DNA from: Octopus bimaculoides
Lineage: Eukaryota
Reading direction: 5' to 3'
DNA: 64,000 nt
Assembly: GCF_001194135.2 (NCBI RefSeq)
Contig: NC_068992.1
Span: 7,235,479-7,299,478, forward strand
Positions 1 to 64,000 of the stretch are shown piece after piece. Each line of letters opens with the position of its first letter. Position 1 is the first letter of the stretch. Both the position numbers and the translations under genes were made by a program. Under the pieces are notes generated by a model that was given only the letters and a program-made list of their open reading frames with translations, made no database searches and was not told where the DNA came from.

Positions 1-348
1 ACATCTTATAGAGTTACTACCTACTCCTTTTCTACATACTGAGCAGGGCCATCTACCTGAAGGGGTTTGTGTTTTATCTACCTTCCTACTTATTAGGATT
101 TTGGTTTTAGCTAGGTTGACTCTAAGGCCCTTCAATTCTAGACCTTGCTTCCACACCTGAAACTTCTCCTCTAGTTCTGATAGTGACTCCGCAATTAGGG
201 CAAGGTCATCAGCATAGAGGAGCTCCCAGGGGCAACCTGTCTTGAACTCCTCTGTGATTGCCTGGAGGACTATGGTAAATAATAGGGGGCTGAGGACGGA
301 ACCTTGGTGGACCCCTACCTCTACCCGGAATTCATTGCTGTACTCATT
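1..348 (-). mobile_element. RTE-clade LINE, reverse transcriptase fragment (5'-truncated, runs off the window)
   Basis: Manual translation of 348->1 is open for 116 codons: NEYSNEFRVEVGVHQGSVLSPLLFTIVLQAITEEFKTGCPWELLYADDLALIAES...KGLRVNLAKTK...WPCSVCRKGVGSNSIRC. It contains the QGSVLSP and YADD RT motifs. Confidence 0.95.
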
Positions 349-1460
349 TATATATAATGATTCTTTATAAGATGTCAAGTTCCAGGCTAATGTAATGGTA
401 TTTATGGCACCAGTTTGTCTATAAGTATTACATAACTTAGATAATTTTATTTAAAAACCTATTCTATTTCATAATAGCAATAATGATCAATGCAGACTGC
501 ATGTTAACAAAGAAATTCAAGTAATATTTTATAAATGTTATTTATATTTTCCTATGAGTGATTTATTGATTTCTGTCTATCGGCCCCACTTTCGAACCTC
601 TTAAGTATGTAACTTGTTCTCGTATTTCTGCTGTGGATGGAGGAGGTCGAACAGCTTAATTGGACTTCTTTAACTGATGCAGACACAATGGGATAACAGA
701 ATAAATACTAAATGGTTGATATGATAAATACTGCTTGTTTATGTTTCATTTCCCCATGCCCACCTCCACCTTACAGAAGATCTTTAGCAGACAACATCAA
801 TAATCTCAAGCCAAAGTGGTACTTGATTTGCTGGAAAAAACAGTAAAATCTTCTCTCAGATAAAAAAAAAATGCACACCTTCCTAAAGCAAAAAGGACCT
901 TGGCTAACAAGAGAGGTTCTATGTTCAAAATAACAATCACTTCCCTCTCAAATCAAACCATACCATCTTGAACAAGGAAATGCGCAGCCTAACAATTTAT
1001 CAATGTGCTAGAAATAGCAGTCAAATAAAACCACAGTTTCAATGTCACCAATTCCAACACTTGAGTTAACAAGAGAGCTTAAAGTAAAATTGGCTGCTGT
1101 TTCTAAGAAGTACAGCAACTCCATAGAGATTCATAAAATTATCTGTCCCAAGTCAATAGTATTAGTAGCTTTTTACAAAATTTCACATTAAAAGTAGATT
1201 CATGAATGATCTTTGAATAAAGTTGATTTCTTCCTTTCCTTTTAGTTTTGCCACTCCCAGCCACTGTAAAAGACAGACATAGATAGGTAGAAGCATTGTT
1301 GTATGCTTTAGAAGTTTGTTTTAGGACCACATGTCTGTTCCTAGTACATAAATTATTACAAGCATGCTTTCTTTAACCTTAGATCAATCAAAGCTATGTG
1401 TGAGAAATTTGTTAATAGAAACTGTGCAGAAGCATAGGTGCATACACATGCTGTACGACA

Positions 1461-1520
<60 letters not shown>
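1461..1520. repeat. (CA)n microsatellite, representative of many (CA)n/(TA)n/(GATA)n/(AAT)n tracts
   Basis: Direct reading. Other large tracts: 3698-3738, 4573-4660, 15069-15130, 18716-18760 (GATA), 18848-18930 (GTA/GTG), 29405-29525, 30795-30860, 37690-37800, 45700-45785, 53405-53505. Confidence 0.98.
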
Positions 1521-1521
<1 letters not shown>

Positions 1522-2849
1522 CATATATACACATATAGATAGATATTGGTGTTCTTCTGTGTGTAGTGGTACATATAGATAGATAGGTGTAGCAAATAAA
1601 AAAAAAAATACCATATTGGGTTTAGATTTCAGTTATGTCTCTTTGGTTGACTTAGCGTTACATTTTAATTTACAAGGAGCAGGGTACACTAAAGCAAGTA
1701 ACAGACAAATTAGTGTGTTCGAGATAATTGAATCATTAGATTATGCCACAGCATGGGTATAATCTAATGACTGAAACTAGTAAGAGAATAAAAGAGTGCT
1801 TTCATTTCTGATAAGTAAGACTTCATTTAGCAATTGATATCCTTTAAAACAAAGCGGTTGATTTTGATTTAACTCTGTTAGAATCAATCTTCATTTTGTA
1901 CAACTAAAACGGAAGAAAGATGAGAATTATATAAACTAAATTACTAATATAAGAATCTGTAATCATATTTCTTTACTATGATAATTATCATTCCTCAACT
2001 TAGGTCAATCTGGCATTATATTCGAATGCAAATAGCTGTAATTAGTGCTGTTTCTTTATTATGGATAATTATTCTTAAATACACGGGAGTACATTAATAG
2101 ATAGTCTGCAATAACAATGCAGTGAACATAGAAGGAAGATTCACAGTAAAGAGATATAATTTTCATCCTGAGCCAATGAGGAGAACCACTAGTTAGTTGC
2201 TGTATACTAGAAATAGCAACTAAATTTTCTTCAAACCAAACTATATCCAGAAAAAAAAATACACACTAGATGATGTAGTTCTAGATACAAATAACTGGCT
2301 AGAACTAGAAAGACAGAGAAACAGATAGATAGAAGGGCCCTCATTAGTCAGGGTTGATCATATATCTGCACTTATATGTACAGGCCTGAGCATGGCTTTT
2401 CGTTCGTTTGTGTGAAAGACTAGCAGCTGTCTATTCATGAAAGATCCCCTTCTCTATGCCATCCATGTTGTTCAAGGCTGGTTTTTCTTAAAAGCCCAAA
2501 CAGCATAACACTAGCATCATAGGTATTGTTATTAGAATCCAAAGATCCTGTACAGATACTGAAAGGCATTTTGTCTGGGGCTGTTAAAGTTCTACTAATC
2601 CATCACTTTGGATTGGTACTTCATAAATTTTAGTGACTGGAAAGTTGATCTTAGAATGATCTGAGCACAGTCAGAACCACAAGGCATTCTGTTCAACATA
2701 CTAACATCTCTGTCACATTGACACATATCTATAGAGCACAATGTGTGTGTGTGTGTGTGCATTCAAACACACACAGATTTCTTTATTATGAACAATGTAC
2801 ATCTGTAGATTAACATCAAAGACGCACTGAAATATAAGAATTTTTAGGT

Positions 2850-3040
2850 GCAGGTGTAGCTGTGTTGTTAAGAAGCTTATTTCCCAATTATATAGTTTTT
2901 GGTTGACTCTAATTGCATGGCACCTTTGACAAGTATCACCCTCTATAGACCTTGGCTGACCAAAGGCTTGTGAGTGGGTTTGGTTGACAGAAGCTGAAAG
3001 AAGCTCATGATATACACATACATGTGTGTGTGTGTGTGTG
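2850..3040 (+). mobile_element. tRNA-head SINE family A, degenerate 5' half
   Basis: Similar to 48805-48960 (gctgtgttgttaagaagctt...ccaaaggcttgtgagtgggtttgg...gaaagaagc), followed by a microsatellite. Confidence 0.8.
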
Positions 3041-3695
3041 TTGATGGCATGTTAAAATTGTAAATGAGCATCAAAATATTACCTTGCTTAGAATCAGATG
3101 AGGGTTGGTAGAAATCTACCCCTGCAAAATTTCATCTGACCCGTGTATGCAAAGAGAAGTGGGGATTAAATGATGATGATGATGAACTCTCTTTTGCATT
3201 TTTAGCCATTATCTACTGGTCTCCCCTGCCATGGACCAGCATCAGAATTCAGGAAATTAGTCTTATGAGTCTATAACTCAGGAAGGACCTTTGATTCTTC
3301 TTTTTCCCCACCAGATGGTTTAGTTAAGAAATAAACTAGTCTTAATTCTTAAATACATCGTCTTTCTATTAGCTTTCTATGATTAATGAAAATTATGAAA
3401 AATATTCTTTACAACATCTGTGCATTTGTGATGCAGGAAAACTGTTCAAATCAATGGAATGAAATAAATCAAAACCAGAGCTATGTGATACATCAAAATT
3501 CATATATTTACTTCAGTGTCTTAGTTGTTGATTTACAAATATACTTTGTGTAACATATAACATTTGTAGAATATTAATGTTCATTTGTTCGTAGCTGATT
3601 ATTCATTCTGTCATATTCTGAGTTTCTAGCTTCCGTGCATTCATTGAGTGTATACCTATCTACTAATCTGTCTGCTTGTCTGTCTATCCATCTAC

Positions 3696-3743
<48 letters not shown>

Positions 3744-3847
3744 GTGTGTTGAGTACCACTTTTCTCAATTGTCCACTCACTTGTATATAAATGTCTTTCT
3801 ACGTCTCTGTGTGTGTATATGTATATATATGTATGTGTGTGTGTATA

Positions 3848-4150
3848 TATCATCATCATCATTTAATGTTTGTTGCCCATGCTGGCATGGGTTGGACAGT
3901 TTGACCAGGGCTGACATGCTGGAAGGCTGCACCAGACTCCAGTCTGATTTGGCATGGTTTTCTACGGTTGGATGCCCTTCCTAACGCCAACCACTCTGAG
4001 AGTGTAGTGGGTGCTTTTACGTGCCACCAGCATGGGTGCCGTTTGCGTGACACTAGTATCTGCCATGACTGTGATTTTGCTCTGTTTGATGGGTCTTCTT
4101 TTCGATCATAACATTATGCCAAAGGTTTCAGTCATTGCTTCCATGAGGCC
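3848..4150 (-). mobile_element. RTE-type 3' tail repeat ending in (GAT)n
   Basis: Reverse complement of the 13430-13601/40057-40214 sequence (gcaccc actacactctc, ggaagggcatcc, ccaacccatgccagcatg, tgatgatg). Confidence 0.85.
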
Positions 4151-4179
4151 TAATGCTTCTGTCAAATAATAATAATAAT

Positions 4180-4350
4180 AATTTTGGCACAAGGCCACTT
4201 GACTGGCACTTTATTTTATCATTCTGAAAAGATGAAAAGCAAAGTTGATCTCAGTAGAATTTGAACTCAGAATGTAATGAACCAAAAGAAATACACTAAG
4301 CATTTTCTCCAACCCTCTAATGATCCTACCATCTCATCACCTTAATAATA
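4180..4350 (-). mobile_element. SINE family D fragment
   Basis: Reverse complement of gttctgagttcaaattc...actttgcttttcatc...gataaaataaagtgcc with (AAT)n ends. Similar minus copies lie at 19760-19880, 21440-21570 and 49680-49830. Confidence 0.7.
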
Positions 4351-4570
4351 ATAATAATAATAATAATAGAGATCTGAAACATTGTATGTAAATCTGAAGA
4401 AAACAGCTGCAAAAAACTTTAAATGTATCTTTATAATTAGCTAAAAGCATTGAATATTACTGTATATTTTTTTCATATCATCATTTGAAATTTATTTAAT
4501 TATTATTTGAGTTTGTGTTTGTATGTATGTGTATGAGTGTTTTGGAAAATATATGCTTATACATCTGTAT

Positions 4571-4647
<77 letters not shown>

Positions 4648-5439
4648 TATATATATGAGAGAGAGAGAAAAGTTAGTCTGTATTTGTGTATTTGGATATA
4701 TGTGTTTTTATAATTATATAAATAGTGTGTGTACATATGTACATATTTGTATAAATAAGTATAACGCTGCTATTCTTTGAAACATCTATTGCTAAAAACA
4801 TTACTGCGACATAGATTTAATAGTCTTTCTGACTTTCAGATTTTAATCTTATTGAACTTTTGAAAGAGTACAAAAAAGATTTGTTAAATATTTTATCCGT
4901 TCTGTTATTATTTAACCCTAGGTCCACTCTGATTAAGCAACTCTGTCATCACAGCTATTCATGTGACTACCCTATGCCTTCATGTGTCTGGGATCTAGGG
5001 TGTAGCCCAGTATGTCCTTTTTTTGTCTTAAGATAGTAGGGATGTGATTTAAGATAATTTTTCTTCTCCAAGCAGGTTATCAGCAACATAAATGCTCTCC
5101 CATCGTTTCGTGTTTGTTTAAATTATTGAAGGAGTCAGGTGGATAAGCAGTGAATCAAGGGAGAAAATATATTTCACTATTTTGTTGAGTCTCTTTATGT
5201 ACCAAGAGTCACATCCTGTCAGGGTTGACTTTGCTTTACATCCTTTAGTGGGTTCATAAAAGAAAATATCAGTTATTACTATTTATTATCATGTTAGCCA
5301 TAAAAATGTGATACTTATAAAGACATTCCAGTTGTGGTCATCTTGTCTATATTTTTAGATGGGTTTAGTCAAGCAATTTAATCCTAATACTTATTCTATC
5401 AATCACTTTTAAACGGTTATAAACAAACTAACACCAGTT

Positions 5440-5620
5440 ATCAAGTGATGGAGGTCCAAATATACACACACACACACAAACAGTTTCCATCTACCAAATT
5501 CACTCACAAGGCAGTGGTTGTAGCAGAAGATACTTGCCCAAGTTGCTGCACTGGTGGGACTGAACCCAGAACTATGTCATTGTAAAGTAAGCTTCTTAAC
5601 CACACAGCTATGCCTACATC
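5440..5620 (-). mobile_element. tRNA-head SINE family A, 5' half
   Basis: Reverse complement of gctgtgtggttaagaagctt...ggttcagtcccacc...cttgggcaagtatcttct...ccttgtgagtgaatttgg. Confidence 0.8.
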
Positions 5621-6739
5621 TATACACAGAATTACATTTTGCATTCCATCTATTCTTTTCAAAAGACAGTCATTTGTGATTGGAGGGATATTTACTACTA
5701 TTTCCAAGACACTGATTTACCCTATAAATGTTACATCGCTAGTTTGTATCAGTACCGGTTAAGTGGTGGAGTTGATCAAAACAATTCTTCAACTCGATAT
5801 CAACAAGTGGATGATATGTGATGCTGAGCAACTTTTATGCAAACAATGGAATAGCATTTCTTGAGTACACGGTAGGATGTGAGAGCAAAACTCCATTGCA
5901 GATCTCACCTGAGCTTTGCAGAGAATTAATAATTATTGGGGAAATGAAATATTATTATTGGTGTTGAGGAAGTGTGTGTGTGTGTGTGTGTGGACGTTTG
6001 TACATACATATGAATGTAGATATTGTTGTTTGGCCTGCAATCCAGTTTCTGTCGCATTGTTATATAATGACAAAGAATTAAATAGAAATAAATTGAATTG
6101 AATTCTATGGTGTCACAACACATTATCATCTCTTACAATGATGATGTATTAATGATGTTGAATAGATAAGATAACCAAAGTGAATTCTGCCTCCTGAACA
6201 ATATTATACTTACCGATATGATTGTTCCCATAGACAAAATGCAACTTGCAGAAAAAAATAAAAAAAGAAAGCATTCTAAACATCCTTAATATTTGGAGAT
6301 ATTTTGTTTTTCAAAGGATTCCCTTTAGAATTTTTGTCTTTTAGATTTAAACAGAATCCTTGGATGCAACTGTCATTTTATTATTACATTATGTTTCAGT
6401 TCATTCATTTATAATACAAAATTCATCAGTTTGGATATATTTGATGATATTATATAAATTTCACATATATTTCACAATATGGTGAAAATATTTTTCGATA
6501 CTTCTTTGTAAAACCTATTATTTGTATGTCAGAATGTGTTTTAGCTAGCAAAACAATAGATATAAACCTGGTGGCTAATGATGATAGGAAATAAAACTGA
6601 CGTTTATATAAAATTGTTCCCTTATGAATACATTGAATACATTGCTTTCATCATGTATTATGAAATCAAATATGTGTATGTATGGATATGGGTGTTAGTG
6701 GTAGGAAGTGGATAGGTGTGTTTTTCAGAAACCCAAAAA

Positions 6740-7035
6740 CTGGAGGTCTGCTGAGAGGAGAGGGAAAGAGAGAAGGAGAAGGAAGAGTTAGAGAAATACA
6801 ATGAGATATAAAAAAGCTAAACAGAAAGAAATATGATGACAATGGAAAACACAAAACAGAGAGAGCAAAAAAGTGAAATGTAGATAGAGGGAGAAAGGCA
6901 GGATTGGAGAAGCGAGAGCATGGAAGAGACGGATGTTGTTATTGAGAGGAAGACAGAGAGAACTGGTTTTATTACAGTCACTTCTTAGCAAGTCAGATCG
7001 AGAGGAGAAAGAGAGAAAGAAAGAAAGAGAAAGAG
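6740..7035. repeat. Polypurine (AG-rich) low-complexity tract
   Basis: Nearly all A/G on the + strand. Confidence 0.85.
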
Positions 7036-9787
7036 TGTGTGCACGCATATGCATGCATGTGTACATGTGTGTGTTTCTATCAAAACTATAACCTTGATAT
7101 GTAGGTTTGTAAAATGTTTCAGTATGACGCTGTTACATCATGTTATTTATGAGAAATTTGTATAAGAAATCTGAAGCAATCTTGTAGTAGTACTACTCTA
7201 TAATCATATAATCAATTCAACTGAAGTAACATTATTGCAAACATGAATAACAAACTACAACAAACAAGCTATAACTAAAGAAGCTACATATATATATATA
7301 TCTATATATCTATATATATATATATATATATATCTATATANNNNNNNNNNNNNNNNNNNNNNNNNNNNNNNNNNNNNNNNNNNNNNNNNNNNNNNNNNNN
7401 NNNNNNNNNNNNNNNNNNNNNNNNNNNNNNNNNNNNNNNNNNNNNNNNNNNNNNNNNNNNNNNNNNNNNNNNNNNNNNNNNNNNNNNNNNNNNNNNNNNN
7501 NNNNNNNNNNNNNNNNNNNNNNNNNNNNNNNNTATATATATATATATGCATATATATATGCATATATATAAAGTGTGTGGGTATAAATATGCAAAATATA
7601 TACTCCCAGTCACTTAACATCTCAGAAATAAGCTCCAGCCTAATGAGACAAGTATGTATAGAGTCATACACACACACACACACATCGTCCAACCCATGCC
7701 AGCATGGAAAATGGACATTAAAGGATGATGATAATGATATATACATATACACACACTCACACACATATATGTATATAAAAAGCTGGCTCTCCATTGGTTA
7801 TCACAAGGGTTCCAGTTGATCCAATCAACAGAACAGCCTGCTCATCAAATTAACATGTTTAAGGACACCCAGTACTACTTTTGCAGAGCACAAGTTGGGA
7901 ACTACTGATCTAGGATAGATAGGAAGTATATCAGACCTGCCTGACCCATATCAGCATAGGAGAATCAGTGAATGCAGGTGACAGTGGCAGTGGCATCATC
8001 ATCATCATCATCATCCATGTTGATGATAAGGAACATAATTAATTGAACAACAGTTCTATTAATATAAACTGGTCACTAACTTGCTAATATGAGATCCCCT
8101 ATAATATAAACGGGCCAATGAGAGAGCCTGCATTTGGTTGCTCAACTTACCAGAAGCAGTAGCTAAATCTTTCTCATACTACAGCATGATGTTTTAAACA
8201 GAAATGAGATCCACTGCCAGAGAGACAAAAAAATGGTTAGGCGTGTAGTCAACACTGAGATGCTTTCAATCATTGGTTTGCTTGATCAGGGCTGATCAAC
8301 AACTGCAATGACGATTATGAATCATACTAAGTGTATCCTAGTTTGAGATTTTTGTTAGTAATTTATTGATGCATATATTTAAATGAAACTGTTTGAACAA
8401 CTGAGTTTAAATGTTTTAAAATGTATATAAAAATGGGGTGCTTTTAGCAGAACCCATTCTGTTGCGAGTATTCAGACTAGATCTACAGCGTGAGAGTAAC
8501 TTTTCTATTCTATTTTTTAACCCCCTTACAACACACACACACTTGTCTTTATTAGATTTTTTTCCCATTTCGATTTTGATAACTTTATTTGATAACATGG
8601 CTTATATTCTGAAAGGTCAGGTCATTGACTGAAACTGTGTATTCTAACATAGGCAGAAGACTTTTGATTGAAATAATATCCACACATTGTGTTGCATCAA
8701 GCTTGTATTAACATGATCATCTAACTGTGCAATATGCTTCCATGATCAAAATGGAATATTTTTTTTTAAATTGCTGATTCATCCAGGTCATTTTTCAAAG
8801 ATTAAAAGATAGATTATATCAAAGAAAATTATTCAACAATCAAAATATAAATTTAAAAACAAAATGTGGCAAATAAACAAGGACAAAATAGGAATTGGAT
8901 TCACTTACGGCATTTAAATGCATGTTAAATAAAGTTACTTGCTAAAAAGAAAATTAAATCAAAAGAATTCTGCTTAATACAGAAATTTGCATCACTATGA
9001 TAACATTTTCAGTTTAATTTCATCTAATTATCCTTTTCAAAATAAATTGCTGAAATTGGTTTAGACAAACATGTTGAAAACTAGAACTTATTTATTTAAT
9101 TTGTTTTATTTGGGCAAATAGCATTATTGGTTCTGGCTTTTAATGGACCAATCACTAGTTTACTTGCACTAGCAAGTCTGAAAATGAAGTATCTATAACT
9201 TTGTGTACAACAAATATTGCAAGGGATCTTGTTAAAAAAGGCAATAGTTTTTTTTTTTTTTATTGCTAGTGATTCCATCCATTTCCAATGTATCTCAGTT
9301 CAAGAGATACTTTGTTGAATATACACACACTCACACACACACAACAGCATCAACACAGCTTCCATCCACTGAATTCCACTCGAAGGATGTAGATCAACTC
9401 AAGACACTTGCACATGATGTTGTGCAACAGGATCAAACACAGAATCATGCAGGCACAAAGCAAACGTTTTAATCCCACAACTATTTTAGCTCTCAAGAGA
9501 TATATCAGAAGCAAATATATGTTAAAGCTAAAACAATCCAGAGAAATGAGCAAAGTATATTAGACCCATCTTATACATGACTTTCAGGGCATCTATACAA
9601 TGGAGTATCCAAAAGTAACTTCAAATGTTCTCTATAGGACAAGCCCATTGTAATTCAGGCGTCTGCTTCTAGAAGCCACTTGATGTGACTCTCAGGCATC
9701 AGTCTGCTGACCGGCGTTGTCCAGGGGGGGGGGGGTCATACTGGTCTTTGTTTTGCAGTGCTTCTCCCCTGTTCATTAATTTTTGCA

Positions 9788-10008
9788 ATGGCTGAAACGA
9801 GGAACAGCAGGTTTCTGTGAAATTCTGTTTTCTGCTGGGGAAAATGGCAGTTAAAAGCAGTCCCCATGCTTCAAACAGCTTACAAGGTTGCTGCCAAGAG
9901 CAAAACAGAAGTTTATGAGTGGTTTTCACATTTTAAGAATGGTCCACTTATCACTTGCTGATCAACCTCATTCAGGGCAAACATCAACCTCCCAAACGAA
10001 TGAAAACC
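9788..10008 (+). pseudogene. Mariner transposase N-terminal (HTH) relic, frameshifted
   Basis: Across frames reads MAE...EQQVSVKFCFLLGK...MLQTAYK.AA.SKTEVYEWFSHFKNG...DQPHSG..STSQTNEN, matching the mariner N-terminal pattern (KFCFKLGK...EWF..FK.G...D.PRSGRP). Confidence 0.8.
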
Positions 10009-10779
10009 TCTTATTGGGATACATTTAGTATCTTTTGTAATTTTTATTGTTGTTGTTGATTAATCCTGATCAAGCAAACTTAAAATACTAAGCTTTTTTT
10101 TTTCTCTCTTTTTCTCTGGCAGTGATTCTCATTTCTGTCTAAAATACGCTGTAATAAGAGAGACATTTAGCTGCTGTTTCTGGCAAGTTGAGCAACCACA
10201 TGCCGGCACTCTCTTTGGCTCATTTATTTTATTGATTATCTTATATCAGCAAGTGTGATGTTTATATTAGTGACCAGTTTATACTAACAGAACTCTTGTA
10301 AAATTCATTATCTTCACCATCATCATCATCATCATCATCAACATGCACATCATTATCTGCATTGACCATTTCTTCTATACTGACATGGGTTAGACATACA
10401 ATTTATAACATTTTTCCATTGTCTCATCTGTGAGTCTATCATCACATTTTCTTCAGCTTTCTCTTCAAATATTTTCTGCTGAATATGTCAGCAAGAGATC
10501 CTTTACGTGGTTACCTAAACTGCTAAGTACACTAGCCAAATCCCCTTAAAATTGCGCATTACCTTCTTGAAAAGAGAAGGTATGTTGAATAATGTGATGA
10601 ATATGCAAAGCACCTAGTGAAAGACAGGATGGCTGTGGTTGGATCAGTTTTGATCATAGATTTGTTCAACCAAGACTAACCTGGGGCTGAACAACAACAA
10701 ATACCTGTACTGTATTTTTGTCTGCTCCAATTGGAATGTCTCATAGGAGTGAGGGGCACAAGCATGACCATGTAGTTAT

Positions 10780-11095
10780 AAGTGCAGGAGTGGCAGTGTG
10801 GTTAAGATGCTTGCTTCTCGTAATTTGGTTTTAGGTTCAGTCCCACTGTGTGGAACCTTAGGTAAGTATTTTCTACCACAGACATGGGTTGACCAAATCC
10901 TCATAAGTGGATTCAGTTGATGGAAACTGATAAATGAAACCCATTGCACACACATATATGTACATGTTTGTGTCTGTCTCCCACCACAGCCTAACAATTG
11001 GTGTTGGTTAATCTATCTCCCTGTAACTTAGCAGTTTAACAAAAGAGACTAATAGAATAAATACCTACCATGTACTAGGGTCGATTTGTTCATCT
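10780..11095 (+). mobile_element. tRNA-head SINE family A, degenerate near-full copy
   Basis: gcaggagtggcagtgtggttaag...ggttcagtcccactgtgtgg...tggtgttgg...gtaacttagcag...gatagaataa...gggtcgatttgttc. Confidence 0.8.
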
Positions 11096-11169
11096 TGACA
11101 TTTTCATACTTGTATCAGAATTGAAGCAGATTTTCTATGTCTGGAAGCCCTTCTTATCATCAGTCCTCA

Positions 11170-11890
11170 TCTGTACATGACTACATATGTATACACATTG
11201 TGCTTCCAGGACTTCAGCTTCACCAAGATAGACTGGTTTTCTCCAATGGAAACAGATGTCTGTTTTCCTACTAACTCAATCATTGCCACATTAACTTTGA
11301 GTCCATTAAATTCCAGGTTTTGCTTTCACACATGGAATTCTGTCTCTAATTCTATTGCATATTTAATTATTGTGATGACATCATTTGCATTAAGGAGTTC
11401 CCATGAGCAACTGGAATTAAACTCCTCAGTTGTAGCACGAAGGACTTTGGTGATTAAGAAGGGACTGAGAACCAATCCCTGATTAACGATCAGCACAGTA
11501 AATTTATTATTGTGCTCATTAATTCACACCATACTGACAACATCTCTGTTCATGGCTGGTATGGATCTCACAACCTATTCATCTATCTCAAGCTTCCTCA
11601 GTGACCCCCAGCTTACAGACCAAGGGACCCTGTCAAAGGCCTCTCCAGGTCAATGAATACTAAGTACAGCAATTTACTTTTAGCTCAGTATTTCTCTTGC
11701 AATTGTTTCACTAGAAAGACAGCAAATGTAGCATCTTTCCCTGACACAAAATAAAATTGCATATCATTTAGTCTAACTCAGATTCTCTTCTCTAATTAAT
11801 TGAGTCATAATTCTTTCCATAAATTTCATGGCCTCATCCACCAATGTGATTCTTCTGTAATATCTCTCTCTCTGGAAGGCATCTCTTTTA
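11170..11890 (-). pseudogene. Degenerate RTE LINE reverse transcriptase fragment
   Basis: Minus-strand translation with stops and frameshifts: YRRITLVDEAMKFMERIMTQLIRE...MQF.FVSGK...VKQLQEKY.AK.KLLYLVFIDLE.AFDRVP...NQGLVLSPFL...TEEFNSSCSWELLNAND. Collinear with the intact 1-348 copy. Confidence 0.85.
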
Positions 11891-11947
11891 TTATATGTGT
11901 GTGTGCCCCAGTGTGGCAGTACTCCAATGACTGAAACAAGTACTAGA

Positions 11948-11980
<33 letters not shown>

Positions 11981-12361
11981 AATATACAAAATTAAGTAAA
12001 TGACAAGGAAATGAGAATTAAGTAATACTGTTCTTTAGCCATTCAACTTTATATTACACTTTCTTTGTGACTAATGCTTTATTGCATTATTCTGAAACAT
12101 TCACATTGAGTTCCAACACCAGGTTAATAGTATCACTATGCCTAAGCATAAACGTCTAGTTAGAATAGAGGCAGCTGACGAAGGATTAATTCCAAGTGGC
12201 AATCTGTTTTCCTATGTGTTCGTTCCGTGGTCTGTAGTTCATTGTTCTAACGTCCTGTACCCTGATATGCATCTATATACACATGTAGATGTAAGTATGT
12301 ACATATATGTGTGTATACATGCATATATATTCTTTGTATTATATACCTATANNNNNNNNNN

Positions 12362-12425
<64 letters not shown>

Positions 12426-12980
12426 GAACAATTATATATAAATATGTGCTGACAGACAGATAGATAGATAAGGTGTTTATATATATATATATATTATACA
12501 CACACACATGTATGCACATACATATGTATATACACATATAGAAATACATATACATGCATACACATAGATATACACACATTCATTCCTTCTCATAGTGTGT
12601 GCATGCATGTGTGTATCCCATACTTGTGAGTGTGCTTGGTTTTAAAATCTTACTCTGCCCTTGTACTATTTTTCAAGGGACTTAACTCATTTCAAGTATT
12701 TTAGAGTAATCTACCTTATCACTTTTTTTTTATAACCTTTATTCAAATATTTGTTTCTAACACGAAATTTATTACAATTGATTTAAAATTGATTATATAA
12801 ATATAACAAGGAATTTCTTAGATCAGAAATGTTTCGCTTGGAATATTGCTATTAGTTGTTTTGAGGGTCTTACTGATTAGAAACGTAGTATGGTAATAAC
12901 TGATCGATTAACCTAATTTTGCTTTCAACAATCACTTCATTTCATTGAAGCAAGGTTGAGAATATTTAATCTGTTGCTAG

Positions 12981-13076
12981 TTTCAACCATTAAGCTGTAT
13001 TTATGCTCTGGCAACCCCAATGATGTTATATGCTACCTTTCCTTTCTCGTGTTCTTGTTGATGCTGTTGAGCTCTG
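12981..13076 (+). CDS. Candidate signal-peptide-encoding exon of the Dpr/ZIG-8-like gene (speculative)
   Basis: Open frame ...CYLSFLVFLLMLLSS-G|gt ends in phase 1, the phase the 16976 exon needs. The join gives LLMLLSSVTG-GRYQRYY. Against it: the donor GTTGTA is weak and there is no in-frame ATG before the hydrophobic stretch. Confidence 0.3.
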
Positions 13077-13254
13077 GTTGTAACTACTTCATCTTTTTAT
13101 AAGACAGTCGGTATCTAGAACTGTACTATTTAATCAGCCCTTCTTTTCCTTCTTTTGTTAGTGACATGTGTTTTAACGCACATTTCTCTGCTATTTCTAG
13201 CTGTTCAAGTAGGAGGTCCTTCATTGGATTCCTCTGTTTAATATATATGTAATG

Positions 13255-13602
13255 AGGCCTGTGCCCAGCATCGCCTTTCTGGCACTTGTGCCGGTGGCAC
13301 GTGTAAAAACTTTTGAGCGAGATCGTTGCCAGTGCCGCTGGACTGGCTCTTGTGCGGGTGGCACATAAAATACACCATTTTGGAGTATGGCCGTTGCCAG
13401 TACCTCCTGACTGGTCTTCGTGCCGGTGGCACGTAAAAGCACCCACTACACTCTCGGAGTGGTTGGCGTTAAGAAGAGCATCCAGCTGTAGAAACTCTGC
13501 CAAATCAGATTGGAGCCTGGTGTAGCCATCTGGTTCACCAGTCCTCAGTCAAATCGTCCAACCCATGCTAGCATGGAAAGCGGACGTTAAACGATGATGA
13601 TG
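13255..13602 (+). mobile_element. RTE-type 3' tail repeat with triplicated internal unit, ending in (GAT)n
   Basis: Three gtgccggtggcac units, then gcacccactacactctcggagtggttggcg...ccaacccatgctagcatggaaagcggacgttaaacgatgatgatg. The same motif begins the 3' UTR of the RTE at 32115-32137. Confidence 0.85.
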
Positions 13603-13938
13603 CGACAAGGTGAAGAGCTGGCAGAACCGTTAGCATGTCTGGCAAAATGCATAGCTGCATTTCATCCATCTTTATTTTATTGCAAGAGTGTGTCAGAATT
13701 GAAGTAGATTTTCTATGTCTGGAAGCCCTTCTTATCATCAATCCTCATCTGTTTCCAAATCCAGGTCGGCCTTAGTCAGGCAGACATATGATTACGAACA
13801 TTCTATTCATGACCATCTCATCTGATTTTTAGGCATACCCTGACTACATTGTTTATTTAAGATGTTAAGGCGTGAGTTAGATTGACTACTATTTCTTGCA
13901 GATTGAGTGCTGACATAGATGCTTTCACTTTGTGAATG

Positions 13939-14075
13939 TACAAGGTGGTACCAAAAAGTTCCTGAACTAGTTCTATAGTACTCCAACAAATGGCAGCACA
14001 TGGTTGTGCAGTGACAGCTAGAAATGACCTTCATGAGGCAGCGTGCTGAGTGACATAATCACCTGAAAGCAGAAC
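13939..14075. mobile_element. Possible Tc1/mariner terminal fragment
   Basis: TA followed by caaggtggtaccaaaaagttcctgaact resembles a mariner TIR. No partner end found. Confidence 0.35.
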
Positions 14076-14805
14076 TGGCACACACTACATCCACTCCTTT
14101 TCATAACCTTCTTTTTTCCCCCACCACCATCTCCCTAAACCACTTGCATTCCTCATTATCTTCCTCCAGCCATACTCTCTCTCTTTCTCCTTAACACTTC
14201 CTTTATCTTCCATCACTTCTAATTCCCTCACATATCTAATATACTCCATGCCTCTTGAGTCACTCCTAAATATCTCATCTTCAATTATCCCTTCTAATCC
14301 TCTCTCTTCACATTCTTTTGAAAATCTTCTCCTCTGTCCTTCCAACCCACTCACCCAGTCCAATCTTGTCTATCACTCCACTTATATTCACTGTGCCCCC
14401 AGCACTGTACTTTCAGAGTTTGTCCTGATATATATCCACCGCCATCTCTCTTACTCTCTCTCCATCTCTGTCTTTCTTTTTTTCTCTCTCTTGTTCTTCA
14501 ATTCGGTTATCTTTGTATCTCTTCTGCAGCGAAACACCTATCTCTCTCCACTCTATTATCCTTTTAATGTTTCATCAACTGACACACAGCCAACTCCCTC
14601 AATACTATTCCCCCCACCCCGCCAGTTGAAGGGACTTTTATCTTGTCTTGCAAGTTACTTGGTGGTCCTGCCAGTGCTGGTGCTATAAAAAAAAAGCACC
14701 CAGTACACTCTGTAAAGTGGTTGGCTTTAGGAAGAGTATCCAGCCATAGAATCCATGCCAAAACAGACAATAGAGCTTGCTAGCTCATTTCAAACTGTCC
14801 AGATG

Positions 14806-14847
<42 letters not shown>

Positions 14848-15068
14848 NNNNNNNNNNNNNNNNNNNNNNNNNNNNNNNNNNNNNNNNNNNNNNNNNNNNN
14901 NNNNNNNNNNNNNNNNNNNNNNNNNNNNNNNNNNNNNNNNNNNNNNNNNNNNNNNNNNNNNNNNNNNNNNNNNNNNNNNNNNNNNNNNNNNNNNNNNNNN
15001 NNNNNNNNNNNNNNNNNNNNNNNNNNNNNNNNNNNNNNNNNNNNNNNNNNNNNNNNNNNNNNNNNNNN

Positions 15069-15135
<67 letters not shown>

Positions 15136-16036
15136 TACATACAAAGACATACACTGCAGAGAAAGAAGAAGAAGAGAGATAAATGTTCTCCTTTTGCAGT
15201 TCTAACACTGTGCTGTTATCTCCTATTCTCTTCGCTATTATTTCATTTACTACACTGACATTTATTGTCTTGCTGAAACATCTATCTTGTCCATTCCCAA
15301 TTCCCAAATTGTTATTATATCATGCTTGATGATAAAACTATATCTTCGGGGTTATTTCATTCACATCATTTTTCACCATTTCCATGGCTGCCACCGCATT
15401 TTATTCTTTTTTTTTTTTTTTTTTTTTTTTNNNNNNNNNNNNNNNNNNNNNNNNNNNNNNNNNNNNNNNNNNNNNNNNNNNNNNNNNNNNNNNNNNNNNN
15501 NNNNNNNNNNNNNNNNNNNNNNNNNNNNNNNNNNNNNNNNNNNNNNNNNNNNNNNNNNNNNNNNNNNNNNNNNNNNNNNNNNNNNNNNNNNNNNNNNNNN
15601 NNNNNNNNNNNNNNNNNNNNNNNNNNNNNNNNNNNNNNNNNNNNNNNNNNNNNNNNNNNNNNNNNNNNNNNNNNNNNNNNNNNNNNNNNNNNNNNNNNNN
15701 NNNNNNNNNNNNNNNNNNNNNNNNNNNNNNNNNNNNNNNNNNNNNNNNNNNNNNNNNNNNNNNNNNNNNNNNNNNNNNNNNNNNNNNNNNNNNNNNNNNN
15801 NNNNNNNNNNNNNNNNNNNNNNNNNNNNNNNNNNNNNNNNNNNNNNNNNNNNNNNNNNNNNNNNNNNNNNNNNNNNNNNNNNNNNNNNNNNNNNNNNNNN
15901 NNNNNNNNNNNNNNNNNNNNNNNNNNNNNNNNNNNNNNNNNNNNNNNNNNNNNNNNNNNNNNNNNNNNNNNNNNNNNNNNNNNNNNNNNNNNNNNNNNNN
16001 NNNNNNNNNNNNNNNNNNNNNNNNNNNNNNNNNNNN

Positions 16037-16086
<50 letters not shown>

Positions 16087-16975
16087 TACCTTAGAAATAC
16101 TGTTGAAGTTTTTGTAGAATATAACATTCTGCAAATTCCTTCCATTTTCAGCTTCACTGAATTAAACAATTATTAGGCAGTGTTTCATGGTATGTTGTAA
16201 TGTATCTAGCTTCAATGCCCTAATTTCTTGCCAATATCCTTCTTTAGTTTCCACAGCATTTAAGGCTTGTTTACACAAGCTATTTCTTTAAGATAACCCT
16301 AAAATAAAAAAATAACCAGGAGTGATTAAATCTAAAATGGAAAATGAATTTTGTACCACCAAAAACAATAAAAAGAAGAAAAGAAGATAATTTTGGCAAG
16401 GTGGTAAGATAAATCAGGCTAGCCTTTGTATTTTACCAGAGATAACTGAAGAATGTTAAACTACAATTCTACTAAATATAAATCTATATCATATATAAAT
16501 AAATTCTTTTATTATATTTTAATTCACACACACACAAACATCTCAGAAGTAAATAGGAACCCCTCATTTACCACTTCATCTGTGTAGATTCTACCTGGTG
16601 CTTCAAACTTATGTGTTAAGCCCTAAATGTCTTCTGAAATGCTCGCTCAATATGAATACTGCATTATTATGGTGTGTTTTTTTATAATTCATCCATGTTA
16701 AGTAGAATATAAAGATTGTTGTTTGGTACTAATACTGCTTCTGTCACTAATATCTAATTTTTACCCAGCCCACCAGCCATTTGCAACACCCATTCCTGAT
16801 AAGCTGCTGTCTTTCTATATATCATTCTATATATATGACCATGACTGGGGTAAACCATAACAATTGTGTCTTCTTTAGAATCTTGTTTTACTGTTTCATA
16901 TTATTGATATGTAAAGTATTGAATATATATCCTGTCATTGATCGATATTAATCTTTCTTTTTGTTTTTGTTCCAG

Positions 16976-17100
16976 TCACAGGTGGAAGGTACCAGCGGTA
17001 TTATACTCCACATTTTGGCACTCGTGTAAATAACATCACATCATACATTGGAGACACAGCAACACTTTATTGTTCTATAATAAATCTGGGCACAAAAACA
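16976..17100 (+). CDS. Dpr/ZIG-8-like Ig-superfamily protein, exon encoding the first half of Ig domain 1
   Basis: Polypyrimidine tract plus ccAG acceptor (16975) and GTAAGT donor (17101). 125 bp, phase 1->0. Translates (V)TGGRYQRYYTPHFGTRVNNITSYIGDTATLYCSIINLGTKT, matching the Dpr motif PxF...N.T...GxTAxLxCx.xNLGxKT. Not in the ORF track. Confidence 0.92.
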
Positions 17101-17389
17101 GTAAGTTTTTATCTAGATATTCTTTCTCACCTCCTATTTAGAAATCACTTCATAACACCTGGATCAGTGCACATCGATCTGCTTGCTCACTCTTCAACAT
17201 ACACCACTTGTCCTATAGATGTACACTCAAACTTCACTTTGCTGTTTTTATTATTATTACATTGGCCTTTGCTTCTTAGAGCTGGCTGATCTTGAACCAT
17301 CTCCACTCATACCTAATGCGCCCACTATGATAGGAATTGTTTCCACATTCGAGTTACCTCTATTTCCAGGTCTTTCTATTTTGAAAGTT

Positions 17390-18050
17390 ATCATCATTAT
17401 TATTATAATTGCCTTTGCACAGCTTCTAACGCTGGAGATGTACTACAGTGTCAGCTGTTCCCTACCAGTGAAATAAGGTAACACCTCTTATTTTTCGAAC
17501 ACCTTTCGGAGTACTCGAGCGGTTCCAAGCAGTGCTGTTTTCTGCAAGTGCTCCACCCTTATTGCAGCCCCTATTTGTTCCATGTCCTTCTCGAGATTTT
17601 TGCTCACTGTTCACGGGGCTCCGCCAATTAGTGGTACTACTGCTACCTTTTTCATCGACCACAACTGCTTAACCTCCCAAGCTAATCTGTCATATCTCTC
17701 GCCTTTTCTTTCTTCCCTATCGCATACCTTGTTGTCAGCTGGGCATGCTATATCTATGATCCAGCATAGTTTGCTTTCTTTCTCAATTAAGACTATGTCT
17801 GACTTCCTGTTCTCTATCTCATGGTCACACTGAATCATANNNNNNNNNNGCTTTCTTTCTCAATTAAGACTATGTCTGACTTCCTGTTCTCTATCTCATG
17901 GTCACACTGAATCATAAAATCCCATAGGATCTTTGCATTTCTATTTTCAACGATGCCTTCAGGTTTGTGGTCATACCAATTTTTTGTTTTGTCAAGTCCA
18001 TACTTGTTGCAGAGTGTCCAATGGACAAGCCTGGCTATATTGTCGTGGCC
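17390..18050 (-). mobile_element. R4/Dong-clade non-LTR retrotransposon, 5'-truncated 3' end with restriction-like endonuclease
   Basis: HDNIARLVHWTLCNKYGL...WYDHKP...ENRNAKILWDFMIQCDHEIENRKSDIV...IIDIACPAD...KY/RY..L..EVKQLW...LQKTALLGTARVLRKVFEK* (stop 17488-17490), then an (AAT)n tail. 17772-17839 is duplicated at 17850-17917 across a 10-N gap. Confidence 0.9.
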
Positions 18051-18052
18051 GT

Positions 18053-18235
18053 TTTCACTGAGGTCTGGAGAGCCAGTGGCTGCACCAGCCTCCAATCTGG
18101 CAGTGTTTCTGCATCTGGAGCCTGGTGCAGCCACTGGCTCTCCAGACCTCAGTGAAACCATCCAACCTATGCCAGCATGGAAAACGGACGTTAAACAATG
18201 ATTATTATTATTATTATTATTATTATTATGGTTCA
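18053..18235 (+). mobile_element. RTE-type 3' tail repeat with inverted 5' segment
   Basis: 3' part matches the tail family (ccatccaacctatgccagcatggaaaacggacgttaaacaatgattattatt). 18053-18094 is the reverse complement of 18116-18157. Confidence 0.8.
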
Positions 18236-18712
18236 CACATTTCTGTGTTTTGTTATATTCCTTTACATTTTCAGTTCAAATCCAGTTGAGGTCAGCTTTT
18301 CCTTTCATTGTTTCAGTATCCACAAAATAATACCAGTCAAACAGTCAATTGTTATCGACTAGCCTCCTACCACCTTCCATGACACTCCATCCTTACGACA
18401 CTGTTAGAAATCAATATTACATGAAATATTTAAAATCATTTTACACTGAGAGCAACTGTAGGTGGCAGCACCAACAGTCCCCAGTAAAAAAGATTTTTTA
18501 ATTTACTATTATTCAGTTATTGGAAAGCAGAATCAGTAAGATGTTGGGTGAGATGTCTTGCAGTATTTAATTATAAACCTTTGCATTCTGACTTTAAATC
18601 CCACAACAGAAGGATTTAAAGTCAGAATGCAAAGGTCAGCTTTCTCTTTCACCTTTTCAGTGTCAATATGAAATAAATACTAATCAAATAATAGCCATAT
18701 ATATAGAGAGAG

Positions 18713-18761
<49 letters not shown>

Positions 18762-18847
18762 TAGACATATATATATATATTACTGACTATTGTCTACCCA
18801 CCACGTTTTCTGGCTTTGTGCCTACATTACAAATCAGTGGTGGTGGT

Positions 18848-18906
<59 letters not shown>

Positions 18907-19439
18907 GGTGGTGGTGGTGGTGGTGGTAGTAGTGTTTTAGTTGCACAAGACAAATAGTGAATAATTGCAAAAATGAATAGTTATGAATAATTACACCAAT
19001 CAAATAATAAGGAAGATGCCAACGTCAAGTGCTGACCACACAAGTTGTACAATGAGATAATTGACCACGTAATTTCCGCCTGCCAGTCCTTGCCAAGTCC
19101 CAGTGTGTTTACACACTGGGACTTGGGTCAGTGGCTGTATACACAGGACAATATACCAACATTTTGATGTGTAAATGGATAAGAAGTAAAGTGCAGTACA
19201 TGAATATGACCCGTTCACAATAATCTGGGACATGCCCATCTAGACTAGTGTGAAGATCAAAGCAAACTATCCAGATATGATTTCCAAGGATGGAAAGGAA
19301 AATGATTCTACTTTATTAGACAGACATCTCAGTATCTTTTGATTGAAATATAGCTTGGAAGGACCTGGAGAAACAGTCAAAATACAAAAATGCTGGATGC
19401 AAACTAATCAGTGTGTAGGATAAAATTTTGAGTAACTGA

Positions 19440-19720
19440 TGCCTTACTGGTTTCAGTTATTGGACTGGCTATACTGGGCACCATCTTGAAGGATTTCGTC
19501 AAACAAAACACCACCCCGTACTTATTTTTTCAAGGGTGCACTTATTTTATTAGTCTCTTTGACCAAATTGCAAAGTTACAGGGTTATAAACAAGCCAGCA
19601 CCAATTGTCAAGTGATGGTAGTGGTGGTGGTGTGAGGGAGGACGAATACAAAACTACACACATTGAAATATAAGCAACAGGCTTCTTTCAGTTTCCGTCC
19701 ACTCATAAAGCTTTGGTTAG
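19440..19720 (-). mobile_element. tRNA-head SINE family A, degenerate
   Basis: Reverse complement of the family A body and tail (gtttcagt...ccatcttgaagg...cttgtcaa...ggcttctttcagtttccgtc). Confidence 0.7.
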
Positions 19721-21059
19721 TCCAGGTCTAGAATATAGAACACTTGTAAAGACGAAAGCCCTGTAAAGATGAAAGAGAAAGTCAAGGCTAGCAGAATTTG
19801 AACTTAGAACATAAAGACAGACGAAATGCCACAAAGCACTTTGTCTGGTGGGCTAGCAATTCTGCCAGCTCACTGCCATAATAATAATAATGATAATGAT
19901 GAAAATAATAATAATAATAATAATAATAATCACAACAACAACAGTAATAAAAATTTCAGTTTCACTCTGATATTTTCATTTGTTCAAATGTGAAGTCTTT
20001 GAAATTCAACATTTTCACCACATGAAAGAGTAAATAGGTTCATCACATGAAAGTTTATATAAGTCCATGGACATTATATCTTGACGAAATTATCTAAAAA
20101 TAAAAAAAAATACTCTATGGAGAATAAAGAAATGGATAAAGTGAAATACTTTTTCTTTATCCTGGCATTTGATGCTACAGTTATTTCTAAGAAGCAGACT
20201 GTTCTGTCAATAAAGAACACCTTGTACCTATGCTAGACACAAGTCAATAAAGAACTCCAGACTTGAAGGTAAAGATCTGAAGATTTTTTTTCTTTTTAGT
20301 AATTAATTTCATATAGATTGCTTACAAGGTTCCACTGACTAACCTTTACTTCTAACCAGAGAATTCCACTAATCAGTGGCTGAGCAAAGAAAACGAGGTG
20401 GCGAGGAGTGAGATCAGCTATAAGACTGCTAGAAATAACAACCTAAACTCCTTCAAACAACATGGTAATGGAAAGATGAAGATTATAACAAGAATACACT
20501 GATTAATTAGTGGTTTCCTTCATTATCAGATTATCAGGAGCTCTTCACATGTTCATACAATTTATTAGAATAGCCAAATTTCATTACCTACAATCATCTT
20601 TAAAAAACAAATAGTAAATGAAAATCATTATATCCAAGTCTCATTCATTAAGTGATGTATTAAACATAAAATACCTGTAAAAGTGTAAAAGATTGCTTTG
20701 GGGCTTAGTTCTTTTCAATCAGGACCACTTTGAAGGGACTAAACTGTAATACTAATTTGCATATCAAGTTCTTGTATAGAGAAAGCGCTGACAGTCTTTT
20801 ATTAGCTTAAATACCTGGCAATGAGAAATTAATGTTAGAACCTGTAGTGTGTCTTTTAAAGATTTAATACATATATTTCTTTACTTATCTTGACCTTTAA
20901 AATTAGACACCTAAATACATGTGCAAATCTGGGTAATTCTGTATAATGTGGCAAAACAAAAACCTGACACTTCAAACAAAGACCTTCTCATGCTAATAAA
21001 AGGTGTTGCTCTGAATTACAAGATTCTTGTCAACTCATGGCATACAAACTTGTCTGAAT

Positions 21060-21400
21060 TTACTGTTATCCTTTAGTCATTGAACTGCGGCCATGCTGCA
21101 GCACTGCCTTGAAGGGTTCTGACAATTTGCTCCCAGTACGTATTTCTAAGCCTGGTACTTATTCTGTCATTCTCTTTTAGCTGAACTGCTAAGTTACATG
21201 GATACAAACAAACCAACATCAGTTGTCAAGCAGTGGCAGGGGACAAATACAAGCACAAAGACACACACACTCATGACAGGCTTCCACATAGTTTCCATCG
21301 ACCTGATTTACTCACAAGGCATTGTTGGTCAGCCTGGAGCTACAGCAGAAGACATTTGTCCAATGTGCCATGCAGTAACACTGAGACTGAAACCATTTCC
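21060..21400 (-). mobile_element. tRNA-head SINE family A, degenerate near-full copy
   Basis: Collinear with the reverse complement of 48805-49253. Confidence 0.8.
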
Positions 21401-22272
21401 GCTATGTTTGTAACTACATCTTGCAAACTTAAAGATTTTTCCCAATAAATTTTAGCGCAAGGCCTGCTAATTTTCAGAGGAAGGCTAAGTCGATTGCAGA
21501 ATGCAACAAATACTTATTTTATCAACACCAAAAGGATAAAAGGCAAAGCTGACCTTGGCAGCATTTTGAACTCAAAATAATTATAGTAATGATAACAACA
21601 TTAATAATATAATACCTTATGAAATGTTTTCATGTCAAACATGATATCAATTACTAGGGTTATTATACTGTTCAATAAATGAATTTCTTTTTCAACTGTG
21701 CCATATTAATTCCAAAATATCAATGTTAGATTCCATTTATAGCTGAGAGGCAATTTTCAATTTCCCAGGGGTTTTATAAAATAATGGGCGATTATATAAG
21801 CAGAATTCATTATGCTAGTCCAGTTATCTGATATCACAGAAAAATTGGCTTTGTTAAATATTGCCTTAAATCAGCTACTTTAACATTGTGATGCAGGAAG
21901 TTAAATTGGGTGGATATTGTAGTCAGTTATGGATTAATTTAATCTCCCTCGAATGCTGAATCAAAATGCTTAACCATTTTGCCAGTAAACATATTTATAG
22001 GTTTGAATACAGTAGAGCGACAGAATCAGTTGACTGTCTTTTAGATTTGACTTCTGCCTCTTCTCATCTCAAAATCCAAATTCTGCCTGGCATCAGCTTT
22101 GTTTTCGTCATCAGTAAAATATGTATTGTAAGTCATTTAAGTGTGTAAATTTATGCTAATTTGTCATATCTATTCATATTATATAAATATATATGTATTT
22201 GTATATAGGAGTCACTGTGTGGTAAAAGAAACCTAAAACAAGGTTTTATGGGGTGTCTATTTACTTCTGTCA

Positions 22273-22304
<32 letters not shown>

Positions 22305-22309
<5 letters not shown>

Positions 22310-22534
22310 TCTTTTACTTGTTTCAGTCTTTTGACTGTGGCCATGCTGGAGCACCGCCTTTTAGTCGAGCAAATCGACCCCAGGACTTATTCTTTAGAAG
22401 CCTAGTACTTATTCTATCGATCTCTTTTGCCGAACCGCTAAATTACGGGGACATAAACACACCAGCATCGGTTGTCAAGCGATGTTGGGGGGACAAACAC
22501 ACACATACAAACATACACACACACATACATATAT
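22305..22534 (-). mobile_element. tRNA-head SINE family A, young 3' half (runs into gap)
   Basis: Near-identical reverse complement of 49060-49250. Confidence 0.9.
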
Positions 22535-22658
22535 NNNNNNNNNNNNNNNNNNNNNNNNNNNNNNNNNNNNNNNNNNNNNNNNNNNNNNNNNNNNNNNNNN
22601 NNNNNNNNNNNNNNNNNNNNNNNNNNNNNNNNNNNNNNNNNNNNNNNNNNNNNNNNNN

Positions 22659-22990
22659 GTGATACAAAAAGGGACAACAAAACATCCAGATAGACGATAC
22701 AAAGAAAACAAGGATAGGTGGTTCTCTCCAGATTTTTTCGTCCTTGTTTTTGTATACATTCGCTGCTTTCTTCCAAGGAATCTGATGCTCTTAGCTTAGT
22801 TTTTCCTTGGGGGCGGGCCAGATTGGGGCAATCTCGAGTATAACCAGCCGAAATTGCAAGGATAATCTGGAACTCGACTGAGGACAGAAAACTCCAAATG
22901 ACCCATCCTTGTTTTCTTTGTATTGTCTATCTGGATGTTTTGTTGTCCCTTTTTTGTATCACCTAACTGTCTGGATGTTTTACGTTCATG
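22659..22990. mobile_element. ~300-bp element with 57-58 bp inverted repeats (MITE-like or inverted retro-insertion)
   Basis: 22659-22715 and 22905-22962 are reverse complements with 1 mismatch and 1 indel. The left end abuts an N gap. Confidence 0.7.
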
Positions 22991-22999
22991 TCCCGTTTT

Positions 23000-23212
23000 G
23001 TGGGGACAAACACAGACGCAAACACCCACACACACATAAATATATACGTATATACAACAGGCTTCTTTTAGTTCCTGTCTACCAAAATCCACTCACAAAG
23101 ATTTGTGTGGTGCGAGGTTATAGTAGAAGATACTTGCCCAAGATACCACACAGTGGGACTGAACTCAGAACTATGTGGACAGGGAAACAAGCTTCTTACC
23201 ACACAGTCACGC
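23000..23212 (-). mobile_element. tRNA-head SINE family A, older 5' half
   Basis: Reverse complement of gcgtgactgtgtggtaagaagcttg...gagttcagtcccactgtgtgg...cttgggcaagtatcttctactata. Confidence 0.8.
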
Positions 23213-24614
23213 TTTTGCTTATGCATAATGAATCCACATTTCTTAAAGTAGGGACTATCTTGTTGTTATAATCTTTCCAAACATCTTAAAATAATAACTA
23301 TTATGAAAATATATTTCCCAGAAACAGGTTGCCTTACAAACATTATCATCTTCATCTTGAAATTCCAGTGTATCAGAAAGGTGTCAAAGCAATTAAAAAA
23401 TGAGAAAAGCTCAATTTTTAAAATTACATTGGCTTTAGTAACATATTTCTGTGCCTTGGGTCTTTAAAGAGTGTTCAACTGGAATTAGTCTCCTCTTTAG
23501 AAAAACCATTGTGTAAAGCATGTTTATGTAATTGTTAAAGTTAAGGAAGTAAGCTGTTAATAAAATCAAATGTACAAATTATTTTTTGAAATGGTTGTCA
23601 AATTACAAAATGAGAAAATAAACTTATAGGAAAATATTTGGTAAGTGAAAATTAAAAAATACAAGATAAAATTTCCAAACAGAAAAAAATGAATCTGATG
23701 GGTTGGTGAATGTTGTACAGAGTGGTTTTTGTGTATACAAATTATACAACAGAAATACATACATACATACACATACACATCAGAAAGGAAGTATGAAGAT
23801 ACGTGTAAAAGTATTTATATGTAGACATAACTTTAGAAGTTATCAAAAGTGGCCCACTTAAATGGTCTGACACAACAACTTAGATCATTTCAAAGCTATT
23901 ACTACATCATATTCGATGATGTAAATATTTCAAGCTACATAAAAATTCATTCATATAAATCTTTTATACATTTATATATATCTATGTGTTTGTATGCATG
24001 TGTATATGTGTGTGTATGTATATATGTGCATATATATAATACATATACGGATATATTTATATACGAGTTTATATATANNNNNNNNNNNNNNNNNNNNNNN
24101 NNNNNNNNNNNNNNNNNNNNNNNNNNNNNNNNNNNNNNNNNNNNNNNNNNNNNNNNNNNNNNNNNNNNNNNNNNNNNNNNNNNNNNNNNNNNNNNNNNNN
24201 NNNNNNNNNNNNNNNNNNNNNNNNNNNNNNNNNNNNNNNNNNNNNNNNNNNNNNNNNNNNNNNNNNNNNNNNNNNNNNNNNNNNNNNNNNNNNNNNNNNN
24301 NNNNNNNNNNNNNNNNNNNNNNNNNNNNNNNNNNNNNNNNNNNNNNNNNNNNNNNNNNNNNNNNNNNNNNNNNNNNNNNNNNNNNNNNNNNNNNNNNNNN
24401 NNNNNNNNNNNNNNNNNNNNNNNNNNNNNNNNNNNNNNNNNNNNNNNNNNNNNNNNNNNNNNNNNNNNNNNNNNNNNNNNNNNNNNNNNNNNNNNNNNNN
24501 NNNNNNNNNNNNNNNNNNNNNNNNNNNNNNNNNNNNNNNNNNNNNNNNNNNNNNNNNNNNNNNNNNNNNNNNNNNNNNNNNNNNNNNNNNNNNNNNNNNN
24601 NNNNNNNNNNNNNN

Positions 24615-24650
<36 letters not shown>

Positions 24651-24684
24651 CATATATGTATGTGTATATGTGGCTATCTATCTT

Positions 24685-24747
<63 letters not shown>

Positions 24748-25433
24748 CCCTTTTCTTTATGCAAGTGTTTAGTACAAGTTGTGTATGTATAGGCACTATC
24801 AATAATTTACATCAAAATAATACATTAAAGTATTCTATTCCAACTTAAGCCCATAGAAAGATCAATCAAAACCTCTATGTATTGCCATAGAGCGTCTGTC
24901 AATAGTTTATTTTTTATGTATTTATTTTTATGGTAAATCAACAGTACTTTACATTGTTGGATGCTTTGAAAAGAAATGCCTGATCTTTATTTTCCTGAAA
25001 TATGATTGATTTAAAGTAGAAATAACATCAAAGGTGAACGGTCAACTAAGACTTGACAATATAGATTGGTTAGGAGTTAAAATCAAACTGTTAACCATCA
25101 GTTTACCATAACAACCCCTACTAAATAACGTATGTTTTTTTAGTTTATACCCTATTTTAGCTACAGTATTGGAATAACACGATAATCAGCTTGCAGATGA
25201 CCAATTCGGTGAACTATTTCAGCAAAGAGTCAATGGGGAAGATTCTATGTGATCTCAATACCCTTTTGAAATAGCATCCAAATTGCCCTCAAAAATTAGA
25301 TATATACATACATACATACATACATACATATGTGTATGTGTGTGTATACACACGCACACACAAACACATACATATAAATACTCATATATGTATGTATGTA
25401 AATATATATGCAAGCATTGGAAATGGACTTTAA

Positions 25434-25511
25434 CCCTTTCATTACCATATTTCTGTTGAGATGCTCTGTGTTTCTTTCAATTAATTTTATATATAACAAA
25501 GAATCTAAGGG
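25434..25511. mobile_element. Very short piggyBac-type MITE (TTAA-CCCTT...AAGGG-TTAA)
   Basis: TTAA at 25430-25433 and 25512-25515 flank CCCTT/AAGGG termini. A similar decayed sequence lies at ~51967-52056. Confidence 0.55.
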
Positions 25512-25577
25512 TTAAATGTTGTTGGTGATGATGATGATATATATAAGCGCATATTTATATGAATATATATGTATATC

Positions 25578-26270
25578 CATCATTGTCTAGTGTAGAGTCT
25601 CCCTCATTGTCTTGCATATATTCTCCTTTGTTCATGACAACTGAGTCTCTCATTGCTTAGTGCAAAGGCACCCTCATTGAAAAGTGTAGTCTCACTCATT
25701 GTTTAGAGGAAAGTCTTCCTAATGCAAAATCTCCCTCATTGTCTAGTGTAAAGGTTTCTCTTATTGTCTAGTTTAGAATCCTCTCATTGTTTAAAGTAAA
25801 GGTTCTCTCATTGTCAAGGATAAAGTTTCCCTCGTTGTTAGATGTAGTCTCCCACATTATCTAGTCTAGAGTCCCCATCATTATCAGGAGTAGAGGCTTC
25901 AGCATTGTCCCATGTGGAGGCTCTCTAATTTTCTCATGCAGAGACTTCTTCAATGTCAAGTGTTAAGTTTTCCTCATTGTCAAGTACACTTTCTTCCTCA
26001 CTGTCAAGTATAGAATCTCCTTGATTGTCAAGTGCAGACACTTGGTCATTGTCTAGTACAGAGTCTCCATCATTGTTTACCGTAGAGCTTCCATTATTGT
26101 CTAATGTAGCAGCAGTTCTCTTTTTGGCTCTAGTGGCAGCCCTTTCCTGACTTTTGTAGATGTTTCCGCAATGCCTAGTGTAGTGTTTCTCTCATTGGCT
26201 CTAGCAAAGGCCACTTCTTGGTTAGTTCAGAAGCTTTTAAATTTGCTTGTGTAGAGTCACCTTTGTTGAC
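25578..26270 (-). repeat. Degenerate 24-bp tandem array (unit cattgtctagtgtagagtctccct) reading as (LDNEGDST)n on the minus strand
   Basis: More than 20 recognisable units. Minus translation gives TLDNNGSSTVNNDGDSVLDNDQVSALDNQGDSILDSEEESVLDNEENLTLDIEEVSA*, then further units with stops and frameshifts. Confidence 0.85.
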
Positions 26271-26945
26271 TTCCTAAACAACTCTTAGATGATCAAGGTG
26301 TAGAAATTTCCATTTCAGTTGGTAAATATAAAAGAAAAATAAATCAATTGCTAAAATGTTTGCTAGACCATATGTAGTTTTAAAAAATAATTGGCAAAAA
26401 GCCATTCCCATTGAATAGAAGAATAACAAAAGTCTAGATGTATACATTTGAAGTTCTCGGAAATAAGCTTTCAGACTTAAAACAGAAAAAGAAGTTTGAA
26501 AATGAGAATAAACTTCCGACTACTTTTGTCAATGATAAAGTGGTTGCCTTGCTGTACGATGCATGTAACAAATGTACTGCAATATGTTAGTTTTGTAGTT
26601 GTTGTTGTGGCTATTTAACCGCAGGTCATCCTTAATAGAGTAGGACCTATAATGAAAGATGTTCCATTTTTTTTAAGGCTTAGTTTATTTAGAACTACTA
26701 TAGCTAATAACTCCTTCCCTTTTCTAAGGAAGTAGGATGTGATAGGAAGGTATTGGTTGTTATTTCTTACATCTTGTGTAGAAAAGCTTGCTCCTCGTCT
26801 TGTATGTCTAGTATATAATTTATAGCTGTCATGGCTTAGCCAGCTGAAAAGGATCTGATGAGCTAGAAGACTGTGTCAAGTTCCAGTGTCTGGTTTGGCA
26901 TGGTTTCTACAGCTGGATGCTCTTGCCTGGAGCCAATTGCCTTAC

Positions 26946-27050
26946 ATAGTGAGGGAGACTCTACACTAGACAATGAGGGAGACTCTACTCTAGACAGTGA
27001 GGAAAATATTACATTATTCAATGAGGAAGTTTCTGCATGGTTAAATGACC
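26946..27050 (+). repeat. Inverted short copy of the 24-bp acidic repeat
   Basis: EGDSTLDNEGDSTLDSEENITLFNEEVSA in ORF 26873-27079, homologous to the ~25935-26030 part of the left array. Confidence 0.8.
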
Positions 27051-28399
27051 TACAAGAATTAAAAGGCAAATTTCTTTAAATTACTGACTAGCATTGTAAA
27101 AACAAACAAAAAAAAATGGAGACACACATTGAGTAGTTAAATGCAACCACTCAAACTAGATAAAGTTTTCAGTATTAACCAAATTTGTACAAGATTCTGA
27201 AGAAATATCTCTGATTAACATTAAAATTTCTCTTGTTCTTTATGTAAAATTGTCTCAGCATTTCAATTCTTATTCAACAATATAACATTTCTTAAAGTTT
27301 GCTGTTTTGGTAAATATAATTCCTATGGCTTTTATGTTTTATCCTTCTCTCATCAGAATGACATGTCACATTTGTCTTGTTTTGATTGAACAATGGACAA
27401 ATTGTCATCTTTCTAAGCTCAATAAATCAAATCACAAATCCAAATACTCTCTAATAAGTTTTCTTCATAGACGTTTTTCATACCAGACTTCTTATAATAA
27501 GGAAGTTAAAATCTTTGCTACTCGTGCTGTTGCTCAGCCCTAAGTCAGACCTCATTGACAAAGTTTATGTCCACAGATATTCCACTCATAACCATCTTAT
27601 CCTTCTTTAGTTTTTGTTTTTTGCTTGCTTTTATTTGTTTTGTTTTGTTTTGTCTTTTCTTTTCTGGGCCTTCTTTTTTTTATATATAAGAACATAGTGC
27701 AATCTAAAGGAAATTTGGCTGCTATTTCTTGTGGATCACTTCTATTTTTATCACTTCATTGCTTTTCAGTATTATTTAGAGATGTATGAGTAGTTATACA
27801 GATTGATTATGGAATTTCAATAATCATCTTAAGATTTTCTGTGGTTGAAATTTCATTCTCTCTCAATTCCCACAAAACAATTCTTTTTAGAATTTTAATT
27901 TCTGTCTCATGATAAAATCCTTGCTTTTTGCCTTCATTACATTTAATCCAAGCTGAATATGTGTAAATCTTTGTTTGCTGACATCATTATGATGGAACAC
28001 AAAGAGCTAAAAATAGCAACCAAATCCCTCTTAAATCACATTTAATCATTGTAAAAAAATAGAAGTACATAGGGATTAAATAGTTCAGTGTACACTGTGT
28101 GGAGAAAAAAATTAAAAACAGCATCATCATAGCCAAACCACAACCGTACAAATAAATTACACCATGTTGAGTATGAAATAAGTAAGTATACTTACTTATT
28201 ACAAACTTCTTAAATTTTTAGTCAATGGTAATCATGTTTAGCACTATTTCTGTTTTTGGAAATCATCAGCATGACATAACCTGAGATATATTAATTAAAA
28301 ATTTTATGAAGCAAGACATTTCTTATAAATGGAAAATAATTACAATCTGAAAGAAATTTATGAAATGTCTTTTTTTTTTTTGTGGAGCAGTGGGCTTTC

Positions 28400-29075
28400 T
28401 TCTTTTTCTTCATACTGCATTCAACCAATCAAAAAGCATAGTCTAGAGAGTTCATTGGTACCCAATAAGAGACAAAAACCTTCCCTCTTCATCATTCTTG
28501 GTCATCAGCTAATTCCAGGTTTTCTACCATCTCACTTCCTGTCCATTTCTTCTTGGTGATTCTCAATCACCCTGTTTGGGGTTTACCTAGAACTCTTTTT
28601 TTCCAAGATTTGTCCAAACATAACCAAATATGCAAGAAGCAGAATATCATGAGGTCATATAACATAACAAACCAACTGGCTCTTCTCCTCGGGGCCAGAA
28701 GACACTTCAACTCTCCCAAAAATTATCGATACTCTGTAAAGTTCAGATATGGCCCTTACTGGAAAATTGCTCTCATTTCTGGGATGGTGCTGCTATACAG
28801 AGACATCATAGTCTATATCCAGAAAGGGTTATCCTACTAACTGACATAAAGTTACTCAAGGACACAATCCATCTTTGGCTCTCACCTCTCTTTGCCTTTT
28901 CTACTGTTACTATAATGGCCTCTGTTTCTTTGAACTGGCTGCATCTATGCCACCTCCCCTCAAGTATTCTTGTATCACTAATCTCTCCTCTTCTCATCAT
29001 CCTTGTTATGCTCAAAGTGCAATCACTATGCCCATCCCTTCCTTCCTAGAGCTTCACCCCCACCCCTGCTGCTAA
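28400..29075 (-). pseudogene. Highly degenerate RTE LINE ORF 3' region
   Basis: Minus-strand fragments: RILEGRW...F...KAKRG...CV...MSVS(GSETW-like)...ELY...LG...RRRASWF..V..., followed by an RGRP-like region. Pattern matches the RTE C-terminus. Confidence 0.55.
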
Positions 29076-29145
29076 AAAAAAAAAGAAAACACTTCATTTT
29101 CCATCTTTTTATAATTTTTCATCATTTTTTATCTTTTCTGTCCAG

Positions 29146-29356
29146 GTGGTATGGCGGAAAACATCAAGTAGACATCCAATCACCGTAGGAACATTTACAT
29201 TTATCAGTGATAAAAGTTATTCTATTCAACGCCAAATTGAAAAAAATGAATGGAACCTTGTAATAAAAAATGTTCAGCCAAAACATGCAGGTCTCTATGA
29301 ATGCCATATATCAAGTAAAGAAAAACAAAAGTTTAATGTATATTTAAATGTTATAG
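29146..29356 (+). CDS. Dpr/ZIG-8-like Ig-superfamily protein, exon encoding the second half of Ig domain 1
   Basis: Long polypyrimidine tract plus tccAG (29145) and G|GTAAGT donor (29357). 211 bp, phase 0->1. Translates VVWRKTSSRHPITVGTFTFISDKSYSIQRQIEKNEWNLVIKNVQPKHAGLYECHISSKEKQKFNVYLNVI, with the Ig Trp, WxLxIxxVxxxxAGxYEC and LNV. Splices in frame to 16976-17100. Confidence 0.95.
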
Positions 29357-29889
29357 GTAAGTAGATGTTCCAATTCTACTTATTTTCATTTAAATTTGTA
29401 ACTATTATTATTATTGTTACTGTTGTTGTTGTTGTTGTTGTTGTTATTAACATTATTGTTATTACCATTATTATTATCATCATCATCATCATTATTATTA
29501 TTATTATTATTGTTGTTGTTGTTGTTTTTTTATATATTGCTGTTATTTCAATTGTGACAAAATATTCATTTTTATACAGTTATATCCTTCAGAATAAGAA
29601 TTTTTTTTAAAAATTTAGATATTACAGATCTAGATGTACTATTATGTATAATAAGTGTATATATATATGTAAATATGTATATTATATATGTACAATATGG
29701 TGTTATTAAGTAAACATGTGCTCACTAAGCCACTGTTAATGAAAGTCTATATGAGGTTGTCACAGTATATATGTACAATGCATATACACATTCATATACA
29801 TAAAGATAAAGATATCTATATACAATTTATTCATATACATGATATATGTATATTATATATCATAATGAATATGTGATATATATATATAT

Positions 29890-29932
<43 letters not shown>

Positions 29933-30180
29933 CACACATAGATATATATATATACATACATACATACATGTGTTTGTGTGTACATAATTATTTTAAATAT
30001 GATGTCATGAGAAATTTGAGAACACACAATAGTGATGTGCAGTGTATATATACTAAAAAAATTAAAATATACTAAAAATGGCTACTTTTACATAACTTAA
30101 GTTCTATATAAATGAAGGCAATTGTGAAATGGATTTTAAGTATAAAATTTTATTCAATTGATGCTTATTCAAGTGAAACA

Positions 30181-30789
30181 CAGATAGATAGATAGATAGA
30201 TAGATACATTTCTTTTATTAGCCACACAGGGCTCAACGAAGATGGGACAAATACAATGTAGAGCTTTTCTTTTTGGGAGGGGGAAGGAAGGAAAAAAAAA
30301 AAAAAAAAANNNNNNNNNNNNNNNNNNNNNNNNNNNNNNNNNNNNNNNNNNNNNNNNNNNNNNNNNNNNNNNNNNNNNNNNNNNNNNNNNNNNNNNNNNN
30401 NNNNNNNNNNNNNNNNNNNNNNNNNNNNNNNNNNNNNNNNNNNNNNNNNNNNNNNNNNNNNNNNNNNNNNNNNNNNNNNNNNNNNNNNNNNNNNNNNNNN
30501 NNNNNNNNNNNNNNNNNNNNNNTTCATAGGGTTATGCTCAAGATGGTTCCGTCGTTCACACGTGCCATCCTTGCTACATTCACCCATTTTTTTTTGAAGC
30601 ATTCACTAGACAAGACTTCCCTTTCTACTCTCAACTTCCTCTTCAGGTGATACTTGAAGAAGTTGATGAGAGATTGCCCAGAGAGGAAAGTCTTTGTCTC
30701 TAGACCTTTCAGATGCGTCCACCATACACATTCTTTCGCCATAGCCACAAGTACGATGAAAATAGCTCTTCCTTCCCGTTTAAAGGAAG
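30181..30789 (-). mobile_element. Tx1/L1-like LINE 3' end, 5'-truncated, interrupted by a gap
   Basis: ORF 30785->30524: FKREGRAIFIVLVAMAKECVWWTHLKGLETKTFLSGQSLINFFKYHLKRKLRVEREVLSSECFKKKWVNVARM...ITL*, resembling Tx1 ORF2 C-termini (AK..IW..R...L..ER...F...W). AATAAA on the minus strand at 30214-30219 precedes a (TATC)n tail. Confidence 0.65.
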
Positions 30790-30795
30790 GATAGC

Positions 30796-30858
<63 letters not shown>

Positions 30859-31724
30859 ATAGTTAGATATGTGTGTGTGTATATATAGATAGATAGGTAG
30901 ATAGATAGATACATACATTTATTTGAAATTGTAGTGCTTAAAAAATTAAAGTGGTAATACCATAAATTGTCCATGCCATTTACTTGTGATAATAAAGATG
31001 ATAGATGAGCAGCAATGAAGGTGAAGATAAAATTAAAAGAGATGACTTGTGAGATCTTGAAGTTATGATGTTTACTGGTCCTTGCCTCTTCACTCATTGA
31101 CATTTGAGGTGACTAAAGATGGTCTGAGATTACATGTAGATCATTCATATCTACAGGCATGACAGCTGCAGCAGGGATAGGATTAGTTAGCTTGCAGAAT
31201 GAGTTAAAAACAAGTGGACATTTTTCATAATATGCATATAACCAGTAGAAATTAGTATAGTAGGGCTCAAAGAAGAGTATCTGTTTTAGCCAGTTGTCCA
31301 AGTTAACCAATGCTAGGCATTGATATTGTATACAAATACAATATTGGAAATATAATCAATGTATGCTTAGTATAATACATAGAAAACAAGACTATGGAAA
31401 ACATTAAGTAATTATATAACTATAATTATATATGAAATATAAATAGATATTTAAAGGAATTATTTAAAATTACTGGACATAAAAGATTAAAAAGTTGATA
31501 CCATATATTGTTAATTCAATTTACCATTGTTGTGGAGGTGGGGGTACACTTAGAGGTTATAAATTACCATTATCAGTTAGTAGGACTAGGATACAGCAGT
31601 GGTTCTTATTTCTCACTCATAGACATTTGAATGGAATAGGCACTGAATCAACAGTATGTGGATCATCAATATCTAACTGTGTGGAGGAGGGAGGCAGTGA
31701 CAGTGTGTGTCTGTTCCTACATAT

Positions 31725-31778
<54 letters not shown>

Positions 31779-31854
31779 CTTTTCCATAGCAGAAGTTTTA
31801 AGGGCCCCTGCCAGTACAACCCAGTTTTATCTCTATTATATACTTGGATCATTA

Positions 31855-32137
31855 AGAGGTAGGCCCAGGAAGACCTGGGCTGAGGTGGTGAGGCAAGACC
31901 TTCGAACATTGCGCCTCATTGAGGCGATGACTTCTGACTGAGACCTTTGGAAATATGCTGTGCGTGAGAAGACCCAGCAAGCCAAGTGAGACCTAAATCC
32001 AAGGCCTCTGCCAGGGGTGTAGCCAGCCCACTTATGCGTACCTTTTCCTACATTGGATACTAAACTCTGCTTGCGAAGACTTGTTGAGGCAAGTGAAATC
32101 GAACTAAATTTGACGACTGGCACCCGTGCCAACGTCG
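31855..32137 (+). mobile_element. RTE LINE ORF C-terminus plus start of 3' UTR
   Basis: RGRPRKTWAEVVRQDLRTLRLIEAMTSD*DLWKYAVREKTQQAK*, the typical RTE end with one premature stop. The 3' UTR runs into a gap. Confidence 0.9.
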
Positions 32138-32769
32138 NNNNNNNNNNNNNNNNNNNNNNNNNNNNNNNNNNNNNNNNNNNNNNNNNNNNNNNNNNNNNNN
32201 NNNNNNNNNNNNNNNNNNNNNNNNNNNNNNNNNNNNNNNNNNNNNNNNNNNNNNNNNNNNNNNNNNNNNNNNNNNNNNNNNNNNNNNNNNNNNNNNNNNN
32301 NNNNNNNNNNNNNNNNNNNNNNNNNNNNNNNNNNNNNNNNNNNNNNNNNNNNNNNNNNNNNNNNNNNNNNNNNNNNNNNNNNNNNNNNNNNNNNNNNNNN
32401 NNNNNNNNNNNNNNNNNNNNNNNNNNNNNNNNNNNNNNNNNNNNNNNNNNNNNNNNNNNNNNNNNNNNNNNNNNNNNNNNNNNNNNNNNNNNNNNNNNNN
32501 NNNNNNNNNNNNNNNNNNNNNNNNNNNNNNNNNNNNNNNTATATATATATATATATGAAGTTTTTCAAAAGGAAAACAAACATTTTTAAAATGCAAATTT
32601 ATTGATTTGCATACAACTTAATTAGACTTATCTCCTTCACCATAGTCCCATCTGTTATTTTTCCAGTTTTGCAACACCAGCTGTAACATATTTTCAAGTT
32701 AATGTGTTGCAGTTCTCATGATGAATCTTTCTTTGTTCTTTTCTGTTATCAGAAATCAGTAACCTTTCA

Positions 32770-33870
32770 ATGTTCAAAAAAATAAATAAAATTGAAATTC
32801 TGCAGAAACCAAATCTAGAGAGTAGATATGGCTGCGAAATAAAGAATCATCCCAAGCTTTGCTAAAATGTCTTGGATAAGGAGTGATGTGTAAGTTGCCT
32901 CTTTGTAGTAGTACAGCATCTGGATTTTGTTCGTCCATGCGTGAAACTCATTCCTCCACACTGCCTCTTACAATTACCACTGACATCTAAACATTTTTAT
33001 TGATTAACTGACCATATGGAACAAACTCATGATGAATGACTCCTTTCCAATCAGAAAATGACAAATAACATCACTTTCACACTTGAGCAACTCTAACATG
33101 CTGTTTTGTTCATGGTGATGATGATCTGGGCCACTGTGATAACTGCCTTTTTTTTTTTTTTTTTGCTTCAGTTGAACATCTATACTTCCTCAACTGTAAT
33201 GATACTTTTCATTAAGTTATTCTCAACACTGAATTGATCAAACAGATCCTGACAATGACTTGGCATTTTTTTTTTTTTTTTTGTTCATATATCGAAAGAT
33301 GTGGTACAAATTTTGCAGCAATAGGGTGCACCTTAATTTTTTTCATATCATGGGGCACAGTTTTTCAGATGCTTACTTTTTGGGAAATGTCAAAGACAGC
33401 CAAGAGATGATTTTCACAGATCACAAAATATGATTATTCACTGTTGTCATAGAAGGTCGTCTACATTTGGGATTGTCTTCAGTGGATCTTCTATATTTGA
33501 AACATTGGCAATCCAAATGACATTGCATACACACCACATACACCTTTCCCATAGACCTGTTGCAACATAAGGAAAGTAACTTTAAAAGCTTTTTTTTGCT
33601 ATTTGAAATCGAATTTCACAGAAAGCTAATTGTTCTTCCAAATTCTTTGTTGTTCAATCTGTTGCAACAAATTGCCAACTGCATTAAACATACAATCACT
33701 CTAGACCTTGCAAATCAATGATCAATAACTGATAGCCATGGCGTCATGTGGTTATTATTAGACTAGAGGTCAGCTTCACCTATGCAGAGTTTTACTGTTG
33801 CAAGTATGCTGCACCAGATGGTTGATAAACTGTTTGAAATAGTTCAATTTCTTTTTGAACAAACTTGTGT
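32770..33870 (-). pseudogene. Near full-length decayed mariner transposon
   Basis: Minus-strand remnants: EQ..SVKF.FK...LMLQQVYG...EDNPKCRRPS...AAKFVP...SSVKVML.VIF..KGVIHHEFVPYGQ..NQ...RPK(PD)...HH..P. Degenerate TIR-like gttcaaaaa...aaattgaa occurs at both ends. Confidence 0.75.
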
Positions 33871-34272
33871 GCAGGTGTGGGGGAGGTTCAGGTGTGTGTG
33901 AGCAGGTGTGAAGATTGAAGGATTAAGAAATTTGCTTCCTAATTATGAGGTACCAGATTCAAACTTACTGCACGGCTTCGTGGATAGATATCTTGTGGCA
34001 TAGTCTTTGTTCAACTGAAGTGTTGAGAATGAAATTAGATAAGCAGAAACTATGTGGAATTCCATCAAATGAAGTGGAATTCCATCAAATGAAAGGTCTG
34101 GCCTTGTTATAATGTTAAGGGTACACACATCTATGGAATACTCAGCCACTTACACCATGATTCAATGAGTAAGAAGTCCTATCCATCAAATAACTGGAAT
34201 ACTCATCGTCAAAATTGCTGGAAGATGCATTTATTAACAATTTATGATATTGGCACAATCATGCCTATTAGA

Positions 34273-34445
34273 CGCAGTTGTGGCTGTGTGGTAAGAAGCT
34301 TGCTATCCAACTATCATGGTTCTGGGTTCAGTCCCATTGCATGGCGCCTTAGGCAAGTGTCTTTCACTATAGCCTCGGGCTGACCAAAGCCTTGTGATTG
34401 GATTTGATAGACAGAAACTAAAAGAAACCTGTCGTATGTGTGTAT
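34273..34445 (+). mobile_element. tRNA-head SINE family A, 5' half
   Basis: gcagttgtggctgtgtggtaagaagcttgc...gggttcagtcccattgcatggcgccttaggcaagtgtc...ccaaagccttgtg. Confidence 0.85.
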
Positions 34446-35970
34446 ATATATATAATAATAATATTAGGGATAAAAATTCAAATTTACAGGTAAAAACTCA
34501 ATTAAATTCAATTTATTAAAAATCAAAATTAAATTAAGTTTCACAGTATAAAATGTATATATATATATATATATATATAGTTTTAGGGAAAAGAACCAAG
34601 GTTCATGAACTCATCGATGAAAATGGCACTGTGCACCCTCGCTTCAAATCCTACCTTATAACTAAAAAAATCATGACATTTTTATCAGGAGTTGCAAAGG
34701 ACAGATAGTGTCAGCATTTTGAAAAGGCAATGAAACTATAGTCGTCTTAGTTTGAACAAAAGGCTGAATGCCACAATGCACACACACACACATATATAAT
34801 ACAAAGATAAATACACACACACACATATATATACATACATACACAAACACATCTCTCTTCTCACTTTTTGTATATGTATATATATATTTTGATATATATA
34901 TTACATATAGTTATGTATTTGACTATCTTTGTTTGAGTGTGTATATATAAATGTTTAACAAGTGTATATATAGATATATTCCTGCATGGGTTTGATATAT
35001 ATATTTGAATTTGAATATTCATATGTATGTATACATACACATAAAATAAGTATGTTTATGATAGTATATGATTTTATATACAAGGAAATATATGTTCAAG
35101 TCTTTGTGTGAATATATGTATATGTATTTATAAAGATATATATTGATGTATTTTTATCATATATGTACCTGGGTATATGTGTGTGCATCTTATATATATA
35201 TTTAAACAGGAATGTAGAAATACATTACAAAGGATATATCATAAACAATTAGTAATTATTTATGAATATATCAATGGCCAAACATGTAATAATAAATTAC
35301 ATAAAAGAAGAATGTTTATGATTATGAATAAATCAGAATTATAATGGAGAGGGTTGCAAAAACCCTTACATCTTTAGAAATAGCAGTCAAAGCTGGAATT
35401 CAGAATTTGAATGTGTAGATAGAGGTTGATACATTATTCTTGCCAGTTGGGATACATGTAAGCCCCAAGCTATGATTTTGTATAAATTTGTATCTATAGG
35501 AATATTCTCCTGGTGAGAAGAATGGAACTGTTATATTGTTTATATATGTTATTCTATAATACAATATGTAATATGGTATAAGTTCCCAACCTCGAAATTG
35601 CAATAGAGAATTAACCTTTTATTTTTAGATTGTGGATCTTATGTCATGTCGCTTGCAGACAGCTTTATTGTGAGGAGATAAAATATGAGTGATAATAGTA
35701 GCTTTATAGTGGTTTTTGGCTGCTATTTCTAAATATGTAAGGGTTTTTGCACCCTTTCCATTATAATTGATATATTCATAATTATAAACACTCTTCTTAT
35801 ATATATATATATATATATAAATAAGTAATAGAAAGGTACAGATGTCAATCGGCTGGTACTTATGTACCAAGTTTGATATTTTATTAATATTGTTGTGCGT
35901 GTATATTATTCCGACCTAGTGAGGTGCCTCAATTTAAGTACTCAATTCAACTGAATCTTAATTGTATATA

Positions 35971-36837
35971 CGGGATGCAGTGAATATATTGTCTAAATTA
36001 AGCAGAAATGAAAATAACACTGTCATCTCATTTTAACAGATATATTTACCAAAATTACATAAAAATATCTTGAAATACTAAAGAGTAAATTTATTCAATA
36101 AAACCGTCATTGGTTTCAACCACGGCTTCCAGACGACTTCAGAATCTCCTGCAACTCTTCTGGATGGTCTCCTTGTTTAAGTTGGTAAATGCTGCCATAA
36201 TCCTTGCCTTCAGTTCATCTTTGGTGTTACAAGGAGTTTTGTTGATCTCACACTCAACTGTGCCCCACATATAATAATCAAGGGGGTTGCAGTTTGGGGA
36301 GTTAGGTGGCCAGTTGTTAGGGGTGATGTGGTGACAGAAATTGTCTGACAGCCATGACTGGGTTCTCCTGCTTGTGTGGAATGGTGCAGAGTCCTGTTGC
36401 CAGACATAGGGTCTTTCAGCAGCCACCCTCTTGACCCAGGGCAGCACTACCTCCTCCAGGAACTTAATATAAGCCTGAAGCCATGTCAGAAGATGAATGG
36501 AGCCAAAACGTTGCCATCACTAGTGATCACTCCAAACACCATGATGTTGACTGGATGTTTGATTTTTATCACTCTCAATACATATTTTGGGGAAACAGCA
36601 AGCCAATGGTTATTCTGTGTGCTCACCATTTGTTCATATTGGAGCTTCTGGTATGAACACCAAGCAGTACAGCATTTTTTTTCCAAATTTCTGGTTAAGT
36701 GAATTGCATCATACTGCTGTTTTTCTCACACACGATGCCCAACTGACCCTACTATATTGTGTAGTCAACAAAAACAAAGAATGCACATGCGCAAAATTAA
36801 GAATATAAAATGGTGACAATTTACCCATCACACCCTG
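35971..36837 (-). mobile_element. maT (DD37D) Tc1/mariner-superfamily transposon, internally deleted and decayed
   Basis: QNNHWLA...KHPVNIMVFGVITSDG...LPWVKRVAAERPYVWQQDSAP...WPPNSPNCNPLDY, with 37 residues counted between the QQD and NPLD aspartates. TA-flanked 23-bp TIRs match 15/23 (cgggatgcagtgaatatattgtc vs cagggtgtgatgggtaaattgtc). Confidence 0.9.
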
Positions 36838-36871
36838 TATTTATGTGTGTGTATATACATACATACATACA

Positions 36872-36902
<31 letters not shown>

Positions 36903-37735
36903 GTACATAAACACACACACAATATTATTAATATATGTTTCTAATTATATTGTCTTCATAGTTTTTGTTTTACTTTTTCTTTCATCTTGTTTTCTGTTTT
37001 TTTTTTATAATGTCCACCCTCTTTTTTTTCAATTATTTCTGTTTATTATTTTGTATACCTTATCATCACTATTTTCTTGTGATTGTTGTTATACATTCTT
37101 TGATTGATGATGTTTCTGAGGCTAAACACACAGCTGGTTCCTTGTTACTACGATATATTTCTTCTTTTTCAAATTGAACTAATTTTGTTATATTTGATTA
37201 GTGCTTTTGGAGGTGTTTTTTTCTCATACATGCTGATATTTTCACAATTCTTACATTCATACATATGTATGTGCATTCATGTAAATGCGTATATGCAAAT
37301 CTTTTGCCTGTTTGTATGTGTGTGTATATGATTGTATGTGGCTGTGTGTACCAATTATCTGTTTAGTTGGTGTTGGCCAAAATATTATTTTCCTTTGCAA
37401 TTCCTTATGAAACACCTTTGTATTTTGGCTGAAATTTAATTTGTTTTATTTTTGGAGTCAGTTAATTTCTTATATTTACAATGATTTATTTGTTTTCTAT
37501 TATATGAACCTAAAATTCTAGTTTTATGCACGCACAACTCACCCACACTCTACAGCACAAAGCCTTTTGAGTGTTTTTAAATACAGGGAAAATTTACAGT
37601 CTCAACAAAGGAAGGCTGGCTTGGTGAAACGTTAACAAATTTACTTGTGCCAGTAATATGGCACAAGTAAATTTAGTTTTCAATGACACAACTACAACAA
37701 CAACAACAATAATAATAATAATAATAATAATGATA

Positions 37736-37778
<43 letters not shown>

Positions 37779-38263
37779 TTATGATAACAACAACAACAAT
37801 GCTTTATTTCAGATATTCTATATTTGTGCGTGTTTTTTAAATAATGCTTTTGCTATTTGTTCCTGAAGGTAAATCAAGAATGGATGAGCAAGGATTATTT
37901 CATCTTTTGTTGGAGTTTTTTTTTTAATGCTGAAAATATTCATTTATCAAAGTTTTCTTTGTTTAAGCGATTCAGTCCTTTTCTTTCTCTTTTTCTGTTT
38001 CCATTCCTCATTTTTGTAGTGCTCATATCATTGTTTTTATGTGATGTGATTCTGTGTGTGTGTATATGTGTGTGTGTGTGGGCACATGTGTTTGTGTGTG
38101 TGTGTTATGTATATGTTTAACTAGTGTATTTGCAAATGTATGCAAATTTATAAAAATCACTTTCTACTTTACTAAATGCATTTGTTGAGAGAGTCATAGC
38201 CAGGATACAGACATATAAGATACACACACACAAATACATACACACACACACACACACATATAT

Positions 38264-38326
<63 letters not shown>

Positions 38327-39005
38327 TACATACATACTCACAGACACATAAATATGCTCAATACCATTTGAATTATATGTCTGCATTGAGATTATATAAC
38401 TAAAAGTTACAAATGGTTTTTATCAGAATTTCCATACAAACCACAACTCCACCTTCTCGTGTGTTTTGTAGCTATTAATTCAATTTTATACCTGTTCCTA
38501 CTTATAAGATACATATTGGTAAATTTACTCTTTTTAATCAGTACTTTGAAAAACTCAAAGCAGACAAAATATGGCACCTTTTATTAGTATTCAATACTTT
38601 TATAAAATACATCATGCTCTGGTATAGATCTTGTGTTGATATCTTTTTTTTTGTCTTATGAAGAAACACAATCTGGTGTGTGTGTGTGTGATTTAATGTA
38701 CACAGTATAAAAGTACACATTGCTAATAGTTTCTTGTAGTGGAGACACGAGTCTAGGCAGGTTTTTATAACACACCTTGTGTCTCCAAGCAATCTTCAGG
38801 CCAGGCTCTGAGCACATGGTCTATTCAATTTACAAAACAGGATGCTGTGAATACAACACCCTAACCACTAGGCCACACACCTTCGCATATATGCAATGAA
38901 GTGCATGGAAAGATTATGTTAGTTTTAATGTTACATAATACAGATTCCATGCATTTTTGAAATATATGTTGTGCATAACTGTTTCTTCCATTCCTTTCAT
39001 TCACT

Positions 39006-39039
<34 letters not shown>

Positions 39040-39936
39040 TTCAGGTGAATATGGTACTTACGTTGAGGCACCAGAATTTAGTATGGTATTATCCATACAA
39101 TTTCAAAGTAAGGTAATTAAAACCAAAATAAGCAACAAGGATATCCAGAGGTAATACTGTACAATCGTTTCATACAACTCCATTTAATTGAACAATGCAA
39201 TCATTACATAATTTACCCTTATTCATTTTTGTTGTTGTGCATGTATATACACATACATATGTGAGTGTATATACATATCTATTTATCTACCTATTAATGC
39301 ATCTGTTCCTTTGTCTGTCTATCTGTATACATACATGCATATACATACGATAATTGTTGAAAAAATATTGAAATTAACTTTCATATAGTTAAATATTTCA
39401 CTAATTTTGTTTTTGGTTTTAATTATAGCCCTTGTGTAATGTGTGTGCTTGTGTGCATATATATGTGTGTAGTGTGGAGTGAGTGTATATACTATCAATG
39501 ACTTAATGTGTGCTTTCCCATGATGGCATATGTTGGGCAGGATTTGTTGAAGCAGTATTTTTTAACAAAATTTCTACATTTGGCCCAAATTTTAACAGGC
39601 ACATATGGATAGAAAGATATATACATAATTATTTATATATAATTTTATACATATAATTTAATTATTGTAGGTCTACTATTAATACCAATACAGATGTACA
39701 TAGATTTATGTGTTTCTTGTGGGGTTTTTTTGGTATGTTTGTTCCCAAACAACACTTCTTTAAGTGCTGTTGACACTGCCAGATTAAATGGTACTGCCCA
39801 GGTGTCGAAACCATCATGATATCCATGGAGCAACTGTTGATGGAGATATGTTGGATTGTTGGTATGACTGTTTTTGTATATGTGGAATAGTGTTATAACA
39901 CATCCATTTGATATATGATTATACATACATAATTTC

Positions 39937-39979
<43 letters not shown>

Positions 39980-40056
39980 CATCTTAATCAAGTGATTAAG
40001 AAGACCATTCATGCTAGAAAGGACAAATGCATTTAAATGTAAACTTATATTTTTAT

Positions 40057-40214
40057 GAGTGGTTGGCGTTAGGAAGGGCATCCAGCTGTAGAAACTCTGC
40101 CAAATCAGACTGGAGCCTGGTGTTGCCATCCGGTTTCACCAGTCCTCAGTCAAATCGTCCAACCCATGCTAGCATGGAAAGCGGATGTTAAACGATGATG
40201 ATGATGATGATGAT
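40057..40214 (+). mobile_element. RTE-type 3' tail repeat, young, ending in (GAT)n
   Basis: Near-identical to 13452-13601. Confidence 0.9.
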
Positions 40215-41254
40215 GAAAGTGTTCAATGATTGTACAAAGGTTTTTTTTTGTTTTTTTATTTTTTAATCCAGTGTCTCTTATTCCACCTGAAAATAAATGA
40301 AGTTTAGAAAAGTTAGACAAAAACCTGGTCAGGTTACTTTATTAAATCAAAGAAGCCTCTCCTCATTTTAGATCATATGGTCTTAGAAACACCAGCCACA
40401 AGTAAGCATGAGAAGAGATGCTGACATACACTTTCATATTGATTTGTGTATAGCATGTGTTTATGTATCTGTATAAATACATTAACGTGTTTCTATGGAG
40501 GTTCTCTTACACAAACACATACAGTGATGTAGGCATACTTATGGCTATAGAGATTGTTGCACACATATTATATAAACACAAGCAAAAATGAAACTTTTGT
40601 AATGCACGAGTATTTTCTCAAGTTAAACAAAGCACAACTATAATTCAAACTTATATTTCAAATATGTAAATAAAAGGTTTTTGCCTAAGGTCATAAATAG
40701 ATAAAAGTGACAAGAAATTCTTTAGCTTACATGCTGACCTGAGTTAATTGGTACCCTTCTTCTGAGGCTTATGTCGTTTACATAGAAGCTATCTATTTCA
40801 ATGAAATCAATGACAGTTTGCAACTCACTTTGTTTTCCTACCACTTTAACTTCATCTTGTAAGTGTCATATTGCTGTCTCCCTTTGACTTCTTTGAATTT
40901 AAAAAACTTGATTGAGTGTTGAGAGCCTGGAGACATTCCTGGTAAGCTTCATTGCATTGCTTTAACAGTGAAGTAAGAATGTTATCTTCACAAGCAAAAG
41001 AGTCTTGATGTTTTTTTCTTTGGTTTACTAAGCAAAGTATGTTTCTGCCTCAGTAAGCATCATTTTGCATTCAACCTGCTACGTCACTGTTATATTTTCT
41101 ACATTTCCAGAGCCTCACCCATATCTATTTCTAAAATGGCCATTATATTTCTAACTACTGACATCTAGTACAATCCCTGGTAACCCAAGCAGCAACTGAG
41201 ACAGGATACTTTTGAGTTATCAACATTATTTCATGGGACTACTTGCAAAAGAAT

Positions 41255-41383
41255 TTAATTGCTAAACGGTTTTGGATTCAGTCATACTGAAGCACCTTGG
41301 ACAAGTACCTGCTACTATAGCCCCAGGCTGACCAATGCCTTATAAGTGAATCTGATAGATGTGATATTTACGTGTGTGTATGC

Positions 41384-41423
<40 letters not shown>

Positions 41424-41645
41424 TTGTGTATATATATATGTGTGTGTGTGTTTGTGTAGGTTTCCCCACAGTTTGACAACTAGTGCTGGTTTGTTAATGT
41501 TCCTGTAACTAAGTGGTTCAGCAAAAAGGACCAACAGAATAAGTGTCAGGCTTAAAATAAGTACTGGGCTTGATTTGTTCAACTAAACCCTTCAAGGCAG
41601 TGTCCCCAGCTTGGCTGCAATCCAATGACTGGAACAAGTAAAAAG
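41255..41645 (+). mobile_element. tRNA-head SINE family A, degenerate full copy
   Basis: Head, central (TA)/(TG) microsatellite and tail (gacaactagtgctgg...gtaactaagtggttcagcaaaag...gactggaacaagtaaaag) are collinear with 48805-49253. Confidence 0.85.
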
Positions 41646-42412
41646 TAAAAAAAAAAAATTAAATAAACGTTTAAAAATATAAATAAATATAAGTAAAGTG
41701 TAATTTGGGCGAATAAGCAACAGGGTGTGTAATTAACCAGAAAGGAATTTGTTAAGTTATTAGAATAGTAAGATATTTGAATAAGTACAGTGTAATAAAA
41801 TTTTTTAAAACAATAAATCAGTCTTGAATCGAAATCATGTTTTAGAGTCAGAGAAATACTGAACATGGATACAAACTAAAAATGAGCAAAAGCTAGAGGG
41901 GATACATATAATATTGCATCAACAAAAACAATAAAATAGAAGAATGGGAAAAACTGGTTAGAAATAATTAAGTATTCATATGTAAGCATATATACCTTTA
42001 ATTATTGACTACTTAATGGAGTATGTCAACACACACACACACGCGCGCATGCACGCACACACATAGATATGCCAGTATATATACAGCTACATAAGTGTAG
42101 ACATGTGTACATTATATTAGACTGTAAGGAAACAAGTATTTGAAGAAATGTATAACTGTACAAATAGATGCAAATACAAACTAAAATTAAAATCATATAT
42201 GCACAAATATTTATGTGCATTTACATATGTCTACACAAAGAAAACTCATGTTGATAGGATATTGAATTTAGAAATCAAGTGACACCTACATATATATATT
42301 CACATATGTGTTAATCAAGTACAAATAATCATGGAAACATATATATGCATACCTATTTCTCTGGAGCCATGTCAACATAAAAAGTGAATTGTTGCATGTA
42401 TATGAGATTAGC

Positions 42413-42580
42413 TATCTATATATATAAAGATGAGAATGTGTGTCTGTCTGTCTATCTGTCTGTGTGAATCCCTAAAACTCGAGAACTACACAACCAATTT
42501 CATTCAAATTTTACACATGCCTTACTTAGGATCCATGTAGTGTTTTAGGCCAAAAAAATTTTTAACTTCTTGCCTAGTGC
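42413..42580 (+). mobile_element. Helitron/Helentron-type non-autonomous (DINE-1/HINE-like) 5' fragment
   Basis: TCTATATATATAAA start, short (TGTC)n tract, then ctcgagaactac..aaccaatttcattcaaattttacac, the typical organisation of such elements. No 3' hairpin identified. Confidence 0.55.
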
Positions 42581-42939
42581 ATAAATTGTCAAGTTAATTA
42601 GAGGCATCCTTGCCTCCACTGATTCAGTTGCAAAGTGTTCAGTAAAGTTATTTCCTTGCAGACCTCCTTTGAGTCTTTTTATTATCACTGGGTCATACTT
42701 AGTCCCCATGTGGTAACATTGATTTCAAGGCCTTCCCAGATGAGTGACTGGTTATTCAAACAGATTTATTGTAAATTTATTCTATCCAGTTACCTATTGG
42801 TATAGTGGTCAGTTGCAAACTCCAGAGGTGACACTTTCATTTCCCCGTAGCCCTCACGTCACACAGTTGTTAATGTTTATTTCAGTTGGGTCATGCCCTT
42901 CCAATTGCTATACATCCATCATGCATCTTACAGCTGTGC

Positions 42940-43150
42940 CTGTCACCTGTATGGTGAGGAATTCTACATTGGGGAGTAGTTCTTCTTTCCGGATATTTAC
43001 TCACTTGACTCAATAATGGCCTCTGTCATAGCTTCATCTAAATTTTCCATGACCTGTCTTCCATAAGATCCTTCTGTTTGGATCACTTGGTACTTCTTTA
43101 CCCAACAACCATCTTTCCTATACATTACACTTCTTGACTACTTTAATCAT
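42940..43150 (-). pseudogene. Possible very old RTE 3' ORF remnant
   Basis: Minus strand reads WVKKYQVIQTEGSYGR.GHGKF..., resembling RTE WVKK...VEG..GRGRPRKTW. Confidence 0.4.
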
Positions 43151-44099
43151 ATCTTTTTCATGCCACATCTAGTTTTCCTTAAACCTAATTTTTCTCTCTG
43201 TTCAGCTATAATTTATTATTTATGCACACTAACATAACACAACCACAAAAAAAAATGCTTGCCTCATTTCTTTGCTAGATTTACTTTATGGTCTCTGTGT
43301 TTGGTGTGTATTCTCTGATTCTTCAGCAGATTCAGCTGTTAGAACCAGATTATTAGCATACAGAAGTTTCTACAAACAGCCAGTTTTAAACTCCTCTGTG
43401 GGGTTTTTTATACACACATGCATATATGTAATTTGAATTTCAGGGGGTTGTATATATTTGGCAGGTTATTTTAACTGAGACTATATAAAGTGAATGTAAA
43501 CAATTACATTGTGGAAAAGCCACTTTATGCAATATACAAGATGGAATTGTATCAATGACTCGATCATAGAAGTGTGACAAACTTTTTTTGACACTACATA
43601 ACAAACTACACATTTAAAAAATAAGCAAAAAGTTAATATCAAAAAAGTTTTGTATTCTTGAATGGTTAAATTGCATATAAATTTACTTGTGTTATACCCA
43701 TCAAAAATGATGGTGTCTATTTGAATACAGAATATATTGTGCAAACATAAGACATATAATCTATAGAGAGCTACGCGACTGGCATTGAGAAAATGCAGTA
43801 ATAGAGAATGGGACGAAGCAGAGGAATACAGAGAGTGTCGTATCATGGTTAATGCACAAGCACAATGAAGAATGGTTTAAAGGGAGATTGAAAAAAATCA
43901 CCATGAGCCAATTAATTTAGACTGAATGCACTAATTGATGGTTTGTTTATGTTTACACCAATTTTTGTTGATATACATCAGTGAAAGGTATACACATATG
44001 CATGTGTATATTTGTGTATGTGTGAATGTGTCTGTGGTTAAATTGTTTGCTTTATAATCAAAAAGTTATGAAGCAAATATATTCTAAACATTATGATAT

Positions 44100-44520
44100 A
44101 TTACAAAAGTACTAAAATTAAAAGCCTCCTTAACAATAACGAGCATTTAAACCCAAGCACATGCTAAAAGTGACCAATGGGATTTATAAATTTGATTGTA
44201 AGAGTGAAAGTTGTAAAGTTTATGACTACTACTGTTATATTGGTCATATAACTACAATACCATCTCACAGGCTTACTATGCACTTACAATGAAGAGTAGT
44301 CACAGCTATTTACACTGTAAACATAATAAAAACTTGATGGGGAAAGCATTAGTAAACAATGCATAGACATTATATAAAATGTTCCATAAAACTAGACAAT
44401 TAATAATGGAAACATTTGATCAAAACAGAGAACATTGCTAAAACAAACATGTAAACATCATAAACAAAATAACCATGTGAGTAATGTTTAAATCTAACAA
44501 TCAAATTTGAATTCCAACAT
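44100..44520 (+). pseudogene. Penelope-like element GIY-YIG endonuclease relic
   Basis: 44170-44292 reads VTNGIYKFDCKSESCKVYDYYCYIGHITTIPSHRLTMHLQ* (GIY...C...C...YIG.T....RL..H). A later LVNN..TLYK...LIME segment follows. Confidence 0.8.
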
Positions 44521-44759
44521 TAACATCTAAACCAATTAAATAAAGACGTCAATAGAAATCATATTTACTTGCCATAGAAGAGGTATTTATACATATCAAT
44601 AATACTTTACATCCAAATACAGTAAGTAAAAGTTAGAAATATTGATGATGGATTTAGGAACTTTATTATTCTAGATGAACTATAAGGAACTCATATGAAA
44701 ATATAAAAACACTAATAAAAAGGTTAAAACTAAAACACAGTCATGTTTTCAATACATGT

Positions 44760-45480
44760 CTAAAACAAAAGTGTTGCAACTTGTCATTCTTTTACATTTT
44801 TTTCAGCAATTGACCATGTACAGGCTTTCTTGCTATCACTTTGGCATGACATTCTGTAACCCCATTTTTAAACTTTCCACAACTTCTGTTGTCCTTTGTT
44901 CTTTTCTCAATTGTCAGCTCTGTTTATGTATTCGTTGACTTTCTTGAAGACAAAAAGCAATTTTCTTCCTTTTCTCTTGACTGGTTATTACATAATAGTT
45001 TTGATATTCTACAATGGATATCTCTTATCAGCTTTCTAGATGCATAAAATCTCTACCTCTCTGTATCCATGATAAATGTAATATTTATACGTCAGTCCTT
45101 GAACAGTATATTCTATTGGTTTTCTGTTGGTCATGTATTCTTTTTTTTTTCTCCTTCGTATTGGTTTTCTGAACGGTCTTAGTCATTTCTTTTAGCACCT
45201 ATTTGGGAGAATTGTAATTGTAATTTACTGAATGGAAGGCTATGGACATTGACAACATTTTTTTTTTCTGCACCATCAATTTTGAGGAGACACATACTGT
45301 ACTCAAAGAGAGCCTTTCTCTTCTAGATAATATCCTATGCACTTGTTATATAACCCATTTTCTCAACTTCATCTATGAAAAGTCTCCCAGAAATTCTTGA
45401 TTCAGTTTTCCCATGCCATGGAAGAAGATGATTGCATTTTATTCATCAGGATAAGCTGTGGTTGACATAGGTTAACCTGA
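44760..45480 (-). pseudogene. Degenerate R4/Dong-clade ORF (post-RT region)
   Basis: Minus-strand remnants: EKGSL..., H...KTNRIY.SRTDV..L..SWIQRGRDFMHLES (HP..D..RLY..R..GGRG) and KPVHGQL (K.+HGQ). Confidence 0.6.
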
Positions 45481-45726
45481 ATCAGTGAATCTGTGATTGC
45501 CCCTCTCCCACTCAAGGGATCTTTATTTGTTGTTATTTTACTGGTGTACACTGTTATTGCGATTTATTGTTGACTATTGTTTTATTGATTTCACCTTCTA
45601 ACATGATTTAAATATCTCACTATTCTTTGTTGTTTTCTTTCATATTTTGCCTTTGTACTGTCTTTAATATCTTGGGCATTTGTGCCCTGCACAAAGCCAT
45701 TATTATTATTATTATTATCATTATTA

Positions 45727-45778
<52 letters not shown>

Positions 45779-45794
45779 CATCATTAAGAATATG

Positions 45795-45990
45795 ACTAGC
45801 TGTTAAAATTGTTACTGCACCAGACAAAATGCTTACCAGCATTTCTTCTGGCTCCTAAGATTCTGAGTTCAAATGTCACCAATCCTTTTGAGATTTATAA
45901 AGTTAAGTACCAGTTCAGGTCAGGCATTGATTTAATCAATTTCCCCACTCCTCTCAGATGCTTGCCTTGTGTCAAAATTTGAAACCATTA
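45795..45990 (+). mobile_element. SINE family D copy
   Basis: gctgttaaaattgttactgcaccagacaaaatgcttacc...ttctgagttcaaat...aagttaagtaccagttc...gatttaatc...ttgccttgtgtcaaaatttgaaaccattatt. Confidence 0.75.
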
Positions 45991-46649
45991 TTATCACTAT
46001 TATTATTTGTCAAACAGCTGTTATCACATGTAGGATGATTTAGGCTATTGGCCAAATCTATTGTTAAAGATCACACCTCTGTCATCCATTGGCATGGAAA
46101 AGTGAGCAGTCTTCTTTTGTCTGATGACTATGGCAAAGGAAGTAGCACAATGAATGTTTTAAAGATTTGAGAACAAAGGTTTTCTTCTCAAGCCAAGCCC
46201 TCTTCAACTTCTTCAAGTATTACTTGAGGAAGAGGAAAAGGATAGACAAGAAAGTACAGCTTCCCAGTAAATTTTCTGAAAGAGAGATGAGAGTGGTGGT
46301 ATTGGCATAGCCAAATAGATCACACTAAATGTGTAGGTAGACTGGCATAAAAAAACTGGGAGAAGGCAATTGATTTTGATGCGTCTAAGTGATATGGGTG
46401 TTGTGTGTGATAGGGTGTTCTGAATCATCTAAAGTGGTTGCACCCTATTTTGGAAACTTTTGTTCTTTTTTTTTTGTTCTGTACTGTTAGAGGCTATTTA
46501 ATATTATCCTATTAATGTCTTTTTATTGTTATTGTTGGTCCCACCCTTTATTCAACGTAAGTCCCCACTGTTCCTTATTTGTTGTTTTTTCCATGTATGT
46601 CATCTTTGCAGTCCCCCACCATCTTGAGCTCTTGTAGGAAATAAATGAA

Positions 46650-47235
46650 ATCATCCTAGCCTTGTGCCTATCTCTATAAGAAAATATTGTTATTATTAAC
46701 ATTATTATGATGTTTTGCCTTTGATTTAATTTCTACAAGCTGCAACCAAGTCTCAACCAGAGACATCAAGTGACAACAAAATTTTGTATCTAAAGATGCA
46801 AACAGGTGAGGTGCCATGCAATTGAACAACTGATGTCTGTGTGTCATAAAAACAAATTATTCTCTTTTATAAAATTCATAATAAATTGAACAAACAGGAT
46901 TGTATTTGCACAGAGATTTTATGTAAGATGTGTGAAATCTACATAAGTATGAACTTTTGCAATTCACTTAGTTTGGGACTACCAAGAATTTGGTCTACAT
47001 ATTTGTTTCTTCCTTATGATATTATTCCAAGTGTTCTAATAACAATAGGTAATGTTGTTGCTTTGAGATGCCTTATTCTTCTGATATCTGTTTCCCAAGT
47101 ACTTATTCCAAAGTTGTTATCAGATCTCATATCTACAGTTGTATTATATTTCTGGAACATCCCTCCGGTCCTTAACAATGATGACACACTATAGTCATTC
47201 CTTTTACCAGCAATTTTGAGAATATGGTCTTTTTC
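46650..47235 (-). pseudogene. Degenerate R4/Dong-clade 3' end with UTR and (AAT)n tail
   Basis: Minus strand reads DMRSDNN...KY..LG..I.RIRHLKATTLPIVIRTLGII.KETNM..QILGSPKLSELQK..L...SHILHK, the RLE C-terminal pattern also seen at 17490-17700. Confidence 0.65.
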
Positions 47236-48804
47236 CATGCCAGTACCAGAACTTACATGCAGTTATTCAAACTGCTAGAAATAGCAGGAATATTTCTTTC
47301 AAATAACACCTTATTGTCTTTAAAAAAAATGAAGAAAAAACATTGGGTAACATAGTTCAGTGCACGCAATGTCTGAAAACAAGACAAGATAGTCAAGATT
47401 TAAATGCCTTTGATAGTTTGACCCAAATGGGATTGACATGAAGCTAAGTAGTAATAACAGTAGTATCTGGTCTTCTATTTTGAAAGTATTTGTTTGAATA
47501 TTTCAGTCTAAATGTCATCAATTATCTGTTCTATATTCCAGATTAATTTTCAGCAATCACATTAACCCTTTCAATCCCTTTTTTTGTGTGTGTGTGTGTG
47601 TGTGTGTGTCACTCACCCTCACAGAAATAGAAACTAAATTTCTTACAGCTCATACTTTATCATTTTGAAGAAAGAAAAGACATACATGATATATTCTGGG
47701 TTCAATTCAACAACTGTTACCTACAAATTTGTTCTTTTGTCATTATAAAGAAATCAATATTTTTGCACTTAAAAACATAATTATGCACTTATTGTATGTG
47801 TGTGTGTGTGTGCGTGCGTGTGTGTGTGTGTGTATGTGTGTGTGTGCACATGCACTTGCATGCACATTTCTGAGCATTTCTGTTGTTCAGTTTAGTTTTC
47901 AAAATTCTATATTGAGGAACATTCTTAGAACTGTTAATATTTTATTATGGTTAACTTTTGCCCAACATTGGTTTTTGGAAAATGCACTGGCTGAATATTT
48001 CCTTTGTTTTGTTCATCATTCAAAATAGTTATCAATGTAAATTCTATTAATACTGATGTACCTGATCAATCAATATAGATTGAAGATAAGTTTATCTTAT
48101 TTAAAATGTAAGTTAACACAAAGAAAATTATATATCTATATATATATATATATATTAGATATAGATATTTATATGCAATAAACTATGGGAACAAAAATTT
48201 CAAAGCATCTAGGGAGAGGAATTATTTTAGTTCAGAATATTTTGTCAAATATATCAGCAGACTTTTTCTTTGCTCCCAATTGTGAGTTTGTACAGAACAT
48301 ATACATATGTATGTAGTAACTTCTGCTGAAGTTAGAACTTGTAGCCATGCTAATAGAAGATGCATTCCACAAACAGGGGAAAATTTAGGTAAAAATTATC
48401 AAAACTCTACATAAATTTTTTTTTAATGCTACATAAAACTCTACATAAAATTGTAATTGCCCTGTTAATAACACGTGCACACTCACATGCTAGTGTGCTA
48501 CCTGTCAGGTAACTTTGGGAGTATACTTTTTCCCACCATGGGTAATTTGATAAAAGTTAATTGTTGCTTGTATGTCATATTTCCTGACATTATCCATAGT
48601 GGCCAAAGTGTATTAATATCAAAGTAGCAATTGCAGTGATATACTCATTTCAAACAGTTTGCTATAAATTCTTAAGTTCGAAAACACCTTAGGGATTAAT
48701 GCAAAAATACTTGGTCTGTTAATAAAAAAGCTTGCTTGAAAAGCATCTAAGAAAAATATTGGTTACAGTAAATATTAACTATTGCAGAGCCTTATTCAGT
48801 TATG

Positions 48805-48961
48805 AATGGCTGTGTGGTAAGTAGCTTGCTTACCAACCACATGGTTCCGGGTTCATTCCTACTGTGTGGCACCTTGGGCAAGTATCTTCTACTATAGCCT
48901 CCGGCCGACCAAAGCCTTGTGAGTGGATTTGTTAGACAGAAACTGAAAGAAGCCCGTCGTA

Positions 48962-49026
<65 letters not shown>

Positions 49027-49253
49027 ATGTATGTGTGTGTATATGAATGTGTGTCTGTGTTTGTCCCCCCAATATCGCTTGACAACCGATGCTGGTGTGT
49101 TTACGTCCCCGTAACGTAGCGGTTCGGCAAAAGAGACCGATAGAATAAGTACTAGGCTTACAAAGAATAAGTCTTGGGGTCGATTTGCTCGACTAAAGGC
49201 GGTGCTCCAGTATGGCCACAGTCAAATGACTGAAACAAGTAAAGGAGTAAGAG
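48805..49253 (+). mobile_element. tRNA-head SINE family A, full-length young copy (reference copy in this window)
   Basis: A-box-like tggctgtgtggtaag, B-box-like ggttcattcc/ggttcagtcc, central (TA)n(TG)n microsatellite, and conserved tail ending gactgaaacaagtaaaggagtaagag. Confidence 0.92.
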
Positions 49254-49508
49254 TATATATGCTTTATGTAAACCACTGCTGTTTTAGCCCATCCTACCAA
49301 CTACTTGTTAAGTTTGTCCTTCTCCTAAAACCGTAGTTATGTCTGTATATGTGTGTATATATGTGACTGTCTCATAGACTGAAGATTGCATATGTGTGAG
49401 GAAGAGAGAGAGTGTTTGTGGATATGTGCACATGTGTGTGTGTGTGTCCATCAGCGGCATAACTTTTATCATCTTTACCATTCCCCTACCAATACTTGTC
49501 AATTTCAA

Positions 49509-49571
<63 letters not shown>

Positions 49572-50647
49572 TCAAGATGTAAAACATGACCAGAGAAACC
49601 AACCAACCAACATTTATGTTGACTATTGTGTGTGTGTGTGTGTCTTTGTGCTTGGAGAGAGAGAGAGAGTAAAAAAGAAAAAGACATGTAGAATTTGCTC
49701 TGGATTTTATAACATCCTTAGTTTAAGTCCCACAGAGGTCAACTTTCCCTTTCATTCTTCCATGGTTGACAAGAACTTTGGTCAGTGCTATCAACTAAAC
49801 CCTCCCCTTAAGACTGTCAGAAGCCCTTATTATCCCTGTTATTATCTACCCGATGCTTTTGCAGTTTCCACTCTACTAGTGGCTCTCTGCAAATCTAGAG
49901 TTGAACAGAATTGATTAATGAGTCTTTCCTTACTTTATTCATAGAATATGGGCATTTTCTGAGAATTCTATTTTCTGGAATTCCCCTATAGAATATCACC
50001 CAGACACTTCTTTGATTCTGTTTCCATACCTTAACGACTGGTGCTTCTCTTGTATCTGTGTTCCACATTTTCCTCTGTATAAACATCCTGGTCTATATAT
50101 TTGGAAAATCTTTCAATCTCTTTTCCCTAGGTTGTTGGTTCCAAAACTTATTTTTTCTAGGAGCCCTTAGATGTTTATCTAAAAACTGTGAAATCATATC
50201 TATGTTATCTAAAAACTGTGAAATCATATCTATATTTTAATATTTTAATAAAACATGAAATGATATAAAAATTGTTTTAGAGAGAAAATATATTTTCTTA
50301 CAAAATAACAACATACAATAATTTATAATTTTGAAAATGGTGAATACCAGTTTTTCATAAAATATATTTTTGTATTGAATTTTATTTAAGGGCATTTTAT
50401 GCCATAGAATCCTAGAATATTTTCATAAAACCTACATAGGAAAACAATGACGTAAATGTTTCTATGATTTGGCCAAACCACATCAATTAGTGTATAATTA
50501 TTTGATCGTTTGTGTTTTTATCCTGATGTACATTCAGTTTGCTCTTATCTACTTGTCTGTATGTACTTGCATATTCCAGAGAATTACACCATTCTCATTC
50601 TCAACCACAAACTTTGGGACACATTTTATCAATCTTTTTGTAGCTGA

Positions 50648-50946
50648 GGCCTTGAGCTGGCAGAATCCTTAGCAAGTTGGACAAAATGCTTAGAAGCATT
50701 TCATCTGTCTTTACACTCTGAGTTCATATTGTGCCAAAGTTTGACAGAAAATTGTTTGCATGCTGGACAAAATGCTTCAAAGCAGTTCTTCTGCTTTTAT
50801 GTTCTGAGTTCAAATTCCACTGAAGTTGCCTTTTATTCTTTTGGGTGGGATAAAATAGTTACTGGTTGAGTGTTGTGGCTAATGTAATCAACTGCTCCCC
50901 TCCCACAGGATTTCAGACCTTGTGTCTGTAGTAGAAAGAATTATTA
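50648..50946 (+). mobile_element. SINE family D copy with duplicated head
   Basis: gagctggcagaatccttagc...ggacaaaatgct...ctgagttc occurs twice, then the body and an (ATT)n tail. Similar copies at 58560-58690 and 63705-63890. Confidence 0.8.
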
Positions 50947-51507
50947 TCAAACATGGCAGAATTGCTAAATTTCTTCTGCTATTTTGTTGCCTACCTTTGT
51001 TCTGTGAGTTTTAATGCCAATAAGATCAACTTTACCTCATGCATGTGCATGCATTTTATATTTTCAGTTTACAGAGAATTTTTATTTTCTAGCATAATAC
51101 TATATTTTTTTTTATGTGGTTCAATAAAAGAAATTCTACTTAGTCTCTGCTAGAAATAGCAGTGGAATCTTCTTCTATATCATACTCTATTACTTTTATT
51201 AAAAGAAAAAAGAAAACAAAGAATTCATTTGATAAAGTGGTCTGAAATAAATTAAGCCAGGACAAAAAGACAAGATGGTCAAAGCTGAAATTCCTTTGCT
51301 CATAGGTTTGCTTAACCAAAGCTGAACCAGGACTAAACAACAACAACAACTATATTTTGTGTAATTTTCTTATCTTTTCCCTCGTGTTCATTCTTACTAT
51401 TCCTTCTTCTTTACTCCAGTAGACCTGTGTATCCCATTTACATTTTATTTCTGTATTTTGCCTTATTCCAGTATACTTCTGTATCCCATATTTTTACTTT
51501 TGTCAGT

Positions 51508-51690
51508 CCAGGCATGGTTGTGTAGTTAAGGAGTTTGCTTCCCAACTACAAAGTTTTGGGTTCAGTCCTTCTGTGTAATGCACCATGAGCACATGTCTCC
51601 TACTATAGCTCTGAGCCAAGCAAAGCCTTGTAAGTGGATTTGGTTGAAAGGAACTGAAAATGCCTGTCTACATATGTATGTATGTGTGTG
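51508..51690 (+). mobile_element. tRNA-head SINE family A, 5' half
   Basis: ggcatggttgtgtagttaaggagtttgcttccc...gggttcagtcc...ccaagcaaagccttgtaagtggatttgg. Confidence 0.8.
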
Positions 51691-53462
51691 TGAGAGAGAG
51701 CATTTGTAGAGGCATTGCATGATTGTTTCAAATGAATGTCATTCATTTCTCATATTCTGCAAATTCAAACATGTCTGGACATGTAGAAATATTACGTTGC
51801 TTGGAAACAGGTAAAGATTGGCAACAGGAAGAGTATCCAGCTGTAAAAGATCCAAGCATGAGAAAGTGGACACTAAAACGATAATGATGACCATGTTACG
51901 AAGAAAATCAACTTCTTTCAAGCAATGTTCAGCTTATGAGAGGTTGATATATTTTAAATAATTACATTAACTCTTTCCTCACCATATTTCAAACTAAACT
52001 CACTGCCCCTGCATTTCAATTAATTTTTAAAATAATCGATAATTTGAAGGGTAAAAGAAAAGACAAAAGTAAAATAACTTTTTCATTTTTAATTAAGAAA
52101 AGCATTGTTACATAAAATTATAATGAAAGGCTTTAATTTATATCTGTGGCTGGGAAGGGAATCTCAGAGGGTAGACATTCAGAAGAGGAAGATTTTGATA
52201 ATGTAACACTCTGCCTATCAGTTTCAATTAATTTCGCAAATAATCAAGAATTTGGAAGGATTTATTAAAGTAAAATAACTTTTTTTCTTTATTCTTAAAT
52301 TAGTGTTTGGAACGTAACTTAAAAGGTTCTTACTCAAAATTATAAAGCAAAGTTTTAATTTATATAAGAATGGTTTTAAAGTATGGGGGTTTTGTATTAT
52401 AGAATGAAAGACAAGATTTTATCAAAATGGTTAATATCACAGCATAATTGTAACTTTAATTTCTTCAGTAATAGAATTTTGGTGAAAATTTATGCTACCA
52501 CCAAGAACTTTGTAGCAGGTTAAAAATAAAATTGTGAAATTTATGCATCTTCTTTGTACTCCTTAATTTCAAGTTTCTAATCCCACCTTGTGAAGGGATA
52601 GTTATCTCCTTTGTATAACAGTCGTAACAAAGGTCACAACTAGAGGGCGTTACATGTACTTATACTATCATTTACTTGTTTATTACTTTTTTTTTCTCTG
52701 TTGTTCACTAAATGATTCATGCTTGTTATCTTTGTATATGTTGTACAACTTAGTCCAGACTAAACATCATTTTATGGCTGAGTCAAAATGAGGTCTTGTA
52801 CTCATCATCTTTGCAGAATCTTTGATAATGGTAAGGTTGATATACTTCATATTCAGCTTGAACATCTGTATGTCAACATCTGGAGGATAAAGGGATTCCA
52901 GAGGGATCACATGCTGGGAAAGGAGGATTGTATGAATTATTAGTGAGGATTGTAATCTACTTGGTATAAGTTTTCCCAATCCTCCCTGCTTAGATATTTC
53001 TTACAACATTTCTCATGAACATTTTGGAGAAGCTGTGGCTTTCAACATTGATGAGCATTTCTTCCTGTTTCAAGCCAATGAAAGAGATTCCGTGTGCTCA
53101 CTCAAAATAGCAGCTAAATTCTACTCATTTTATACCTTACCATCTTGAGAGAAGAGAAAGGATACATTGCATAGATGTCATCCTAGAAACATTGTGTCTG
53201 TAAATATGATGGGATCATCACAGTTTGAACATCCTTTGCCATAATATCTGCTTGATCAGGGTTGATTAAGGGCTCCATGAAAACAGTCCTATTTCTATTT
53301 CAAGTAATGTTTTGTCTTCTTTGTATATGTTGCTCCTGTCCTATCCAGCTTTTCTAGGTTCTAACCACAACAGCATTTATTTAGCCATATTTTTCTGGCT
53401 CTAACTATCTATCTATCTATCTATCTATCTCTGTCTCTCTCTCTCTGTCTAGCTATCTATCT

Positions 53463-53508
<46 letters not shown>

Positions 53509-55033
53509 TGTTTTCATATCAAGTTACATATATAGAAATAAAACAATTTGGCATAAAACTGAATTACTCAAAACATTTATTCAACTTTTACATAAAGAGG
53601 GGTGATAGTGACTTCAAAGTTTCAGCCAGCCAACCTTCATTAGAGAATTTGATGAAGGACAGCAGGTTGACATTTTGAAGTTATTGCCATCCTTCTTCCT
53701 ATAAAAGTTTAATAATATATATTACAAATGCGTGTGTATATTTATATGTATATGCACACATACATAACTTGGAGGCTTTATTTAATGGTTTCTTATAATC
53801 TCTATTTGAGAAGTTTTATTTTGCTTTTTCATTTACTTTGTTTTTATCATCAAATCCTTTGACATTCCTAATCATTATTTTATAATCTGATTGATTTTAA
53901 ACTATAGAAAATAGTTCCTAATTTGTTTATGTTTCCTTTTTGCCTTTTATTATCATTTATTATTCATCTCTTTTTTTTTCTTGGTATATGTATGAAACTT
54001 TTGTGTGTTGTGTCTAATAATCTACTTTTTAAAATTCTATTCTAGTTATTTACTTTGTAACAATTTTTCTAATTGGATGGCTCCTACTTTCCAATCTGTA
54101 TAATTTTTTATTTTTTCAGTTCACTTAATTTTCAGTCTTTTTACATCATTAAATTGTTTGGCTGATTACCATGACAACTAATATTTTCATTGAAATTACT
54201 TTTCTTCCTGGCATTATCTTCAGTTCCTTGTACTAAACCTAATTCACTTATATAGTATAGTCGTCATTTACATTTTTTTGTTTTAACTTTTCTTCAGTTG
54301 CATTTTGTACATGGCTTTCTGAGTCTATTTTTAAATCTGTGTGTGTGTGTATGTATGTATGTATGTATGTATGTATGTATGTATATATATAGTTTAATTA
54401 TTTGCAATTAACAGTATTACATCTACAGTCCCTCAGTCCTTTGTTTTGATATGAATGTTTGACAAAAGGACTGGCCAAATGCAACTACTGTATGGAGTGT
54501 ACAATCACTGTTTAGCCATCTATGTATCATACTTTAATGTCTCCCTATGATATTTATTGTGTTTTTAATACAGCTCATCCATAAGAAATGTCATCTCACG
54601 ATGAATAAAATAGCAGCTGGCTTATCAGCAGTGTATTTGCATTGACTCTGGTACATAGATGGCTTTTTAAAATTTAATACTGCCTGAATTGCATACGCTG
54701 GATTTTTAATCGCTGTTCATTTCACACAAATTAACATATAGAAAACACTATGCATTTCCCAAATAATTTTGTATTGAGCATTGCTTTAGTTTTGGTATCA
54801 CAAAATAAGCACATACATATATGTATAAGTGTGTGTGCATTTACTTGTTTTAATATGAGGAAACTTTCTACATATTATTTACTTGTTCATCTTGCCTATG
54901 TTATTAGTTTTCTTTTTTCATTATTTATTTATAGATTTGTTTATTTATTTTGGTGTCAAGACTTTATGCACTTCATCTATTTGCTGTCACTGAAGCTGTA
55001 GGCTCTGTATTAGATGTCCCCTCTTTATCAATA

Positions 55034-55070
<37 letters not shown>

Positions 55071-58000
55071 CATTATTCTCATTATTTATCATTGGCATCA
55101 GATGTGTTATAAAGCTGCCACTGAGTGTATGGTTTTTTCCCCTATTATTTTTGTGAGTAGAAATTGCATAATATTGTAACTATAGGTGAATTTAAATATG
55201 AATTAAAGAAATTCAAATAAACTGTTATTAGATACCATTTAGGAAGCAACTTCCAGTTGATATCACTGTTCATAAGTTATTTTCATTAATCTTTTAATAT
55301 TCTGATTTGATCAGTTTTGAGATTCTATCACAACATTGGGTAGAATGATATAAATGATAGAGTGGAGCATGCAGTAGAATAAATTGTTATGATAATGAAG
55401 GTTTCCACAGTGTTTTTTGATTGTGTGAAAAAAAATAAGTGAATGAATTGTTTGAAGGAATTTTATGAAAGCCACATAAATTGAAAATGCATCGACAGGC
55501 AATTGCAGCTTGGGCTTGGGTACCGGCAACAGGTACAGTTGCTTGACTTACTCGAAATAACATCCAGATTTCCCATGTCATATTGTATCTTAGTGTCTTG
55601 AATAATAAAATGAAAGGGCATGTCCTGTAATACAGTGCTATATATAGATATCTGAAAAGACAAGATGGTCTGGGCTAAAATGCCTTTGGTCACTGTTATT
55701 CTCAGTCTGAGTTCACTTGGGACTAAACAACAGCAACAAAACAGCAATAAAAAAGAAAATCAATTGCGGCATCGGAAAGCATTGTACTGTTACTTGGCCT
55801 GATAGAAATAACAACCAAATCTCCCTCAAATCCAACCATATCATCATAAAAGAAAAACTACATAAGGCTCATTGGTTGAAGTAGTTTTAGATAAACTACG
55901 TCTGAAAATAGACTGGATGGTCATAGCTGGAAATTCTGCTCAATTAGGGTTTACTTGAAACTAAACCATATCAAGAAGAATTACAATAACAACATTAACT
56001 ACACTAACAACTGTAGAAGCCACATTGACAACAACATCTGCAATGATAATAACACAACTAACATTATTATCTGAAACAAGACAACAAGGGAGTCTCTATG
56101 CGGTTGCTCTACTTACTAGAAATAACAGCTAGATCAACCTATATCAAACTCTGCCATCTTAAAGAAAGAAAGACAAGCACATTAGATAATATAGTCTGAG
56201 GTATACTAATTTTAAATAGAAGACTGGATGGTCATGGCTAGTTTGTATTTAATCACAGATCAAGGCTGGTCTAGGGGCAAAACATAAACATCATCATCAT
56301 CAGAATTGGGTCAATGACAGCTAATCTGCAGCCGCACCATCATTGTCAGAAAAGGTCTACTTCGTTTTTTTTTCTATGAAAGACTGGACAACGTTTAAAT
56401 ATATTACTCGCAAAAGAGGGTTAGAATTGATGCTATTTTTCAGCAGTTTAAGCACCACATGAAGACAGGTTATTGTGAAAAAAAGACAAAATTGGATTAT
56501 TCTGATATTTACACTCCAAATTTTTTGAGAAAGCATTTGATATTCTTCTCAACAAAAGCATGGATAATTTCTCAAGCATTTGTGGTTCTCCAAATCAAGG
56601 TAGTTTAACATGTGATTGATGCTACCAAAAAATATGTACTATTAAGATATAACAATCTGACAATTATATTTCCTCTTCTTTCTCTAAAAAATTAAAATCA
56701 GAGATTTAGAATTTGTCTCATAAAAGAGTATTTCTAAATCAATGGTCTAATATTTATAAAATACATTATAATTTTCCCCTGAAAAGAATCAGTTAGAAAT
56801 AGTTTTGAAGTTTCATAAGTTAATTAATGACAAGTGAAAATTTTAAATACAACTCTCTGTAGTGTAGTTTTGAGGAAAAAGAGAGAGAGAGATAGAGGTT
56901 GGTGATAAAGTATAGGAAGTCTGTATAAGTCTATGGTCTTAATATACACTTAAAAATAGTTTGACATATAAAATAGTAACGACAACAACAATGGTGGAGG
57001 ACCTGAGAGAACTTACACGTAATTCAATCTGCTAAAAATAGAAACCACGCTCTTTTTTTAATCGAATGCAGGACTCAATGGGTAAGATATGAATATATAT
57101 AAAAATCAGGTTGGTCACTTGGAATGCCTTTGATCACAAGACTGCTTGGTTACGGTTGACTTTGGACTATTTAACAACAGTAGAAGCTTTCATTAGCATT
57201 GAAAATTATAACAAACACGACAATAACAAATACTATGATCAGATCAAGGACAACTGGAACCTCAAGAACATAATTAAAAGAAAAGTAGAACTACAACTGT
57301 AACGACAAAAAAGCTGGGCAAACAATGGACAAATTTAAAGAATATGTTAAGAGTTTTAGTGATGCCACCAGTAACATGGATGGAAGAACTGGATAAAAGT
57401 CTGCTGAAGAGAACACGTACAGGGTTGTTGGGTCGGTTAGAAATATCAGCTGAATCTAAGAGCAAACTATTTAAAAAATAAATAATAGAACACACTGGAG
57501 CGTATAGTTCTACTTTTGGTCATAGGTTTATGGGTTTGGGGGACCAAACAAGGAGCTCAGAGAGGGACTGCTGCTGAGTAATAGAAGTTTAATTCTAGTG
57601 CTAATACAGCAATATACCTTTAACAATGTCTTATGTTGTGAAGAAACAGCTAAAGATAAAGTTGCAACCAGGCCTCAGGCACAAAAAGAAACTAAAAGAA
57701 TAATGTAACTAGTGCCACAATAAAATGAAAAATAATAGAAACATAATCTCAGGTTCACAGTTGTCTGAAAGATTTAAAAATTGACTACAAAAAGAAATCT
57801 TGCTGGGAGAAGAAGAAAACTTGATTGCAAAATCCAAAGTAGACTAAATTATGTTTGATGCTGTAAAGAATGAAGAACTTCTTTGCTGAACTTTGAAGAA
57901 TTTCAGACACAGAGCTTTTGTCTCATTTTGAAGATGTGAAGATTTCTGACTCAGGGTAAGTTACTGCTTGTTTATTTTTGTCTTCTTTTCTCTAGATTTA

Positions 58001-58682
58001 GATGTACTGAAGATAAAGTATATAACTGTTATTTTGTTGCGTGTGGGGATAATAGAGTCTAAAATTAAAACAGAAACACTGAATGACAGGTTTCAGCTCT
58101 GATATAATAACTATATACTGGATAAATGTAAACTATTTGCTCCATTCAAAATTTTCTTTCAAGAGAAGTAAAAGTAGATGTGGTGGTGGTGGTGGTGGTG
58201 GTGGTGGTAGCTGTCCTTAGTGTCATCAGAAAGGCATTGTTTTTCAAGTGATGGCAGTATTCATGGAAAAGCAAGAGTATAGTTTGCTGGGGTTTTTTGT
58301 TCTCCAATAGGAACAGGACATTAATATATCTGTGTACCAGAGAACATATTGTAGACATTGTTTTGGCCAAGGGTCTACTGATATTTTAGACATAGGTGGT
58401 GTGACTATTGCTGACAAGGATAATGGAGCCTTTTCACTTTAGACATCACAATATAAAACCAGTGAAAATGACATCAGCTTTGACATAATGTCGTCATTGC
58501 AGAGCAGACTAACAAATATAAACGAAGGCAGATGGTAGACAAAATCATTGGAGCAACAGAAAAATGTCTTGTAGTAATTGCTCTGGCTCTTGGCATTGTG
58601 AGTTCAAGTCACACTCTGATCAGCTTTGTGTTTCATCCTTCAGGAGCTGATAAATAAAAGTACCAGTTAACTATTAGAATCT

Positions 58683-58725
<43 letters not shown>

Positions 58726-59284
58726 TTGTGCTCTCTCAGAACTGGTTACACAGCATGGTGAATGGCAATGAAGGAGGACTCGCATTGTCTCTTTCTTCCA
58801 AGAAGTTTAAGAGTATTGAGCTATGGACCAGCAAACTATTCTCATCTAATATGCTACAAAAATCATCCAAAAGAGATCAGAAAACATAAGAGACTGGTAT
58901 GCTATATGGCACAGAATGTCTTAAAAAGCAATAAATCTATATAAATAGTCTGAGAAAAGATATACAAAACAACAGAAATTTATTGTCATTAACTGTATTT
59001 AAAGCATTGCATTATAGAAGGATAATGAAAATGGTCAACCAACAACAAAACCTGGAAAATATATCTGTAACAAAGTTGTAATATCGTTAAATTTAACCAG
59101 TTTAACCAGACGATTCAGGTTCACTTAGCTTTGCTGGGGGCCTGATTTCATTATCTTATTTCATGTTTTACCTGTTTCTATGCTCATAATCATTTTATAT
59201 CCAAGCTATATTTACTTTCACAATAGAGACTCACACATACATGTGCACTCCAACCAATACAAGCTTAGAAAAATGAAAGCAAAA

Positions 59285-59425
59285 TAATGTGTGTGTGTGT
59301 GTGTGTACATACATGCACATGCATACATGTATACACACAGGCATACATGTATGTGTATGTATACATGCATACATGTATACATGCATACATGTATACACAC
59401 AGGCATACATATATGTGTGTGTGTT

Positions 59426-59469
<44 letters not shown>

Positions 59470-59470
59470 A
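59285..59470. repeat. Compound alternating purine-pyrimidine repeat with a ~30-bp higher-order duplication
   Basis: catgcatacatgtatacacacaggcatacat occurs twice amid (TG)n/(TA)n. Confidence 0.8.
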
Positions 59471-59866
59471 ATACAAGTATCAAACAACAAACGTACAGAT
59501 TTGTGTATATATTTGTGTGTAGATTTCATTAGCTGCTGTATTTCAATTGTACCATTGAGATTGTTGATTGTGTCTAATTATTTTACTGAAAGTGATTTAC
59601 TATCTATATAAGCTGACTTAATGGTTTGTGAAATTAGTACAATTGATGTTAATTAATACTTTCATAGTTTCTTGGTGCTTTGCTGTTGTTTGTCATTGAT
59701 TCTGTCAGTGTGTTGACATGTAATTGGTAGATAAATGGTTGTGATAGTATTGTGAAACAATTGGCTAAGTAGTGGTTCTTATGTTGCTAAGTTTGTAGAG
59801 AAAAATATGAGATATAAATAGATGGAGAGAAGAGATAGAAATCTGGAGTCTTGTCAGTATTTTTTG

Positions 59867-59900
<34 letters not shown>

Positions 59901-60879
59901 ATATCTCTCACTCACTGATATTTCTTACATTTTGCTTTCTCTCTTACACACACACACACACATACACACACTCTTTCTCTCGCTTTTTCTCTCCTCCCAC
60001 TCAACTATGCATTGCAATCAAATGTACAGTATAGAGTTAGTGATGTAGTTGTGATATGTAATCTGAATGAATTGGGAATAGAATTTGTGATTGTATATGT
60101 TTGTTGCTTGGATAAGACTATTGGCACATATCACTTGTACTGCTTTCATATGCTAGCATGAAAAAAAAACAGTTTTTTATCCCCTCGGGTGTCTCGCAGC
60201 CACTAAAGAAAGACATGGAAGGTGATTAACAGATGTTATTACCAAGACATCTTACTTGCAATCTAAAGACACAATTTTGGCTGACATAATAATAAAAATA
60301 ATAATAATAATAATTTCTTTACAAAGACTGAAGAATACAATTAAATCAAACCAATCACTTGACTTGCCCTTTCTTTTACCAACTACAGTAGTATTAATGA
60401 TTTTTAGCATAAAACTTTTCTCAAACATAATGAAAATAATAATATACCCTTCAGATTTAAAATATTTGCTTCTGAAGAACTCTTTTAAGTGAAAGCAAAG
60501 ATTACTTTGTAAAGGCATTAGAAATATGTCATAAATATATGCTCTGTGATGGTTATAATGTATAATTTGCATTAAAACTTCTATGGATTTTGGTTTCTTT
60601 GAATATTTGGTCAAGTAATATAAATACTTTTAACATGCACACACACACACACACTTTAAGGTTTCACCAACAGCAGGTCATCAGATAGTTTGATGAGCCA
60701 CTTTGAGGGAATTGTCTCCCTGCATTTTATTTGAATAATGTATGTATGTACGTATGTATGAGTGCATATATGTATGTATAATTGTGTGCATGTGTGTGTG
60801 TGTGTGTTTAAAAATTTGCTCTACAATCATTGGCCCCAGGTTGTTTTCCAGAAGGATGATCTAGGAACAAAATCACCCT

Positions 60880-61453
60880 ATTTAGAAATAATACATTTCT
60901 AAATCTCTCGGAGAGATTTATGCAGTAGTGATATGATGAAGTAGTTCTATGCTGTCAACTTAATGTGACAGTCCCTTGAAGGGAATAATACTACTGTTGG
61001 TTAGACCTAGGAAGCTGCACCGCTTCCTGTCAGCCTTGACAAATTTCCTGTGTCCTTATGTTTACAAGGGGACTGTCACATTAAGTTGACAGCATACAAC
61101 TACTTCATCGTATCACTACTGCATAAATCTCTCTGAGAGATTTAGAAATGTATTATTTCTAAATTTGAAATCAGTGAATGTATTTCACTTGAATTATTAT
61201 ATGTTTACAAGAGCTTGACAGGCATCTTCGACTAGCAGGTCATGCTACTCCAGACTGATTACGAGCAAAGACTCAGAAACATGTCTCTGGATGCAGGCTT
61301 AGCTGGGTGGAGGTGCTTGTCACCCCTTGTAAACATAAGGACACAGGAAATGTGTCAAGGCCGACAGGAAGCGGTGCAGCTTCCTAGGTCTAACCAACAG
61401 TAGTATTATTCCCTTCAGAGGACTGTCACATTAAGTTAACAGCATACAACTAC
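60880..61453 (+). mobile_element. Retrozyme/Penelope-pLTR-like element: 350-nt unit bounded by a direct repeat plus an inverted upstream duplicate
   Basis: 60880-60975 vs 61069-61164: inverted, 96 bp, 3 mismatches. 60941-61071 vs 61323-61453: inverted, about 6 mismatches. 61070-61103 vs 61420-61453: direct, 34 nt, 1 mismatch, period 350. Confidence 0.6.
61250..61290 (+). ncRNA. Type I hammerhead ribozyme-like motif with variant/decayed core
   Basis: Stem I CCAGA/UCUGG; core CUGAUUA (canonical CUGANGA); stem II GAG-caaaga-CUC; GAAAC; minimal stem III with palindrome ACAUGU; GUC cleavage triplet at 61283-61285. Confidence 0.6.
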
Positions 61454-63894
61454 AAAATCGCCATAGTTTAAACTTCTAATAAAAAAGATATTAAACTCTC
61501 TTGTATTTTGTATTGAGTACTACACATCAAAATAGTCCACTTTGATTGAACTAATTTTCTGAAGTGAACACATGAAATTACTCTTTCTCTCTCTTTCTTT
61601 CTCTCTTTCTCTCTCTCACACACACTCACAAACATTGAGTTAACAAGCAAAAGAAATAATTCTTAATGTATGTTGTAGAATATATTTATTTGTACAAAAC
61701 TGGTGATACACTTTGTTACCACTTAGCGATTTTTACTCCATGCAATTCCTCAGGCTACAACAAAAATTGTTATCGCCTGGGGTATCATCACATTGAAACC
61801 ATGATTAGCAGCAAAGGGAATCACCAGTTTCTTATACATGTGTGTATGTGTCTGCATGCAAGCACGTTTATGTGTGTTTGTATGTGTTAATGATGACTAT
61901 GTTATCAATGAGATTTGTGTTTCTAAAATTTGATTTTCAATGTTTTTAATAATTTTTTCAAGTGGTAGAACTATAGATGGTAGAACTGATGAAGCACCAG
62001 CCAAGATGCTGTGTGATATTTAGCTATATCTCTTAATTCAAACCAACCCAGGAATTTGATGAAATCAAATTTCTGTATCGATGAGATAAGTAACAGGGTT
62101 GATGTAATTGTGTGTCATTTTGTCTTTGGTTATGCTTATGTTAAGATTTCTTTGATATTTTAAATATTTTAAATATTGTTATGATTTTACGAAGTCTGTT
62201 CTGATTTACTGATAAAAAGTTTGCAATGTGGATGATTTTTGTGTACATCTCACTTTAAATTTGCATGAATAAATTTGTCATTTAGAAAGACGTAATCTTT
62301 TTTTTTTCAACTATATTATCAAATCTTCTACATTGTGCTCCTTGTGTCAGTCAGTCATATTTTGAAGGGTTAACTTTGCCTTCTATCCTTCTAGTGTTGA
62401 TAAGATAAGAATAAGTCAGGCACTAAAATTGACTAAATTAAACACAAATAAAATACCCAGGATATTGTTCATCTTTAAATTTGTGTTCCATACTATAAGT
62501 AATATAATATGCAGTTACTGTTCCTAAAGACTAACTAAAGCAGTTGTTTAAATTTTAGTCTGTTCTCAATAGGTACTAAACTCTACTGAATTTATGTGTC
62601 TCCTCACTCCCACAAAAAAAGGAATTATCATATATCTCTAATGTTGATTAATATTATCTGTATTAAGAATTCAATATATAAGGAAGAAATACCTTATTTG
62701 AAAAGTGCATCTTTCAAAAATAAATATTATTTAAAATCAAAGACATATATGACATTCATTCCGATTTGGTATAAAGAATGGAATACTTTGACAATGAAAA
62801 ACAATGCTATATGTTAATTTTCTAATATTAAATTTTACATTTTATTCTTAGATACTTATTTTTATCTCTTATTACCTTCAATATATCATTAAAAAAAAAA
62901 AAAAAGAAGTACGCCAAAGTTTCATATTCTGTAATTTAGAAATTTACCATATTTTCTTAGTAGTTCTTTACAGAACTAATTAGATTTAAATGAAAATCTG
63001 TTCCTAATGTATGCACAATTTCACACACACACACACACACACATTACCTATTTCCATGTTGGTATGGAAAAACTGATATGAAAGGAAAACAAATGAATAT
63101 ATAAATAAGTATATACATATATACAAATGTACATAGTTACATATTGCAGTAATTTTCACCTCAATAATAATGTATAGAGTTGCCTCAGTAAACATAAGTG
63201 AAAGTTTTTGTAGAACAAAAATCTTTTATAGCAAATCAGATTGAAAGTCATATTTTTTTGTTTTACATACATGAACAGAACATTACTAAATATTCATTAG
63301 ATTTTCTAAAACTTGTGTCTGTTCATAAACCAAAAGTAATAACAAACTAAAATATACCATGTTTTTGCTTCACTGTATGACATCTGGCAAAGAAAATACA
63401 AGGAACCAAGAGGAAATCTATTCTAATACGATGCAAGATTAACACTTGAACAGGTTTCTCACAAGCAAACAAGAAGACCTCTGTATGGTCACTCAAACTG
63501 TTAGAAATAGTTACCAAATCTCCTTCAGATTGTATCCCCTTAATGTACTACACAAAAATAAATACATTTTTTTTCATTCTTTATAACAACCAAACTTAAT
63601 GATACCTACAAACTCATTTAAGCTCTTTTTATTACTACTGTTGCCAATATAGACTTTTGACTGTTTTCTCATATTATGGATTTTTCCCAAATATTCAAAA
63701 TACTGTGTAATAATGCAGCAAACTGGCAGAACTGATGGCACATCATACAAAATGTTCAAATTCTAGTGTTGACTTTCATGCTTCCAGGCTCAATGAAATA
63801 AGAATCAGTCAAATACTAGGGTTGATATAATGACTTGTCTCATCCCTCAAAACTGTTGGCTTCGTGCCCAAATTAGAAAGAATTATTATTTTTA

Positions 63895-64000
63895 AAATAG
63901 CTATAGAAACCATGCCGAAGCAGATACTGGAACGCCATGCAGTTCTTGGGCCCTTCAGATCCTGTTAAAACATCCTACTCATGCCAGCATGATACATGGA
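63895..64000 (+). mobile_element. Degenerate RTE-type 3' tail repeat (runs off window)
   Basis: atagaaaccatgcc.aagcaga.actgg...catcc.actcatgccagcatg matches the tail family. Confidence 0.6.

What the first reader, a model, noticed from the sequence alone, without database searches (positions are those of the whole stretch)
61200..61337. Hammerhead-like three-way junction at the tip of a ~55-bp G.U-rich rod
Seen: 61200-61254 pairs almost continuously with 61286-61337 (12-bp perfect base tatgtttacaag/cttgtaaacata). My manual alignment shows about seven G.U pairs versus about one A.C, a strand asymmetry expected from selection on RNA rather than a decaying DNA palindrome. The apex is CCAGA-CUGAUUA-cGAGcaaagaCUCa-GAAAC-AU-GUC-UCUGG. 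Established: PLE-associated minimal type I hammerheads have palindromic stem III (here ACAUGU) and cleave as dimers. Deviations are U at position 8 and a C.A at the base of stem II, so it is either a decayed copy or a variant core.
Basis: partly seen in the sequence, partly recalled or inferred. Interest (0 to 1): 0.85.

Follow-up and report, generated by a model that had tools for sequence, protein, structure and literature searches.

The report
Decayed hammerhead ribozyme in octopus retroelement
The hairpin is real and its tip looks like a small self-cleaving hammerhead ribozyme of the kind carried by Penelope-like retroelements. It sits in a 571-bp retroelement insertion in an octopus-like genome, and this copy lacks an essential catalytic base, so it is most likely an ordinary dead fossil.

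Summary
61200-61337 folds on the + strand into a ~55-bp rod (-61.9 kcal/mol, z -6.9; minus strand -45.6) with 6-7 G.U pairs and no A.C. The apex 61255-61285 reads CUGAUUA-C-GAG(CAAAGA)CUC-A-GAAA-CAUG-UC, in register with the closing helix.

A relaxed type I hammerhead descriptor hits only this site in the window. An anchored match at a hairpin tip is expected about 2-6e-6 of the time.

The rod lies inside one insertion (60880-61453) bounded by an 11/13 target-site duplication. The insertion holds an inverted 5'-truncated copy, a direct partial copy and the ribozyme-bearing copy. This is the characteristic layout of Penelope-like element (PLE) or retrozyme insertions, and octopus genomes carry PLEs.

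Against an active ribozyme:
- G8 is U.
- An extra A separates C11.1 from G12.
- Helix II is only 3 bp.
- No Rfam hammerhead model scores, even at E<=10.
- Only one motif copy is present, although helix III (palindrome ACAUGU) needs a dimer.

No other copy could be retrieved, so the family consensus is unknown.

Verdict: probably a decayed member of a known kind. Interest is modest.

The parts
60867..60879 (.). Left target-site duplication, ACAAAATCACCCT
   Evidence: It matches 61452-61464 at 11/13 positions, exactly at the ends of the repeat homology. Chance in this window is 0.004.
60880..61071 (-). Inverted 5'-truncated copy of the element's 3' part. Read on the minus strand it is Z'Y'X' (X 60880-60940, Y 60941-60975, Z 60976-61071).
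   Evidence: Inverted repeats I1 (131 nt, 95%) and I2 (96 nt, 97%); alignments.
61067..61071 (.). Head-to-head junction between the inverted copy and the direct copy, with GGG(G) microhomology
   Evidence: Overlapping ends of I1, I2 and D2; alignments.
61069..61164 (+). Direct partial copy Y'X'. It ends at the same nucleotide (…TTTCTAAAT) as the inverted copy.
   Evidence: 3 mismatches in 96 against the inverted copy.
61165..61199 (+). 35-nt segment S between X' and the rod. It is either the 5' part of the next tandem unit or the truncation point of the third copy. It contains a small hairpin, AGTGAA/TTCACT.
   Evidence: Sequence; fold of the reconstructed unit.
61200..61254 (+). Left arm of the rod; its last 5 nt, CCAGA, are the 5' strand of helix I
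61255..61261 (+). Core box CUGAUUA (C3 U4 G5 A6 U7 U8 A9). Position 8 (61260) is U where G is required.
   Evidence: Sequence; descriptor hit.
61262..61275 (+). Unpaired C (61262), helix II GAG/CUC with loop CAAAGA (61263-61274), and an extra A (61275) before G12
   Evidence: Sequence; MFE helix.
61276..61285 (+). G12 A13 A14 (61276-61278), the palindrome ACAUGU that forms helix III only in a dimer (61279-61284), and C17 (61285). The predicted scissile bond is 61285|61286.
   Evidence: Sequence. Cofolding two copies gives a double hammerhead with a 6-bp helix III: -21.4 against 2 x -8.1 kcal/mol.
61286..61337 (+). Right arm of the rod; its first 5 nt, UCUGG, are the 3' strand of helix I
61323..61453 (+). 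Z' (61323-61418) and Y' (61419-61453) of the ribozyme-bearing copy. It ends in the AC-rich ACAGCATACAACTAC and lacks X'.
   Evidence: I1 and D2.
61452..61464 (.). Right target-site duplication, ACAAAATCGCCAT

Best explanation
Positions 60880-61453 are a single old insertion of a non-coding retroelement. The element was mobilised by the machinery of Penelope-like elements (PLEs). It is either a short retrozyme-like unit of about 350 nt or the 5'-truncated 3' end of a longer PLE. The host genome is octopod-like.

The element's + strand RNA carries a type I 'minimal' hammerhead. Its helix I is prolonged into a ~55-bp rod, and its helix III is only the palindrome ACAUGU. The ribozyme can therefore assemble only when two copies pair, giving a double hammerhead as in multimeric transcripts. 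It would then cut after C61285.

Inferred insertion mechanism:
- Both DNA ends of a staggered break primed reverse transcription at internal sites of the RNA. One site is the Y'|X' boundary and the other is the end of X', 61 nt apart.
- This gave an inverted 5'-truncated copy on the left and a sense copy on the right.
- The copies were joined at a GGG microhomology and flanked by a 13-bp duplication.

This particular copy is most likely catalytically dead. It has U instead of G at position 8 and an extra A between C11.1 and G12, and there is no second hammerhead in the locus.

What is shown: the rod, the strand asymmetry, the motif in register, the three partial copies and the target-site duplication.
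What is inferred: ribozyme ancestry, PLE mobilisation and loss of activity.
For: Structure and strand:
- The rod folds far better on the + strand, with 6-7 G.U pairs and 0 A.C.
- The same strand is the sense strand implied by the nested 5'-truncated copies. Two of the three end at the end of X'; the ribozyme-bearing copy ends 61 nt upstream, at Y'|X'.

Motif statistics:
- The relaxed hammerhead descriptor gives one hit in 128 kb of strand, at the rod tip.
- The anchored chance is 2-6e-6.

Features not demanded by the descriptor also fit the family:
- U7 and C17.
- G10.1-C11.1.
- An unpaired nucleotide between 9 and 10.1.
- The palindrome 15.1-16.1. These features are listed in PMC4209133.
- The same GAAAC-palindrome-GUC format appears in coral and mussel retrozyme constructs.

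Dimer:
- The dimer fold is predicted.

Insertion anatomy:
- The target-site duplication matches 11/13, p about 0.004.
- An inverted 5'-truncated copy next to a partial tandem, near (TG)n/(CA)n microsatellites, matches the PLE insertion anatomy described in PMC8557442.
- Initiation on both strands at two internal sites is described in PMC11167929.

Host:
- The window is octopod-like. Its repeats are 91-93% identical to O. bimaculoides.
- Octopus genomes contain many Penelope families (PMC13282606, PMC8967140).
Against: - No Rfam hammerhead model matches at any threshold tried.
- G8 is missing, and the spacing between 11.1 and 12 is wrong.
- Helix II is 3 bp, whereas PLE min-HHRs usually have 6-8 bp.
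- A 55-bp extension of helix I is not described for PLE hammerheads.
- No RT/GIY-YIG ORF lies in the insertion, and no PLE sequence could be compared.
- No second copy of the rod is available. Searches of the window, viral contigs, metagenome contigs, prokaryote genome contigs and translated protein libraries all found nothing.
- Conservation and covariation are therefore untested.
Confidence: 0.68

Rival explanations
1. The resemblance is chance. The rod is an internal inverted repeat of some repeat element, and its 31-nt tip happens to resemble a hammerhead without ever having been one.
For: - A relaxed hammerhead-like string occurs 0.54 times per shuffled window.
- The essential G8 is absent and the 11.1|12 spacing is off.
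- Rfam models are silent.
- The motif was picked by eye, which inflates significance.
- No family consensus is available.
Against: - A match in register with the closing helix is expected only 2-6e-6 of the time per hairpin.
- Unrequested family traits also fit: the palindromic ACAUGU, G10.1-C11.1, the bulge after A9, U7 and C17.
- The host insertion has the anatomy of the one retroelement class known to carry such motifs.
Confidence: 0.17
2. The motif is an active variant hammerhead. Its core tolerates U8 and the extra A, perhaps with protein help, and it still processes element RNA as a dimer.
For: - PLE hammerheads are weak in vitro and can be protein-assisted (PMC4209133, PMC11167929).
- A natural core covariation, U3-A8, exists (PMC4209133).
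- The G.U-rich rod suggests the RNA structure was maintained.
Against: - C3 with U8 cannot form the C3-G8 pair.
- Single G8C or C3G changes abolish cleavage in a PLE hammerhead (PMC11167929).
- An insertion next to the general base G12 is not known in active hammerheads (established mutational knowledge).
- The copies in this insertion differ by 3-5%, so one or two post-insertion hits in the core are plausible.
Confidence: 0.05
3. The long hairpin matters as double-stranded RNA. It would serve as a small-RNA precursor or an ADAR editing substrate in a neuronal transcript, and the hammerhead-like tip is incidental. This reading does not exclude a retroelement origin.
For: - The hairpin is a ~55-bp near-continuous duplex on the + strand.
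- That is the strand of the Ig-domain exons at about 17.0 and 29.3 kb.
- Cephalopods edit RNA heavily (general knowledge).
Against: - No microRNA or other Rfam family matches.
- No further exon lies downstream in the window, so transcription through the site is unproven.
- The hairpin is clearly part of a transposon insertion bounded by a target-site duplication.
Confidence: 0.07
4. The hairpin is a DNA-level palindrome of a foldback or MITE-type DNA transposon that is simply decaying.
For: The locus is full of inverted repeats.
Against: - The two ends of the insertion bounded by the duplication (ATTTAGAAAT… and …CATACAACTAC) are not inverted repeats of each other.
- The copies form a nested 5'-truncated series. 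Two end at the same nucleotide and the third ends 61 nt upstream.
- All 6-7 transition differences between the rod arms keep pairing on one strand only.
Confidence: 0.03

Closest known systems
Minimal type I hammerheads of Penelope-like elements (Cervera & de la Pena 2014, PMC4209133; the PAc element of Anolis, PMC11167929)
   Same: - Type I topology with helix I of 5-6 bp.
- An unpaired nucleotide between A9 and G10.1, and a G10.1-C11.1 pair.
- A helix III reduced to a palindrome that needs a dimer.
- The motif lies about 170-230 nt upstream of the apparent reverse-transcription start sites, the same order as in PAc.
- The insertion has an inverted truncated copy, a partial tandem and a duplication.
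   Different: - U8 instead of G8.
- An extra A before G12.
- Helix II is 3 bp rather than 6-8 bp.
- Helix I continues into a 55-bp rod.
- No RT/GIY-YIG ORF is attached.
Metazoan non-LTR retrozymes (Cervera & de la Pena 2020, PMC7229834; Li et al. 2026 preprint, 10.64898/2026.07.22.740005)
   Same: - It is non-coding.
- The inferred unit of about 350 nt lies in the 170-400 nt range.
- The hammerhead has the GAAAC-palindrome-GUC format.
- The predicted RNA is highly self-paired (z -6.8).
- It shows PLE-type mobilisation.
   Different: - Only 1.1 direct units and a single hammerhead are present, not a tandem array with a ribozyme in every unit.
- The X'|S junction could be a template switch rather than a true tandem junction.
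- There is no circular RNA evidence.
- The papers read here do not mention cephalopods.
Double-hammerhead satellites (newt satellite 2, Schistosoma Sm-alpha), covered by Rfam Hammerhead_1
   Same: A weak helix III, activity expected only as dimers in multimeric transcripts, and residence in repetitive DNA.
   Different: The Rfam type I model does not score this sequence at all. The core is mutated.

Membership tests
Hammerhead ribozyme, catalytic core | Conserved C3 U4 G5 A6 N7 G8 A9 on the 5' side | tested here: not met
   61255-61261 reads CUGAUUA. Six of the seven positions fit, but the essential G8 is U.
Hammerhead ribozyme, catalytic core | G12 A13 A14 directly after C11.1, the A15.1-U16.1 pair, and H17 at the cleavage site | tested here: inconclusive
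   GAAA (61276-61279), U16.1 (61284) and C17 (61285) are present. One extra A (61275) lies between C11.1 and G12.
Hammerhead ribozyme, three-way junction | Helices I, II and III around the core in type I order | tested here: met
   The descriptor hit has helix I of 6 bp and helix II of 3 bp. Helix III forms only in the dimer, as 6 bp.
Rfam hammerhead families (Rfam release 15) | Covariance-model score at or above the gathering threshold | tested here: not met
   No hit at gathering. No hit at E<=10 on 901 nt or on 71 nt.
Hammerhead ribozyme | Site-specific self-cleavage giving 2',3'-cyclic phosphate and 5'-OH ends | not testable with these tools
   This needs in vitro transcription and end mapping.
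PLE minimal hammerhead (PMC4209133) | A nucleotide between 9 and 10.1, G10.1-C11.1, and palindromic 15.2-16.2/loop 3 | tested here: met
   C61262 is unpaired, G61263 pairs with C61274, and ACAUGU (61279-61284) is self-complementary.
PLE minimal hammerhead (PMC4209133) | A long helix II (6-8 bp) and family-wide covariation | tested here: not met
   Helix II is 3 bp. Covariation could not be tested because no other copy was found.
Penelope-like element insertion | An inverted 5'-truncated copy next to a partial tandem, variable internal RT start sites or 'tail', a target duplication, and microsatellite or AT-rich targets (PMC8557442, PMC11167929) | tested here: met
   Three nested copies; two termini 61 nt apart; an 11/13 duplication; (TG)n and (CA)n within 100 nt.
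Penelope-like element (autonomous) | An RT plus GIY-YIG ORF between pseudo-LTRs | tested here: not met
   The duplication-bounded insertion is about 571 bp. Its longest ORF is 53 aa, with no relatives.
Non-LTR retrozyme | Tandem units of about 170-400 bp, each with a type I hammerhead, with at least 2 complete ribozymes for activity | tested here: inconclusive
   The direct spacing of Y' is 350 nt (D2), but only 1.1 units and one hammerhead-like motif are present.
Non-LTR retrozyme | Expressed circular RNA of unit length | not testable with these tools
   No transcriptome data are available.

The most novel reading that the evidence does not exclude
The copy represents a cephalopod family of retrozyme-like RNAs. 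In this family the hammerhead caps an unusually long, G.U-maintained double-stranded rod. The rod makes the RNA a dedicated dsRNA substrate for ADAR or Dicer, or the altered core (U8, extra A) is a working, protein-assisted variant rather than decay.
Probability: 0.06. Interest if true: 0.65.

Novelty: new member of a known kind. Interest (0 to 1): 0.3.

Why it matters
If the reading is right, this is one more fossil of the very large population of hammerhead-bearing PLE or retrozyme sequences in animal genomes, here in an octopod. The papers read here do not describe such motifs in cephalopods.

The locus is a compact example of PLE insertion anatomy. It shows priming on both strands, two internal start sites, a microhomology junction and a target duplication.

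It would matter more if the family turns out to be expressed, or if the long rod is conserved. Long perfect dsRNA is notable in an animal that edits RNA heavily. This single mutated copy does not open a new question by itself.

Tried and rejected
Searches that found nothing relevant:
- Rfam at gathering and at E<=10 on 901 nt and 71 nt found no hammerhead, only noise.
- ARAGORN found no tRNA-like part.
- Self-BLAST of 60800-61520 against the window found no further copy of the rod.
- Exact or degenerate pattern scans for the conserved Z 30-33-mers and for the apex found 0 hits. These covered viral contigs, metagenome contigs (cap exhausted) and prokaryote genome contigs.
- Translation trick: ORF 61236-61403 against the 5.8-billion protein set found no candidates.
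- phmmer of that ORF against 1.84 billion representatives gave only weak multi-stretch hits. The two I checked in Pfam were Myb-repeat and zinc-finger proteins, judged spurious.
- The Ig-exon query, meant to reach the orthologous locus, returned only a 46% mussel hit.
- A 20-kb O. bimaculoides slice (L001) shares SINE-like repeats with the window but not this element.
- Pfam on six-frame DNA references failed because of stop codons. I then dropped it as unnecessary, because the duplication bounds the insertion.
- Supplements of the key PLE papers are not held as text.

Readings rejected:
- MITE or foldback element: the insertion ends are not inverted repeats of each other.
- tRNA-SINE: no tRNA-like part.
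- Real protein ORF: no homologues.

Full report
**1. What the window is.**

The 64-kb window is eukaryotic. It is 32% G+C, has nine runs of N and is rich in CA/TA microsatellites.

It carries the following features:
- a LINE reverse-transcriptase fragment at 1-450(-) (RVT_1, E 1.8e-15). The best named relatives are in Octopus and Hydractinia at 64-66% identity.
- a DDE_3 transposase remnant at 36142-36516(-).
- one V-set Ig exon at 29050-29361(+).

SINE-like repeats in the window are 91-93% identical to a slice of the O. bimaculoides chromosome CM046604.1. The source is therefore an octopod or a close relative.

**2. The observation.**

The described hairpin exists.
- RNA of the + strand of 61200-61337 folds to -61.9 kcal/mol (z -6.9). 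The minus strand reaches only -45.6 (z -3.5).
- The MFE has a perfect 12-bp base and 6 G.U pairs. A seventh, G61230.U61308, is possible. No A.C is opposed.
- Every transition difference between the arms keeps pairing on the + strand only. That has probability about 0.008-0.016 if a DNA palindrome were decaying symmetrically.

**3. Is the tip hammerhead-like beyond chance?**

I wrote an RNAmotif-style descriptor for type I hammerheads.
- The canonical form (CUGANGA) has no hit in the window.
- A relaxed form allows any base at positions 7 and 8, and 0-1 extra nucleotide on either side of helix II. It has exactly one hit on both strands, 61255-61285(+).
- Such a relaxed hit anywhere is not remarkable: 0.54 per dinucleotide-shuffled window. 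It becomes 0.02 per window if helix III must be palindromic and helix I at least 5 bp.
- For a given hairpin, the chance that its 25-45-nt tip satisfies the descriptor in register with the closing helix is 2-6e-6.

Several traits not required by the descriptor also fit:
- U7 and C17.
- G10.1-C11.1.
- One unpaired nucleotide between A9 and G10.1.
- A self-complementary 15.1-16.1 stretch, ACAUGU.

Cervera & de la Pena give the last three as hallmarks of PLE min-HHRs (PMC4209133). Coral and mussel retrozyme constructs show the same GAAAC-palindrome-GUC format (PMC7229834 supplement).

A monomer cannot close helix III, because the loop would be 2 nt. Cofolding two copies yields the classical double hammerhead with a 6-bp helix III, at -21.4 against 2 x -8.1 kcal/mol.

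**4. What speaks against a working ribozyme.**

- Position 8 is U. C3-G8 is required, and G8C or C3G alone abolishes cleavage of a PLE hammerhead (PMC11167929).
- An extra A (61275) separates C11.1 from G12.
- Helix II is only 3 bp.
- No Rfam hammerhead model reports the site, even at E<=10 on a 71-nt slice.
- The locus has only one motif, although the architecture needs two.

**5. The surroundings change the picture.**

The rod is part of a composite of three partial copies of one sequence. I label the segments of that sequence X, Y and Z as read on the + strand at 60880-61071, and X', Y' and Z' for the same segments in the opposite, RNA-sense orientation. The order along the RNA is Z'-Y'-X'. 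S is the 35-nt segment between X' and the rod.
- 60880-61071 is the reverse complement of Z'Y'X' (192 nt).
- 61069-61164 is Y'X' in + orientation (96 nt).
- 61165-61453 is S, the rod with the motif, Z' and Y' in + orientation.

The copies are 95-97% identical. The inverted and the first direct copy end at the same nucleotide (…TTTCTAAAT) and start at different points. They meet head-to-head at a GGG(G) microhomology.

The whole block is bounded by ACAAAATCACCCT (60867-60879) and ACAAAATCGCCAT (61452-61464). This 11/13 match has p about 0.004 in this window.

It is therefore one insertion of about 571 bp, made of nested 5'-truncated cDNA-like pieces in both orientations. It has no terminal inverted repeats at its borders and no ORF. 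The longest ORF is 53 aa and has no relatives.

This matches the published anatomy of PLE insertions: an inverted 5'-truncated copy beside a partial tandem, an optional tail, and a microsatellite bias (PMC8557442). It also fits the in vitro finding that a PLE protein cuts and extends both DNA strands and starts reverse transcription at two internal RNA sites (PMC11167929).

Here the two apparent start sites are the AC-rich end of Y' and the end of X', 61 nt apart. They lie 168 and 229 nt downstream of the predicted cleavage site. That is the same order as in the Anolis element.

Three independent features point to + as the RNA strand: the truncation series, the G.U bias and the hammerhead orientation.

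**6. Unit or fragment?**

The direct part reads Y'X'-S-rod-Z'Y', so Y' recurs after 350 nt (D2).

If X'|S is contiguous in the template, the element is a 350-nt tandem unit, in the size range of metazoan retrozymes. A unit rebuilt from the pieces folds to -118.7 kcal/mol (z -6.8). In that fold the rod closes a multibranch of small hairpins and the hammerhead sits at the other end.

If X'|S is a template switch, the pieces are simply three truncated 3' ends of a longer PLE.

One locus cannot decide between these.

**7. Age and decay.**

The copies differ by 3-5% and the duplication by 2 of 13. I estimate from this that one or two hits in the 31-nt apex since insertion are plausible though not certain. 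The two core defects may be private to this copy or inherited from its master.

**8. Comparative evidence could not be obtained.**

All the following were empty or irrelevant:
- self-BLAST;
- pattern scans of viral, metagenome and prokaryotic collections;
- translated searches;
- an attempt to reach the orthologous locus through the Ig exon.

Conservation of the core and covariation of the helices remain the decisive untested points.

**9. Verdict.**

The hammerhead interpretation is partly supported. The most likely reading (about 0.68) is a decayed, inactive copy of a dimer-dependent type I hammerhead inside a PLE-mobilised non-coding retroelement in an octopod genome.

The rivals are:
- a chance look-alike (about 0.17);
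- an active variant core (about 0.05);
- a dsRNA or small-RNA role (about 0.07, not exclusive);
- a DNA foldback element (about 0.03).

It is a new member of a known kind, of modest interest.

Noticed in passing
window 1-450 (-): A fragment of a non-LTR (LINE) reverse transcriptase runs off the window start. RVT_1 scores E 1.8e-15. The best named relatives are uncharacterised proteins of Octopus bimaculoides, O. sinensis and Hydractinia at 64-66% identity.
   Followed up: partly
window 29050-29361 (+) and about 16990-17090 (+): A V-set/I-set immunoglobulin domain appears to be split by a ~12-kb intron. The second exon hits Pfam V-set (E 1.4e-6); the first half was read by eye only and has no Pfam hit. 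The only protein-database relative is a 46% identical mussel Ig protein, so the gene seems absent from the protein database searched. No further Ig exon lies downstream in the window.
   Followed up: partly
window 36142-36725 (-): Remnant of a Tc1/mariner-type DDE transposase (Pfam DDE_3, E 4.6e-4, below the curated cut-off).
   Followed up: partly
window 13265-13602, 22304-22525, 40057-40206, 48820-49250: SINE-like repeats are 91-93% identical to sequences in a 20-kb slice of O. bimaculoides chromosome CM046604.1 (L001). This is the basis for calling the window octopod-like.
   Followed up: partly
window 60880-60920 and 61124-61164: The terminal segment X consists of two near-perfect small palindromes, ATTTAGAAAT-AATAC-ATTTCTAAAT and TAAATCTCTC-GG-AGAGATTTA. 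The element's 3' end is therefore itself a pair of hairpins, possibly a recognition site for the reverse transcriptase.
   Followed up: no
window 61008-61027 and 61367-61386: A 7-bp stem, AGGAAGC-TGCACC-GCTTCCT, lies inside a 54-nt stretch that is identical in both copies of segment Z. This is the best-conserved part of the element.
   Followed up: no
window 61242-61403 (+): A 53-codon ATG ORF starts 13 nt upstream of the hammerhead-like core and runs through it. This recalls the Anolis PLE, whose ORF starts inside the ribozyme. No homologue was found, so it is probably fortuitous.
   Followed up: yes
window 60638-60656, 60730-60812, 61575-61635: (CA)n, (TATG)n/(TG)n and (CT)n/(CA)n microsatellites flank the insertion within about 100-250 nt. 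This fits the microsatellite and AT-rich target bias reported for PLEs.
   Followed up: no
window 7341-7532, 12352-12361, 14848-15068, 15431-16036, 17840-17849, 22535-22658, 24078-24614, 30310-30522, 32138-32539: Nine assembly gaps (runs of N, 10-606 nt) indicate a scaffolded short-read assembly. The long 'ORFs' listed around them are artefacts of N translation.
   Followed up: yes
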